Shown in pieces: positions 1 to 64,000 of a stretch of DNA of 64,000 bases; position 1 is the stretch's first letter, and every line of letters begins with the position of its first letter. The translations under genes were made by a program, and so were the position numbers. The DNA is from an uncultured Thermococci archaeon. GTDB taxonomy: Archaea > Methanobacteriota_B > Thermococci > Methanofastidiosales > B48-G16. Where the stretch lies: contig CAZQQT010000004.1 in the NCBI GenBank assembly GCA_964595645.1, positions 32,001 through 96,000 of the forward strand, written 5' to 3'. The notes under the pieces were generated by a model. It did not search any database. It saw only the letters and a program-made list of their open reading frames with translations, and was not told where the DNA came from.

Positions 1-1959
1 CAACTCCTGAGCAATTGCTCGATAGAGTGTCTCATTCACAAGAGAGGATTTTCCGGAACCGGAAACGCCCGTTACGCATACGAACACACCCAGTGGAATG
101 TTGACGGTGATATTTTTCAGATTGTTATGTTGTACATCCGTGATAGTCAGAAAGATACTTGAATTCCTCCTTTTTTCCGGTACGGGTATCTCCAGATCCC
201 CTTTCAGGTACTTGCCGGTGAGAGAATCTTCATTGTGTATAATCTCCTCCAGCGTCCCTTGCGCAACGACCTCTCCTCCATGAGCACCAGCGCCCGGCCC
301 CATATCAACAATATGATCAGCACTCCGGATCATGTTTTCGTCATGCTCTATCACAATCACCGTGTTGCCGATATCCCGCAGTCGCTTGAGCGTATGAATC
401 AATCGGGAGTTATCCCGCTGATGCAACCCAATGGTCGGCTCGTCGAGGATGTAAAGGACACCGACAAGCTTCGAACCTATTTGAGTAGCCAGCCGAATCC
501 GTTCCGCCTCTCCTCCGGAAAGTGTGGCGGACTTCCGTTCGAGAGAGAGATAATCGAGGCCCACAGATATCAAAAATTCTAACCTGTGCCGTATCTCCTT
601 TAATATCTGTTTTGCAATTACCTTTTCCCTTTCTGTAAGTGTTACCTGCTCAAAAAACTCATATAAATTTTTTATCGGCATTTCGGTTAACTCAATAATA
701 TTTTTTCCTTTTATAGTAATAGAAAGACTTTCTTTTTTCAGTCGTTTTCCGTGGCAGGAGGGACATGCTCTTTCACGCATGTATTTCCGTATTTTGTTCC
801 GAATACGCTCCGATGACGTCTCCTTGAACCTTCGCTCAAGATTTGTGATGACCCCTTCAAAGGTCCCTCTATACGTCCACGTAGAGTTCTCTCCATTGAA
901 GGAGAAATCCATTTCATTCTCAGTACCGTGGAGAAGTTCGTTCACAACTCGTTCGTCCATCTCCTCAATGGGGATGTCTACAGTGTAGCCGTGATTTTTC
1001 ACGACGGTTCTAAGTTTCTTCATGTAGTAACTATCCCTCTTGCTTCCCCACGCATCGATCGCACCTTCTGCAAGGGAGAGTGATCTATCGGGAATAATAA
1101 GATCAGGATCCACCTGGATCTTATATCCAAGTCCATTACATTCCTCACATGCACCAAAGGGTGAGTTAAAGGAGAAACTCCGTGGCTCTATCTCGCCGAA
1201 GCTAATCCCACAGTCAGGACAGGCGAACTCCTCACTGAAAAGATGTTCCTCGTTCTCCGTTGCGATAAGAACGAGTCCTTCTCCCATTTTCAATGCGAGC
1301 TCTACGGCATCGGCTATCCGTGTCTTCTCTACCTCTTTTTCCATAGTGATTCGATCAATTACCACCTCGATGGTGTGCTTCTTGTATTTATCCAACGAGA
1401 TCTCTTCATCGAGACGGCGGAGCGCTCCATCCACTCTCACTCGTGCGAATCCATCTTTCCGCAGTCGCTCAAATTCCTGCTTATACTCTCCCTTTTTTCC
1501 CCGGGCGATGGGTGCAAGGATCGTGGTTCTCCCGCTGAACTCAAGGGCGCTCTCAATGATCTGTTGCGATGTCTGTTGCCGTATTTCCTTCCCGCATTCG
1601 GGACAGTGGGGAATGCCTACCCGTGCAAAAAGAAGTCTGAGATAATCGTATATCTCTGTGACCGTTCCCACGGTAGACCGGGGGTTCTTGGAGATCCCCT
1701 TCTGCTCAATAGAGATAGAGGGTGAGAGTCCCTCGATATATTCAACATCGGGTTTCTCCATCTGCCCTAAAAACTGTCGGGCGTAGGCAGATAACGACTC
1801 AACGTACCGCCGCTGTCCCTCAGCATAGAGGGTGTCAAAGGCTAACGATGATTTCCCTGAACCGGAAACGCCCGTAATCACAGTAAGGGTCTCTCGTGGA
1901 AGTTCGAGATCGATGTTTTTGAGGTTGTGTTCTCGTGCACCTGCAATCTTGATACTCAT
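1..1959 (-). CDS. uvrA: Excinuclease ABC subunit A (5' part; runs off the window start)
   Basis: Not in ORF track. Manual translation from ATG at 1959: [72 protein letters not shown]; later LSGGE signature, LDEP Walker B and a second GVSGSGKS. Confidence 0.97.
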
Positions 1960-2019
1960 CGCTCCTCACTTCCACAATTCTACTTAAAAAGGTATGGAGA
2001 AAATTAAAAAGAAAGAAAT

Positions 2020-2526
2020 TTATAGCAATTTTACGTTTTCAAAGTGGGTAAAATCACAGTGGTGGATAATAATTCCTTCAGGTGTCCTTTTTATAAATTC
2101 TCCCTCCTTCGAATGGCCTGCAATCATGCTCACTACTTCCATAGGAAGATCAAACATCATTGCAAGACCTGCACCGGATACTGGGTGCCGTACGATCTCT
2201 CCTGCGTGGCTCTGTACAATGTTGCTTCCGCGCTTCTCATACTCGAGAAACTTCCCGATATCGTGGAGCAAGGCTCCTGCAGTAAGATAGTCCATGTTGA
2301 TATCGAATCCCCGCTGTTTCAGTACCTTTCCCATGTGGTAGCTGAGCTCGGTCACTGTATTGATATGTTCCACCAGGTTAATCTCTGTATCAACAAGAAG
2401 AGTAAATGGTATTTCGTTGATCTCCTCGTCGCTCCATTCTTTCATGGCGTGGGCCATTACCTTTTCTACCTTTTCTCTTAGATCAGTATCTTCGATTCTC
2501 TCCAAATACGGAAATCTTTCCTTCAT
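2020..2526 (-). CDS. HD/HDIG-domain phosphohydrolase, last gene of the citrate-lyase-like operon
   Basis: H...GALLHDIGK...H...H...D motif; 4-bp overlap with citF. Confidence 0.85.
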   Translation of the reverse strand: MKERFPYLERIEDTDLREKVEKVMAHAMKEWSDEEINEIPFTLLVDTEINLVEHINTVTELSYHMGKVLKQRGFDINMDYLTAGALLHDIGKFLEYEKRGSNIVQSHAGEIVRHPVSGAGLAMMFDLPMEVVSMIAGHSKEGEFIKRTPEGIIIHHCDFTHFENVKLL

Positions 2527-4055
2527 TCTTTCACCTCTCGTACAACGTCGATGACGCTGCCATCTCGGTACTGGATTACGCCGATGATCCTCTCCTTCTT
2601 CTCCGGTTTCTCCGGCTCTCCAGCAATACTGTAGGCTTCCTCCTGGAGGTCCTTGATATCCCTCACGCAGATGCCTGCCTTTTCACACCGTTTTCTGAGA
2701 TCCTTTCTCCGTGGGTTAACAGCCACACCGACATCCGTGACAACGACATCCACCACTTCCCCCGGTGTAGTAACAGTATCAACATCCTTCACAATCACCG
2801 GAATTCGTTTTCGCAGGAGGGGGACGGTGATAATAGTCATCTTTGCCCCGGAAGCCACATCCTGATGTCCACCGATGCCGTGAAGCAGTAGCCCATCCGA
2901 GTGTGTATTCACATTAACGTTAAAATCTGTATCTACCTCTGTAGCACCGAGAAAGGCAGCATCCTCCTGATATACAACACAGCCTCTGCTGTTGTAGTTT
3001 GCGTAGATGTTTGGATCGATAAGGTAGTGGTTAGGGTTCTTTTGCAAGGATTCTATTGCTGCCTGATCAAAACTTTGACCATCGACAATACACTTTATTC
3101 TGTCCTTCTCGAGGATGTCGACAAGGTACTTCGTGGTACCTCCGCAGGCAAAACTCCCCACAATATCTTCTTCCCCCATAGCTTCGCCGAGATACTTTGT
3201 GACCGCCAGCGATACACCGCCAGCTCCAGCTTGGAAGCTGAATCCATTCTTAAAAGACCCTGAAGCCTTTATCACATCTATAACTGTCCGTGCAATCTTC
3301 AGTCGTCGGGGTGAGCGCGTAATCCTCAGTGTCCCGGAAACAATACCACTAGGATCACCGATATTGTCCTCCAAAGCCACATGATCCACGTTTGTCTGTG
3401 ACACTGTCATGGGGAGAGCGGGATAGTCCACGAGGTTATTGGTGACTACAATCACCTTATCTGCATACAATGAGTCCGCGAGCGCATACACCAACGAACC
3501 GCACGGCGTTGGACCGTAGCGGCCGTTGGCATTCCCGTATCTATCTGCAGTGGATGCAACGATAAACGCCACATCAATATGTACCTCACCGGCCTCCACC
3601 GTTCGATATCGGTTTCCATGGGAACGCAGGATCCCAGGATGCGGTAGTATTCCATGAGAAACGGCATATCCTACGGGACCGTTCATGCTCCCCTCAATCC
3701 TGTTCACTACACCATTTTTTATGTGATCGACCACAGGCTCGTGGCAGGGAAATAGCGCAGAGGGGAAAAGACGGAGGTTCTTTATTCCAAAGTCTCTGCA
3801 GATATCTAGTACTCTGTTCACCAATACATCCCCGTTTCTGAATGCATGGTGGAACGAGATGGTCATGCCATCCTTCACATACTTTTTTACTGCCTCTTCA
3901 AGACCTATCAGTTTATCTTCTCCTGGTTTGCTCGTTTTTTTCACACGTCCGTAGTTATTTCCGGTAGGTATATGTTCAAAGGGACCTTTATAGTGCTTTA
4001 CCTTTCCGTATCCTTCAATCTTATCAGGTATATCTCTTCCAACAGCATTTTTCAT
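2523..4055 (-). CDS. citF: Citrate (or citramalate) lyase alpha subunit, CoA/ACP transferase
   Basis: MKNAVGR start, GMTISFHHAFRNGD, RSHG, SFQAGAGG, GGHQD, TTPGEVVDVVVTD motifs. Confidence 0.93.
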   Translation of the reverse strand: MKNAVGRDIPDKIEGYGKVKHYKGPFEHIPTGNNYGRVKKTSKPGEDKLIGLEEAVKKYVKDGMTISFHHAFRNGDVLVNRVLDICRDFGIKNLRLFPSALFPCHEPVVDHIKNGVVNRIEGSMNGPVGYAVSHGILPHPGILRSHGNRYRTVEAGEVHIDVAFIVASTADRYGNANGRYGPTPCGSLVYALADSLYADKVIVVTNNLVDYPALPMTVSQTNVDHVALEDNIGDPSGIVSGTLRITRSPRRLKIARTVIDVIKASGSFKNGFSFQAGAGGVSLAVTKYLGEAMGEEDIVGSFACGGTTKYLVDILEKDRIKCIVDGQSFDQAAIESLQKNPNHYLIDPNIYANYNSRGCVVYQEDAAFLGATEVDTDFNVNVNTHSDGLLLHGIGGHQDVASGAKMTIITVPLLRKRIPVIVKDVDTVTTPGEVVDVVVTDVGVAVNPRRKDLRKRCEKAGICVRDIKDLQEEAYSIAGEPEKPEKKERIIGVIQYRDGSVIDVVREVKE

Positions 4056-5183
4056 CTATCTCCCCTCGTATAAGTCTATTATTTTTTGGGCTCGTTTCGC
4101 CACAGGAAGATCCACCATTCTTCCATCGACACGGGTCACACCCTCCGATTTTTCAAAGGATTCAACCATTTTTTTTGCTTCGTTATACTCCTCACGAGAC
4201 GGTGTAAACACCTTATGGATAACCAGTGCCTGCCGTGGATGGATAATACCCTTTCCATCGTACCCCATCTCCTTTATCATCTGCGTTTCCTTCTCCAGAC
4301 CTTCTTCATCATTCACATCGGGGAAGACGGTATCCAGTGCGTGGATTCCACATGCCTTCGCCGCATTCAGTATGCGTGATCGCAGGTAGAAAAGAGAGCT
4401 GTCATTCCGCTGACCGCCGACGCCTGCGAGATAGTCCTCTGCTCCAAAGGTAAGTGCAGTCACTCGCTTGTAGGATGCGATCTCAAAAGCGTTCTCCACG
4501 CCTCTCGCACTCTCGATGATGGGAACAATCATCACCTCGTTATCCTTCTCATACTGTGCTTCGTACCGTTCAATGACTTGCACAACAGTCTCTATTTCTT
4601 TCCTCGTGTCTACCTTCGGTAGAAGAATAGTATCCACATTCGTCTTCAAGATCTCTTTAAGGTCTTCTTTCCCGATTGGAAATGGATTAATCCGTACCAT
4701 AATCTCTTGTGAATAATTAAGTGTGTGAAGTGCATTTCTCACAAGTATTCGTGCATCTTGTTTATTATCAGGGCTGACTGAGTCCTCCAGATCAAGAATG
4801 ACACAATCACAATCAAATATCGTTCCGTCAAACAACAGTTTAGGATCGTTTCCGGGAAGATAAAGTCGTGTTCTCCGCAGTGTTGTGTCTTTTTTCTTTC
4901 CTCGATCAGTGACAATATTCTCTATCTCTGCGCCTGCCTTTAGAAGTGCAGACTCTATTCGTGCGGCAATCGTGAAATCATGAGCACTTTTATCGATCAC
5001 AGTGATAGTTCCACGACTCACCCCCAGATCCTCCAGTGTCCTCTCCACAGTACGCCGTATCGCCTTTCCGTAGAGTTTTTCAACCTTGCTGGTTACGGTA
5101 ATGGTCAGTTCCTCAGGCGCAAGATCAACCTCCACCCAACAGTCTGCCTTTCCTTTGGTGCCCGAAACTCCTACGCTGTTCAT
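4056..5183 (-). CDS. citE: Fusion of a CitD-like (ACP, gamma) domain and CitE (citryl-CoA lyase, beta)
   Basis: N-terminal ~85 aa CitD-like (SKVEKLYGKAIRRTV...DKSAHDFTIAARIE); C-terminal RRTRLYLPGN, LDLEDSV, IIESA, GAEDY, GKGIIHP, GRMVDLPV. Confidence 0.9.
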   Translation of the reverse strand: MNSVGVSGTKGKADCWVEVDLAPEELTITVTSKVEKLYGKAIRRTVERTLEDLGVSRGTITVIDKSAHDFTIAARIESALLKAGAEIENIVTDRGKKKDTTLRRTRLYLPGNDPKLLFDGTIFDCDCVILDLEDSVSPDNKQDARILVRNALHTLNYSQEIMVRINPFPIGKEDLKEILKTNVDTILLPKVDTRKEIETVVQVIERYEAQYEKDNEVMIVPIIESARGVENAFEIASYKRVTALTFGAEDYLAGVGGQRNDSSLFYLRSRILNAAKACGIHALDTVFPDVNDEEGLEKETQMIKEMGYDGKGIIHPRQALVIHKVFTPSREEYNEAKKMVESFEKSEGVTRVDGRMVDLPVAKRAQKIIDLYEGR

Positions 5184-5319
5184 ATAACCTCCTCAATTTT
5201 CACACGATAGTATAGAATGATCGGTTATAAATAGCTTTTTGTTATGAGATCTTCTGTTTCATCATTCGTCTCAAAAAGAAATATATAGATCAAAACAAAG
5301 AGGGTAGTGGTGAAGGACT

Positions 5320-6108
5320 ATGGAAATAGATCTGGAAGGAAAGCGTGCCTTTGTGACGGCATCCTCGAGGGGTATTGGATTTGGAGTGGCCAAAGTGCTG
5401 GCAAAGAGTGGAGCGAATATTGTATTACTCTCCAGGACTGAAGAGAATCTACAAAGAGCCCAGGAAAAACTGCGTAAACTTACAGGGAAAAAACCACATT
5501 ATATCGTTGCAGATCTGTCGATCCGCGAAGATCTCGAGAGAACGATGAAAGATCTCAATGATGCTGGTACTATAGATATCTTCTTTTTCTCCACGGGCGG
5601 ACCAAAACCAGGCTATTTCGCAGAGATGGAAATGGGTGAGTGGGAACATGCTGTTGATCTCTTACTCTACCCTGCTGTGTATCTCGCAAAGAACCTGCTT
5701 CCCAGCATGAAAAAGAGAAAGTGGGGACGAATCATCTACTCCACCAGTATTGCCATTAAAGAACCGATCCCGAATATCGCATTGAGCAATGTAGTACGAA
5801 TCTCCCTCGCTGGACTGGTTCGAACATTGGCAAAAGAAGTAGGAAAAAAGGGAATTACAGTAAATGGGATCATGCCGGGAATGATCAAGACAAATAGAAT
5901 CATGCAACTGGCCCAAGACACCGCAGAACGGGAGGGAAAAACACAAGAAGAAGTATTAAAAGAGTACGCAGAGCGTAATCCTTCCGGGAAAATTGGAAAA
6001 CCAGAGGATATGGGATATCTTGCCGCTTTCTTGGCAAGTGACCTCGCCGCCCATATCAACGGAGCGATGATACCAGTAGATGGTGGAGAACTGGACTCCG
6101 TCTTTTAA
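5320..6108 (+). CDS. SDR family oxidoreductase (atypical SxxxR catalytic motif)
   Basis: TASSRGIG Rossmann motif, SNVVR in place of YxxxK, C-terminal PVDGG. Confidence 0.9.
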   Translation: MEIDLEGKRAFVTASSRGIGFGVAKVLAKSGANIVLLSRTEENLQRAQEKLRKLTGKKPHYIVADLSIREDLERTMKDLNDAGTIDIFFFSTGGPKPGYFAEMEMGEWEHAVDLLLYPAVYLAKNLLPSMKKRKWGRIIYSTSIAIKEPIPNIALSNVVRISLAGLVRTLAKEVGKKGITVNGIMPGMIKTNRIMQLAQDTAEREGKTQEEVLKEYAERNPSGKIGKPEDMGYLAAFLASDLAAHINGAMIPVDGGELDSVF

Positions 6109-6125
6109 TGGTACTGGACAAAAAT

Positions 6126-6743
6126 CTATTGTTTGAGATCTATCTCCCATGTTGCCGTAGACTTATCTCTATATTCATTTACTAATATGAATTTTTTAAA
6201 TAAATATCTGCTCGATTTGAACTCCCAGAGTACTCGTCGCGACTCGTAAGGTGCAAGGACAATAGGAAGTTCCACAGGGGTTTTTTCTACTTTAAGTTGT
6301 GAGTATTCATACCGTACTGCAAACTCTGTGCCTTCTGCATCTATTACTTTTATTTCTATAGGGTTAAAGAGGAGCTCCTCTCTTGAAATATTCTGAAAAT
6401 ACACATCAACCCAGTATCCATCTGTATCTGATTGTAGTATATGGCGTACTACGAAATAGAGTCCTCCCTCTTTCAATACTTCATCTATTTCACCTCGTAT
6501 GGTGATGTGAGTAGGTGTGGGGGGAGAAGTGGTTGTGGAAGGAAGACTAGAAGAAGGTGGTGAAGATGGTGGTGAGGTAGGGCTCGAGGTCGTTGTAGGT
6601 ACAGAGGATGAAGTCGATGGTGTCGTGGTGGCTATCGGTGGAGATGACTGAGGAGGCGTAGCTCTATCCACAAAAATCACATACAGCGAACCGATCACCA
6701 GTATTGTCCCTACCGCAGCAACAGCTAAAATTTTTGGATCCAT
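6126..6743 (-). CDS. Membrane-anchored protein with Ser/Thr/Pro linker and a small beta-rich (DUF4352-like) domain
   Basis: N-terminal TM helix, ~50-aa S/T/P-rich linker, beta-rich C-terminus. Confidence 0.65.
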   Translation of the reverse strand: MDPKILAVAAVGTILVIGSLYVIFVDRATPPQSSPPIATTTPSTSSSVPTTTSSPTSPPSSPPSSSLPSTTTSPPTPTHITIRGEIDEVLKEGGLYFVVRHILQSDTDGYWVDVYFQNISREELLFNPIEIKVIDAEGTEFAVRYEYSQLKVEKTPVELPIVLAPYESRRVLWEFKSSRYLFKKFILVNEYRDKSTATWEIDLKQ

Positions 6744-6747
6744 AACA

Positions 6748-6996
6748 TTACATTTTCTTTTTTATAATTTTTAAGAAGTTCAGCAGTATGAAAAGCCCAA
6801 ACAGGAGGACAGAAATAACAGAATATACTCCCAATCGAAGTACCTCCTCCCAGAACAAATTTAGCAGTATAAGTGCAATTATGAGCACTATAGGTATCCA
6901 GAGCCACTGCGATACCGCGGGTTCTGGCTCAATGGGTTCCATCTCCTCCGGTTTTCTCGGGGGCTTGAACTCCATCTCTTCTATTTCTCTCATCAC
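6748..6996 (-). CDS. Small two-TM membrane protein
   Basis: Two hydrophobic segments, basic C-terminus, 4 bp upstream of the next gene. Confidence 0.6.
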   Translation of the reverse strand: MMREIEEMEFKPPRKPEEMEPIEPEPAVSQWLWIPIVLIIALILLNLFWEEVLRLGVYSVISVLLFGLFILLNFLKIIKKKM

Positions 6997-7057
6997 ATAT
7001 CCCTCAGAGCCCTAATATTTAACTTTTTCTATGAAGAAGAAAAAAGAAAGACAAAGG

Positions 7058-8203
7058 TTAATGTTCCCAGAGACCAATATTTCTTAGGAATTCCCTACTG
7101 TACGATCTGTCCATCATCATCCCTTTATGCTGGTACAGCCTCCTCTCCAGATGATCGAGCGTCAGGTAAAAGGCGTCTTGGGGACTCAGTCCGTTATCTC
7201 TAGCCACAAAGACACCACCTTCTGTTCCCAGTCTGATTCTACAGTTGAATACATCCTGCCCCTGAGAAGTCTCCCGTATTTTTTTAAAGTACACGAACAC
7301 ATCCCCACTTTTCAATATCTTCGCATACTTCTGAAGAACTTTTTCGAGGTGTTCGAGCATTTCTTCTCTATCAACAATCTCTTCAAGACCGGAAAAGGTA
7401 ATATAAAATCCTTTTCCTGTTCTAGGGACTGATATCTGCTCTAAAAAGTCTTTACCTGTAACAATTCCTCTAATGTTGTTTTTTTCTGTGATAGTGACAT
7501 ATGTTGATCCTCTAGAAAGCATTTTTTCTATTACTTCTTTAATTTTAGCTCCCGTCTCTATTTTCTCTACTCTAGTGCTCATGAGTTTTCTTGCAGGTAT
7601 ATCAAGACGAGAAAGCTTTTCACCAATGTATGTCCCCTCTTCTATCGAATCCAATGGAGCCACTACTTTTCTCAAGACATCGAACATTCGAATAATACCA
7701 ACAAGATCCTTTTTCTCATCTATCACCGGTAGGTGTGAGATATTGTGTTCATGGAGAATATTAATTATTTTGGCCAAAGGATCTTCTTCATGGACAAGGA
7801 TGAGATCCTGTGTCATTACATCATCGATCTTTTTTTCGCCAAGTTCCTTCTGTATTACCTTTTTCAAGATAGTATCCTGATCGACCACACCGATCATTTT
7901 TCCATTGTCGAAGACAGGGAGATTTTTTATATTGTTTTCTATCATGAGTTTCGAAATTTTCACCAGATTTGTATCGGGAGAAATTTTTGGAACTGAAAAT
8001 AAAAATTTTTTAACCTTTGTTTTTGGTTCTATTCTCGATCGTATTACCTTTCTATCAAGAAGGACACCTTTAAACTCTTTACCTTTGAAAACATAGAGTA
8101 CATTTCTATTCTTAAACTTTCGAATTACATCCTTGATAGGTGCACTATAATTAATCGTTTCGAAATCATTCGATACTATCTCTTTAGCTTGTATATTTTC
8201 CAT
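7058..8203 (-). CDS. 4xCBS + C-terminal HPF/RaiA-like domain; putative archaeal ribosome hibernation factor
   Basis: Two CBS pairs (IKNLPV, ISHLPV); C-terminal ~100 aa with beta-alpha-beta-beta-beta-alpha pattern ending AFYLTLDHLERRL. Confidence 0.75.
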   Translation of the reverse strand: MENIQAKEIVSNDFETINYSAPIKDVIRKFKNRNVLYVFKGKEFKGVLLDRKVIRSRIEPKTKVKKFLFSVPKISPDTNLVKISKLMIENNIKNLPVFDNGKMIGVVDQDTILKKVIQKELGEKKIDDVMTQDLILVHEEDPLAKIINILHEHNISHLPVIDEKKDLVGIIRMFDVLRKVVAPLDSIEEGTYIGEKLSRLDIPARKLMSTRVEKIETGAKIKEVIEKMLSRGSTYVTITEKNNIRGIVTGKDFLEQISVPRTGKGFYITFSGLEEIVDREEMLEHLEKVLQKYAKILKSGDVFVYFKKIRETSQGQDVFNCRIRLGTEGGVFVARDNGLSPQDAFYLTLDHLERRLYQHKGMMMDRSYSREFLRNIGLWEH

Positions 8204-8246
8204 TTTTCCACCTCAAAAAAGAAAAGAAAGGAAAAAAGAGGAATTT

Positions 8247-8702
8247 TCATTCAATTTCGATTTTCTTTTTGGTGGAGATATCCTCAGGCCTTTTTGGCAT
8301 TGTTATCTCCAAGACACCATTGTTATACTTTGCTTTTATCTTGTCCTCTTCCACCTCTACAGGGAGAGGTATCGTTCTGTAATACCCTGCATAGCCTCTC
8401 TCCTGGTAGAAGTATCCTTCCTTTTCTTCTGTTTTTACTTTTCTTTTTGAAGCTTTTATAGTTAATGTGTTGTCTCCAAGATCTACATCAATATTCTCCT
8501 TGTCAACACCCGGAAGCTCGACCTGTACCAGGAGTTCATTGCCTTTATCTATGACATCAAGTGGTGGTTCTCTGTAGTTCGCCGGCCTTATTTCTCTTCC
8601 ACCCTCCTCTCTACCAGAAGTGAGAGGGGGTCTGGAGTAGAAATCACTGAACATCCGATCCATTTCCCTTTGCATTCTCCGTATTTCGTCAAATATATCC
8701 AT
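8247..8702 (-). CDS. hsp20: Small heat shock protein Hsp20
   Basis: ELPGVDKENIDV, ER.Y..YYRTIPLP, AKYNNGVLEITMPK, C-terminal IEI (IxI) motif. Confidence 0.96.
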   Translation of the reverse strand: MDIFDEIRRMQREMDRMFSDFYSRPPLTSGREEGGREIRPANYREPPLDVIDKGNELLVQVELPGVDKENIDVDLGDNTLTIKASKRKVKTEEKEGYFYQERGYAGYYRTIPLPVEVEEDKIKAKYNNGVLEITMPKRPEDISTKKKIEIE

Positions 8703-8810
8703 AGTTAGATCACCTCTTTTAACTTTTTTAATACCTTATTGTGATCCATCATTTAAAAATCTTTTGGTGCAGTATGTTATGGATATAACTAAATCTTACT
8801 ATCATTGATT

Positions 8811-8836
8811 AAAAGGTTTACCGAAAACTTTTTAAA
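8811..8836 (+). promoter_or_regulatory. BRE/TATA promoter of the HTH-cdc48 operon, overlapped by an imperfect inverted repeat
   Basis: GAAAACTTTTTAAA at 8823-8836; AAAAGGTTT-accg-AAAACTTTT at 8811-8832. Confidence 0.5.
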
Positions 8837-8856
8837 GGCGGTCCTCACACTACTAC

Positions 8857-9282
8857 GTGAGAACTATGCCGAGGTTCAAAATCGTAATCAAGGATGAGGA
8901 ACTTCCCTTCGAAAGAGATGTGGATAAGTACATAAAATTCCTGTGCAAAGTGTTGGGACTGACCACGGGAAGAGATACGCAGGAGACCTCGTGTAAGGTT
9001 CTTAAGAAGATAATTGTGTATTCCAGTAACAAAGGTGTGACCTGCACAAAGGAAATCTGTGAAGACATAGGTATGAGCAGAGGTGCGGTGGTCAATCAGA
9101 TAAACAAGATGATTAAAGCTGGAATACTTAGAAAAGAAGGAAATTATTACGTTTTGAGAAGGAAAAATTTGCTCAGAACGATTTTAGAAATACGAAGAGA
9201 CACGTTACGTATGTTTGAAAGAATAGAAGAAATAGCTAAAGAATTAGATGAAGAAATGGGATTACCCAAAGAAAAGAGGTGA
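8857..9282 (+). CDS. Winged-HTH transcriptional regulator, co-transcribed with cdc48
   Basis: TKEICEDIGMSRGAVVNQINKMIKAGIL HTH; 4-bp overlap with cdc48. Confidence 0.85.
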   Translation: MRTMPRFKIVIKDEELPFERDVDKYIKFLCKVLGLTTGRDTQETSCKVLKKIIVYSSNKGVTCTKEICEDIGMSRGAVVNQINKMIKAGILRKEGNYYVLRRKNLLRTILEIRRDTLRMFERIEEIAKELDEEMGLPKEKR

Positions 9283-11435
9283 ATATTATGAAAGTAAAAG
9301 TTAAAGATGCACGTAAATCAGATTACGGTAGAGGAATAGTACGTCTCAGTCATCAAATATTTAATGAACTCGAACTGAGTTCCGGAGATGCCGTCCTGAT
9401 CGAAGGAAAAAAGAAAGCAGTAGGACTCGCCTGGAGATCGGACGAAGAAAAAGGAACGATACGAATGGACGGTGTACTACGACATAATGCCGGTGTAAGT
9501 ATAGATGACACGGTAGACATCAACAAAGTAGATTGTAAATCTGCAAAGGAAATAAAACTTGCTCCAACTCAGCAGATACGGTTTGACCAGGGATTTGTCA
9601 CGTACGTTCACAATAAGATCCTGAACAGACCCTTTGTCAGCGGAAATGTTGTTGTGATAGAGATCATGGGGAATGCGCTTCCACTCACCATCACAAACGT
9701 GAAACCAAAAGGTGTTGTGAGAGTTGTTACCGACACGAAGATTACGATCTCGGAAAAACCGCAACCCGTGAGTGAAGGATATACTGCCGTGAGTTACGAA
9801 GATATCGGCGGACTGGAAGAAGAGATAGAGCGGGTAAGAGAGATAGTCGAGGTGCCCATGAACCACCCTGAGGTATTCAAGAAACTGGGAATTACGCCTC
9901 CAAAGGGAGTACTGCTCCATGGACCGCCGGGTACAGGAAAGACGCTTCTGGCAAAGGCGGTGGCAAATGAGACAGACTCTCACTTTTTGGTGATCAATGG
10001 TCCCGAACTCATGTCAAAGTTTTATGGACAGAGCGAAGAGAATTTGAGAAATGTTTTTAAAGAAGCGAAGGAAAATGCGCCAAGCATTATCTTTATCGAT
10101 GAAATAGACAGCCTTGCTCCCAAACGTGGAGAAGTCACAGGAGATGTAGAAAAGCGAATCGTCTCACAGCTTCTCACGATAATGGATGGATTGGATCCGC
10201 GGGGTGACATCGTTGTTATCGCAGCAACTAATAGACCTGAAGATGTGGACGAGGCTCTGCGTAGACCCGGGAGATTTGATAGAGAAATAGAAATCAATAT
10301 GCCCACTAAAAATGGAAGGAAGGAGATTCTCCAGATCCACACCAGAAGCATGCCGTTGCAAGAGGTAGATCTCGATCACTACGCAGATATTACCCACGGC
10401 TACTCTGGAGCGGATATTGCCTCTCTATGTAGGGAAGCGGGAATGAATGCGTTACGACGGATCGTTCCTGATCTGAAAAAGAGTGACGAAGTTCTCTCCA
10501 AAGAGATTATAGAAAACCTCAATGTCACAGATGAAGACTTCTACAATGCGTACAAACGAGTGGAACCTTCCACCATGAGAGAAGCACTTATAGAGGTTCC
10601 GAAGATAGAATGGAAAGATATCGGCGGACTAGATGAAGTAGAAGAAGAACTCAAGGAAATGGTTGAGTGGCCGCTGCTCTATCCTCATCTCTTCGAAGAG
10701 GGGGGAATAGAAACACCGAGGGGTATTCTACTCTATGGACCACCTGGTACGGGAAAAACACTCTTGGCCAAAGCCGTGGCAAATGAAAGTAACGCAAACT
10801 TTATCTCTGTTAAGGGACCAGAACTTCTCTCAAAATGGGTCGGTGAAAGCGAAAAAGGTATCCGAAAGGTATTTTCCCGTGCACGTCAGGCGGCTCCCAC
10901 CGTTATCTTCTTTGATGAGATAGATAGCCTTGCTGGGATACGTGGTTCGGATAACTCTCAGGTCACGGAACGGGTCGTCGCACAGCTGCTCTCAGAGCTG
11001 GACGGCATCGCCCCACTTAAAGATGTTGTAGTAATTGCAGCAACGAACAGACCGGATCTTGTGGATAAAGCACTCCTTCGACCGGGAAGACTTGAAAAAA
11101 TGATCTTCACCCCGATGCCAAACAAGGAAGCTCGGAAAGAGATCTTTAACGTGCACACAAAGAAAATGAATTTAGCAGAGAGTATTGAGTTGGATGCACT
11201 GGCAGACCGTACCCACGGCTACTCTGGTGCAGACATCGCTGCAGTCTGCAGAGAAGCAGGAATGAATGCGGTGAGAAAGGCTGTGAATGAAGGTGGAAAG
11301 AAAATGAAAAAGATTACTATGGAAGACTTCGACGCAGCACTGAAAAAAATAGAACCTTCTGTAGACAAAGAACAGATGGAACAGTTGCAGAAAATGAAAA
11401 AGAGAAACCCCAAATACAGCAATGTCTACCGATAA
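9279..11435 (+). CDS. cdc48: CDC48/VAT AAA+ ATPase
   Basis: N domain, two GPPGTGKT Walker A, FIDEID/FFDEID Walker B, RPGR fingers, C-terminal HbYX-like VYR. Confidence 0.97.
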
Positions 11436-11466
11436 CTCATTCCTCTTTTTTCTTTTGTTATTATCG

Positions 11467-12633
11467 CTATTCTCCGTAATCTTTTTTGAACGGCGAAATC
11501 TCCCTGAGGTTTCCAACGACCTCTGGAAGCACTTCGAGCAGATAATCAACATCCTCCTCCGTGTTGTCCTTCCCCAACGTGAGTCGCAAGGACCCGTGGG
11601 CTTCCTCCGGTTTTAATCCAATAGCGAGGAGTACGTGACTTGGTTTCAGTGACTTTGATGAACACGCAGATCCAGTGGATGTCTCAATCCCTTTTGAGTC
11701 CAGTGAGAGTACTAACGACTCTCCTTCAATGAATTTGAAACTAAAGTTGGCGTTTATCGGCAGTCTTTTTGTTGGATGACCATTGAGATACGTGTTATCA
11801 ATTTCTAACACATTTTTGATTATTTTATCGCGCATTTTCTCTATCCGCGGTATTACATCCGGTCGTTCTTCTTCACCTAGCCTCATAGCTTCTCCAAACC
11901 CGACAATGCCGGCGATATTTTCCGTGCCAGAACGCAGCCCTCGCTCATGTCCTCCTCCATGAAGCAGTGGGTCAATTGTAATTCCTTTCCTCGCGAAAAG
12001 ACATCCTACTCCCTTGGGCCCGTAGAGTTTGTGAGAAGAGACGGTGAGCATATCCACACCCATTTCATCTACATCTATCGGGAGTTTCGTGACGCTCTGT
12101 ACCGCATCCGTATGGAGGTACGCGTTGGAATCTCTCACGATTTCACCTATTTTTTTCATGTCTTGGAGGGTACCGATCTCGTTGTTTGCGTGCATGATGG
12201 AGACGAGAATTGTCTCCTCTCTTAGCGAAGACTCGAGATCACCGTGATCGATCAATCCGTTCTCATCCACGTTCAGATATGTGACTTCAAATCCCCGTTT
12301 TTCGAGCCATTTGCACGCATTCAAAATACAGTCATGCTCGATTTTCGTGGTAACGATATGTGTCCCTTCTTCTTTTCTGGCAAAGGCAGTACCTTTTATC
12401 GCAGTATTGTTGGATTCCGTACCTCCTGAGGTAAAATATATCTCCGAGGGCTTTGCATGAATCACCTTGGCAACCTTCTCCCTCGCATCTTCCATCGCCC
12501 TTTGAGCATTCTGACCGAGGGTGTGGAGAGAGGATGCATTCCCGTACTTCTCGCTGAAATACGGCTTCATTACATCCATAACACGGTCGTCCACAGGGGT
12601 GGTTGCAGAATGATCCATATAGATTCTTTTCAT
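11467..12633 (-). CDS. iscS: Cysteine desulfurase
   Basis: YMDHSATTP, SSHKLYGPKG (PLP Lys), STGSACSS. Confidence 0.96.
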   Translation of the reverse strand: MKRIYMDHSATTPVDDRVMDVMKPYFSEKYGNASSLHTLGQNAQRAMEDAREKVAKVIHAKPSEIYFTSGGTESNNTAIKGTAFARKEEGTHIVTTKIEHDCILNACKWLEKRGFEVTYLNVDENGLIDHGDLESSLREETILVSIMHANNEIGTLQDMKKIGEIVRDSNAYLHTDAVQSVTKLPIDVDEMGVDMLTVSSHKLYGPKGVGCLFARKGITIDPLLHGGGHERGLRSGTENIAGIVGFGEAMRLGEEERPDVIPRIEKMRDKIIKNVLEIDNTYLNGHPTKRLPINANFSFKFIEGESLVLSLDSKGIETSTGSACSSKSLKPSHVLLAIGLKPEEAHGSLRLTLGKDNTEEDVDYLLEVLPEVVGNLREISPFKKDYGE

Positions 12634-13001
12634 TCTTTCACCCCGTTTCTATAGTTGTTAATAGCATTTTTTAATCCGTCTGCAGCAAGGTTTGAACAGT
12701 GCATTTTTATAGGGGGCAGTCCTTCAAGTGCATCCGCCACATCATCTTTTGTGATTTTTTCTGCTTCTTCAAGTGTTTTCCCCTTTGCAAGTTCTGTGAT
12801 CATAGAGGAGGTAGCAATTGCCGCCGCACACCCCATGGTTTCCCAGCCTATGTCCTGAATTCGGTTATCCTTCACCTTGATATAGATGTGCATTACATCG
12901 CCGCAGACAGGGTTCCCTACCTTGCCCACTGCATCATGCTCCTCGAGTTTTCCTTTATTCCTCGGATTTTGAAAATGATCAATCACCTTCTGAGAGTACA
13001 T
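12630..13001 (-). CDS. iscU: Fe-S scaffold IscU/NifU-N (start corrected to 13001)
   Basis: MYSQKVIDHFQNPRN, GNPVCGD, GCAAAIA, LPPIKMHCS. Confidence 0.95.
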   Translation of the reverse strand: MYSQKVIDHFQNPRNKGKLEEHDAVGKVGNPVCGDVMHIYIKVKDNRIQDIGWETMGCAAAIATSSMITELAKGKTLEEAEKITKDDVADALEGLPPIKMHCSNLAADGLKNAINNYRNGVKE

Positions 13002-13073
13002 GGAAGATATAACGCTGTTATAGTTTAAAAAGGTTTGGATAACATTTTTCAAGGGGGAGGGAAAGGGGAGAGT

Positions 13074-13460
13074 ATGAACATAGTCATTATTCTTGGAAGT
13101 GAAAGCGATATGCCGGTGGCCAAAAAGGTTACCAAGGTGTTGAATGAACATGGGGTACCGTACGATTTAGAAGTAGCCTCTGCGCATCGAGAACCAGAGA
13201 AAGTACGCGAACTCGCAACAAAAAATTGCAAGGTATTTATCTGTATTGCCGGCCTTTCGGCTGCCCTGCCTGGTGTTGTAGCATCACACACGAACAAACC
13301 GGTGATAGGCGTTCCTGTCTCCGCCAAACTTGGAGGGATTGACGCGTTACTCTCCATCGTCCAGATGCCCAAGGGAGTACCTGTAGCATGTGTGGGGATA
13401 GATAATGGGCAGAATGCTGCTCATCTCGCCATGCGGATCCTCAACGTGGGCTCAGAGTGA
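13074..13460 (+). CDS. purE: N5-CAIR mutase / AIR carboxylase (start corrected to 13074)
   Basis: [33 protein letters not shown]. Confidence 0.95.
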
Positions 13461-14045
13461 GGAGTAATAGTAGTTGATTGCCTCATTGATATCTTCTCTA
13501 TTAATCTCCGGGAAGTACTTATCTATAAAATACTCTTCGGTAAACTCATCTGTGGTTGATGATGATTTTTTTCCTATCTCTATCAGTAGATCAACCTTTT
13601 TACTTTTCCACTTCTCAAAATTCTCCATTTTCCTTTTTTGAGAGTTATATCCTATAAAAATGTACAGAATTTTTTTATTAAAATCCTTCGTGGCTTCCTG
13701 GAGTTCATTCATTGCTCTGATGTAATACTTTGGAAGTTTGGAAAAATTCCCGACAAAATGTACCCCGATCTCTCCCTTCATTATTGTATCATCTGAAAGA
13801 AGATTTTTGTAGGTAGTAGATTCCACCTCAAAGATGGGAATGAGCTCCTCTTCCTCTCTCGTGGTGATGGCTTCATAGGATAGACCATAAAAGGTAAAAT
13901 TCTCTATTTCATGGTCCTGGAATACCCATGTGATGAGATCTAAAAACTTCCCTGAAGAAAAATCGTAGGCGTCCATCAGAGAAAGTTTATGTTTCTCGGC
14001 ATACTTCCTTATACCATGAGGAACAAGTACCATATGATGGAGCAT
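13452..14045 (-). CDS. Degenerate cis-prenyltransferase (UppS-like) protein
   Basis: [13 protein letters not shown] aligns to HIAIIMDGNRRWA; TFYGLS and DLLI blocks present; catalytic residues altered. Confidence 0.7.
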
Positions 14046-14109
14046 GCACGTAACGTTACTCTCCTGAGTTATAAACCTTTTCTTTTATGGCCATAAAATA
14101 GGTGGTGCA

Positions 14110-14601
14110 TTATCGAATGGAAACAACGTGGTGGCGTTTAATCAAATGTTCTATTTCTTCGAGGACTTTTTGGAAATTTTTTATCTCTTGTTCGGCAAAA
14201 TTAAATTCTAATTGAATTATATCCTCATTATGGTCCATTATATTGTTAAATGTCGTTTCCATGCTCTCTATGGAAAGTAAATTTTTACAAAAGTCCTTAG
14301 CCCCATACACTGAGATTTTATACTCCATAGCCAAAAGATCATCGATAAACCCTTTCGAGAGGGACTCTTTCTGTACACCGAGAACGAGATAGAAGGTAGT
14401 GAGATCATGTCCTACCTCTCCGAGTCCCTTCACGAAAAAGGTGGGTATTGGATAGTCCTGCTTTTCCCATTCGTTATCTATCCTGATATAATTTCCAAAA
14501 CTGCATTGTATATCTGTTGTTTCAAATGGAAGGTCCTTTCTTACATGTCTCATCATATTCCACACGTTGTTCATCCACGTGTGAAGTTTCTTTTCCATCA
14601 T
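14110..14601 (-). CDS. DUF3201-like conserved protein
   Basis: GNYI...W...YPIPTFFVKGLGEVG pattern. Confidence 0.6.
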   Translation of the reverse strand: MMEKKLHTWMNNVWNMMRHVRKDLPFETTDIQCSFGNYIRIDNEWEKQDYPIPTFFVKGLGEVGHDLTTFYLVLGVQKESLSKGFIDDLLAMEYKISVYGAKDFCKNLLSIESMETTFNNIMDHNEDIIQLEFNFAEQEIKNFQKVLEEIEHLIKRHHVVSIR

Positions 14602-14723
14602 ACTAAAGAATTTCGTTGTATCTATTTAAGATTTTGTTCTGCGGGTATGAAACTCCAAAGGGGAGTTCGTGATGGCGGTGACAATGAATAAAAATTTAAA
14701 GCATCATCTCTAGTGTAGTATAT

Positions 14724-17348
14724 ATGGATACGAAAGAGCTCAAGGAACTATTCAGAAAAAAAGCATCCGATAATTACGAAGATTTTTTTGCTGTGAACAC
14801 TCTGGGAGCCCATGGATTCCAGCGAAGTAGATGCAAGAAATGTGGTAAGTATTTCTGGAGTACAACAAAAAAGGAAACCTGTGGAGACCCATCCTGTCAG
14901 GAAAGATACAGCTTTATAGGAGAAGAACCGTATGTAGAACTCTCCTATATCGGGGTGTGGAAAGAGTTTTCTGCACTTTTTGAAACACGAGGATATAGCA
15001 CAATCCCGCGGTATCCCGTAGTTGCACGATGGAGAGATGATGTAGACTTTGTCAACGCCTCCATTTACGATTTTCAGCCACATGTGGTCTCCGGGGAGGT
15101 GGATCCACCAGCAAATCCACTGGTAGTACCACAATTTTCGCTCCGATTTAATGATATCGATAATGTTGGGATCACGGGATCGCACTACACGGGTTTTGTG
15201 ATGATTGGTCAGCACGCCTTTGAACCTCCGGAACGGTACGATCAGGAAAAATACTTTGAAGATATTTACATATGGCTTACAGAAAGTCTGAAAATTCCAA
15301 AAGAAGAGCTCTCCTTCCATGAAGATGGGTGGGCAGGAGGAGGTAACGGAGGATGCTGCATGGAGTTCTTCTCCAAAGGGCTTGAGCTCGGAAACCAGGT
15401 ATATATGATGTACGATGTAACACCATCCGGATTTACACCGTTGGACACTAAGGTGCTGGATATGGGTGCAGGACAGGAACGGTTCGCATGGTACTGTAAT
15501 CCCGCACATACCTCGTACGAAGCGGTCTTTCCCACGGTGTGCGAGTACCTTTACACGCGAACGGGCCATACGCCCAGTGAAAAGGTGCTGCAGTTTTTGC
15601 CGTACTCGGGTCTCCTCAATCTCGACGAGGTTGATAACATTGAGAAGGTATGGGAAAAGATAAGTGAAAAGATAGATATCCCTCCCAAAGAACTCAAAGA
15701 TATTATTCTCCCGTTGTCACAGATATATAGCCTTGCTGATCACGCACGGACACTCTTATTTGCGTTATCTGATGGTGCTCTCCCCTCTAACGTCGGAGGA
15801 GGATACAATCTACGCGTCATCTACCGAAGAATGGCAGATTTTATTGAGAAAAATGGGTGGGATCTAGAGGTTCCAAAACTCATCGAAACGCATGCAACAT
15901 TCCTAAGAGATGAGTTCCCTACACTCACGGAAAATCTGAATGATGTCATGGAAATACTGAAGGTAGAAGATGAGAAATATAGAAGAATGAAAAAGAAATC
16001 AGGAAAAATTATCGGTAATTTACTTAAAAATAAAGAGAGTATAAGCTCCGAAAAGCTCTTAGAGCTCTATGACTCCCATGGGATCTCGCCAGACATGTTG
16101 AAGGAAAGTGGGCTCGATATCACGATTCCCTCAAATTTTTATGCTAAAATCGCCTCACGACATGAAAAGAAAGGAGAAAAAGAAGAAAAGAAAAAAGAGG
16201 AAGAAAAACTTTCATATTCTCCCACAGAGCTTCTTTTTTATAAAGACTGGAAAATGAAAGAGTTTGAAGCCACCGTGATAGGCATTGAAGATGATTGGAT
16301 CGTTCTCGACAGAACATGTTTCTACCCGGAAGCAGGAGGCCAGATATACGACATCGGGACAATCGATGGAACGACGGTGCATGAAGTAAAAAAAGTGGGA
16401 GGTGTAGTACTGCATCACGTAACGGGAGATTTTGAGAAGGGACAGAAGATCACAGGAAAGATCAACTGGGAGCGACGGTTAACACTGACCAGACACCACA
16501 CCGCTGCCCACATCATCAATGGAGCTGCCCGGAGAATCCTTGGGAATCACATCTGGCAGGCAGGTGCCAAGAAAACGGTGGAAAAAGCAAGACTGGATAT
16601 CACCCACTACGAAGGACTGGACAGAAATACACTCAACGAGATAGAAAAATATGCCAATGAAATTGTGTTAGAAGGAAGAACAGTAGAAAAATCGGTGATG
16701 AAACGGGACGAAGCCGAGAAAAAGTACGGATTTAGACTGTATCAAGGGGGAGCTGTGCCCGGAAAGGAACTGCGGATCGTGAATATAGAGGATTTCGATG
16801 TAGAAGCCTGTGGTGGAACTCACTGTGACTCAACAAGTGAAGTGGGGTTTATCAAGATACTAAGATCTGAAAAAATCCAGGACGATGTAGTCCGGTTGGA
16901 GTTTGCCGCGGGACTCAAAGCACTGGATTACGTGCAGAAAAACGAACAGATGCTGGAGGATGTGGGAACAATCTTCAGAGTACCAAGAAAAAATGTTGCG
17001 AAGACAGCAAAACGGTTCTTCAAGGAATGGAAGGAACGAGGAAAGGAGATAGATCGATTAAAGGAAGAGATATCAAAACTAAAAATGGCACAGCTTAAAG
17101 AGGAATTTGTAGAGAAAAATGGGCTCCGATTCTTGGAAAAAGAGATAGAGGGAGGACCAAAGGTACTACGAGAGACCGCCACCGCTCTTGCAGAAGAAGA
17201 CACCGTGATCGTGCTCACAAACGGTAGAAATCTTGTATGTATGTGTGGTGACAACGCAATAAAAAGGGGATATAGTGCAAATGAATATATACAGAACTTT
17301 GGAAAGGGAGGGGGGAACAAACATATGGCCCAAGGAGTGAAAGAATGA
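14724..17348 (+). CDS. alaS: Alanine--tRNA ligase (archaeal type)
   Basis: RYPVVARWRDD, ASIYDFQP, HTAAH and EACGGTH editing motifs, C-terminal GKGGG. Confidence 0.98.
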   Translation: MDTKELKELFRKKASDNYEDFFAVNTLGAHGFQRSRCKKCGKYFWSTTKKETCGDPSCQERYSFIGEEPYVELSYIGVWKEFSALFETRGYSTIPRYPVVARWRDDVDFVNASIYDFQPHVVSGEVDPPANPLVVPQFSLRFNDIDNVGITGSHYTGFVMIGQHAFEPPERYDQEKYFEDIYIWLTESLKIPKEELSFHEDGWAGGGNGGCCMEFFSKGLELGNQVYMMYDVTPSGFTPLDTKVLDMGAGQERFAWYCNPAHTSYEAVFPTVCEYLYTRTGHTPSEKVLQFLPYSGLLNLDEVDNIEKVWEKISEKIDIPPKELKDIILPLSQIYSLADHARTLLFALSDGALPSNVGGGYNLRVIYRRMADFIEKNGWDLEVPKLIETHATFLRDEFPTLTENLNDVMEILKVEDEKYRRMKKKSGKIIGNLLKNKESISSEKLLELYDSHGISPDMLKESGLDITIPSNFYAKIASRHEKKGEKEEKKKEEEKLSYSPTELLFYKDWKMKEFEATVIGIEDDWIVLDRTCFYPEAGGQIYDIGTIDGTTVHEVKKVGGVVLHHVTGDFEKGQKITGKINWERRLTLTRHHTAAHIINGAARRILGNHIWQAGAKKTVEKARLDITHYEGLDRNTLNEIEKYANEIVLEGRTVEKSVMKRDEAEKKYGFRLYQGGAVPGKELRIVNIEDFDVEACGGTHCDSTSEVGFIKILRSEKIQDDVVRLEFAAGLKALDYVQKNEQMLEDVGTIFRVPRKNVAKTAKRFFKEWKERGKEIDRLKEEISKLKMAQLKEEFVEKNGLRFLEKEIEGGPKVLRETATALAEEDTVIVLTNGRNLVCMCGDNAIKRGYSANEYIQNFGKGGGNKHMAQGVKE

Positions 17349-18016
17349 AGAATGGCATTGACTATTTTGTCGCCCTGTTGCTCATTCTCTGTCTCGTAGC
17401 CTTCATCTACCCCTATTTCTCGCAACATAGGTTTGAAGAAGATATCTTCACAGACACGAAAACAGCCATAGAGAGAATCAAAGAAATAGAGAAAGAAGGG
17501 CATTTCTATATCCTCACTATCGAAGGATGGTGGAACTCCGATAATGCAAAGTTTGAAGAAGAAGTGTTCCTTATCGATCATACTGAGACAGCTATCACAG
17601 CAATACGAAAGAACAGGCGAATCGTGACCGTTGGTGATATCCACAATCTCAAAACAAATATTCGAAGCTCCCATATTGAGATAGAAAAAAAGAATGAGAA
17701 AGTATATACCTTTGAAATCGATGTGAACACTGATTTTGAGGGGTTGGGAAAGAAAACAGCTAAACATCCTATCGAACATGTGATACATACGGCGATCTCG
17801 GGAACACTCCATCTAAAAGAGTTGAGTGAACTATCCGCAGTAGAAGAGAGAAAACTAAATCACGAGTTACGACAGGAGTTCTTCTACTGTAAAAAAATAG
17901 AGTTGCGCGGAAAGAACCTCCATGTAGAATTTCTCAGCACAAAGTACCTTGATGAGTTAGAAAAAATCTACAATGGAGATGTAGAGGGAGAGATCATAGT
18001 ATACGTGAGGTATTAA
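17345..18016 (+). CDS. Hypothetical protein with N-terminal membrane anchor
   Basis: 223-aa ORF overlapping the alaS stop; N-terminal hydrophobic helix. Confidence 0.7.
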   Translation: MKNGIDYFVALLLILCLVAFIYPYFSQHRFEEDIFTDTKTAIERIKEIEKEGHFYILTIEGWWNSDNAKFEEEVFLIDHTETAITAIRKNRRIVTVGDIHNLKTNIRSSHIEIEKKNEKVYTFEIDVNTDFEGLGKKTAKHPIEHVIHTAISGTLHLKELSELSAVEERKLNHELRQEFFYCKKIELRGKNLHVEFLSTKYLDELEKIYNGDVEGEIIVYVRY

Positions 18017-19110
18017 GCCTTCATCACTTTTATCGAGCCCATGTCAGTCTCTGCCCTCACTTTTGCTTCATGAGGCGCGTTTTCATTGAGAATTATTCTC
18101 TTATATTTGCCTGCTGATTCTACTGTTCCACCGATACACCTCACTCTGCCCATATCTGTTCTCGCCTCAATTACAGCCTTTGTATCCTCAGGTACTTTTA
18201 TTTTAATGGATCCCATCTCAGTTGAGATAGTAGATTCTCCCGGTGACACGGTGGTCACGATACTCCCATGCTCTGTTTTCAGCTCCTGCACATCTGTAGT
18301 ACAGTCGGATACAATCCGTCCGTTCTCAGCCTGCGCACTGAGCGTCTGTACACTCACACCCGCGAGAATTACAGAGCCGTTTTCCGTCACTAGATTGATC
18401 ATCTCTCCGCGGAGATCTCTCAGCTCTATCCTTCCATTCTCTGTTCTTCCTTCAGTACTGTTAAAATTGAGTTTCTCCATGAGGATTTTCCCGTTTTCCG
18501 TCACTAGATTGATTGTTTCACCCTGTAACTCGGAAATATCTATCGCGCCATTCTCGCTTTCTGCGCGAACACGATATCTTTTTTCTGGTAATGTCGCAAC
18601 GATATCAACTGTATCCGTTGCGTGGATAGTTACCCTACTGGGTTCTTGCTTAACAGTGAGATCAATTTCCTTAAACGCTTCTTCGGCATCCTCCCTATTT
18701 CTTGCCCTTACTCTTTTTCTCAGGAGTATGGTGTACTCATCTGTCTCCGATTTTTTTATCTCTATCCTCCCATTCTCAACACGAAAATCTATACTGACCT
18801 TCTCAGAGTCAAATTTTCCTTTTATTATCTCTTCTTTTGCAAATTCGTTGCCCACATACCCTTTTTTTCCTTTAAAAGATGTCTGAAAAGCCTTTTTTAG
18901 ACTTCGCTCTACCTTTTCTCTGATCACATCCCCCAGATCCTCAAAGTCGTAGTACTCGTCCACTTCCTCCAGTTCCTTTTCGTATTTGGCTTTCAGTGCA
19001 TTATACGTCTCATCACTTATCTCATTATTCTTGTGGAGTTGCTCTAAATCTCCAAGAAGGTTAGTGAGAATGTCACTTCTTATTTTATCCTTTTCTCTCA
19101 TTTTTATCAC
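18013..19110 (-). CDS. DUF4097 beta-strand-repeat (LiaX/adhesin-like) protein with N-terminal SHOCT-like helix
   Basis: Repeated (T/S)ENG.I and T(E/D)MG.I units; N-terminal ISDETYNALKAKY. Confidence 0.85.
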   Translation of the reverse strand: MIKMREKDKIRSDILTNLLGDLEQLHKNNEISDETYNALKAKYEKELEEVDEYYDFEDLGDVIREKVERSLKKAFQTSFKGKKGYVGNEFAKEEIIKGKFDSEKVSIDFRVENGRIEIKKSETDEYTILLRKRVRARNREDAEEAFKEIDLTVKQEPSRVTIHATDTVDIVATLPEKRYRVRAESENGAIDISELQGETINLVTENGKILMEKLNFNSTEGRTENGRIELRDLRGEMINLVTENGSVILAGVSVQTLSAQAENGRIVSDCTTDVQELKTEHGSIVTTVSPGESTISTEMGSIKIKVPEDTKAVIEARTDMGRVRCIGGTVESAGKYKRIILNENAPHEAKVRAETDMGSIKVMKA

Positions 19111-19190
19111 TTAGAAATATATAAAATATTCCATTTATAAGCTTTTTTGCGCAAATAAGCGTGTTATTTATCTAATTTTTTAAAATTTTC

Positions 19191-19208
19191 TCGGTTTCGC
19201 GAAACCGA
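19191..19208. promoter_or_regulatory. Perfect 18-bp palindrome, candidate ArsR operator
   Basis: TCGGTTTCGCGAAACCGA between divergent promoters; related TTTGCGCAAA at 19146-19155. Confidence 0.6.
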
Positions 19209-19256
19209 TAATCTAACGGGCAAAAGAGTTATATATCGGTAGGTCATATCAACGGC

Positions 19257-19727
19257 ATGCGGGGCATCATGCAGGCACTTGCTAATGATTATCGAATACA
19301 GATAATGGAGCTTCTCCTTCAGGATGAAATGAACCCGAAGGAACTTGAAAAAGAGCTCGATATTACACGTGGTGGATTGGAACGGCATCTCTCAACACTT
19401 TTGGATTCTGAACTGATAAAGAAACGAAGTGTAGTAAAAAAAGGGAGAGTGAGGGTATACTTCTGTCTTGATGAAGCTTCTCGATCATTTTTTGAGAAAT
19501 TAAAAGAAGAAATATCCACGTTTAAACTGCAAAAATCTAAAGATATAGAAGAAAAATTGAAACTGCTCTCCATAGAATTTGAAAACATCAAAGAAGCACT
19601 TGAAGAAATAGAAAAATCATATGAAAATGAAAAACTTGATGAAAATGAGTATCTCGAACTGAAAAGAGAGTATGTGTCGAAAATGGTAAGAATAGAGCGG
19701 GAAATAGCACTTCTTCTCGAAGTGTAA
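19257..19727 (+). CDS. ArsR-family regulator with C-terminal SHOCT/coiled-coil extension
   Basis: ALANDYRIQIMELL...ELEKELDITRGGLERHLSTL; C-terminal LDENEYLELKREY. Confidence 0.85.
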   Translation: MRGIMQALANDYRIQIMELLLQDEMNPKELEKELDITRGGLERHLSTLLDSELIKKRSVVKKGRVRVYFCLDEASRSFFEKLKEEISTFKLQKSKDIEEKLKLLSIEFENIKEALEEIEKSYENEKLDENEYLELKREYVSKMVRIEREIALLLEV

Positions 19728-19781
19728 ATGGAACATAAGCTTTTTAAATGAACGTACAACATCTAATAAAGGTGAAGATCT

Positions 19782-20294
19782 ATGGCAGTACTACGACCTG
19801 GAAAAATCGACAGAAAGGTAGATAATCCAAATTATACACGGAAGGAGTACATCGGTGCACTCCCCTCCATAAAAATAGCTCATTTTGATACAGGTAATAA
19901 GAATGCATCTTTCACTCATGAAGTATCGTTGAAAATGAAAAATGACATCCAGATACGACACAATGCCCTTGAAGCTGCTCGTGTGGCAGCTAATGGCTAT
20001 ATGGAGAAAAAAACAGGAACACAATATCATCTGAAGGTACGAGTATACCCATTCCAAGTTCTCAGGAGAAATCCCATGGCTACTGGTCATAAGGCAGATC
20101 GATATGGGAATGGAATGAGGCTCTCATTTGGGAGGGCCATCAGCAGAGCCGCCCGAGTAAACAAGGGGCAGAAAGTCATTACCATCTACGTCGATGAAGA
20201 AAACATTCCCATGGCCAAAGAAGCGCTTCGACGTGCTTCCATGAAACTTCCTCTGGGAACATCAACAATAGTGGAAGAAGCTGAATCAGCGTAA
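19782..20294 (+). CDS. rpl10e: 50S ribosomal protein L10e (uL16)
   Basis: YTRKEYI, QIRHNALEAARVAAN, GMRLSFG, EALRRASMKLP. Confidence 0.97.
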   Translation: MAVLRPGKIDRKVDNPNYTRKEYIGALPSIKIAHFDTGNKNASFTHEVSLKMKNDIQIRHNALEAARVAANGYMEKKTGTQYHLKVRVYPFQVLRRNPMATGHKADRYGNGMRLSFGRAISRAARVNKGQKVITIYVDEENIPMAKEALRRASMKLPLGTSTIVEEAESA

Positions 20295-21410
20295 CTACTC
20301 CAGTTCTTTTATTTTCTCTTTGAATAATTCTGTAGCTGCTCCAGTCGTCTCTCTATCCCTTCCTGCAACGATAACTACATCTTTTTCTGAAAACACATTT
20401 TCCAGATACTCGTACTTTCCCGTTGTCACAAACCAGTTTACCTGTGAGTCTCCCTTCAGTACAACTTCTTCTGTCACGTTATTTGCCACCTTCTTTTCTC
20501 CGGTAGACTGTAACACCATTCCCGGTCCACCCACAAGGATCAGGTTATAATTGTCCTTCATCTCTCGAGTAAGCTCTGTGTCTCGAACAAGCATCGTGTA
20601 CGGATCCACTCCCACAGGGATTTTCTCCCGCTCTATTTGACTTAATCTATATGCAAGACCACACAGCACTTCATACTTCAGTTCTGTTTCGTCCACCCAC
20701 TCGGTGGTGAGGTTGAGCTGCCACTTGTACGCTCCATCCCCTATATCGAATATAGGGGTTGTTAACTGATTTGTCGAGCCCAATGTCTTCTCCTTTCGAT
20801 ACAGCTTAATTTCATCAGGGTATACCTTGAGATACCACTCTGTATTGTACCAGAAGGGAGTTTCTGTTGACGAGACGAACTGTCCATTTTCATAAACTAA
20901 TTTATCTTCCTGTATGGACTCAATCGTGTACATTTTCCCGAGGAACTGGATTGTATCTCCTGCTTCTATATTTGTCACGGCATATTCCAAATAGAGGAGC
21001 TTCTTATTCGGCAGATCTACCTTAAATCGTATCTCTCCGTGAGGCTTGGTTTCATCATATGCTTCGTTTGTGTGGATCTCTCTTGGTTTCCCACCATACC
21101 AGAGGGTCTGATACTCCCTCGGTGTAAGAACTATCTCCGTCATATTTGGTGCAGTGCCCTGAGAACGTGGAGGCCAAAAATACTGAGGTTTTTCAGATAT
21201 GATGACACACATCTTGTTAGCCACGTACTGGGCAATCTCCAGCGCGTTCTCGTAATCCTCCTCGGCTGCGTACTGTCCGTAGACTATTTTTACGCGCGGC
21301 TGTCCATTTTCAGAGTTGGCAAAAAAATCTCGAGAAAGGGTAGACTGACCACCGATCAACGGAAGTACGAACAATGCCACTATAATCGTGCAGAGTAATC
21401 TTTTCAGCAT
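20295..21410 (-). CDS. S-layer-family protein (Methanococcus/Thermococcus type)
   Basis: Signal peptide; IVYG..AAEED...A..IA N-terminal motif; NLILVGGP...AN and VIVAGRDR..T C-terminal motifs. Confidence 0.75.
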   Translation of the reverse strand: MLKRLLCTIIVALFVLPLIGGQSTLSRDFFANSENGQPRVKIVYGQYAAEEDYENALEIAQYVANKMCVIISEKPQYFWPPRSQGTAPNMTEIVLTPREYQTLWYGGKPREIHTNEAYDETKPHGEIRFKVDLPNKKLLYLEYAVTNIEAGDTIQFLGKMYTIESIQEDKLVYENGQFVSSTETPFWYNTEWYLKVYPDEIKLYRKEKTLGSTNQLTTPIFDIGDGAYKWQLNLTTEWVDETELKYEVLCGLAYRLSQIEREKIPVGVDPYTMLVRDTELTREMKDNYNLILVGGPGMVLQSTGEKKVANNVTEEVVLKGDSQVNWFVTTGKYEYLENVFSEKDVVIVAGRDRETTGAATELFKEKIKELE

Positions 21411-21565
21411 AGTTGTTCTATGTAAGGTAGATATTATAAATGTTACTGTGGAAAAAGAATATTCTTCCGGTCTTGCGTGAAAAAGAAGAAACTCGCTGAC
21501 AAACGCAGGTACTTGATTTCAGGTAACGTAGAAAACTCTTTAAATATCGAAGATCTAATGCATAC

Positions 21566-22696
21566 ATGTACCGGTTCGGATTGCTCATCAACCCTATCGC
21601 AGGTATGGGGGGAAAAGTAGGACTCAAGGGGACGGATGGTGTGCTGGAAGAAGCTATCAAACGGAGAGCCTCCCCTATCGCTGAAAAAAGAGCCTTAAAA
21701 GCTCTAAAAAAAATAAAAAAAACAATGAAGAACTACAATCAGGAATTTCCGGTGAAATGGTTCACAGCTTCAGGCAGTATGGGGGAGAATGTGTTGAAGG
21801 AGCAAAAAATCCCGTGCGAAGTCGTGTACCATTGCAGGGAAGAGACAACTGCCGGGGACACGCGGAAGGCCTGTGCGGAATTTCTCACACATGAGGTCGA
21901 TCTCATCATTTTCTGTGGGGGAGATGGTACAGCCAGAGATGTCTACACCGTGGTGGAAGATAAACTCCCCATTCTCGGGATACCGTCAGGTGTTAAAATG
22001 CACTCCGGTGTTTTCTGTGTAAATCCGGAAGCTGCGTCCGACGTGCTCTTTTCATTCCTTAACGGAACAGTCGATGTCTGTGAGGCAGAGATAATGGATC
22101 TCGATGAAAAAAAGTACCGGAAAGGAGAGTGGTCGATCAGACTTCACGGCGTGGCGAAAACGCTCTGTGAGGCCAACTACATACAGAGTGCCAAGGCAAT
22201 GATTCGCGGTCCGTCTGAAGAGGAGGTAAAGGAAGAGATCGCCGAACATATAAAGGAAGATATAGAAAGGGGGACACTCTATATCCTCGGACCGGGAGGC
22301 ACACTCAGTACCATTGGAAAAGCACTTGAGATCGACAAGACGCTTCTGGGTATTGACGCAGTACTCAACGGCGATCTCGTCGGAAAGGATCTCAACGAGC
22401 AGGAACTACTCTCGCTTCTCTCAGAGTACAATGACGTCAAACTTATCGTGAGTCCCATCGGCGCCCAAGGGTTCGTGCTTGGGCGAGGAAATCTTCAGTT
22501 AAGTCCGAAAGTCATACAGAAAATAGGAATAGAAAACATTATTATTGTCGCCACACCTTCCAAACTCCGTACTATATCGAGATTACGTGTTGATACCGGT
22601 GATTCAGCTCTAGATAAAGAATTCGCAGAGAAAAAGTATCTCCACGTCCTCATTGGATACCACACCACAGCGTTAAGGAAGATAGCCGTACCTTAA
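21566..22696 (+). CDS. ATP-NAD kinase family protein (AcoX-like)
   Basis: NPIAGMGG, GGDGTARD, GVKMHSG, GRGNLQ. Confidence 0.88.
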   Translation: MYRFGLLINPIAGMGGKVGLKGTDGVLEEAIKRRASPIAEKRALKALKKIKKTMKNYNQEFPVKWFTASGSMGENVLKEQKIPCEVVYHCREETTAGDTRKACAEFLTHEVDLIIFCGGDGTARDVYTVVEDKLPILGIPSGVKMHSGVFCVNPEAASDVLFSFLNGTVDVCEAEIMDLDEKKYRKGEWSIRLHGVAKTLCEANYIQSAKAMIRGPSEEEVKEEIAEHIKEDIERGTLYILGPGGTLSTIGKALEIDKTLLGIDAVLNGDLVGKDLNEQELLSLLSEYNDVKLIVSPIGAQGFVLGRGNLQLSPKVIQKIGIENIIIVATPSKLRTISRLRVDTGDSALDKEFAEKKYLHVLIGYHTTALRKIAVP

Positions 22697-22747
22697 CATT
22701 TAAGTAATCACAGTTCTTTAATATAGATGGAAGATAGCGGTGGTTAG

Positions 22748-23929
22748 ATGAAAGAAAAAACAGAATTTCTAAAAAGAGAGTACGAAAAAATGAAAGAACG
22801 AGGAGAAACGTGGACAATACGGAGTCTCAGTGGGCCATCAAAGCCTCACGTAACCGTAGAAGGAAAAGAATGTATAATGGTAGCCTCAAATAACTATCTA
22901 AACTTAGCAAATGATCCGCGACTTAAGGAAGCCGCGATACAAGCTGTAGAGAAGTATGGTGCAGGTGCAGGATCCGACTGGTCCATTGCCGGAACCATGG
23001 GTGTCCATGAAGAACTCAACGAAAAAATCGCTGAGTTCAAAAGAACGGAGGCAGGTATCACTTATCAAACAGGGTTTGCGGTAAACTCTGGATTGATACC
23101 ACAACTTGCTGGAAAAGGAGACTTGCTCATCTCCGATGAGCTCAACCACGGAAGTATTATCGACGGCGTGCGGCTTACAAAGGCTGACAGGGCAATATAC
23201 GCTCATTCGGACATGGGGGAATTAGAAGCCGTACTCAAAGACGCGGAGAAAAAGGACTATCGAAGGACAATTATTCTCACAGATGGTGTCTTTTCCATGG
23301 ACGGTGATATCGCGAAGATGGATGAGATCCAGAAACTGGCAGATGAGTACGGTGCCATGACCTACGTAGATGATGCCCATGGTGAAGGTGTCCTGGGAGA
23401 CGGCCACGGGATTGCTACGGAGTTCGGTATCGAAGACAAGATAGACTTCCAGATGGGCACATTCTCCAAAGCATTTGGGGGATTCGGTGGAATGCTCGCC
23501 GGAAGTGAAGCTCTTATCAAGTACGCCTACAATACCTCACGAACCTGGCTCCTGAGTGCTGCGTTCCCACCACATGTCGCGGCTGCAAACCTCAAGGCGC
23601 TGGAGATTGTAGAAGAAGAACCTAAAAGGGTGAAGAAACTCTGGGAAAACACCAAATACTTCAAAAAAGAAATAGAAAGCCTTGGATTCGACACTGGATA
23701 CAGCGAAACCCCCATTATTCCTGCTATGGTAGGGGAGAGTAAGAAGGCGCAGAAACTGGCAGACAAACTCTATGAAGAGGACATCTTCTGCCTCGCGATC
23801 GTGTTCCCTATGGTTGCCAGAGGAATGGCAAGGATCCGCAACCAGATGAATGCTGGCATGACAAAAGAGGACCTTGACAAGGTGTTACGGGCTTACGAGA
23901 AGTGTGGAAAAGAATTAGATATTATTTAA
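22748..23929 (+). CDS. kbl: Glycine C-acetyltransferase / BioF-Kbl family PLP enzyme
   Basis: SNNYLNL, SDELNHGSIIDG, DGVFSMDGD, DDAHG, GTFSKA. Confidence 0.85.
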   Translation: MKEKTEFLKREYEKMKERGETWTIRSLSGPSKPHVTVEGKECIMVASNNYLNLANDPRLKEAAIQAVEKYGAGAGSDWSIAGTMGVHEELNEKIAEFKRTEAGITYQTGFAVNSGLIPQLAGKGDLLISDELNHGSIIDGVRLTKADRAIYAHSDMGELEAVLKDAEKKDYRRTIILTDGVFSMDGDIAKMDEIQKLADEYGAMTYVDDAHGEGVLGDGHGIATEFGIEDKIDFQMGTFSKAFGGFGGMLAGSEALIKYAYNTSRTWLLSAAFPPHVAAANLKALEIVEEEPKRVKKLWENTKYFKKEIESLGFDTGYSETPIIPAMVGESKKAQKLADKLYEEDIFCLAIVFPMVARGMARIRNQMNAGMTKEDLDKVLRAYEKCGKELDII

Positions 23930-23965
23930 TTTTTTCTCTATTTTTATTGATGCGGAGCAAAAGAA

Positions 23966-24598
23966 ATGAAATCGACATACCTGCGTACCCTCATAGAGGT
24001 TGCGAAAAGAGAAGGAGAGACTGTGACGAGTGTGGAACTCGGCAAGATCCTTCAGGTTTCCCAACAGACCGCCTCTCGGAGAATACAAAAACTCGAAGAA
24101 AAGGGACTGATCGAGAAAGATGGAAAAACAACCACAGTAAATGATGCAGGGAAAAAAGTCCTTAGAAAGGTCTATCAGGATCTCGATACAATCTTCAGGG
24201 AGCAGGAAGTAGTGTATGGGAAGCTCTTCTCCGGTCTTGGAGAAGGAAAGTACTACATCGCAAAACATGGGTACCGTGCACAGATTGTGAAAAAACTTGG
24301 ATTCTCCCCGTATCCTGGAACATTAAATCTTCATTTACGTCCCGAGGAGAACAGCAAGCTGGAGGAAATACTCGCAGATAAGGAGTATATTCTTCTTGAG
24401 GGCTTCAGAGACGAGAATAGATCATTTGGGGATGTGAAGGCCTATCACGTGCTTGTGGACGATAAAATAAAGGGTGCGCTTCTCAAGCCTTTTAGGACGC
24501 ATCACATGCCCAATGTGGTGGAGATCATCTCGGAGGAGTTTCTCAGGAAGAAGTTAAATATCAACGATGGGAGTATCGTACGGTTTTCTGTGCTCTAA
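23966..24598 (+). CDS. ribK: CTP-dependent riboflavin kinase with N-terminal HTH (RbkR type)
   Basis: SQQTASR HTH; SGLGEGKYY, PYPGTLN, RTHH. Confidence 0.93.
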   Translation: MKSTYLRTLIEVAKREGETVTSVELGKILQVSQQTASRRIQKLEEKGLIEKDGKTTTVNDAGKKVLRKVYQDLDTIFREQEVVYGKLFSGLGEGKYYIAKHGYRAQIVKKLGFSPYPGTLNLHLRPEENSKLEEILADKEYILLEGFRDENRSFGDVKAYHVLVDDKIKGALLKPFRTHHMPNVVEIISEEFLRKKLNINDGSIVRFSVL

Positions 24599-24686
24599 AA
24601 CTTTTAACTTTCATGTGAATAACGTGATTCACAAATATATTGTAGTTAAAAAACATTTAAAAGATTTTCTGTGTATATAACATATA

Positions 24687-25055
24687 ATGAGGATTCTTAT
24701 CGTCGACGATGAGATGGAAGTCCTCACACTCTTTAAAGATGTGCTGGAGAGTGCGGGACACACCGTTGAGATCGCCATTGATGGAGAAAAAGGAATAAAA
24801 AAGTTTAAAAACGGACATGAATTCGATCTCGTGATCATGGATTATAGAATGCATGGTGAGGACGGGGTGGAGGTATCAAAGAAACTATGGAAAATCGATG
24901 AGAACGCGAGGATCCTCTTCGTCAGTGCCGATCCAACGATCCAAGAAGAAACGCTGGAAATGGGAGTAGTGGGCTTCCTCCTCAAACCCTTCGATGTCGA
25001 GGAATTGGTGGAAACAGTAAGAGAACTGTCGCCGGAAGCAACTGTATCTCGGTGA
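24687..25055 (+). CDS. Stand-alone response regulator receiver (CheY-like)
   Basis: ILIVDDE, DLVIMD phospho-acceptor, SA, KPF. Confidence 0.92.
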   Translation: MRILIVDDEMEVLTLFKDVLESAGHTVEIAIDGEKGIKKFKNGHEFDLVIMDYRMHGEDGVEVSKKLWKIDENARILFVSADPTIQEETLEMGVVGFLLKPFDVEELVETVRELSPEATVSR

Positions 25056-25252
25056 AAAAGAGTTGCTGTGATAAAACTTTAAACGCTTGGACATGTACAT
25101 ATAAAATATATTGGAAAACCCTCTTTTTCATTTTAAATGCTTTACGTCGTTGCATATCTCTATCTACCGTTATTCAGTTTTTCCGTGGACAACACAAAAA
25201 ACTATAAAAAGATCATTCAGAAAAAGGATATATACTCATCGGGGTCCTCAAA

Positions 25253-25696
25253 ATGGAGAAAAACAACAAAGAAAAGATCAGAGAGGATTTTGAGTTCATA
25301 AAGGATGACGTAGAAGCTGTTCTCTTGTTCGGTTCTATCGTCAAAGGAGAAAGTCACAATGCCTCAGATATAGATGTGTGTCTTGTGAATCCCAAAAACA
25401 AAAATGTCCTCATAAAAGTCTTTGAGAGACATGGGGGTAAATACGATGTGAAGATATTTGAGGATCTACCCCTGTACATCCAAATAGAGATAATTAAAAA
25501 TCATGAGGTGCTTATTGGAGATGACGTAGAACTTTCGTATTACTTTTACAAAACAAGGAAAATATGGAAGGATATGGAAAAAAGAATCAGGAAAAATCAG
25601 TTTGACAATGCGAAGGAAATGGTACAGACACGAAAGAGGTGGCTGAATGAGAAAGCAACGACGGCTCGGAAGAAGACGTTTGAAGAGAATAAATGA
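25253..25696 (+). CDS. Minimal nucleotidyltransferase (MNT)
   Basis: LFGS-x10-DID, FEDLPLYI. Confidence 0.88.
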   Translation: MEKNNKEKIREDFEFIKDDVEAVLLFGSIVKGESHNASDIDVCLVNPKNKNVLIKVFERHGGKYDVKIFEDLPLYIQIEIIKNHEVLIGDDVELSYYFYKTRKIWKDMEKRIRKNQFDNAKEMVQTRKRWLNEKATTARKKTFEENK

Positions 25697-25753
25697 ACTG
25701 CTGAAATTTGCTGTAAAAATAGTGGAATAAAAAAAGAAAAAAAGGAAGGTATT

Positions 25754-26173
25754 CTATTCTAACTTGAATACAATGGGCGTACCTGAATCTTTGTGGACAA
25801 GTTTTACCTTGTCACCAGCAGAGCAGCCAGAGAAATCAAATGTCATCACGTCACCAGCTTCATAAGTGCCAGAAGTGCCATTTAAATCTGCATTGGGAAT
25901 TAATTGGTCGTTTTTATAAAGATCAAAAACATCGCTAAAGGTATTGTCAGTCGCCGTAATATCCTCCCCCATATTTCGTATATTCACGCCATCAGTATCC
26001 GCACTTCTCGTCTCAACTAAGAACTGGTAGTCACCTGCCTTCGATTCCACTTGTGTTTCTTCCGACACGTAGCCGGACGCCCATACGTATACTACCAAAC
26101 TTATCGCCACTGCGACCACGATCATTAGTACAACCGCGATCACGGGGCTGACTCCTTTTTTGTCCTTCAACAT
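25754..26173 (-). CDS. Archaeal type IV pilin (class III signal peptide)
   Basis: KKG/VSPVIAVVLMIVVAVA; GGTGA SD at 26179-26183 favours ATG 26173. Confidence 0.9.
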   Translation of the reverse strand: MLKDKKGVSPVIAVVLMIVVAVAISLVVYVWASGYVSEETQVESKAGDYQFLVETRSADTDGVNIRNMGEDITATDNTFSDVFDLYKNDQLIPNADLNGTSGTYEAGDVMTFDFSGCSAGDKVKLVHKDSGTPIVFKLE

Positions 26174-26204
26174 TTTTGTCACCTAGTATTATTGTATATC
26201 AACA

Positions 26205-26363
26205 CTATTTATATTGTTCCTTCTCCCTTTTAAGTTTTTCTATGATCGCTTGATGTACAAAGTCGCTCTTCGTCTTGTATAATCCCTTCTCCACCTTCTC
26301 TTCAATCTCCTTCACGAGCTGAGGAGCAACAGTGGTGCCGATCGTCTTATTTTTCCTAGCCAT
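26205..26363 (-). CDS. Ribbon-helix-helix (CopG/Arc/MetJ) protein, 52 aa, below ORF-track cutoff
   Basis: Manual translation MARKNKTIGTTVAPQLVKEIEEKVEKGLYKTKSDFVHQAIIEKLKREKEQYK; TTTATAAA upstream. Confidence 0.85.
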   Translation of the reverse strand: MARKNKTIGTTVAPQLVKEIEEKVEKGLYKTKSDFVHQAIIEKLKREKEQYK

Positions 26364-26476
26364 TAATATCCCTCTATATACACATCATTTACTGCTACTT
26401 CTAGCTTATATGTTTATAAAACTTTCTATAACATAGATTTTGAGTATAAAACTATTGCAAACTCTCTAGTTAATAA

Positions 26477-27349
26477 TTAAAAAAGGTAGAAAAAGAGCTG
26501 AAAGAGCAAATCGCCATAAAAATAGGCTATGATGAATCCAAGTGTGATCGGTATCAGAAAGGGGAGACCCGGGGTAACCCATATTCTCGTTGTGTACGGC
26601 GAGATCTTTTTCTTGTACTCCTCCACATCGTACTCGATTACCCCCAGAGAAGACACAAGCTGTAGTCTTCCGTCCTCGTGCACCACTAGCGGGAACTTTT
26701 TGTCATCGAGATCCTCGAGATCGATTGGGTAGCCGATGAAGTACGTGCGCAGCTTAGCGAGCCGCTGTCCCTCGATATGCTCAAATCTGTTCCTCTTAAG
26801 AAGGTTGTACGCACACACTACCAAGGGGAGGAATACAACGAGAATAAGGCTATTGTTAAATACGGAGATAGAAAAAATTGGCAATGAGTGTTTCGTGCGA
26901 AAAAAGAGAGAAGATATCGCCACCAGTGCCTTCGCATCGCCACCACCCATCATCCCAAAAAACGCGATGAAGTACACGAAACAGAAGGTCACACTCATAT
27001 GCTGGAATATCACGTTGAAAGGATTGGGTGCGTAGTAAAACATGACAATGGATAGGCCCAAAAATCCCACAATATACGGTGTATCTTCAACATTTTCTCG
27101 GAAATCGTCCCGATCGAGCAGAAGTATTGCCCCATACACGAGAAAGAATAGACCGAGAACCTTGAGTACAGTGATGTTCCTTGCGATGGGATCATGGGTC
27201 ACACCATGAAAATACTCATATAAGCCAAAAATAAGTCCTGCAGCTATCATTATACCCCACACCCAGTCCTCGACCTCTCGTTTCTTTATATCCTCGATAC
27301 AGCTATAAAGCAGTAGGATGACTGCAGGAATTACCTTGATCATGGACAA
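26477..27349 (-). CDS. Prepilin/prearchaellin peptidase (A24, FlaK/PibD type)
   Basis: EDIKKREV, GGGDAK aspartyl motif, WVTPGLPFLIPI; multi-TM. Confidence 0.92.
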   Translation of the reverse strand: MSMIKVIPAVILLLYSCIEDIKKREVEDWVWGIMIAAGLIFGLYEYFHGVTHDPIARNITVLKVLGLFFLVYGAILLLDRDDFRENVEDTPYIVGFLGLSIVMFYYAPNPFNVIFQHMSVTFCFVYFIAFFGMMGGGDAKALVAISSLFFRTKHSLPIFSISVFNNSLILVVFLPLVVCAYNLLKRNRFEHIEGQRLAKLRTYFIGYPIDLEDLDDKKFPLVVHEDGRLQLVSSLGVIEYDVEEYKKKISPYTTRIWVTPGLPFLIPITLGFIIAYFYGDLLFQLFFYLF

Positions 27350-27379
27350 AATAGATGGGGGAAGTATAAAAATCTGTTG

Positions 27380-28666
27380 TTAGATATGGAGATACTTCTC
27401 ACGTTCCCAGTTCGTCACGTGGAGTCTATACTCATCCCACTCCTTCCGTTTTGCCCGCATAAACGAGTCGTACGCCTTGAACAATGCGTCTTCCACAACA
27501 GGATCCAATTCAAGTTCTTTCAACGAATCCTTTAGTGTGGAAGGGAGGAGCTCTATTCCTCTCTCCTCGATTTCATCGATATCCAGATTGTACAGGTTGT
27601 AGTTCACAGGAGACGGAGGCTGGAGATCGTTGGTGATACCGTCGAGACCTGCTCTGAGCAGGACGGAAAACGTGAGGTAGGGGTTACACGAGGCATCGGG
27701 TACTCGAAACTCCACTCGCTTCTGGTTAGATTTAGGAATTCGTATCAAGGAGGACCTGTTCCCTCTTCCCCACGAAATGTACGCAGGTGCTTCGTACCCC
27801 GGAATCAGTCGTTTATACGAGTTCACAGTAGGATTTGACACAGCACAGATCGCCTTGGCATGTTTCAGTATTCCAGCAATGAATGATAGGGCTGTAGAAG
27901 AAAGACCGAACTCATGATCCCCTTCAAACAAGTTATTCTCATCTGCGGAAAGGTTTAAGTGTGTGTGCATTCCATTCCCGTAGTCATCCTGAAAGGGTTT
28001 CGGCATGAAGGTCGCGGTGAGCTCGTTGAGACTTGCCACTATCCTCACGATGATCTTCGACGTGACTACGGCATCCGCCGTTCGCAGCGCATCAGAAAAT
28101 TTGAAATCAATTTCATGCTGTCCGTTGCCCACCTCATGGTGAGAGGCTTCGTACTCGATGCCAGAATCCATCATGAGCAACGCCGAGCTTTTTCTGATGT
28201 CATGGGCAAGATCCACCGGTGCAAAGTCAAAGTAGCCCCCATCATCGTGCTGTTTCATACCATCAGTGAGGAGGAAGAACTCCAGCTCCGTGCCCACATT
28301 GAATACGGTCTCTTCCCCAAGAGCCTCCTTCATCTCTCTAATATTTTTCTTTAAGATATACCGAGGATCTCCTTCAAACGGTGTATCATCCATATAGACA
28401 TCGCAGATGAACCGTCCTTCTTTTCTCCCGTTGAAATCGAATACTGAAAAAGTGGCGGGATCGGGACGAAGACTCATGTCACTTTCGCTGATCCTCGAAA
28501 ATCCCTCAATGGACGATCCATCAAATCCGATGCCCTCATCCACAGCAATCTCTAGATTTGTAGAGGGTATAGCCATGCTTTTGACCACGCCGTTAACATC
28601 GACAAACTGCAGTCTCAAAAAATTGATCTCTTCGCTTTCAAGTGTTTCACGTATTTGTTCAATCAT
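27380..28666 (-). CDS. glnA: Glutamine synthetase type I (start at ATG 28666 after GGTGA)
   Basis: FDGSSIEGF, HHEV..GQHEI, FMPKP, NSYKRLIPGYEAP, NPYL. Confidence 0.95.
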   Translation of the reverse strand: MIEQIRETLESEEINFLRLQFVDVNGVVKSMAIPSTNLEIAVDEGIGFDGSSIEGFSRISESDMSLRPDPATFSVFDFNGRKEGRFICDVYMDDTPFEGDPRYILKKNIREMKEALGEETVFNVGTELEFFLLTDGMKQHDDGGYFDFAPVDLAHDIRKSSALLMMDSGIEYEASHHEVGNGQHEIDFKFSDALRTADAVVTSKIIVRIVASLNELTATFMPKPFQDDYGNGMHTHLNLSADENNLFEGDHEFGLSSTALSFIAGILKHAKAICAVSNPTVNSYKRLIPGYEAPAYISWGRGNRSSLIRIPKSNQKRVEFRVPDASCNPYLTFSVLLRAGLDGITNDLQPPSPVNYNLYNLDIDEIEERGIELLPSTLKDSLKELELDPVVEDALFKAYDSFMRAKRKEWDEYRLHVTNWEREKYLHI

Positions 28667-28699
28667 TCTCTCACCTTGCATACATACATATTAAAAAAT

Positions 28700-28721
28700 A
28701 ACAAAAGACTATATTTTTGTT
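28700..28721. promoter_or_regulatory. Inverted repeat just downstream of the glnA TATA box, candidate operator
   Basis: AACAAAA-N8-TTTTGTT; minus-strand GAAAACTTTTTAAA lies immediately upstream. Confidence 0.4.
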
Positions 28722-28844
28722 TAGTTTAAAAAGTTTTCTATGCACGAATGATCCAATAATATCTTTAAAATGAGATCTTTCTTTTTTTCAGAACGATAAC
28801 TTTTAAATACGGTTTACCATTAACATATAGATAGGTGATAAAAT

Positions 28845-29003
28845 ATGCCAAGAAATGTTACGTTAGCTACTATCGTCCCACCAAAAATATTGGAAATGAT
28901 CGAGGAACTTGCTGTCCAAGGAAAGTACCGATCGAAATCAGATTTCGTGTATCAAGCAGTAATCGCCAAACTAGTAGAGGAAGGAAAAATAGAACGGGGA
29001 TAA
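28845..29003 (+). CDS. Ribbon-helix-helix protein, 52 aa, paralog of 26205-26363
   Basis: Manual translation MPRNVTLATIVPPKILEMIEELAVQGKYRSKSDFVYQAVIAKLVEEGKIERG; GGTGA SD and TATA upstream. Confidence 0.85.
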   Translation: MPRNVTLATIVPPKILEMIEELAVQGKYRSKSDFVYQAVIAKLVEEGKIERG

Positions 29004-29027
29004 GACGAAGAGCAAACTTTTCGTCCT

Positions 29028-31648
<2,621 letters not shown>

Positions 31649-31669
31649 GAAAGTATTAAGAACAGAAAT

Positions 31670-32317
31670 TTAAAAAGTTAATCGTTCAACTACTCTCTTC
31701 AGATGTCCAGCCCCTACAACCGCAACAATTCGAGATTCTTCTATTTCCTCTATTTTTTTTGCCATGATCCTGTTCCTTTCTGTAATGAGCGCATGATAAA
31801 GATGTGGAGCGATCTTGTGGAACTCTTTAGAGAGATACTCGATGTTTTCTTCGGTCAGATCAAACTGTATCTCCTCTTCTTGAAAAGGAGAAAGAAAAAA
31901 AGACTTTAAAAGATTAAATTTCTCTTTGAGCGGTATTTTCGTCATTTTTTCTATTGTAATCTCTGCATCTCTATCGATAAGATACAGATTGGCACCGATG
32001 TCTTTACAGTGTTTGGCAGCAGTGAGCATCTCTTTTCCGGGGAACACGCCCATTTCTTCGCCGATTTTCTGTTCGAGGTACTGAAGAATACCTGCTACTA
32101 TCCCAAACTGCAGTCCTCTCGTTCGTATCATATCTGCAAAGTTCATTCGCTCTCCGGTGAGAAGGCCATAGTATCGCTTGGGATCCAGTTCTACACATAC
32201 AGCACTCGGTCTTTCGGAGAGGATAATCTCCTCTACTTCCTTCACGCTTTCTTTCAGTACATGAGCGGTTCCCACAATTGTTATCGATTTTTCCTCTGTA
32301 AAAATTCGTTTTATCAT
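31670..32317 (-). CDS. TraB/GumN family protein
   Basis: GTAHV, VELD..R, LIDRD, ERN..MA, VVGAGH. Confidence 0.92.
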   Translation of the reverse strand: MIKRIFTEEKSITIVGTAHVLKESVKEVEEIILSERPSAVCVELDPKRYYGLLTGERMNFADMIRTRGLQFGIVAGILQYLEQKIGEEMGVFPGKEMLTAAKHCKDIGANLYLIDRDAEITIEKMTKIPLKEKFNLLKSFFLSPFQEEEIQFDLTEENIEYLSKEFHKIAPHLYHALITERNRIMAKKIEEIEESRIVAVVGAGHLKRVVERLTF

Positions 32318-32319
32318 AA

Positions 32320-33936
32320 CTATTTCTTGCCTTTCTTCTCATGTTCTTGCTTTCTCAGCTCTTTTCTCCTTATTTTACCACTTATAGTTTTAGGAAGATC
32401 CTCTACAAACTCTATCTCGCGTGGATACTTGTACGGAGCCGTTATCTCCTTCACGAAGTTCTGAAGTTCCTTCACAAGATCCTCTGAAGGCTCGTATCCA
32501 TCGCGCAGGATGATAAAGGCCTTGACGATCTCTCCTCGTACCTCGTGGGGACTTCCAACAACAGCAGCTTCCACCACGGCCTCATGCTTCACCAGAGCGT
32601 CTTCCACCTCAAAAGGTCCAATTCTGTAGCCTGCAGAGAGTATTACATCGTCGGCTCTTCCTTCAAACCAGAAGTACCCATCTTCGTCTACTTTCACTAA
32701 GTCCTGTGTGTGATACCGTCCATTTTCATCAATTACTTCCTTTGTTTTGTCCGGTTTGTTGTAGTACTCCTTAAATATAGCAGGAGTATCGGTCTTCAGC
32801 GTTATCTCACCAATTTCGCCCGGTTTCACCTCTTCACCATTGGGTTTGAGCACTTTGATATCAAGTCCAGGCATTCTCTTTCCCATGGACCCTGGTCTGA
32901 CCTCAGGAATTCCCACATAGTTACAGGCGAGACAGCACGTCTCAGTTTGACCGTAGCCATCACGGATTGTAATACCATGTGCATCCTGGAAGTTCTCAAT
33001 CACCTCTCTGTTCAGTGGCTCACCGGCAGAGAGCATGCTTCGGAGAGTGGAAAGATCGTAGTCCTCAAAGTCAGGGACCTGCACCATCATCCGCAGCTCC
33101 GTGGGTGTCACGCAACATATTGTCACAGGATATTTCTCCAGAAGCTCCAGATACTTTTGCGCATCGAACTTCCCGTAGTAGAGCAGATCCGATGCTCCAA
33201 CATTCATGGTAATACCAAGATGGGTCCAGAACCACTTAGCCCAGCCAGGTGATGTCGTTGCCCAGATAAGATCCTCATCCGTCGCACCGTACCAGAAGGG
33301 ATTATTTATCTTTCTGAATGCGTACATCCAAGAATTCATGTGAACAACGCCCTTCGGCAGTCCTGTCGTTCCCGATGTGTAAGAGATGTAGAAAATATCA
33401 TCAATCTTCTTTTTTTCTGCATCGAAGTATCGAGATTCTTTTTTCATGAGCGAGTCGTAGTTCGTCCATCCTGTTTTATCGCCGTCCAGAAGGACATAGT
33501 GCTCAACTGTATCACACTTGTCTCTCACCTCGTCGACTATCTTAGAACCGGAAGTATCCGTAATAATTGCTTTCACGTCGCAATCATTTGCCCTGTACTC
33601 GATGTTGGAAGGTTTCAACATCTCGATGGCGGGAACAATCACCCCTCCAAACTTCACCGTCCCGAGCTGTGCCACATACGTCTCGGGAATCCGTGGGAGC
33701 ATCACCATCACTCGATCATTCCTTTCTAGATCGAGGTTTTTAAGCACGTTCGCGAACTTGTTTGAGAGGTACTTTAATTCCCAGTAACTTACCTGTCGTG
33801 TATCTCCCGCGGCATTTTCCCAGTAAATTGCTGTCTTCGTCTTGTCTTCGGCATATTCGTCAACGGCACTGGCAATATCAAAGTACTCAGGCCAGGCCCA
33901 GCTGAAATCTTTCATCGCTTTTTCGTAATCGACCAT
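32320..33936 (-). CDS. AMP-forming acyl-CoA synthetase
   Basis: YTSGTTGLPKG, YGQTE, GRADD, LPKTISGKIRR. Confidence 0.95.
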   Translation of the reverse strand: MVDYEKAMKDFSWAWPEYFDIASAVDEYAEDKTKTAIYWENAAGDTRQVSYWELKYLSNKFANVLKNLDLERNDRVMVMLPRIPETYVAQLGTVKFGGVIVPAIEMLKPSNIEYRANDCDVKAIITDTSGSKIVDEVRDKCDTVEHYVLLDGDKTGWTNYDSLMKKESRYFDAEKKKIDDIFYISYTSGTTGLPKGVVHMNSWMYAFRKINNPFWYGATDEDLIWATTSPGWAKWFWTHLGITMNVGASDLLYYGKFDAQKYLELLEKYPVTICCVTPTELRMMVQVPDFEDYDLSTLRSMLSAGEPLNREVIENFQDAHGITIRDGYGQTETCCLACNYVGIPEVRPGSMGKRMPGLDIKVLKPNGEEVKPGEIGEITLKTDTPAIFKEYYNKPDKTKEVIDENGRYHTQDLVKVDEDGYFWFEGRADDVILSAGYRIGPFEVEDALVKHEAVVEAAVVGSPHEVRGEIVKAFIILRDGYEPSEDLVKELQNFVKEITAPYKYPREIEFVEDLPKTISGKIRRKELRKQEHEKKGKK

Positions 33937-34008
33937 GGAATCACCACAAAAAAATGTTCATGAAGCTATAAAAATGTATCTCCACTACCATTTACTTCCT
34001 ACAACCCC

Positions 34009-34989
34009 TCAGACTACATTGACATACTCGTCTATTTTTTCACGTATGTCTCTTGTGTAGCTTTTTATTTCTCTCTTTAGATTCTCTTCATCGATTTTAA
34101 ATCGAGCATTGAACTCTCTTTCCTGTATTGTTGCCGTATATGCTATCTCTTCCTTCACATCGGCATAGTGCTTGAGAAGTCTCTTCATAGGGAATTTAGT
34201 GATTCCACTACTTCCAGCCAGAAGAAGTGGACCTATCAGCGGTGTTTTATCCAGCCATATACCTGTGATGATCTCAAGATGTGGAAAGGCAATCCGTGTC
34301 CTCGCGACGATCTCTGCGTAGTACAGCGAAGCTGGTGAAGGAAACTTCTCGTAGAGTGTTCCCTTTTGAGGATTCAGGGCGTAAAATGTGACTCTATCTA
34401 TTTTATAATCCCGTATCACTGAAAAAAGATTCTCTATTTTCTCTTTTTGCTCTCCGAGACCGAGAATGATTGTAATAGTCGTTTTTAACCCTTGATTTTT
34501 CGCATGATCAAGCATTTTCAGGACTTTGGAGAACGGCTTACTGGGGCAGATGACACTATGAAGATCAAAATCAAAGGTCTCCAGTGCGCCAGTGATACCT
34601 GTTATCTCATCTCCAAACAACGCAATCTCATTCTTACTCATTATCCCGGTATTTAGCCATGGTTTCTGGTATATCTCTGCGATCTTCTCTGCAATTTCTT
34701 GTATCTCTTGCGGAGAGTACACACCGTAGCCTCCAGAGAGAAACTCGATATTCCAGTGGAGATGCTTGCAGAGGAGCACTTCAGCGAGTACGGAATCCAG
34801 TGTCCGTTTCGCCCTTGGGGAGGTATCCAATGTGGACATATAACAGAATTTACAGTCCCGTTTCTCACAGTACCATGAGAGGAAGAGAGCCCGCTCGATG
34901 CTGATTGTGGGGTGATGTCTCCGGGTGAGCCTATCGGCTTCGTGTATGAGATCGAGTACCTCTTCACTCTTCGTATCAGAATTTCTCAT
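34009..34989 (-). CDS. Radical SAM protein, BioB-like, Cx4Cx2C (start corrected to 34989)
   Basis: SWYCEKRDCKFCYM, LSGG, IILGLGE. Confidence 0.85.
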   Translation of the reverse strand: MRNSDTKSEEVLDLIHEADRLTRRHHPTISIERALFLSWYCEKRDCKFCYMSTLDTSPRAKRTLDSVLAEVLLCKHLHWNIEFLSGGYGVYSPQEIQEIAEKIAEIYQKPWLNTGIMSKNEIALFGDEITGITGALETFDFDLHSVICPSKPFSKVLKMLDHAKNQGLKTTITIILGLGEQKEKIENLFSVIRDYKIDRVTFYALNPQKGTLYEKFPSPASLYYAEIVARTRIAFPHLEIITGIWLDKTPLIGPLLLAGSSGITKFPMKRLLKHYADVKEEIAYTATIQEREFNARFKIDEENLKREIKSYTRDIREKIDEYVNVV

Positions 34990-35476
34990 AGGAGACAATA
35001 TCCTCACGTGCTCGTCTCGAGGAGGTAGGCGACTCATCAGGGTAGCCCATCGAGACACAACACACGATACTCATTCTTTCGGGGACATCCAGTAGCTCCT
35101 TTATCTCTCCCTCGAAAGACGCACCTCGAACGCCCATCCAACACGTTCCCAGTCCCTGAGCGTACGCCGCTAAAAGGAGATTTTGGGTGGCTATCGCCGG
35201 ATCCGACAGGTAGTATTTTGGATGCCTCTCTGGATCGCCCAGTACTACGATAACCACAGGACTTTCCGTCATAAACTTTCCGTAAGGGTGCATTTTTGCG
35301 AGTTTCTCTCTCGTTGTCTCATCTTTCACCACGATAAAATGCCATGGCTGCTTATTACTCGCCGATGGTGCCCATCGTGCAGCCTCGAGACATTTGTCGA
35401 TCTTCTCACCCTCCACAGGATCAGAGGTATACTTTCTCACGCTCCGTCTCTCACGTATCGCCTTCAATACATCCAT
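34976..35476 (-). CDS. Nitroreductase family protein
   Basis: RRSVRKY, APSASNKQPW, GLGTCW, GYP. Confidence 0.95.
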   Translation of the reverse strand: MDVLKAIRERRSVRKYTSDPVEGEKIDKCLEAARWAPSASNKQPWHFIVVKDETTREKLAKMHPYGKFMTESPVVIVVLGDPERHPKYYLSDPAIATQNLLLAAYAQGLGTCWMGVRGASFEGEIKELLDVPERMSIVCCVSMGYPDESPTSSRRAREDIVSYEKF

Positions 35477-35538
35477 AGTATCATCTCATGTGCATGTGTG
35501 AAGGAGAACTTAATAATCTTCCTCTTCGTTGAGAAAAA

Positions 35539-37416
35539 CTACTCAGAATCACGATCAGTATCGAAGGGTGGAGAGAGAGCCTGGGGATGATAATACTCTG
35601 TGTAATGGTAGCTCTCAGGATGCATATATCGAGGAAAAATCCATTTCAAGAACTTGGAAGGTGATCGTGCCATACTTTTTGCCCAAAATACGTTATATAT
35701 TTTATTTTCTGGAACTTTCGGTCCAAGAAGATAGTAATATCCTCCCGTTGAAACAATAAATGATCGGGTATACCCGTCCTGAAGAGGTTCCAGTGGAGCT
35801 GCCTCAAAGGCGTAGTGAATATACTCTCCCTGATTAAAAACACAGTATGCGTCATCACGCGCTGTAACGGTGTCCAGAATATCCCACGTATGTTTCTCCC
35901 CATGTTTCAGTGCTTGTGTTAGCGGGAGCGTCTTCACAACCAAAGACTCCTCATTGGTGCAATCCATCGCAATATAATCGATTTCGCACATCCCCGCAGA
36001 CATGAAAAGTCGTAGTTTGTTTCCTTTGATTTTGTCGAGATCGATAGTGACAGCCTGGAGTACTCTATCAAAGGGATTCTGTTGGGAATCTGGATATATA
36101 GTATGTATAGTATGCCATGAAGCCTCGTCGTAGTACTGAACCTGGATCCCCATGAAATCGTAAAATCCCTCATCAAATCCTGAGGTGAGATCGTTCTCCT
36201 GTTCGAGTTGATCAATCACGTACTCCTGATTCGGTGTCCCGAGGAGATAGTGCATGATCGACCACAGTACCAAATCTGGGAGATTGCTGTCTCGTGCCGC
36301 GATGAGGAGTGTGGCATGTGAATTGTCAGTTTCTGGAAGCGTGAGGGTAATAGAGTCGGTCAGTTCTTCCTGGAGATCCTTTCGAGAGAGATCAGATGTC
36401 CAGTATCTACCATCGATCTCCTGTAGGAAACCGGTAATATTCCTTCCATAACTGTCAACCGCACACAGTGACTGCGGATTCTCTACAGCATAAATCTTCC
36501 CAGATCGTCCCGCCACAATCTCCATAGTTTGAGGGTGATCGACTGCTGTGAGTCCTACGTAGTTGATCCAAGCCCTTTCTTCGAAGGGCTCAAAGAGAAT
36601 GAAATTGTAGTATCCGTTTCTTGGTTCCACCTGACTCACCATCTGATAGTACATAGACTCGTAGCGGTTGAGGAAGGAATTGGGTATCATCGTTGTTTCA
36701 AATTGATACCCCTCTCCATTCCACGCATAGAGATGGGGACACCATGGATTGTTAACAACTGTAACTATTGTGGTCGCAGCGTCGTTAGCCCCCTCGTTGT
36801 CAGTCACAGTGAGCTCTACCGTCACATTTGTATCATTGCTTACTCCGGGTGCGTGAAATGTCGGAGTTGCAGTATCTGCGTTGGTAAGAGAGGCGTTTCC
36901 TGTAGGATCGTTGGTTATCTGCCAGCTGTAGCTGCTGATGCTCCCATCAGCATCACTGCTTGCAGTACCATCAAGCGTGGTAGTACCGTTCTCAAGCACA
37001 GAATAAGGTCCATTGGCGTCGGCGACCGGAGGAATATTCGCACCTTGTGTTCCTTCCTTGGTATAGCGAAATACCACATGTGCTCCGTTCTTCGTCACGA
37101 TCTTCACCTTTTCATTGCGTTCCGCGGTAAAAGTAATTTCTCCTACACTATCCTGAGGTATAGAGACATGGACATCCAGTGTATCCCCATCAGCGTATAC
37201 TTTATCGATCACCACCTCTTCTTTCGAGAGGTTCCGTATATACGCCGTAGTTCCTTCCACGCTCTCAAGAATTATTTTTTCCAAGGAGGACTCAACTTGT
37301 TTTTCCTTTGCGAATTCGTGTGTCCAGAAGTAGATAGTGACGGATACTGCAAAGACTACGATCGCCATCATCACAACTGCAATTACTGGATTTATCGCCT
37401 CGTTATCCAACTTCAT
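35539..37416 (-). CDS. Pilin-like N-terminus + PKD domain + large C-terminal domain (putative adhesin)
   Basis: A/INPVIAVVMMAIVV; NIPPVADANGPY...LDGTASSDADG...YSW...LTVTDNEGA PKD; CPHLYAWNG. Confidence 0.8.
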   Translation of the reverse strand: MKLDNEAINPVIAVVMMAIVVFAVSVTIYFWTHEFAKEKQVESSLEKIILESVEGTTAYIRNLSKEEVVIDKVYADGDTLDVHVSIPQDSVGEITFTAERNEKVKIVTKNGAHVVFRYTKEGTQGANIPPVADANGPYSVLENGTTTLDGTASSDADGSISSYSWQITNDPTGNASLTNADTATPTFHAPGVSNDTNVTVELTVTDNEGANDAATTIVTVVNNPWCPHLYAWNGEGYQFETTMIPNSFLNRYESMYYQMVSQVEPRNGYYNFILFEPFEERAWINYVGLTAVDHPQTMEIVAGRSGKIYAVENPQSLCAVDSYGRNITGFLQEIDGRYWTSDLSRKDLQEELTDSITLTLPETDNSHATLLIAARDSNLPDLVLWSIMHYLLGTPNQEYVIDQLEQENDLTSGFDEGFYDFMGIQVQYYDEASWHTIHTIYPDSQQNPFDRVLQAVTIDLDKIKGNKLRLFMSAGMCEIDYIAMDCTNEESLVVKTLPLTQALKHGEKHTWDILDTVTARDDAYCVFNQGEYIHYAFEAAPLEPLQDGYTRSFIVSTGGYYYLLGPKVPENKIYNVFWAKSMARSPSKFLKWIFPRYMHPESYHYTEYYHPQALSPPFDTDRDSE

Positions 37417-37535
37417 CTTTTTACAGATAGTTTTTAAATAATATAAAGCTTTCTAACTCATATAACTCATTATTTTAGGAGTCAAGAAACAGGAATCACA
37501 ACTCTTATGAACACTAAGTGCACAGTGTATACTAG

Positions 37536-37982
37536 ATGGAAAAAATCTACACGATCGGGTACAGCGATAAGACATTTTCACGGTTTGTTCGGATACTCAA
37601 ACAACGGAACATCACACAGGTGGTGGACGTCCGCCACTTCCCCACATCGAAATGGCCGGAGTATGAGAAGGAGAACTTACAAAAAAATCTGTCCAAACAG
37701 GGGATTTCGTATACACACTTAGAAAGCCTAGGTGGATACAGAGATCAGGGATATAGCGAGTATATCGAGACAGAGAAATTTAAAAAAGGTCTGAAAAAAC
37801 TCATCAATTTGGCGAAGAAAAAATCTACAGCCATTATGTGTCTCGAGTCCTACCCATCGGGCTGCCACAGACGATTTATTGCGAGATGTCTAGAGGAAAG
37901 GGGATGGAATATCATTCATCTCGTGGGCAAGAAAGGAACGTGTGAGGACAATGAAAACGAGCAGAGAAGCCTCCCTCTATGA
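37536..37982 (+). CDS. DUF488 family protein
   Basis: IYTIGYS, VDVRHFP, LGG, MCLE....CHR. Confidence 0.9.
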   Translation: MEKIYTIGYSDKTFSRFVRILKQRNITQVVDVRHFPTSKWPEYEKENLQKNLSKQGISYTHLESLGGYRDQGYSEYIETEKFKKGLKKLINLAKKKSTAIMCLESYPSGCHRRFIARCLEERGWNIIHLVGKKGTCEDNENEQRSLPL

Positions 37983-38958
37983 GAAGATGGAAAACGGAAA
38001 AGTGCAGTGCCGCACCTGCAACAGGTGGTGTGTGATCGCTCCAGCAAAGAAGGGATTCTGTGAGACACGGGAGAACAGAGACGGGATCCTCTATACCCTG
38101 GAGTACGGGCTTGTCTCCTCGCTGAGTATCAATCCCATCGAGAAAAAACCGTTGTACCATTTCTACCCAGGAGGAAAATTTCTGACCGTGGGGAGCTACT
38201 CCTGCACTTTTACCTGCCCATGGTGTCAGAACCACGAAATCACAAAAACAGCTCCAAAAAAGAGGCCGTGGTCCCGAACGCTCAGCCCAGAAGATTTTGT
38301 CTCCAGAGCTGTATTCAATCACTGTACGGGGACGAGCATGAGCTTCTCGGAGCCTACCACCTTCCTCGAATATGCGGTGGATGTCTTTTCACTGGCGAGA
38401 GAAGAAGGTCTTGTGAACACATGCATTACCAATGGCTACTTTACTCCCGAAGCGAGAGAACTGCTCCTCGAGAACTGTGACGCATTCAACATCGACATCA
38501 AAGGTAACGCTACAACTTACGAGGAGTATTGCAACGCCGATGGAGAGAAGGTCTGGGAGAATGTGCGCATCATCACGCAAAAAGCACATGTGGGACTGAC
38601 TACCCTTGTGATACCCGAGGTGAACGACAATGACGAGTGCCTTCATGAGATCGCAGCAAGAATCTCTCGCATTGATCCGGAGATACCATGGCATATCTCC
38701 CGATACTTCCCCGACTACGAGTTCTCTAATCCCAGAACACCGATCGATACATTGGAACGGGCGTATAAGATTGGAAAGGGGGAGGGCCTTCAGTATGTGT
38801 ATATTGGGAATGTGCCCGGCCATAGGTATGAGAGTACCTACTGTCCCTTCTGCGGTGAACAGGTGGTACAACGGCGGGCGTATGTGATAAAAGTAAATCT
38901 TGAAGGGAATACGTGTCCCCAATGTGGGGAGACAATCCCCATTGTTGGTCTCACATGA
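37951..38958 (+). CDS. amrS: AmmeMemoRadiSam-type radical SAM enzyme
   Basis: CxxC..C..C N-terminus, PIEKKPLYHFYPG, CTFTCPWCQN, YVYIGNVPG, C-terminal CxxC pairs. Confidence 0.9.
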   Translation: MKTSREASLYEKMENGKVQCRTCNRWCVIAPAKKGFCETRENRDGILYTLEYGLVSSLSINPIEKKPLYHFYPGGKFLTVGSYSCTFTCPWCQNHEITKTAPKKRPWSRTLSPEDFVSRAVFNHCTGTSMSFSEPTTFLEYAVDVFSLAREEGLVNTCITNGYFTPEARELLLENCDAFNIDIKGNATTYEEYCNADGEKVWENVRIITQKAHVGLTTLVIPEVNDNDECLHEIAARISRIDPEIPWHISRYFPDYEFSNPRTPIDTLERAYKIGKGEGLQYVYIGNVPGHRYESTYCPFCGEQVVQRRAYVIKVNLEGNTCPQCGETIPIVGLT

Positions 38959-39187
38959 TCTCGCGTACTAATGTGACAAAACATAGAATAAAACAGAGAG
39001 ACCTTTTTTGAGAAAAAGATAATGTAAAAAGGTTTGATTCTAAAAAAACAAAGAAAAAAACAGTTCAAGAATACTAACATGATTATATAGATTTATAGAA
39101 TGGTGGAAGTATTTATTCCTCTCTTTTTCTTTTAGAAAAAATTTATATTATTTTGAAAAAAAGATAAAAAAAATAGAGAGGTAAAAA

Positions 39188-39655
39188 ATGAAAAAAATGA
39201 GGTTATCACTGCTTGCAGTTACGCTCGTTGTAGCAACTGCATGCACTGAGTGCAGTAGTCAGCACGAAGAAACCGCATTCTCGGATCTTACCGAGGATCT
39301 GTCGTGCATTAGCCCTTATGAACACAATGTCACCGACGAGTTTGTCATAAGATCGCAGGAAGAATACGCCATGCTAACACAGTACCTGTCTACGGCCCCA
39401 GATTGTGCAAATTTCACGCTTCCGTCCATTGATTTCTCAGAAAAGACTCTGTTAGGAAAATACACAACCGGAACGGGCTGCACCATTGATTTTGAACGTC
39501 ACGTGTATAGAAATGATGACGCAAAGACTGTTACATACGTCATTACTGTTATTGAAGAGGGTAACTGCGAGATGTTAGGTATGAGCATGAACTGGATCAC
39601 AATCCCAAAAATACCGCAGGACTACAAAGTTATCTTTGACGTGGAAAAAGAATGA
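39188..39655 (+). CDS. Probable lipoprotein with PrcB C-terminal-like domain
   Basis: Signal peptide with Cys; VIRSQEEY, PSIDFS, WITIPK. Confidence 0.65.
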   Translation: MKKMRLSLLAVTLVVATACTECSSQHEETAFSDLTEDLSCISPYEHNVTDEFVIRSQEEYAMLTQYLSTAPDCANFTLPSIDFSEKTLLGKYTTGTGCTIDFERHVYRNDDAKTVTYVITVIEEGNCEMLGMSMNWITIPKIPQDYKVIFDVEKE

Positions 39656-39703
39656 TTCCTACATTGAACTTTGTTTACGATAGTATTTACTGATCTGCTT
39701 TAC

Positions 39704-40201
39704 TTAGAGTGTTAGATCGTATCGTTCTTCAGTGAGATACCGACCCCAGATTCGATGTGTTTTCTCCTCAGTTTTTGTGAACCCAAAGGAACGGTAGATA
39801 TGGGCGGCTGCATCGAGAAGGCTCACCGTCCAGAGGAACACCCTGTCGTACCCTGCATTCCTGCTGAACTCAATAGCGTTCTTCACGAGTTTCTTCCCGA
39901 GCTCTTGTCCACGATGCTCGGGATGGATTAGGAGCCATCGTAACTGCGCTTCCTGTGTGGAGTGAGTTACAATGGCAACAGAACCGATAATTGTTTTATT
40001 TTTCTCTGCTATCCAGATACGCTGTCTCTCTCTATCATCGGCGCGTGCAAACTCACATAGTGGAAGGGCGACATACGGCTCAAAGGAGGTATCGAATCCG
40101 TACTCTTCGGCGTAAAGGATACCGTGGAGATAGGTAATATATCCAATATCGCCAGGTTTCAACTCGTTCCGTATTGTAATGGAAGATGTTTCTTGGTTCA
40201 T
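39704..40201 (-). CDS. GNAT acetyltransferase
   Basis: AQLRWLLIHPEHRGQELGK, AAHIYRSFGF. Confidence 0.93.
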   Translation of the reverse strand: MNQETSSITIRNELKPGDIGYITYLHGILYAEEYGFDTSFEPYVALPLCEFARADDRERQRIWIAEKNKTIIGSVAIVTHSTQEAQLRWLLIHPEHRGQELGKKLVKNAIEFSRNAGYDRVFLWTVSLLDAAAHIYRSFGFTKTEEKTHRIWGRYLTEERYDLTL

Positions 40202-40255
40202 AGATACTTTTTTCTGTGAGTTGGAATTATATAAAATTTTGTTGTCAAATTTAAA

Positions 40256-41098
40256 TCATTTGCCGTATCGACGAGTCAGTTCCTTTTTCAGCTCTTCTGC
40301 ATATTCTGCATCAAAGTGTGCCCGTAGCCGTTTTTGTGTAGTACTGTACGAATCAATTGTCTCTTCCTCCAGCATCCTCCCCAACCTAGACTCAATTTTG
40401 TTCAGCCGCGCAATGAGGGTGTGCCGTTCCTTTTCCGGCATGATCGTCGGATCGGTCATGGCGGCGGGACGGACGAAAATGTCCGCTTTCTGGAGATGCT
40501 CCAACGCTTTGAAAGGAAGATCGTAGTACTCTTCCTTTGCACCGGTCCTCTCGGTGAATCCTTCCGGTGTCGCTGCTTTCAACGAGACCCGCACGTAGAG
40601 AAAATCGGCGTATTCTCTCAACTCCTTTACATACACCTCATCCGCACCAAAGAGAACACCATTCGTCTCCAAATAGAAGGGGTACCCACTATCCTTTAAA
40701 CAGTCGAGTACAGCGAGGAGATGTCGTTTCCCAATTGTCGGTTCACATCCAGAAATTCTGAGCTTATCGACAGTCAGATGTTGGTATCTGTCCCATCGCG
40801 TGATGCCCTCCTCAGCCGCATCAATGAGCCATTGCGCTACCTGGCTCGGTGAGTAAAACGTCCCCAAGGTTTCAGGGAAATCTCGGGACCAGTTTGTCCA
40901 GCAGTAGCCACAGCGGAGACAGCAGCCAACAGCATACCCCGTTGCAATGCCTCCGTAGACCGGCACCGAGTAAAAGTCGGAGTATTTTCGTTGCTGTCCG
41001 TCCAATCCTTCACGTGTCACAATATCCTCCGTCGCTTTTGCTAGCTCGAGAGGATCGTATGGCGCAGAAGCGGGAGTTAAGAAGCGTTGATATGCCAT
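40256..41098 (-). CDS. Radical SAM protein (archaeal COG5014-like; start corrected to 41098)
   Basis: YGGIATGYAVGCCLRCGYCW, RISGCEP, LETNG, VRVSLKA. Confidence 0.88.
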   Translation of the reverse strand: MAYQRFLTPASAPYDPLELAKATEDIVTREGLDGQQRKYSDFYSVPVYGGIATGYAVGCCLRCGYCWTNWSRDFPETLGTFYSPSQVAQWLIDAAEEGITRWDRYQHLTVDKLRISGCEPTIGKRHLLAVLDCLKDSGYPFYLETNGVLFGADEVYVKELREYADFLYVRVSLKAATPEGFTERTGAKEEYYDLPFKALEHLQKADIFVRPAAMTDPTIMPEKERHTLIARLNKIESRLGRMLEEETIDSYSTTQKRLRAHFDAEYAEELKKELTRRYGK

Positions 41099-41323
41099 TA
41101 TATTCTTGGTATGTATGAATGTTCTTAAGGGTTTGGTGCGCATCGTACACCACGAGGAGAATGATTTAGAGGGATATGGAGGCTCTAAATGTACTGTCAA
41201 GGGTGAAAAGTTATTAGTAGTCATTTGAAACCGGATCTGGAATAAGGCAAGATCTGGTTTCGTAAAAAGAGCATTTTCGGCTCCAAAAAAATTACGTTAT
41301 TTTAGATTTAAAGCCCAAAATAG

Positions 41324-41408
41324 TGCGGGGGATGGGATTCGAACCCATGCATTCCTTCGAAACCGGATCTTAAGTCCGGCGCCTTTGGCCATGCTCGGCA
41401 ACCCCCGC
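41324..41408 (-). tRNA. tRNA-Leu (UAA)
   Basis: GCGGGGG acceptor, CCGGA-CTTAAGA-TCCGG anticodon arm, long variable arm, GGTTCGAATCC; CCA not encoded. Confidence 0.96.
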
Positions 41409-41428
41409 CTCGGAAGTGAAACCCAAAA

Positions 41429-42028
41429 TTAGAGAGGTTTAAAGTCTTCCAGACTGAAACTGGGTTCTTCATCCTCTTTGAGAACACCCCTATGTCGTAA
41501 ATACTCTCGTGCCAAAAGGTAGTAAATGAGTGCGAGCGCCTTTCGTCCCTTATTATTTGTGGGAATAGCAATATCAACATCTACCAACTCATTTTCCGTG
41601 TCACAAAGTGCTACGACAGGAATACCGCTTTCTTCGGCCTCCCTCAATGCACGTTTGTCAGCTCGGGGATCCGTGAGCACGAGCACATCCGGCTCCACAT
41701 AATCCTCACAGTCGGGATTGGTCAGCATGCCAGGTATAAATCGTCCAGTCATAGATGGAATACCCGTGGCTTTGGAAAATGCACGGGCAGGATTATGACC
41801 ATAAACCCTCGTTGCAATCACGAGGACCTTCTGTGGCTCAAACTTTGACAGAAATTGCGCGACATCACGAATTCGCTGATCTGTCACCTTTACGTCCAGT
41901 ACAAACAATCCATCTTTTCTCACTCTGAATATGTATTTGTCCATGTACCCTGTCTTCTGTTGCGTGCCAATATGGATACCAGACATTAGATACTCGTCAA
42001 GAGGTGCTAATAGTTCCTCATCTTCCAT
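41429..42028 (-). CDS. rps2: 30S ribosomal protein S2
   Basis: GIHIGTQQK, GRFIPGMLTNP, IPTNNKGRKAL. Confidence 0.98.
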   Translation of the reverse strand: MEDEELLAPLDEYLMSGIHIGTQQKTGYMDKYIFRVRKDGLFVLDVKVTDQRIRDVAQFLSKFEPQKVLVIATRVYGHNPARAFSKATGIPSMTGRFIPGMLTNPDCEDYVEPDVLVLTDPRADKRALREAEESGIPVVALCDTENELVDVDIAIPTNNKGRKALALIYYLLAREYLRHRGVLKEDEEPSFSLEDFKPL

Positions 42029-42622
42029 TTATATCTCCTCCATTCTTGTCAGATCTTCATGAATTCTTAATAGTTCATTTATTTCCGATTTTGATTCTAT
42101 TGCGAGATAGGGAATGTGAAATCCCATTGCCAAATGGCTCACACCTTCTTCAACAGCTCTCACTGTATCCCCCTCATGTTCTTTTTCTCGCGCTATACTG
42201 GAGAGGGTATCGAGAGGGATGAGTGTGGGGGTAGCAGTCTCTTCCAGCGGATTCATCTCGTGATCATACACCGTGTCCTTATACACGATTTTTGGAATAT
42301 TTTTCACGAAAATGCCGCCAACATACTGGTAGAGAGGCAATCCGTAAAAGCCAGAGGCCGCTTTCGCGACAGCCAGTGAAAACACGAAACGAACTTCCGG
42401 TTTCTCCGTCACCTCTTCCAATATCGCATCGATAGGCCGCTGTTCAAGGAGACTGAATCCTATCAACTCGGGGAGCACGACATCGACAATATCATCGAGG
42501 GGCTCGTCCGTCACGACACTGCTTTTTCCGTAACTGTTGGTGGAGAATATGTCCACCTCCAACCGATTCTTTCTTTCGTCAGTATATACCTTTCGAATGA
42601 GTACGTCTTCAATTGTTTCCAA
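42029..42622 (-). CDS. Truncated enolase-like protein
   Basis: Enolase N-domain (LEVDI, PELIG..EQ..ID, SLAVAKAAS..LPLYQYVGG) and C-terminal NELLRI; most of the barrel missing; TTG start with GGTGA SD. Confidence 0.8.
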   Translation of the reverse strand: METIEDVLIRKVYTDERKNRLEVDIFSTNSYGKSSVVTDEPLDDIVDVVLPELIGFSLLEQRPIDAILEEVTEKPEVRFVFSLAVAKAASGFYGLPLYQYVGGIFVKNIPKIVYKDTVYDHEMNPLEETATPTLIPLDTLSSIAREKEHEGDTVRAVEEGVSHLAMGFHIPYLAIESKSEINELLRIHEDLTRMEEI

Positions 42623-42671
42623 CCTATCACCTTATTTTATAAGATTCGTATGAAAATGATAGTGGGGCAAG

Positions 42672-42746
42672 TGGGGCCGCCGAGATTTGAACTCGAGTCA
42701 CCAGCGCCCCGGGCTGAAAGGATGGTCCATGCTACCCTACGGCCCC
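42672..42746 (-). tRNA. tRNA-Pro (GGG), with C at position 33
   Basis: GGGGCCG acceptor, TCAGC-CCGGGGC-GCTGG anticodon arm, GTTCAAATC T loop; usual position after rpoN. Confidence 0.92.
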
Positions 42747-42941
42747 TTATACAGTATGTTTCAAGGCATCATCGATGAGCTCCACGTGGGTGAGAATCAT
42801 TCGTCTGCAACAGTACCTCTCCAGTCCTAGATCGTCCAGTACACCCTTTGGAGACTCACCTGCCTCCACGCGCTCTTGATACTTTGCATAGAGGTGCCCT
42901 ATCGGTTTTCCACAGGTAAAACATCGCACAGGTATTATCAT
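42747..42941 (-). CDS. rpoN: RNA polymerase subunit N/Rpo10 (start corrected to 42941)
   Basis: [12 protein letters not shown]...[11 protein letters not shown]. Confidence 0.98.
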
Positions 42942-42945
42942 TCTC

Positions 42946-43353
42946 TCACCTATACGATTTCTGTTTCTTCGCTCTCGGACCTTTGGAAGACGCATTCGGT
43001 TTGTGGGGTTCCGTTCGTCGAATATCCCCCTTCAACATCACTTTATCGTACTCCATATATGCATCCTTGAGAGATGAATCTTGCGTCCATTCCACAAGCG
43101 CTCTGGCAATAGCAGTTCTTGCTGCATCTGCCTGTCCCATCACACCGCCGCCTTCAACAGTCACCTCAATATCTATCTCGTCGGTGACTTCACCGGCCAG
43201 CATCAGGGGCTCCATCATCTTCATTCGTGCCAGATCGGGTTTATAAATGTGGAGAGGTCTTTTATTTACCTTTTTCTTTCCGTCTCCTTCTTTTATCACG
43301 GCCCGAGCTATTGCTCTCTTTCTTTTTCCTGATGATTGAACTATCTTTTCCAT
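42946..43353 (-). CDS. rps9: 30S ribosomal protein S9
   Basis: [25 protein letters not shown]. Confidence 0.98.
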
Positions 43354-43354
43354 G

Positions 43355-43783
43355 TTATCCTCCTAAGTGTGTAGATAATTCTTTTATTGTTATATGTTTA
43401 AAGGATCTCTCTTTATTTAATTTTGCATCCTCTATTATTACTATCTCTTTATCTGCGAGTTCTTTGGGGATTTTCTCGTGTACTCTCAATCGGCTCAGTG
43501 CATCTCTTCCCCGTGGTTTCCTGTAGGGCAGCATACCTCGTACTGCTCGTTTTACAATTCCCTCTGGACTTTTCGGATAATGTGGGCCTCTTCGCGGATT
43601 TGCGAGGTTACTTCTATCCACTCGTTGTTTGTACCGTGCGAAAATGTCCTCTTTCCTTCCTGTGATCACCATCGTTCCTGCATTGACGATGGTAACACGT
43701 TCTCCGTCCAATAGTTTCTTGGCTGTCACAGAGGCAGTTCTTCCCAAAACTAGGTTTTTTCCATCTACAATCATATGAATCAC
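43355..43783 (-). CDS. rpl13: 50S ribosomal protein L13
   Basis: [14 protein letters not shown]. Confidence 0.97.
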
Positions 43784-44142
43784 TCCATTATCCGTACATT
43801 CTCTCCCTGAGGATTTCGTTCTACGAGCTCCTCGATAGTAATCGCCTCTCCTCCGTTCTTTGTGATCTCATTGTACGCCTTCTTTGAGAATTTCAATGCA
43901 GAGACCGTCACACTGTGATCCAATCGTCCGGCACCAAGAACTTTGCCCGGCACCACCACGGTCTCCCCTTCCTCAGTGTATTTCTCAAGTTTCCAGAGAT
44001 TCAACTCTGCCATTCTCCTTGTAGGTCTGCGTAATCTCTCAGAAATTTCTACCCAAAGACTCACATCGTCATCATAGCCTTTCTTCCGTAGATCATCCAC
44101 GAGTCGTATCAATCGTGGGTTTGTTTTTCTCAGTTTTTTCAT
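43780..44142 (-). CDS. rpl18e: 50S ribosomal protein L18e (ATG 44142 after GGTGA)
   Basis: KTNPRL, VVVPGKVLG, NPQG. Confidence 0.97.
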   Translation of the reverse strand: MKKLRKTNPRLIRLVDDLRKKGYDDDVSLWVEISERLRRPTRRMAELNLWKLEKYTEEGETVVVPGKVLGAGRLDHSVTVSALKFSKKAYNEITKNGGEAITIEELVERNPQGENVRIME

Positions 44143-44151
44143 GTTATTCAC

Positions 44152-44185
44152 CTTTGAACTCAGCGCATTTTCTGCTCGCTCAAAG
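44152..44185 (-). promoter_or_regulatory. Kink-turn hairpin in the 5' leader of the rpl18e operon
   Basis: CUUUGAGC-GA-GCA-GAAAA-UGC-GCU-GA-GUUCAAAG; TATA (TTTATAAA) at 44214-44221; SD at 44148-44152. Confidence 0.7.
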
Positions 44186-44265
44186 CATCGCTGACACGTT
44201 TCTTATAGAAGCCTTTATAAAGATTGTGGTGATGGTCTAAAACTATCTCAGTAAAAATTGAAATT

Positions 44266-45438
44266 TTATGGCCCTATCTCCCCTTCTTCCTCTATTTTTC
44301 TGACCAATGCCTTAAAAGCTTCTATTACTCCTGTTCCCTGTAGTGCATCTGCGGGGAACACTTCTGTTGATTGGGGCAAATTCATTCTCTCTTTTATCTC
44401 TTCAACACTGAGTGCATTTTGTATATCCTGTTTATTTGCAACGATGATGAGTGGAAGTCCTTTTGCCCTTGTTTTTTCAAGCATGGACTTTGCACGGGGG
44501 AACGAGTTAGGTTTTGTCGAATCTACGAGGAGAAAGATGCCCATTGCTTTGTCCGCGATGAAGTTAAGTATGGGATCGAATCGAGCTTGACCGGGGGTGC
44601 CAAAAATATCCGCTGAGATGTCCTCGTGTTCTATATGTCCGTGATCGAGAGCAATTGTTGTCCCCATTCTATCAACGGAGACAGACTGCGTTGAAAGTGC
44701 ACGGACGAACGTAGATTTTCCTGCATTGAAGGGGCCGGTAACAAGCAGTTTCGGGATAAAGGCCTTTATTCCACCCGGCCTATCAATTTTGAACATTAAA
44801 TTTCCCTTCGTCTTTTCCCGCCAGTCAACCTTTATTACCCCATAATACTGACCCATCACCACGCGTTCACCTACACCACCAACCTTTACAATGGCATTTA
44901 TTGCCTCGTGCAGCATTTTTTTTGTCTCTTCTGAGTACGGCCAGTTTGTAAAGTTATAGATACCCACAGATTCATGCTCAGCGAAGAGTTCGTTCCATTT
45001 TTTTATATGGCTTGCTGCCTCTTCTCCACAGAGATCGAGAATGGATGAGAGTGAGCCGAGTGTTACTGTTGTACCTGACTCTTCCAGTATTTCCTCGATG
45101 ATATCATCGTACGAGACAATATCGCTTGGTTCTTCAATGACATAGGGGGCACTGCTTTTGCACCCCATGAGGGAAGAGTACGCATCCACTATCGCAAAGT
45201 TATCCATATATTTGGACAGATCCCATCCATACTCCTTGAAATTTTCTTTTACAATCTCGGGATCGGACCGTGTTGTGATCAATACTGCTTTTTTTCCATT
45301 TTTTAGGTTATGATAGAGGCTCTGCATCCCGAATATCTCTCCCTCTACCTCAGGTTGAATGAGATACATGAGACTTTTTCCTTCGGGTATACCGCCCCCA
45401 AGAAAGTTATCCAACCGTGGTATGCCTGAATTTATCAC
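44266..45438 (-). CDS. Degenerate KaiC/RAD55-like domain fused to an MglA/CvnD-like small GTPase
   Basis: SGIPRLDNFLGGGIPEG start with no Walker A; C-terminal GPFNAGKST, TTIALD, GTPGQARF, NKQD. Confidence 0.85.
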   Translation of the reverse strand: MINSGIPRLDNFLGGGIPEGKSLMYLIQPEVEGEIFGMQSLYHNLKNGKKAVLITTRSDPEIVKENFKEYGWDLSKYMDNFAIVDAYSSLMGCKSSAPYVIEEPSDIVSYDDIIEEILEESGTTVTLGSLSSILDLCGEEAASHIKKWNELFAEHESVGIYNFTNWPYSEETKKMLHEAINAIVKVGGVGERVVMGQYYGVIKVDWREKTKGNLMFKIDRPGGIKAFIPKLLVTGPFNAGKSTFVRALSTQSVSVDRMGTTIALDHGHIEHEDISADIFGTPGQARFDPILNFIADKAMGIFLLVDSTKPNSFPRAKSMLEKTRAKGLPLIIVANKQDIQNALSVEEIKERMNLPQSTEVFPADALQGTGVIEAFKALVRKIEEEGEIGP

Positions 45439-46094
45439 TACGTCTCCCCCACACGAAGTTCTCCATTTTCTATTTTGAACGTAACTTCTTTGTTTATTCC
45501 AAAGCCTCTAAAAAGCATTTTGTTCTCTTTTATTTCCGTGATGACATCCATTAATTGATTAATAGATTTTGTTTCAACATCTTCTGGCGTTTCCTCCAAA
45601 GTAAATATTCCGTATCCATCCAGTTTCTTTATTCTGCCGGTGAGTATATGAAGGAATCTGAATACTGTTTGCGCATTTGAATACATTAAAATTGTAGAGA
45701 GTGAATCGATAACTATCCGTATGTCCTCGTAATTCTTTACATTCCAAAGCTTTTCTAAAAGATTGCTGTATTTTACAGAAATACCAGTGAGATCTACAGA
45801 GCTCGAAACATATTTTATCCATTCACTATCTTTAATATCTGTTTCCATCCTCAAACTCTTCGAAATGCAGTCAACAACACCCAGTCCTTTTGTCTCTATT
45901 CTTTCAGAAAACCACTGCTGAATCTTTTCTCCGCTGTCCTTTGTCGAAATATAAATGATAGCCTCATCTCGTTCTAGAGCATCTAAACAGAGATATTTTG
46001 TGATCGTTGAGATTCCAGAAAGAGTAGATCCAGAAAGAAGAACAATGCTTCCTTTCGGAACATCGAGATCAAGATCAGTGTAAAACATTGTCAT
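45438..46094 (-). CDS. Degenerate KaiC/RAD55-like (RecA-fold) protein
   Basis: GSTLSGIST (Walker A Lys lost), VDLTGI, IDSLSTILMY, FRFLH. Confidence 0.82.
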   Translation of the reverse strand: MTMFYTDLDLDVPKGSIVLLSGSTLSGISTITKYLCLDALERDEAIIYISTKDSGEKIQQWFSERIETKGLGVVDCISKSLRMETDIKDSEWIKYVSSSVDLTGISVKYSNLLEKLWNVKNYEDIRIVIDSLSTILMYSNAQTVFRFLHILTGRIKKLDGYGIFTLEETPEDVETKSINQLMDVITEIKENKMLFRGFGINKEVTFKIENGELRVGET

Positions 46095-46123
46095 ATATTC
46101 TACACCGTTGTTTAAAAATCTTT

Positions 46124-46747
46124 CTACAGATTTCCATCAATTTCTTTTTCCAATCTACGAAAAAAGGCCTCCATGTACTTGTATCTTTCTTTTGCTATCC
46201 TTTTACCTTCTTCTGTCATGAGCCGTCTTTTTATTTTGGAGAGTTTAGCATTGTACTCGAGTACTGGCGTATGATTTCTGTGATCGATCTTCTTTGAGAC
46301 GGTAGTATCTTTATCGGAAAAATCCTTTTTTCGATAGAGTTTCTGTCCATTTTCTCCACCGAAGGAATACGCTCTGCATATTCCTATGGCACCAATGGCA
46401 TCGAGCTTATCTGCATCGTAGAGAATCTTCGCCTCGAGAGTTTGTGGCTCCGCGGAGGTACGATATCTGTGTGTTTTTATACAGTGGATCACACGTTTCT
46501 TTATACCTTCATCGAAACCGTGCTGATCCATTATTTCCTTAGCCATCTCGGTACTGTGGATTTCATGATTTTCGTCTCCCTTTTTCCTCCCAATATCATG
46601 AAGCAACGCCGCAAGTCTAAGTACACGAAGATCAGCACCCATCTTTTTTCCTATCTTCATGCAGAGCGCGTAGACCCTCTCAACATGTAAAAAGTCATGG
46701 GTTGGCGATGCACACTGAAAGTATTTCTTCACTTCCTCTTCGATCAT
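46124..46747 (-). CDS. HD-domain phosphohydrolase (COG1418-like)
   Basis: HDFLHVERV, ALLHDIG, DADKLDAIGAIG. Confidence 0.92.
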   Translation of the reverse strand: MIEEEVKKYFQCASPTHDFLHVERVYALCMKIGKKMGADLRVLRLAALLHDIGRKKGDENHEIHSTEMAKEIMDQHGFDEGIKKRVIHCIKTHRYRTSAEPQTLEAKILYDADKLDAIGAIGICRAYSFGGENGQKLYRKKDFSDKDTTVSKKIDHRNHTPVLEYNAKLSKIKRRLMTEEGKRIAKERYKYMEAFFRRLEKEIDGNL

Positions 46748-46797
46748 GGATTCCTACCTGGGGTATCTTTTTTAATGCCCTCCTCATGATATATACC

Positions 46798-47550
46798 ATG
46801 GTTAAAATAACTTTCTTCGGTAGCGGTGGAGGGAGATACATCTGTGTAAACCAACGAAGGGCTACCGGGGGGTTTACTATCGGCAACTATCATGTTGATC
46901 CAGGACCCGGAGCCCTCATACACCTTCTTAGCAAGGGTATCGATCCAAAAGAACTCGAAGGTGTACTTGTGTCACACAAACATATCGATCACTGCAACGA
47001 CGCCGCACTAATGGTAGAAGCGCTTACCAACAGTTTGAATGAAGAAAAAGGTATCTTTATTGGATCCAAAAATTGTACGGATCTACTGTATTCAAAAGAA
47101 AAAGAAACGCTGGATGAAATACATTACGTAGAAAAAGGTGAGAAACTCACACTGAAAGACATGAACCTTGACGTGTTAGAGACCAAACACTCAGAGGAGA
47201 CAGGAGTTGGGTTCAAGTTCCACACACCAGTGGGGGATATCTCCTACACCTCAGATACTGAGTACTTCTCAGGACTACGATCACATAAAGGGACCAGAGT
47301 TCTCATTCTTAATGTTACACGACCGAGGAGCTCGAGTATTCCATTTCATCTCTCCACAGAGGATGCCGTAGAGCTCATCTCTATAGTTGAACCTGAACTT
47401 GCAGTGATGACCCATCTCGGGATGAAGATGCATTTTGTAGCAGAGAAGGAGAGAAAATTTATAGAACAGAAAACAAGTACCAAAACAATTATAAGCAAAC
47501 TCGGTACAGTAGTGACGATGGAAGGGAGTATTTCAGTAGAAAAGATTTAG
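46798..47550 (+). CDS. MBL-fold metallo-hydrolase (start corrected to 46798)
   Basis: GSGGGR, DPGPG, SHKHIDH, YTSDT. Confidence 0.9.
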   Translation: MVKITFFGSGGGRYICVNQRRATGGFTIGNYHVDPGPGALIHLLSKGIDPKELEGVLVSHKHIDHCNDAALMVEALTNSLNEEKGIFIGSKNCTDLLYSKEKETLDEIHYVEKGEKLTLKDMNLDVLETKHSEETGVGFKFHTPVGDISYTSDTEYFSGLRSHKGTRVLILNVTRPRSSSIPFHLSTEDAVELISIVEPELAVMTHLGMKMHFVAEKERKFIEQKTSTKTIISKLGTVVTMEGSISVEKI

Positions 47551-47563
47551 AGAAGGTGTGAAA

Positions 47564-50146
47564 ATGCTCGGTGAGTATAATCCAGAAGAACTTGAAGAAC
47601 GAATTCAGAATTTCTGGGAAGAGAATGAGATCTATCGATACAATCCAAAGAGCGAAACCCCTATTTTTTCCATAGATACACCTCCTCCCACATTCTCGGG
47701 CGAAATTCATGTGGGACATGCTATGAGCTACTCCCAAGCAGAGTTTATTGCCCGATACAAACGGATGAGAGGATACGAAATTTTCTATCCTATGGGATTT
47801 GACGACAACGGACTACCCACCGAACGGCTGGTGGAACAAAAGTATAATGTTGATATTAAAGAGATAGGACGAGAGAAGTTCGTTGAGCTCTGCTTGAAAG
47901 AAACGAAGAAGGGTGCAAAAAAATACAGAAACATCTGGACAAAACTTGGTATCTCTGTGGACTGGAACCTCTCATATTCAACTATCAACGAGTATTGCCG
48001 AAGATTGGCACAGATATCCTTTATTGATCTCTATGAGAAGGAGAGACTGGAGAGAAAAAAAGAGCCCGTCACCTGGTGCCCCCAATGCGAAACGGCAATC
48101 GCACAGGCAGAACTGGAAGATAAAGAGGAAGAAACGTTCCTCAGCACAATTATTTTCAAAACAGAAGATGGAAAAGATCTCCATATCGCCACAACACGGC
48201 CTGAACTCCTCCCGTCATGTGTGGGGATCGCTGTACACCCACAAGATGAACGGTACCAGGACCTCGTGGGTAAATCCGCCATTACCCCGCTATTTGGAAA
48301 TAGGGTAACAATACTAGCGGACAGACAGGTGGACAGAGAGTTTGGAACAGGAATTGTGATGATCTGTACCTTCGGTGATAAAACAGATATCGAGTGGTGG
48401 AAGGACTATAATCTCGATCTTATCATTTCTATCAACAGAAACGGTACTCTCAACGATCGAGCAGGAAAATATGAAGGAATGGAATTGAAAGAGGCACGAG
48501 AAGCTATATTAAAGGAACTTCAAGATAAAAATCTCTTAAAAAAACAGAAAAAGCTCTCTCACGCGCTGAACGCCCATGAACGATGCGGTACTCCTATAGA
48601 GTATCTGATAGAAGATCAGTGGTTTGTGAAGGTGCTCGATATGAAGGATGCCTGGATAGGCCAGGCGGACAAAATGGACTGGTACCCATCCTTCATGAAA
48701 AAACGATATATTTCTTGGGTGGAAAATCTGAAATGGGACTGGTGCATCTCGCGGCAACGGTACTACGGCGTACCGTTCCCTGTCTGGTACTGTAAAGACT
48801 GCGGACAGGTAGTACTCCCTGAGAAAGAGGAGCTACCCGTGGATCCGCTGAAGGACAAACCTGGTCATCCCTGTAAGTGCGGCTGTACAGATTTCATTCC
48901 GGAGGAAGATGTCATGGACACGTGGTTCACCTCCTCACTCACTCCTCAGATAATCGCAAGATGGGAGTCCAATAATTCGCTGATAGATGAGGTGTACCCG
49001 AACTCACTGAGACCGCAGGCCCATGATATCATTAGAACGTGGCTGTTCTACACCGTGGTTAAAAGTTACCTCCACAATAACAGTATCCCATGGCATAATA
49101 TCATGCTCTCAGGGTTTGGACTGGATGAGGAAGGAAAGGCCATGCACAGCTCTAAGGGAAATGTGATTCTTCCATTAGATGTAATAGAGCGGTACTCGGC
49201 GGATGCGCTGCGGTGGTGGGCATCCTCTGCAAAACTCGGAGACGATCTGCCCTACAAAGAAAAGGATATTCTCGCCGGACACCGCCTCTGTATCAAGCTC
49301 TGGAACGCTGCGAAGTTGATTTCGTCGCATCTCGATGAGAAGGTGGCGTCTGCCGAGCCCCGGGAGATAGATAGATGGATTCTGGGAAACCTCGATGAAC
49401 TTATAAAAAAAACCACTGAGTATCTAGAAGAGTACGAGTATAGTAAGGCAAAGACGCTGATTGAGAGCTCCTTCTGGCACGAATTCTGCGATAATTATCT
49501 GGAAATTGCAAAGTATCGGCTCTACCAAGAAGAAGATCCAGCGGTGAAGTACACAATGTACCATGCACTGTTAACCTATCTACAGCTGTTTGCCATCTAC
49601 ATCCCCCATATCACTGAGGAACTCTACCAAAAAATATTTAGGGAGTTCGAGGAGACGAAATCGATCCATCTCACTTCCTGGCCCGAGCCGCGCGGAATGG
49701 AGAAAAGTCCCCTCGGTGAGACCTGTGTCTCCATCGTCTCATCGCTCAGAAAATGGAAGAGCGATAACGGCATCGCACTGAACACTGAAATGGACGAAGT
49801 GACCATTTTCTCCTCAATGAACCTCAATCCGATAAAGGAGGATATCGCACAGGCAATGAATATCCAGAACCTCACACTGAAGAAGGGAACACCAGAAATA
49901 GAGAAAAAAATTCTCTCTGTCGTACCAAACTACGAGATTATCGGTCCAAAGTTTGGAGAAAAAACAGAAGAAGTGGTCAAAAGACTTCAGGACCCAGAGG
50001 TCGTGAGAAAGATAGAGAATGGCGAGACGGTGACAGAGCACGAACTCTCGAAGAAACACATCTCCCGGGTGGAAAAGGAGTACAGAGCTGAAGGTAGAAA
50101 GGTGGACATACTCACTGGAAAGAACTACGTCATAGAGGTATTCTAA
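47564..50146 (+). CDS. valS: Valine--tRNA ligase (archaeal type)
   Basis: DTPPPT, HVGH, DWCISRQR, DTWFTS, QAHDII; KMSKS variant AMHSS. Confidence 0.96.
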   Translation: MLGEYNPEELEERIQNFWEENEIYRYNPKSETPIFSIDTPPPTFSGEIHVGHAMSYSQAEFIARYKRMRGYEIFYPMGFDDNGLPTERLVEQKYNVDIKEIGREKFVELCLKETKKGAKKYRNIWTKLGISVDWNLSYSTINEYCRRLAQISFIDLYEKERLERKKEPVTWCPQCETAIAQAELEDKEEETFLSTIIFKTEDGKDLHIATTRPELLPSCVGIAVHPQDERYQDLVGKSAITPLFGNRVTILADRQVDREFGTGIVMICTFGDKTDIEWWKDYNLDLIISINRNGTLNDRAGKYEGMELKEAREAILKELQDKNLLKKQKKLSHALNAHERCGTPIEYLIEDQWFVKVLDMKDAWIGQADKMDWYPSFMKKRYISWVENLKWDWCISRQRYYGVPFPVWYCKDCGQVVLPEKEELPVDPLKDKPGHPCKCGCTDFIPEEDVMDTWFTSSLTPQIIARWESNNSLIDEVYPNSLRPQAHDIIRTWLFYTVVKSYLHNNSIPWHNIMLSGFGLDEEGKAMHSSKGNVILPLDVIERYSADALRWWASSAKLGDDLPYKEKDILAGHRLCIKLWNAAKLISSHLDEKVASAEPREIDRWILGNLDELIKKTTEYLEEYEYSKAKTLIESSFWHEFCDNYLEIAKYRLYQEEDPAVKYTMYHALLTYLQLFAIYIPHITEELYQKIFREFEETKSIHLTSWPEPRGMEKSPLGETCVSIVSSLRKWKSDNGIALNTEMDEVTIFSSMNLNPIKEDIAQAMNIQNLTLKKGTPEIEKKILSVVPNYEIIGPKFGEKTEEVVKRLQDPEVVRKIENGETVTEHELSKKHISRVEKEYRAEGRKVDILTGKNYVIEVF

Positions 50147-51003
50147 ATCCTGGCACCGTACTGCTGGATGACACGCGCTGCTGTACTGTTGCCGAGTTCA
50201 CAGCACTCCCTCATCAATTTTTCTTCTAGAAGACCTGCCAGAAATCCGGCGTTAAAGGCATCTCCAGCTCCCGTTGTATCCTTCACCGTGACTATCTCTG
50301 TGGGAACGTTCATCTCTTCTTCTTTTGTCCTCAGATAGCACCCCTCCTTTCCCATCGTCACCACGACGATCTCGCAGCCTAGATTCAGCAGTTTCTCGGC
50401 GGCCTGTGGATACCTGAGACCTGTCATCATCTCTATTTCTTCCTTCGTGGGAAATACAGCGTAAGCTCTCTCAACTATCTCCCTTAGGGCTTCCAGCCCC
50501 ATGGAGCTGTACATATGTCCCGGATCAAATGTTATCCGACAGTTGATCTCTTTTACCAGCTCTTTCTGTGCCTCGAAGGACAACGAAGACTGTGAACAAG
50601 CAAAGGATGTGAGATGAAGATACGTGCAGTGAAGATACGCGAGATCGATCTCCTCTATTTCGATGAAATCGTTTACCCCTGGATTTACCACAATAGCTCT
50701 GTCTCCATTGGCTGTCACGAGGATATACGCGACGCCTGTCGTTCCTTCTTCTTTGATGATCCCTCGTGTATCTACCTCACCAAAGCTGTTGAGAAGGTAC
50801 GCTCCTTCTGGATCATCCCCTACTTTTCCAATGTAGCCACCGGTGAAGCCCATGGTGGTGAGATCGTAGACGGTATTAGCTGCGGAGCCTCCTGCCCTCG
50901 TCTCCTCTTTTTGTACATGCGCTCCCTGATCGGCCTTGGGAATTTTGTCCACGATGAAAATTTTGTCGACGTTCAGAGCGCCAAATCCCACAACATCGAA
51001 CAT
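50143..51003 (-). CDS. PfkB-family sugar/nucleoside kinase
   Basis: GGSAAN, DTTGAGDAF. Confidence 0.93.
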   Translation of the reverse strand: MFDVVGFGALNVDKIFIVDKIPKADQGAHVQKEETRAGGSAANTVYDLTTMGFTGGYIGKVGDDPEGAYLLNSFGEVDTRGIIKEEGTTGVAYILVTANGDRAIVVNPGVNDFIEIEEIDLAYLHCTYLHLTSFACSQSSLSFEAQKELVKEINCRITFDPGHMYSSMGLEALREIVERAYAVFPTKEEIEMMTGLRYPQAAEKLLNLGCEIVVVTMGKEGCYLRTKEEEMNVPTEIVTVKDTTGAGDAFNAGFLAGLLEEKLMRECCELGNSTAARVIQQYGARI

Positions 51004-51908
51004 TATCCCAGTTCTCCTGCTTTCCCTCGCATGAGGTTCCTGTACTTTTTATGAATCGTGATGATCTTCTTGTTGTCGTCGCTCACTAGGTGGAACTGTC
51101 CTTCTCCATTCCATCGTTGAATAAATGCTTGTTTATCCGGGGCCTCAATAAAGGAAGCCAGTGGCATTAGACTTCTTCCAGCATAGGCGTATGCTGCATG
51201 CGGAATTGCATACTCATTACCATTGAACACGATACTCACACCTCCCCCTTCTTTCACTGCTTTGAGCATCTTAAAGTCTGTGATACTGTCTCCGATGGCT
51301 ACTACATTCTCCATCTCACCGTTTTCCCGTGTTAAAATTGTGTGGATTGCTTCTGTCTTGTATTTCCCACCGACCACTGTAGTATCTTCTATTATCTTTT
51401 TAATTGCGGAATCGAGTGTCTCATAAAATTCGTTGAAGTATGCTTCTATCTCGCTCTCCTCGAGTGCGAGTATCTTCTCTTCTTCATCTCGAAGATCGAT
51501 ATCGTACTCGCGGTACTCGTCCAGCGGAAATTTCGTACAGTAAATGTTATCCTTGGAGATCCCCACTCTTTCTCCGATGGAGTAGGCGTGCTGTTCGTAG
51601 CTTGTGGAAACAATATAACATGGGTGTTTCTTTTTTAGTGTAGATATAATCTCCTTGGCACCTTTGTTGATTTTTGCCCTTGATGAAACTTTTTTGATAG
51701 CCTCCTCCGTGATCCCGTGTGATATCAAGAATGGGAGTATCAGTGCCAGCGTGTAGCCTGCCTCGTAGTCTTCTTTTTTCAGTGCCAATATATCGTCGTA
51801 TTTCGAGATCTTCGCGAATATCTCATGCCCCTGTGGAAGAAGCCCCATCACCTCATACGCATTGTCCTGAGGAGAGAGAGGTCCCTCAAGATCAAAACAG
51901 ATTATCAT
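51003..51908 (-). CDS. HAD-like protein (COG4030 / EhaR-like)
   Basis: FDLEGPLSPQDNA, STSY, GDSITD, FNGNEYA. Confidence 0.85.
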   Translation of the reverse strand: MIICFDLEGPLSPQDNAYEVMGLLPQGHEIFAKISKYDDILALKKEDYEAGYTLALILPFLISHGITEEAIKKVSSRAKINKGAKEIISTLKKKHPCYIVSTSYEQHAYSIGERVGISKDNIYCTKFPLDEYREYDIDLRDEEEKILALEESEIEAYFNEFYETLDSAIKKIIEDTTVVGGKYKTEAIHTILTRENGEMENVVAIGDSITDFKMLKAVKEGGGVSIVFNGNEYAIPHAAYAYAGRSLMPLASFIEAPDKQAFIQRWNGEGQFHLVSDDNKKIITIHKKYRNLMRGKAGELG

Positions 51909-51943
51909 GGGTAGTATAACGAAAGAGAAGAATAAAAGAGTTG

Positions 51944-53299
51944 TTATCCAACGATGAGAATCTCCGGTTTGAGGAGCAGAAGCAGTCCGAGCAGAAACAT
52001 CAGGACACCGCTCACAAGTTTCAATATCCGGCCCTGCCGCTCGCTGAGCTTCCGCCGCCCCATGGTGAACACGAATACCATCACGATAACAAAGAGTGGT
52101 ATCACATAGACGATGTTGTACGCTACTAAGTAAAGGTAGTACTGAAGGGACGGAAGGGCGTTGAGCGTGAGGATCCGAGTGTAGATCGCCGGGAACCCTG
52201 CAGAACAGAGGAGTTCGACGAGATTGGCGAAGAATGCCAGCGCAATGGTTCCAATAACGAGGGGAACTGTGTTCTCCTCCTGGACGATTTTCCTCATTCG
52301 CTTTATCAATCTGGGCTTTTTCGATTCCGGGATGGTAAGTGAGATTCCTTTCTTGAAAAAGAAGAAATCTTTCATATTAACGAGGCCTGCGGTAACTGCA
52401 ACGATGCCGATGAGGATTCTCAGAATATCCACGTAGCCTATCACCAGAAAAAAGTTCAACCAGGCGGTCATAAAAAGGAAGTACACAAATGCAGAGGTAG
52501 CGACGAAGATCACACCCACAATCAGCATTCGACGTCTATTTCGCACATAAATTAACAGGGTGAGCAGGAAGCAGAGTATCCAGATGGCACATGGGTTGAA
52601 CCCATCAAGACCACCGACAACGACGGTGAGAAGCGGTAAACTTATTGAGGATGGATCCACCTCTCCAAAAAATGGTACGGAGACGGTCTCCGTTTTTCCC
52701 TCCCTGCTTTCGATAACCGTGCCTTCGAGATCGATATCTACGTACACTTTTCTACTTTTTGCCGTCCATTTCACTGTGTAGATCTCCTCTCCTATATCCA
52801 CTTCATAACTCGCATTGGGGAACTCGTTCAGTAGCTCCTGTACGAGGGGATCCTTCTTTGATATTTCTACGGCCTCTTCTTTTGTCAGTTCTCCAATGCC
52901 CTTTACCTTGTCCATAGGATCGATACATCCATGCTGGAGACAGTGATCAAGCTTTTCCTTGATTTTTGGTCCGGTAAGTTCCACAGTTTCGAATCCGGCA
53001 ATGTAGTCATTTCCAACGAAGAGGATAGGGGTGATAAATGTTGCATTGTACGCATCGCAGAAATCTTTTAGAAGCTGATAGTTCTCGGCACTTTTACTTA
53101 CCTCATACATTGTTATCTTCATTCCCGGGTACTCATCCTGTATCTCGTTGAGATACTCCTTTTCATCCTCACAGTGGGGACACCCCTCGGACCAGAAGAT
53201 GTACACCATGAATTCATTCTCGGAGGGGGTATCACCGGTAACCATAATGATGGATGAAAATAACATACACAGGATAATACCAAATGCGATCTTTTTCAT
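51944..53299 (-). CDS. Exported glutaredoxin-like domain + CcdA/DsbD-like membrane domain (start corrected to 53299)
   Basis: Signal peptide, CPHC, DGFNPCA, ELLCSAGFP, multi-TM. Confidence 0.87.
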   Translation of the reverse strand: MKKIAFGIILCMLFSSIIMVTGDTPSENEFMVYIFWSEGCPHCEDEKEYLNEIQDEYPGMKITMYEVSKSAENYQLLKDFCDAYNATFITPILFVGNDYIAGFETVELTGPKIKEKLDHCLQHGCIDPMDKVKGIGELTKEEAVEISKKDPLVQELLNEFPNASYEVDIGEEIYTVKWTAKSRKVYVDIDLEGTVIESREGKTETVSVPFFGEVDPSSISLPLLTVVVGGLDGFNPCAIWILCFLLTLLIYVRNRRRMLIVGVIFVATSAFVYFLFMTAWLNFFLVIGYVDILRILIGIVAVTAGLVNMKDFFFFKKGISLTIPESKKPRLIKRMRKIVQEENTVPLVIGTIALAFFANLVELLCSAGFPAIYTRILTLNALPSLQYYLYLVAYNIVYVIPLFVIVMVFVFTMGRRKLSERQGRILKLVSGVLMFLLGLLLLLKPEILIVG

Positions 53300-53427
53300 G
53301 ATATCACCTTTCACTTTGCCTGGGCCAAAGTTTATAAAGGTTTGCAGGCCGTTTCGAGGAAAACCATAAAAGAAAGAAATGAGTAAGTATAGAACAACGT
53401 TGTCCCACACAGTAATGGTGATCATAG

Positions 53428-53916
53428 ATGAAACGGAGCAGAAAGGTTATTTTTGTGTCGCATTGTCTAATAAATGCAAATGCGAAGGCAGCAGGCACTT
53501 CGAATCATGAGGCGTACTATGAAGGCATCGTAGAGAACCTGCTCCATCACGAAATCGGGCTCATTCAGGCACCCTGTCCGGAACTCACCTACGGTACTGA
53601 TAGACCTCCAAAAAATAAAGAGTTTTACGATACTTCTGCATACAGAAAGCACTGCAGAGAGATCGTGGACGAACTCATTGAAACCTATAGGAAATACGCC
53701 GAAAATGACTACCACATACTGGGCTTTGTGGGGATAGAGGGATCGCCGACCTGTGGCGTCTCCAGGACGCATGTGACAGTAAAAAGAAAATCGGAAAAGG
53801 TAACGGGGAAGGGGGTATTCATCGAGGAGTTAGAAACACGATGCCGAGAAGAACGTATCGATCTCACAACAAGAGATCAGGACGATATGGATGAGCTTTT
53901 AGAGGTGTTCATATGA
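53428..53916 (+). CDS. DUF523/TudS-related (CD3072-like) Fe-S protein
   Basis: SHCLIN, PCPE, GSPTCG. Confidence 0.85.
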   Translation: MKRSRKVIFVSHCLINANAKAAGTSNHEAYYEGIVENLLHHEIGLIQAPCPELTYGTDRPPKNKEFYDTSAYRKHCREIVDELIETYRKYAENDYHILGFVGIEGSPTCGVSRTHVTVKRKSEKVTGKGVFIEELETRCREERIDLTTRDQDDMDELLEVFI

Positions 53917-54950
53917 AAACAGCGTTTATCTATACAGAAAATTTTATGAAGTACTACATGGGCGAACAGCACCCGCTGAAACCGATAAGGCTGAAAAAAA
54001 CCTATGAAATGATAAAAAAATATGATATTCTGGACTTTTATGTAGAGGGAAAGCCGGTGTCCGATGACGATCTTTATCTGGCACACTCGAAGGAGTACGT
54101 GGAGGCCGTGAAGAAAGAAAAAAATCTGGAAATGTATGGATTCGGAACACCAGATAATCCTCATTTCGAAAATGTGTATGAATCGTCGATTCACTATGTT
54201 GGCGCTTCTGCACAGTGCAGTGAGTACGATCACGCATTTAATATTTCGGGAGGATTGCATCATGCGAAATGGGATAAAGCCTCTGGATTCTGTGTGTTTA
54301 ACGATTGCGTGGTGGCAATAAAGAAACTTCTTGAATCTCATGAAAAAGTAGCGTATATTGATATAGATACCCACCATGGAGACGGGGTACAGGAGACATT
54401 TTATGATGATCCCAACGTCCTTTTTATCTCGCTTCACGAATCGGGGAAATTTATTTTTCCGGGAACCGGAAATCCAAGCGAAATTGGAGTGGAAGAGGGA
54501 AAAGGAACAACAGTAAACGTGCCACTAGCTCCCTATACCACGGATGAGATATACCTTTCTCTGTTTAAAAAAATCGTACCGCCAGTAATTGATCAGTTCG
54601 GTCCAGAGGCAATTGTCACACAACTCGGTGTGGACGCCCATTACGGTGACCCGCTCTCTCATATGGCTCTGTCACTGGAGGGCTATAGAGATATCTTTGA
54701 AGAGATGAAAAAACTCTCGGATAAGTGGATAGCACTGGGAGGTGGAGGGTACAATGTGGAAACAGTGCCTAAAGCATGGACGCTAGCCTACTCTGTGATG
54801 CGTGGTGTGGATATTGATTTTGCAGCATTTTTTGAAGAGGAAAAGAAAGAACTAGAGAAGTACAAAAAAATGGGAAAAAATGCAGAATACTTTGCAGATA
54901 AAACGTATAGGGACTTGAAAGGAGAGCTTTCAGCGTACTTTTCACTTTAA
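53913..54950 (+). CDS. acuC: AcuC / histone-deacetylase family protein
   Basis: HPLKP.R, GGLHHA, SGFC, DIDTHHGDG, GGGGY. Confidence 0.9.
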   Translation: MKTAFIYTENFMKYYMGEQHPLKPIRLKKTYEMIKKYDILDFYVEGKPVSDDDLYLAHSKEYVEAVKKEKNLEMYGFGTPDNPHFENVYESSIHYVGASAQCSEYDHAFNISGGLHHAKWDKASGFCVFNDCVVAIKKLLESHEKVAYIDIDTHHGDGVQETFYDDPNVLFISLHESGKFIFPGTGNPSEIGVEEGKGTTVNVPLAPYTTDEIYLSLFKKIVPPVIDQFGPEAIVTQLGVDAHYGDPLSHMALSLEGYRDIFEEMKKLSDKWIALGGGGYNVETVPKAWTLAYSVMRGVDIDFAAFFEEEKKELEKYKKMGKNAEYFADKTYRDLKGELSAYFSL

Positions 54951-55616
54951 TCTTTTCAATACTTTTCTAAATATTCCTTTTAATGTGTAGCATTCTCTCG
55001 AGGCGATAAAACTTCTCCCAATAATCCTTCGAAACACAACCTTGGCAATCCTATTTTTATGTTCCCGCTGTTCGACGGTGTCGACAATGGACCTGAAGTC
55101 CTCCAAAAGAAGATTTTTTTCCTTGCAACTCATTCTCGGCCGCATCGGTGTCTCGCCTCTTGTTTTGTAGATCTCATAAAAGAGAATGCCTGCAGCCATG
55201 GCAGCATTCATCACAGGATACTTCTCAGATGTAGGGATGGTAACCACCACATCACAGAGAAGAAGCTCTTCGTTGGTAAGTCCGTTGCTCTCTCTCCCAA
55301 TCACAATGCCTACATCCCCCCTCTTATGAATGTTTTTGACCAGCTCCTCAGGAGTGACCGTAATCTTGTACACGGTGCTGGAGATACTCGTTGTGCCAAC
55401 AGAAACATCCACCATATCCAATGCCTTTTCGAGATCATCGACAATGATTGCTGCATCGACAAGATCCTTCGCGTGCACGGCAAAGGTATATGTCTCTTCC
55501 GTAACCTCGCATGGATCAACCAATACGAGCTGTTCTATATCAAAATTTTTCATGAGTCGTGCGAGCGTGCCAATGTTACCTGGAGATTCTGGCTGGACAA
55601 AAACAGCGTAAAACAT
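54942..55616 (-). CDS. trmJ: SPOUT RNA methyltransferase, TrmJ type (start corrected to 55616)
   Basis: PESPGNIG..AR.MKNF, GRESNGL, YPVMN. Confidence 0.88.
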   Translation of the reverse strand: MFYAVFVQPESPGNIGTLARLMKNFDIEQLVLVDPCEVTEETYTFAVHAKDLVDAAIIVDDLEKALDMVDVSVGTTSISSTVYKITVTPEELVKNIHKRGDVGIVIGRESNGLTNEELLLCDVVVTIPTSEKYPVMNAAMAAGILFYEIYKTRGETPMRPRMSCKEKNLLLEDFRSIVDTVEQREHKNRIAKVVFRRIIGRSFIASRECYTLKGIFRKVLKRLK

Positions 55617-55650
55617 CAAAAAAAATAAAAACGTGGGGAATAAAAAGGTA

Positions 55651-56871
55651 ATGGTGAAAAATCTTATTGCAGGTATAGATCCTGGTACAACGGTCGGAAT
55701 AGCGATACTCGACCTAGAACGGTGTATTCTCGATATATCCAGCCATAAAAATTTCTCAGTGAACAATATCGTGGAACATCTTCTTAAATTTGGAATGCCT
55801 GTAATAATTGCCACCGATGTAAGTGATGTGCATCACACAGTGGAAAAGGTATCCAATTCTTTCCAATGTAGAACATTCACCCCTTCTGATTCTCTTTCTA
55901 TCAAAGAAAAAAATGTGCTCACAAAAAGTTACACAGTCCACAACGATCATGAAAGAGATGCCCTCGCTGCTGCGTTAAAGGCATACGATTACCACAAAAC
56001 AAAGTTTGAAAACATTGATGCGCGACTTGAAAGTTTGGAAGCAAAAAACTTAAGTAAAGATGTAAAAACACTTGTCCTGAAAGATTACACGGTAAAGGAA
56101 GCACTAAAGACTCTCACAAAAAAGGAAGAAGAACGAGAAGAGAAGGAACCGGAAGAGGAAGAGAAAAAAGAAAGGCCAGATCACCCTGAAAAAATAGTTC
56201 TTGAAAGACTAAAGGAGTACAATAGAGAACTTTCGGAGAAAATAGCAGAGCTACAAGAAAAAAATAAAAAATTGAAAATAAAAAACAAAAAAATTATCAA
56301 TGATATCGACAAAGAAGCGAGACAATCCAAAATAGTACGAGAGAAAAAGCGCGCTATAAAGGGCTTAAGAAAAGAATTAAATTCTAAAAAGGAAAAAATA
56401 TCTGAATTGGAACAAGTGATAAAAGGATTGAAGGGTATGAGAACTCTAGAACTCTCAGATGAAGCCTATACAGTAAAAGTACTGGACTACTTCACCAAAG
56501 ATAGAATAAAAGATCTGGACAACACATTCAAGGTGAAGAAGGGAGACATTATTTACATCAAGGACCCCAGTGGAGGCGGCGGAAGTACCGCTGAACTACT
56601 GGTGGACAAACAAGTGAAAGCGCTGATAGTGGAAAATCTCGGAAGAATGTCGCACACCGCAAAAAAAGTGTTTAAGAACGAGGAGATCCCTCTCCTTGAG
56701 ATGAATATAGAAATGGTAGAAAATTTTGGGGTCGTGGACAAAAAACAATTTGAAAAGAAATATAATGAGTATATAACCGAAAAAACAGCAAAAACTACAG
56801 AAGAAGAGAAAAAGTGGCTTGATAGTCTTTTAAAGGATTATAAAAAAGAAAGAAAAGAGAAATTAAAGTAG
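55651..56871 (+). CDS. DUF460 family protein with coiled coil
   Basis: GIDPGTTVG, IATDV, HERDALAAA. Confidence 0.88.
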   Translation: MVKNLIAGIDPGTTVGIAILDLERCILDISSHKNFSVNNIVEHLLKFGMPVIIATDVSDVHHTVEKVSNSFQCRTFTPSDSLSIKEKNVLTKSYTVHNDHERDALAAALKAYDYHKTKFENIDARLESLEAKNLSKDVKTLVLKDYTVKEALKTLTKKEEEREEKEPEEEEKKERPDHPEKIVLERLKEYNRELSEKIAELQEKNKKLKIKNKKIINDIDKEARQSKIVREKKRAIKGLRKELNSKKEKISELEQVIKGLKGMRTLELSDEAYTVKVLDYFTKDRIKDLDNTFKVKKGDIIYIKDPSGGGGSTAELLVDKQVKALIVENLGRMSHTAKKVFKNEEIPLLEMNIEMVENFGVVDKKQFEKKYNEYITEKTAKTTEEEKKWLDSLLKDYKKERKEKLK

Positions 56872-58104
56872 TTACTTGAACGCCATTATCTCCATTTTAG
56901 GAGGCTTCTTTGCGATATCGCCAACTTTCACACCGATGATCCTCTTCACATTCTTTTTCGATGCCATATCCACAAGCCGCTGGGTAATCACTCCATCAAA
57001 GATGATTGTATGGGCGTCTTCACTCTCTTTCAAAGTATCTATGAGTTCCTTCACAGATATCTTGGCAATCTCATTACTATCTTCGTCCAGAAGGTAGGCG
57101 TCAAGCGTGCCTGGGAGTTTTTTAATGTAGTCATCGTACTTATTCAGCGTGGATTTCTCTTCTTTCGGTTCTTTGCCCTTTTCTTTACCTTTTCCTTTTT
57201 CCTCATCTGCCATTTCATTTAACGCCTGTTCCAGTGGCACTTTGTTCCGCAGAGCTGTAATTACTTCTTTCTTAGAGAGTTCTTCTACTTCTTTTCCAGG
57301 CAGTGCCTGTGTCACGTAATCAATATCTGCAACATCGACCAGTTCCTGAAGAATGAGTTCTCCTCCTCTATCGCCATCAACAAATGCGGTAACAGTTTTT
57401 TTTCTGCTCAAATCAATGATAGTCTGAGGTGTTGATGTTCCTTCTACAGCAATGGAATTTTTAATTCCGTGCCGCAACAGTGTAAGGACATCTGCTCTAC
57501 CTTCAACGACAATTACCGCATCGGATCCGCTGACATTGGGTCCAGCGGGGAGGTTGTCTTTTCCATACTTCGTGATCTGCTGAACTCTTACAGATTTTTT
57601 TACCTGTTCGGTGATTTCAGCGGTCTCGGGGACCTGTTCGTCCATTATCTGTTGGAGGATCTCTTTTGCCCTATCCACCACATATGTCCTCTTGGTGGTT
57701 CTGACATCCTCGATCTTTAAGATCTTTATTGTAGCTTCGCAGGGACCAATTCTATCTATCGTTTCAAGGGATGCACCAAGAATTGATGTTTCCACCATAT
57801 CAAGACTTGAGGGGATTGTGATCGTCCCTCTGGTCTTTCCCTTATCATGATTGACAGATACCTTTATCCTGCCTATTCTGCCAGTTTTTTGAAGTTCCCG
57901 TAGATCCAGCTCTTCTCCAAGGAGACCTTCAGTTTGTCCAAAAACTGCTCCCACAACATCAGGCCTCTCCACCCTTCCATTAACCGACATCTCAGTGTGA
58001 ATTACGTATTTGGTGGTGCCTATTTCGTTTTTGAGTGTGACTCCTGTCTTTTTCTTTGTTATCATCTCTTTGACCAAATTTTTTTTAGTCTTCATTATCA
58101 TCAC
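56872..58104 (-). CDS. dnaG: Archaeal DnaG (TOPRIM, exosome-associated)
   Basis: PDVVGAVFGQTEGLLG, VVEGRADV, DGDRGG, DGVITQRL. Confidence 0.97.
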   Translation of the reverse strand: MMIMKTKKNLVKEMITKKKTGVTLKNEIGTTKYVIHTEMSVNGRVERPDVVGAVFGQTEGLLGEELDLRELQKTGRIGRIKVSVNHDKGKTRGTITIPSSLDMVETSILGASLETIDRIGPCEATIKILKIEDVRTTKRTYVVDRAKEILQQIMDEQVPETAEITEQVKKSVRVQQITKYGKDNLPAGPNVSGSDAVIVVEGRADVLTLLRHGIKNSIAVEGTSTPQTIIDLSRKKTVTAFVDGDRGGELILQELVDVADIDYVTQALPGKEVEELSKKEVITALRNKVPLEQALNEMADEEKGKGKEKGKEPKEEKSTLNKYDDYIKKLPGTLDAYLLDEDSNEIAKISVKELIDTLKESEDAHTIIFDGVITQRLVDMASKKNVKRIIGVKVGDIAKKPPKMEIMAFK

Positions 58105-58295
58105 CCTTCGTTATTTTATGAATATGATCTTAACTAACATCAGAGATATACTCTCGTCTTTTAATTTTCACTGTCAGCTTTTATAAACTTTGTTGTACAG
58201 ATGATTCTATTATAGAAATGTATGTTACACAACTACATAGAGAAATATTCAACAAAAAGGCTCTATTTTACGAATCTTTTCTATGAACAAAAGTG

Positions 58296-58640
58296 TTACC
58301 TGCTACCAAGATCAGCAACTTTGTTGACAAACTTGTTTATTTTAAATGGTTTAATTAAGAAAGGAATATTTATGTCTCTTTTTTTCTCTATTTCACTTGC
58401 TATGCAGAGGATTTTCGTCTTCGAACTCGCAGCCTTTGTAATATCCACAATGTCACCATTCGGTTTTTTGCAATCTAAAACGATGAGATCATACGCAATA
58501 TCCTTCATGCGTTTCAGCGAATCCGAGACATTTGTTGTCTGCTCTATATGTGAAATTCCGCATTTCCACAAGATCTCTTGGTAGAGGTCCTGGAGATCTG
58601 CATCGCTACAGATCACCAAGACTTGGGTATCTGAATTCAT
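58296..58640 (-). CDS. Atypical receiver-domain protein (start corrected to 58640)
   Basis: VLVICSD, DLIVLD, LIKPF. Confidence 0.7.
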   Translation of the reverse strand: MNSDTQVLVICSDADLQDLYQEILWKCGISHIEQTTNVSDSLKRMKDIAYDLIVLDCKKPNGDIVDITKAASSKTKILCIASEIEKKRDINIPFLIKPFKINKFVNKVADLGSR

Positions 58641-58644
58641 TTTT

Positions 58645-59472
58645 TTATTCCTCGTTTTCCTCTTCGTCGCCTTCGTTGCCTTTTCCTGGGTTATCTTCAT
58701 CCTTTCCTTTGCCTTTTCCTGGGTTATCTTCATCCTTTCCTTTGCCTTTTCCTGGGTTATCTTCATCCTTTCCTTTGCCTTTTCCATTTTCTTTATCTAC
58801 ACCTTTATTTTTCTCTTCTTTTTTCTCTGCTCTCTCTCGTTCTCTTTCCTCTTTCCTTGCCTGCAACTCCTCTATTCTTTCCTCTTTCCTTTCATTCCTT
58901 TCTTTTACCTTGTCAAGATATCTCCCTGTTGCACTCATCCTTGCATCTATGGACGTCAGGAGCCCAAAAGCTCTTCCTACTTTTCCATCCTCCAGGGCAT
59001 CCAGTACCATGCCAAAGGTTGAGATGATATTGCTCAGGTGTGTACTCGAAGAGGTTGGGAGTGTCCCATTGGTATCTTGGATGTAGTACATCGTGCCATT
59101 TACATCTCCAAAGTAATACCCATCGTCAGACTCACCAAAATAAAACTCATAGTCACCTATAGTATAGGACGTGGCATTGGTGGCATTCGTATCTGTTGAG
59201 TTAGTATCGCTGTATAGCACGAATACTTCTTCCAATGATTCATATGTGCCCTCTGTCTGCTCATATAATTTCTCTTCAATGGTAGAGTTTGTGTCTGTTC
59301 CGTTCGTATCGGTTCCGTTGGTATCCTCGCTTCCCGTGAACATCGCCACTTCTTCAAAGGCTTTCTCCTTTATCTGCCCCATTACACCTGTGGCCGAAGA
59401 CCCACCGGGGATAGTAAGTCCTACTATCACCGCTACTGCCAGTGCGAAGAACATAAATTTTTTATTTTTCAT
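58645..59472 (-). CDS. Secreted low-complexity protein with DTNxT sequon repeats and GKGKGKDEDNP tail
   Basis: Signal peptide; repeated N-x-T/S sequons; charged C-terminus. Confidence 0.8.
   Translation of the reverse strand: MKNKKFMFFALAVAVIVGLTIPGGSSATGVMGQIKEKAFEEVAMFTGSEDTNGTDTNGTDTNSTIEEKLYEQTEGTYESLEEVFVLYSDTNSTDTNATNATSYTIGDYEFYFGESDDGYYFGDVNGTMYYIQDTNGTLPTSSSTHLSNIISTFGMVLDALEDGKVGRAFGLLTSIDARMSATGRYLDKVKERNERKEERIEELQARKEERERERAEKKEEKNKGVDKENGKGKGKDEDNPGKGKGKDEDNPGKGKGKDEDNPGKGNEGDEEENEE
58676..58785. repeat. 33-bp perfect tandem repeat, 3 copies plus 11 bp, in frame
   Basis: Unit TTGCCTTTTCCTGGGTTATCTTCATCCTTTCCT at 58676, 58709, 58742. Confidence 0.95.
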
Positions 59473-59600
59473 ACATTTTACTCTCGTTTTGAACTATTTA
59501 AAGCTTTCTTTCACCTTTATTTTTCATTTAAGTCCAAAATAATACTTCAGAGTTTTTAATTGTTTATAATAGTTCATCTCTGTTTTTGAGAACAGAAAAT

Positions 59601-60557
59601 TTATTCAAATCCGATCAACACTATTATATTTTCTCTCCCCATCTTTTCCTTTCTTATCAATCCTTTTTCTTCCATATCACTTAACAATTGACTTATTTTT
59701 GATTTGGAAAATCCAGTTTCCTTCACAATATCATTCTGAAGATATTTACCGTCATTTTTTTCTAAGATATCGATAATAAAATCCTCATCTGACATGAAAT
59801 CAGCTTTATATTCTTTTTTTCTCGTTTTGATAACGAAAAAAGCAACGATCGCTACAACTATGAGGATTGCAGGAATCAAAAAGTATTTTCTACCCCATGT
59901 GTCCACACTTCCATTTGTATCTTTATCGGCATGTTCTGTGTCTCCTGTCTCAAACCGTTCTAATGTGAGAGAGGGTTCTTTTTCGCCGAAACTTTTGGGG
60001 CCGTACCAGATCAATGCAGAAGATCGTGTTTCATCGGGGGGAGGATATGCTGATGTATAGATAAAGTTCCTTGGAATACGCAGTATCATCGTCTCACCTT
60101 TACTCAAGTAGTAGCCTCCCACAAATGTATCTCCTATTCGGAGGGTGTCGCCTTCCTTTTTCGCAAATCCTTCCCACAAAAACTGGAACTTCACCGCCCC
60201 ATAGTCACCGTTTATCGTTTCAATGATCCCGTAATTAAGATCCAGATTCTTTATGGCCATACTTCTCGTGGTGGTAAGCGCCACCTTGTTAATGATGTCA
60301 CCTATCTCTGCTTTTTTCTCCTCGATCATGACGCCTTTTTCTTCTTCCAGAGCTTCGATATAATCTTTAAAAAACGTTTTATCTTCTTCAGTTTTCAGCT
60401 TGAATCGTGTCTCCAACTCCTAGAAAGCACTGCCATCCTCATAAATGGTAATACGTGTTGTATCTTCTCCCTCTGACCTCTCATCTTCTTCCTGAGAAGC
60501 TATCAATGGGACTAAAAATACCACGATAATAACTATGATAGCGATCTTTTTTTTCAT
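59601..60557 (-). pseudogene. Membrane-anchored HTH regulator (COG2512-like) interrupted by an in-frame TAG at codon 46
   Basis: MKKKIAIIVIIVVFLVPLIAS...YEDGSAF*ELETRF; TM helix, then QNDIVKETGFSKSKISQLLSDME...GREN HTH. Confidence 0.75.
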
Positions 60558-60641
60558 TGTCCCTTCCTCACTCTTTTGCTTTATAAATTTTTGTAGACAA
60601 CTTAGAAGTTAAAAAAGAGAAAGAAAAGGTAATTTTCTTTG

Positions 60642-61643
60642 TTAAAGCAGTACCGTATCCAAGTATAGAAGCACAAGTCCGATTATTGCTGTGAGTGTTA
60701 CTGGCAGCCAAAAGATATTCGCCACTTGGTCTATCTTCAGCCGAGCAAACGATGTCCGCACCACGGTGACTGCAACGAGAATCACTGCAAATGTCTTCAC
60801 GAGGTAGAACAAGAAGTCCACCACGTATCCAGCGTACTGCGAGAGTGCAAGGTACTGTGAGATGCCATAGGGAAAGAACAGTGCAACGACCACAGAGCCC
60901 ATTGCTATCATCTTCACTGCATCTGCAATGTAAAACATACCAAGGTTCTTTCCTGTATACTCTACGAGGAGACCTCCTGCAATCTCCGTTTCTGCTTCCG
61001 GTACATCGAACGGAATCTTCGAAAGCTCGATAGGGGTAACCACGAGAAGTACACCAAGAAGTATGAGGAGTCCAATAAATCCAAAGACACCCACATCGTT
61101 CCACAATGGGTTGTTTGCGATGAACGCCATGCTGAACACGTTCTCGCCTGGATAAAGCTCACTCAGTCTCCATACCATCCCAATCACGGTCACTGCCAGC
61201 GGGAACTCATAACTTATCATTACCACCATTTCTCGCTGGGCACCCACCGTTGCATAGGGTGAGGAAGACGCAAACCCACCAAGTATCAGACAGATGGCCG
61301 GGAACATTAGGAGGTACAGTATCAGAATAAGATCTCCTTTAGTTGAGAGTATTGGCTCAACGCCCAGCGGTAGATACAGTAGCACAGTTGTCACCGAGAC
61401 CAGTGACACAATAGGCATCAGGTTGAATACCCAGTCCACCGCGTTCTCCGGGACGAGGTTGTCCTTCAGCATCAGTTTCCTCACATCTCTAAAAGGCTGT
61501 GTAATCGGTGGTCCTACTCTCATCTGCATTCTCGCGTGAAGCTTTCTATCAATACCTTTGTACAGCAGACCTACGATGATCCCTAACGCTGCTACACCGA
61601 GTGCGCCGAGTATGGATTTCGCAATTAATATCGTATCAATCAT
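60642..61643 (-). CDS. NuoH/MbhM-like membrane subunit
   Basis: RKLHARMQMRVGPP, PFDVPEAETEIAGG..VEY, ARLKIDQ. Confidence 0.92.
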   Translation of the reverse strand: MIDTILIAKSILGALGVAALGIIVGLLYKGIDRKLHARMQMRVGPPITQPFRDVRKLMLKDNLVPENAVDWVFNLMPIVSLVSVTTVLLYLPLGVEPILSTKGDLILILYLLMFPAICLILGGFASSSPYATVGAQREMVVMISYEFPLAVTVIGMVWRLSELYPGENVFSMAFIANNPLWNDVGVFGFIGLLILLGVLLVVTPIELSKIPFDVPEAETEIAGGLLVEYTGKNLGMFYIADAVKMIAMGSVVVALFFPYGISQYLALSQYAGYVVDFLFYLVKTFAVILVAVTVVRTSFARLKIDQVANIFWLPVTLTAIIGLVLLYLDTVLL

Positions 61644-61644
61644 A

Positions 61645-61989
61645 TTAGAACCCTCCTATCACGATAAGTATCGCCGCCAGTGCAATCACAAGCCAGCCAA
61701 CGTAATCGTTGACATTCCCTGTGTGTCCCTTTATCAACGGTGTGTAGTACGATTTCAGTGCCTCTGTAAATCCCCAGTAGACATTATCTGCCTTTACATG
61801 CGTCTCTTCCGTTGCCATTTCATTGCCGGAGAGGAAGGGTTTCCCTTTATCTTCTCTGGATTTTACCGTCTTTCCTCCTCCAGTGTAAATAAGGTAGGAG
61901 ATGACAGCGATCACTGCGAGGCCGAGCAGCCAGTACAGTGCGCTCCATGCACCATATCCTGTTTCTAGCGTTCCTATCATTTTAAGCAC
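61645..61989 (-). CDS. MbhI-like small membrane subunit
   Basis: PFLSGN, HTGNVNDYV. Confidence 0.75.
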   Translation of the reverse strand: MLKMIGTLETGYGAWSALYWLLGLAVIAVISYLIYTGGGKTVKSREDKGKPFLSGNEMATEETHVKADNVYWGFTEALKSYYTPLIKGHTGNVNDYVGWLVIALAAILIVIGGF

Positions 61990-63529
61990 CTCCTATGACT
62001 GCAGTTATGTAATCTGCGTGGTCTATTAGTGCGTTTACTGCTGGTGACACGATTTTGTCCACTACCACGTCCGGGAAGAGTCCGAACGCCACGACGATGA
62101 TCGAGAGCACGAGCATTGAGAACACCATTGTCTTCGGCTCTTTTTTCACTGCGGTAAGTCTTGGTCCGAGGAACGCACTCTGGAATATCTTAACAAATAT
62201 CGCCAGAGTGAGGATACTCACCAGGATCGCAATGACCGAGAGTATCGGACTGAACTTGTAGACAGACTCGTAGATAATCAGCTTGGAAGCAAATCCATTG
62301 AATGGCGGCAGTCCGGCAATGGCTCCAGCACCGATAACGAAAAACACCGCAGTATACTTCATGTCATGCGCGAGACCTCCTAGTTCATTGAGGTTTCGTT
62401 TTCCTGTGCAATAAATGATTGCACCGGCTGTGAGGAACAGCAGTCCTTTGTACATTGCATCATTGAGTAGGTGGAAAATACTTCCTTCCATCGCCTTCAC
62501 GCCGTACTCCTGGAGCGCAGGCGTTCCCAATGTCGCCAGTCCAACACCGGCGCCCAGAAGCATGTACCCAATTTGGGATACGGCACCATAGGCGATGAGT
62601 CGCTTTATCTTATTCTGCACCAGTGCCATAGTTACACCAATGAACATGGAGAGGACTCCAAGAATCACAATCACCCATCCGATTGTCTCCGCAGAAATAG
62701 TCATTCCATAGAGTGTGAAGACAACGCGGAAAAGTCCGTAGAGTGCCGCCTGAGTGTTGACCAGAAGAATCAGCGTGATGGGTGCTGGTGCTTCGGCATA
62801 CGCATCTGGTACCCACATGTGTACAGGCACGGATCCTGCCTTCATAGCTAATCCTATCACGAAAAGCCCCAGTGCAACTTTGTCCAGCATCGTGTACTCG
62901 ATCCGTGAGGCCAATATTGCGATATTCAGTGCATCGTACTCTCCGTAGAGAATCCCTACACCGAAGAGAAACACCAGCGCACCGAGCGTATACAGTACCA
63001 TCGTCTTATAGGCTGCCTCGATTGACTCTCCTCTGTAGACTCTAAAGCCGATAAGTCCACAGGCTGCAATGGATGTCACTTCGAGGAACACGAAGAAGTT
63101 GAACATGTCCCCGGTGAACTCCAGACCGAACATTCCCGCAGTAAGAAGCAAGAGTAAGGTGTAGTACTTTCCTTTGCCCGTCTCCTTATCCACGAAGGCC
63201 CATGAGTAGATGGCTCCGAGGAATGTGACGACTGCGGTAATGACGCCCATGAGAATGGACATCCCATCCACTTCAAGAATAATCCGCACAGGCATCCTAT
63301 ATCCTGAAGGGAGTGGTATTCCTGGAGAGCTCCCTCCCATTGTGTAGACGAAGATACCGTTGCTGAGGACCTCCTGTGCCAGAAGCCCCACAAGACCGAG
63401 TACAACGCCCAGAATACCAATTACAAAAATATTTCTCAGTTTATCGTCTATCTTGCTTATCAGTGGTGTTGCAAAAGCTGCCAAAAGCGGCAGTCCTACA
63501 ATAATTGCAGGCAAGTGGTCAGTAATCAT
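61982..63529 (-). CDS. MrpD/MbhH-like antiporter subunit
   Basis: DMFNFFVFLE, PVHMWVPDAY, KRLIAY, GLPPFNGFASK. Confidence 0.93.
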   Translation of the reverse strand: MITDHLPAIIVGLPLLAAFATPLISKIDDKLRNIFVIGILGVVLGLVGLLAQEVLSNGIFVYTMGGSSPGIPLPSGYRMPVRIILEVDGMSILMGVITAVVTFLGAIYSWAFVDKETGKGKYYTLLLLLTAGMFGLEFTGDMFNFFVFLEVTSIAACGLIGFRVYRGESIEAAYKTMVLYTLGALVFLFGVGILYGEYDALNIAILASRIEYTMLDKVALGLFVIGLAMKAGSVPVHMWVPDAYAEAPAPITLILLVNTQAALYGLFRVVFTLYGMTISAETIGWVIVILGVLSMFIGVTMALVQNKIKRLIAYGAVSQIGYMLLGAGVGLATLGTPALQEYGVKAMEGSIFHLLNDAMYKGLLFLTAGAIIYCTGKRNLNELGGLAHDMKYTAVFFVIGAGAIAGLPPFNGFASKLIIYESVYKFSPILSVIAILVSILTLAIFVKIFQSAFLGPRLTAVKKEPKTMVFSMLVLSIIVVAFGLFPDVVVDKIVSPAVNALIDHADYITAVIGGA

Positions 63530-63870
63530 CCTTTCAACCTCCGTACCTTCGATGCATTTACCGTACCATAGTGCTTATAGATAAGGATCGCGAAGGAGAG
63601 AATTAATGCCGTGGTAGCCAGTCCAATAACAATACTCGTTAGTGTCAGCGCCTGAGGTGTCGGCAGTACCATCTCTTCCTTTGCCGCCATGGTGTAGATG
63701 GGAGCCACCGCATCGGATCGATATCCGAGGGTAATTAAAAACAGGTTCACTCCACATTCCACCAAGTTCAATCCTATCGCTATTTTTATCAGATTTCGTT
63801 TGAACACAAGAGTATAGAGTCCAAGAATCACTAGTAACGCACAGACAATGAATGGTATATTTCCTATCAT
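63526..63870 (-). CDS. MrpC/MbhG-like subunit
   Basis: NLIKIAIGL, PTPQALTLTSIVIG. Confidence 0.93.
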   Translation of the reverse strand: MIGNIPFIVCALLVILGLYTLVFKRNLIKIAIGLNLVECGVNLFLITLGYRSDAVAPIYTMAAKEEMVLPTPQALTLTSIVIGLATTALILSFAILIYKHYGTVNASKVRRLKG

Positions 63871-64000
63871 TCTTCATCACCCCTCTTTATACCGTACATC
63901 ATGAGGAGTACAATGCTCCCTAGTCCTGCGAGAACCTTCAATCCCACCGCCCAGTTCAATAATGGCAGAACGCCCCCGGTATTGAGGTTGCCCGGGTTTA
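63867..64000 (-). CDS. MrpB/MbhF-like subunit, C-terminal part
   Basis: Manual translation NPGNLNTGGVLPLLNWAVGLKVLAGLGSIVLLMMYGIKRGDEE*. Confidence 0.85.
   Translation of the reverse strand, partial: NPGNLNTGGVLPLLNWAVGLKVLAGLGSIVLLMMYGIKRGDEE

Follow-up and report, generated by a model that had tools for sequence, protein, structure and literature searches.

The question raised by this locus is what purpose is served by a hairpin that takes up nearly the whole short 5' untranslated region of a ribosomal protein operon in an archaeon of the order Methanofastidiosales, an order of uncultured methanogens, and which ligand, if any, recognises it. The operon lies on the minus strand of a window of 64,000 nucleotides, the window being the whole stretch of DNA analysed, to which all positions below refer. 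In the initial annotation the hairpin was read as a canonical kink-turn (k-turn) through which L7Ae, or a ribosomal protein encoded in the operon, would control translation.

The four genes downstream of the hairpin were assigned with Pfam to eL18, uL13, uS9 and RpoN. The first of them, rpl18e (43780..44142, minus strand), encodes 120 amino acids and was identified by its Pfam match, by full-length alignment with solved archaeal eL18 chains and by alignment to Haloarcula eL18. Because the solved chains align from residue 1, the ATG at 44142-44140 is its real start. It is followed on the same strand by rpl13 (ATG at 43775), rps9 (43353-42946) and rpoN (ATG at 42941, end at 42747), with intergenic gaps of at most 5 nt and with each Shine-Dalgarno sequence embedded in the 3' end of the preceding gene. 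The 3' end of rpoN is abutted by a tRNA-Pro(GGG) gene (42746-42671, minus strand), called by ARAGORN, for which the Rfam tRNA model was silent at its gathering score. Between the RNA polymerase subunit genes and rps2 there is an open reading frame of 197 amino acids (42029-42622, minus strand), with only a weak, sub-threshold match to Enolase_N (E 4e-5; 24 bits, where the cutoff is 35). Archaeal ribosomal protein clusters usually carry eno in this position, and the reading frame may encode a shortened enolase-like protein.

On the other side of the operon, the neighbouring gene, a fusion of KaiC-like and Arf-type GTPase parts, terminates at 44266 with a T-run after it, and the rpl18e operon therefore has its own promoter. 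The neighbouring region (44266-46094, minus strand) encodes two overlapping proteins, one of 390 amino acids that combines a KaiC-like domain with an Arf/Ras-type GTPase, the other a KaiC-like/DUF7504 protein of 218 amino acids. In many archaea the position upstream of the rpl18e operon is occupied by rps13-rps4-rps11-rpoD.

The features listed in the initial annotation, i.e. the TATA box, the hairpin segments, the Shine-Dalgarno sequence, the ATG and an upstream UCAGCG, were all located on the minus strand as it had described them. The TATA box of the operon promoter, TTTATAAA, is at 44221-44214, and together with its flanks (ACCACAAT-TTTATAAAGG) it is kept in five genomes of the same family. 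From the usual archaeal spacing between TATA box and start we infer that transcription begins at about 44191, approximately 23 nt 3' of the box; the hairpin begins approximately 28 nt 3' of it. The outer helix is formed by the 5' strand CUUUGAGC (44185-44178) and the 3' strand GUUCAAAG (44159-44152), both identified from the sequence, by folding and from pairing statistics. Enclosed between the strands are, in 5' to 3' order, the junction dinucleotide GA (44177-44176), the inner hairpin GCA-GAAAA-UGC (44175-44165; sequence and folding), the linker GCU (44164-44162), and G161 and A160 (44161-44160) directly ahead of the 3' strand. The first G of the Shine-Dalgarno sequence GGUGA (44152-44148) is also the last base of the outer helix, and in every family the Shine-Dalgarno sequence begins 0-2 nt past the helix. 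The earlier description of a structured leader that fills a short 5' untranslated region and abuts the Shine-Dalgarno sequence of a ribosomal protein and RNA polymerase operon was supported.

Folded alone, the 40 nt of the hairpin adopt this structure as the minimum free energy structure (-12.0 kcal/mol, z-score -1.5). When the fragment is extended to include UCAGCG (44194-44189), an alternative pairing wins, with -12.7 kcal/mol and a z-score of -0.6. With these z-scores the thermodynamics alone is therefore unremarkable, and the element is regarded as more than chance because it is conserved and not because of its folding energy. The alternative pairing corresponds to a mutually exclusive fold suggested earlier, in which UCAGCG pairs with the complementary CGCUGA of the core (44165-44160). 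This suggestion held in part: the complementary segment is present and is used in the longer fold, but the four remaining leaders of the family lack it, and it is located at or upstream of the predicted transcription start, which it straddles.

For the study of conservation, rpl18e was located in 40 relatives and the upstream DNA was compared. The motif was found directly upstream of rpl18e in all the 33 Methanofastidiosales genomes having the gene, distributed among four families. A plain MAFFT alignment of all the leaders (A1) misaligned the 3' strands, and a model built from a single family (R1) matched junk from whole loci; therefore loci of 68 nt were taken and realigned. The covariance model R2, built on a structure-guided alignment, produced one strong match per genome in 31 of the 33 relatives within the order, with E-values from 1e-15 to 4e-3. 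One of the two genomes missed is an assembly without rpl18e and the other carries the motif when inspected by eye. The class-level search included 133 genomes, and the phylum-level search covered the same 133. No genuine R2 match was found in 97 Thermococcales; four marginal matches among them (E 0.002-0.006) were rejected as chance, and none of these adjoins rpl18e. Also the second-best match in the window genome (53297-53333, E 0.11) was rejected, the similarity being to promoter and Shine-Dalgarno sequence only. In the R2 searches the element occurred once per genome and at rpl18e only. The regions upstream of rpl18e in seven Thermococcales and about 70 other archaea differ from the motif, and across diverse archaea GCGAG/GGCGA was not enriched upstream of rpl18e (13 of 73 regions, with 10 +/- 2.7 expected). 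The leader is a conserved RNA element specific to the order Methanofastidiosales.

Alignment of the rpl18e upstream regions and a test for covariation had been proposed as a check in the initial annotation, and in the leaders the pairing of both helices is kept by compensatory changes. In alignment A5, which was fitted to the model and consequently favours the structure, 98% of the cells contained standard pairs, and 5 of the 11 pairs had changed on both sides in a compensatory manner. When the 3' partner was moved by 1-3 columns in a slid-register control, pairing fell to 8-45%. RNAalifold independently predicted the same two helices, and the parse of the individual sequences concurred. The number of independent covariation events is small because there are only four families. 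Counted from the junction outward, the first pair of the outer helix is C-G and the second G.U, both invariant (21/21). The other pairs covary between the families, the third being A-U, G.U or G-C, the fourth G-C or A-U, the fifth U-A, C-G or U.G, and the sixth U-A or C-G. The inner hairpin opens in every leader with G-C and then C-G; beyond these pairs its stem, 3 to 6 bp long, differs between leaders in a compensatory manner, and the loops are unrelated in sequence.

The invariant positions are 5'-(A/G)GC-GA-GC, A160 directly ahead of the 3' strand, the C-G that closes the outer helix and the G.U next to it, and a plain helix would need none of them. The junction GA, within GCGAGC, is present in 24 of the 24 distinct leaders. 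G161 is replaced by U in six of the 24, among which are most of the leaders of one family. Loss of the stems and of the paired GA/GA dinucleotides had been named as an observation that would speak against the leader; the stems and the 5' GA are kept, but the 3' GA is UA in these six leaders. The same pattern bears on whether a protein is involved at all. In three families the predicted 5' end coincides with the hairpin or is a few nucleotides away from it; for two of these, other than the window's own, the usual TATA spacing predicts a start no more than about 2 nt from the hairpin. The Shine-Dalgarno sequence begins within the last base pair of the hairpin. A protein-independent 5'-terminal structure could in such a place affect mRNA stability or access to the Shine-Dalgarno sequence, either as a thermometer or by protection from 5'-3' exonuclease. 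However, the stability of the hairpin is ordinary, and the unpaired GA, the A and the wobble stay invariant while the paired positions drift. Invariant unpaired nucleotides and an invariant wobble amid drifting pairs are the signature of a specific ligand, and we regard a protein-independent function as highly unlikely. In all, the element is very probably a genuine, conserved regulatory leader of the protein-binding type.

A standard k-turn has a three-nucleotide bulge between a Watson-Crick paired C helix and an NC helix, the latter opening with tandem G1b.A1n and A2b.G2n pairs; the -1b:-1n pair is usually C:G, and G1b is the most conserved position. The window sequence can be drawn as a textbook example, with a C stem (the inner hairpin) ending in C:G, the three-nucleotide bulge GCU and tandem G.A/A.G pairs at the opening of the NC stem (the outer helix). 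Such a drawing is possible also for most of the relatives, the tandem pairs being compatible with the sequences of the window and of 18 of the 24 leaders. If L7Ae, the gene of which is present in the genome, bound this k-turn, the internal loop would be folded, the hairpin would become more stable, and the Shine-Dalgarno sequence would be masked, as happens on the mRNA of L7Ae itself. In two studies, L7Ae represses its own mRNA and binds nop5 mRNA through k-turns in untranslated regions, and folds any k-turn whatever its 3b:3n pair (PMC5539422, PMC6298567).

The family of leaders fits this reading less well than the window genome does. The linker is three nucleotides long in only four of the 24 leaders and otherwise consists of 0, 2, 4 or 5 nt; its sequences include GCU, GCC, GU and GAAA, and GAU was never found. 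Also G1b, that is G161, is the position replaced by U. The -1b:-1n pair is C:G (C165:G175) in all the leaders, whereas the described L7Ae k-turns of untranslated regions have a GAU bulge and none has C:G at -1b:-1n (PMC6298567). The invariant C-G (3b:3n) and the invariant G.U (the fourth NC pair) have no role in k-turn recognition. The element is single in each genome and confined to rpl18e, and the genes it would regulate are rpl18e, rpl13, rps9 and rpoN, not l7ae or a gene for an sRNP protein. The paper on RIP-seq with L7Ae (PMC5539422) does not mention L18e in its main text. Control by L7Ae through a k-turn is thus decidedly unlikely, and the canonical k-turn postulated in the initial annotation did not prove to be the conserved feature. 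Its wider proposal, that either L7Ae or a ribosomal protein of the operon acts as the regulator, would seem to survive in its second half, since a ligand encoded in the operon fits the leaders best.

In the same genome, the leader upstream of L7Ae-S28e-L24e (contig C1, 1400-1470) contains GGAUGAGGUGA, in which a box-C-like GAUGA is fused to the Shine-Dalgarno sequence. A self-regulatory k-turn was not evident upstream of this L7Ae gene, the sole CUGA partner being located 5' of a TATA-like box.

The invariant positions find counterparts in 23S rRNA, at the junction where helix 27 (H27) closes and helix 28 (H28) begins. In the Rfam archaeal LSU consensus this junction reads guGgC-GA-GgcU ... 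uggA-GuCac, and the last pairs of H27 are C-G and then g.u. The 23S rRNAs of the class Thermococci follow GG(C/U)-(G/A)A-G ... (G/A)A-(G/A)UC, and the G.U pair is present in all of them. The junction in the window's own 23S rRNA, GGU-AA-GAUU ... AA-AUC, departs further from the leader than the archaeal consensus does. The GA at 44177-44176 corresponds to the RA junction that follows the 5' strand of H27, and A160 to the adenine just before the 3' strand of H27 (A746 in H. marismortui). The likeness comprises about 10 nucleotides and concerns sequence and secondary structure only. A copy of the H27/H28 junction accounts for the free length of the linker, for the tolerated change from G to U before the invariant A and for the invariant wobble, none of which the k-turn model explains.

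This junction appears to be a site of contact with eL18. In the H. marismortui 50S subunit, L18e forms two base-specific pockets, with Lys63, Leu65 and Glu42 on A659 and with Glu42, Asn44 and Leu65 on A746 (PMC3009514, Table 4), and both pockets hydrogen-bond to the base (PMC3009514). These two numbers were mapped on the 23S rRNA of a related Haloarcula species instead of the deposited H. marismortui sequence; the extruded A96 of Kt-7 and the GAAA tetraloop at 691 gave an offset of +5, and one extra loop base between 700 and 745 in most Haloarcula species served as a third calibration point. A659 is the first base after the 5' strand of H27 (GGC-A), and A746 is the base before its 3' strand (A-GCC). 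The two purines in the eL18 pockets are therefore the neighbours of the closing pair reproduced in the leader, and their counterparts in the leader are G177 and A160. Also the protein side is conserved: Glu42, Asn44, Lys63 and Leu65 of Haloarcula eL18 (numbered without the initiator Met) align to E46, N48, K67 and L69 of the eL18 encoded in the window, all four being identical. In yeast, eL18 is an early domain II protein (PMC12825303). Nothing specific on helix contacts or autoregulation of eL18 emerged from literature searches.

A degenerate two-strand pattern of the leader had 14 matches in the genome's own rRNA, in comparison to about 10 in shuffled sequences, and H27 is not singled out by similarity of sequence on its own. 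With such a chance frequency the argument therefore rests on a match falling at the eL18 site, which was recognised after the data had been seen. An R2 search of the rRNA loci gave no match, and the insert of about 85 nt from H28 to H31 exceeds the span of the model. Another similarity, CGAGG...GAGUU at LSU 616-656, was rejected, as the Rfam structure assigns its two strands to separate helices.

Two further ribosomal proteins, uL13 and uS9, are products of the operon, and one of these, or an unlinked factor, might be the ligand instead of eL18. According to the r-leader survey (PMC7247131), L13 is a verified repressor of rplM-rpsI in E. coli, and further L13 leaders have been predicted. The nucleotides in the base-specific pockets of L13 (G2815) and S9 (G1347; PMC3009514), however, are in regions without a match to the leader pattern, in distinction from the eL18 site. 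No Rfam L13 leader scored here, even at E-values up to 10, and the hairpin loop, which could have mimicked a tetraloop contact, is not conserved. We consider such a ligand unlikely.

The leader is thus most likely a decoy of the rRNA site of eL18 and not a generic k-turn for L7Ae, to judge from the comparison of the sequences. The leader would represent the 23S junction in miniature: the outer stem would stand for H27, with the same ending of C-G and then G.U, the invariant GA for the junction, the inner hairpin for H28 and the invariant A ahead of the 3' strand for the adenine in the same position in rRNA, while the short and variable linker would replace H29-H31. When eL18 is in excess of free 23S rRNA, it would bind the leader and clamp a helix ending 0-2 nt from the Shine-Dalgarno sequence, and the loading of the 30S subunit on rpl18e would be blocked. 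Tight translational coupling would then transmit the repression to uL13, uS9 and RNA polymerase subunit N. To this reading, in which surplus eL18 binds an rRNA look-alike beside the Shine-Dalgarno sequence and represses the rpl18e-rpl13-rps9-rpoN operon, we assign a probability of roughly 0.55. The fuller proposition, that the leader is a minimal H27/H28 mimic of about 35 nt and the first eL18 autoregulatory RNA, jointly setting the synthesis of the four proteins across the order, has in our estimation about an even chance of being correct.

The leaders are probably produced in different ways within the order. In the fourth family, a tRNA gene is located immediately upstream and there is no promoter, in the position where the window's family has its TATA box. 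The tRNA gene is tRNA-Leu-like, and 10-20 nt separate its end from the rpl18e leader; such an arrangement was seen also at loci of Thermococcales and Halobacteria. No promoter intervenes between the tRNA-Leu-like gene and the leader. The operon mRNA is probably released there by tRNA processing.

Other types of conserved leaders were observed upstream of rpl18e outside the order. In Thermococcales the leaders have the form ACGCUCACCCCG...UGUCGGUUUCCC...G(C/U)GAGA, the last part in a fixed position, and follow a tRNA gene. In Methanomethylophilaceae there is a hairpin CGACA-GCCUCACCCAA-UGUCG, followed by GGAGAGUCAG. Both groups show CUCACCC, complementary to Shine-Dalgarno sequences of the GGUGAG type, and these elements are possibly independent leaders of L18e operons. 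Two loci from metagenome-assembled genomes of Methanomicrobia / Methanospirareceae have, in the 60 nt before rpl18e, three to four tandem units of AGGCGAA(A/C)GAA, then AGCGAGAAG and the ATG. GGCGA(A/G) is also the 5' strand of the H27/H28 junction, and the units could be repeated eL18 sites or a coincidence.

At gathering thresholds, Rfam 15 had no match in the window except a tRNA, and when the threshold was relaxed to E-values up to 10 for 43900-44500, the sole match was a chance sR30 inside coding sequence. The earlier statement that no described eL18 leader was known agrees with the contents of both Rfam 15 and the r-leader survey (PMC7247131); the survey has archaeal motifs only for S15, eL15 and L4, and none of its 20 motifs involves rpl18e. 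The present leader shows a conserved, covarying structure in the 5' untranslated region, abutment to the Shine-Dalgarno sequence and likeness to the rRNA site of a protein encoded in the operon, which are the marks of an r-leader, the last of them frequent in such leaders without being required. To our knowledge very few archaeal cis-regulatory RNAs have been described, and none for eL18. If the proposed role of eL18 is true, a new ligand would be added to the feedback loops of ribosomal proteins, and ribosome production would be tied to an RNA polymerase subunit at one control point. The recognition of the domain II site by eL18 could also be studied on the leader as a minimal RNA, and the two would form a new compact and orthogonal RNA-protein pair. 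It would further follow that what looks in a single genome like a textbook k-turn may in fact copy another rRNA junction.

Among the known systems, the autoregulation of L7Ae by k-turns in the 5' untranslated region (Daume et al. 2017, PMC5539422; Huang, Ashraf and Lilley 2019, PMC6298567) is alike in that a small stem-loop, with G/A-rich strands and an internal loop that is asymmetric, is placed beside the Shine-Dalgarno sequence of an archaeal ribosomal protein mRNA. It is alike also in the proposed mechanism, the binding of the protein occluding the ribosome binding site. The L7Ae elements have a GAU bulge, standard tandem G.A pairs and a -1b:-1n pair other than C:G, and the gene regulated is that of the ligand itself. 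In the rpl18e leader, by contrast, conservation extends neither to the length of the bulge nor to G1b, the features of H27/H28 are kept instead, and the operon does not include L7Ae.

The bacterial rplM-rpsI (L13-S9) operon, autoregulated by L13, is according to the survey (PMC7247131) comparable in its orthologous uL13-uS9 pair, in translational feedback at the first cistron and in the coupling of downstream genes. In the archaeal operon the leader belongs instead to rpl18e, which stands ahead of rpl13; the structures are unrelated, and the likeness to rRNA points to eL18. As far as we know, eL18 occurs in archaea and eukaryotes only, and bacteria are without it. The eL15 candidates of Euryarchaeota and the S15 candidates of Halobacteria and Methanomicrobia (Eckert and Weinberg 2020, PMC7247131), which are likewise sequence-based, resemble the rpl18e leader as lineage-restricted structures of the 5' untranslated region with covariation and a partial likeness to the rRNA site, but the ligand (eL18), the structure and the lineage (Methanofastidiosales) are different here. 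The rpl18e leader would, slightly more probably than otherwise, belong with the rRNA-mimicking leaders of ribosomal proteins, eL18 being a new ligand among them. In Methanococcus, ribosomal protein L1 binds a small copy of its 23S rRNA site in the mRNA and so represses its own operon, a case that has been proven biochemically. The rpl18e leader differs from it in the protein, the rRNA site and the organisms, and is like it in being, as proposed here, an archaeal mRNA mimic of a 23S rRNA site.
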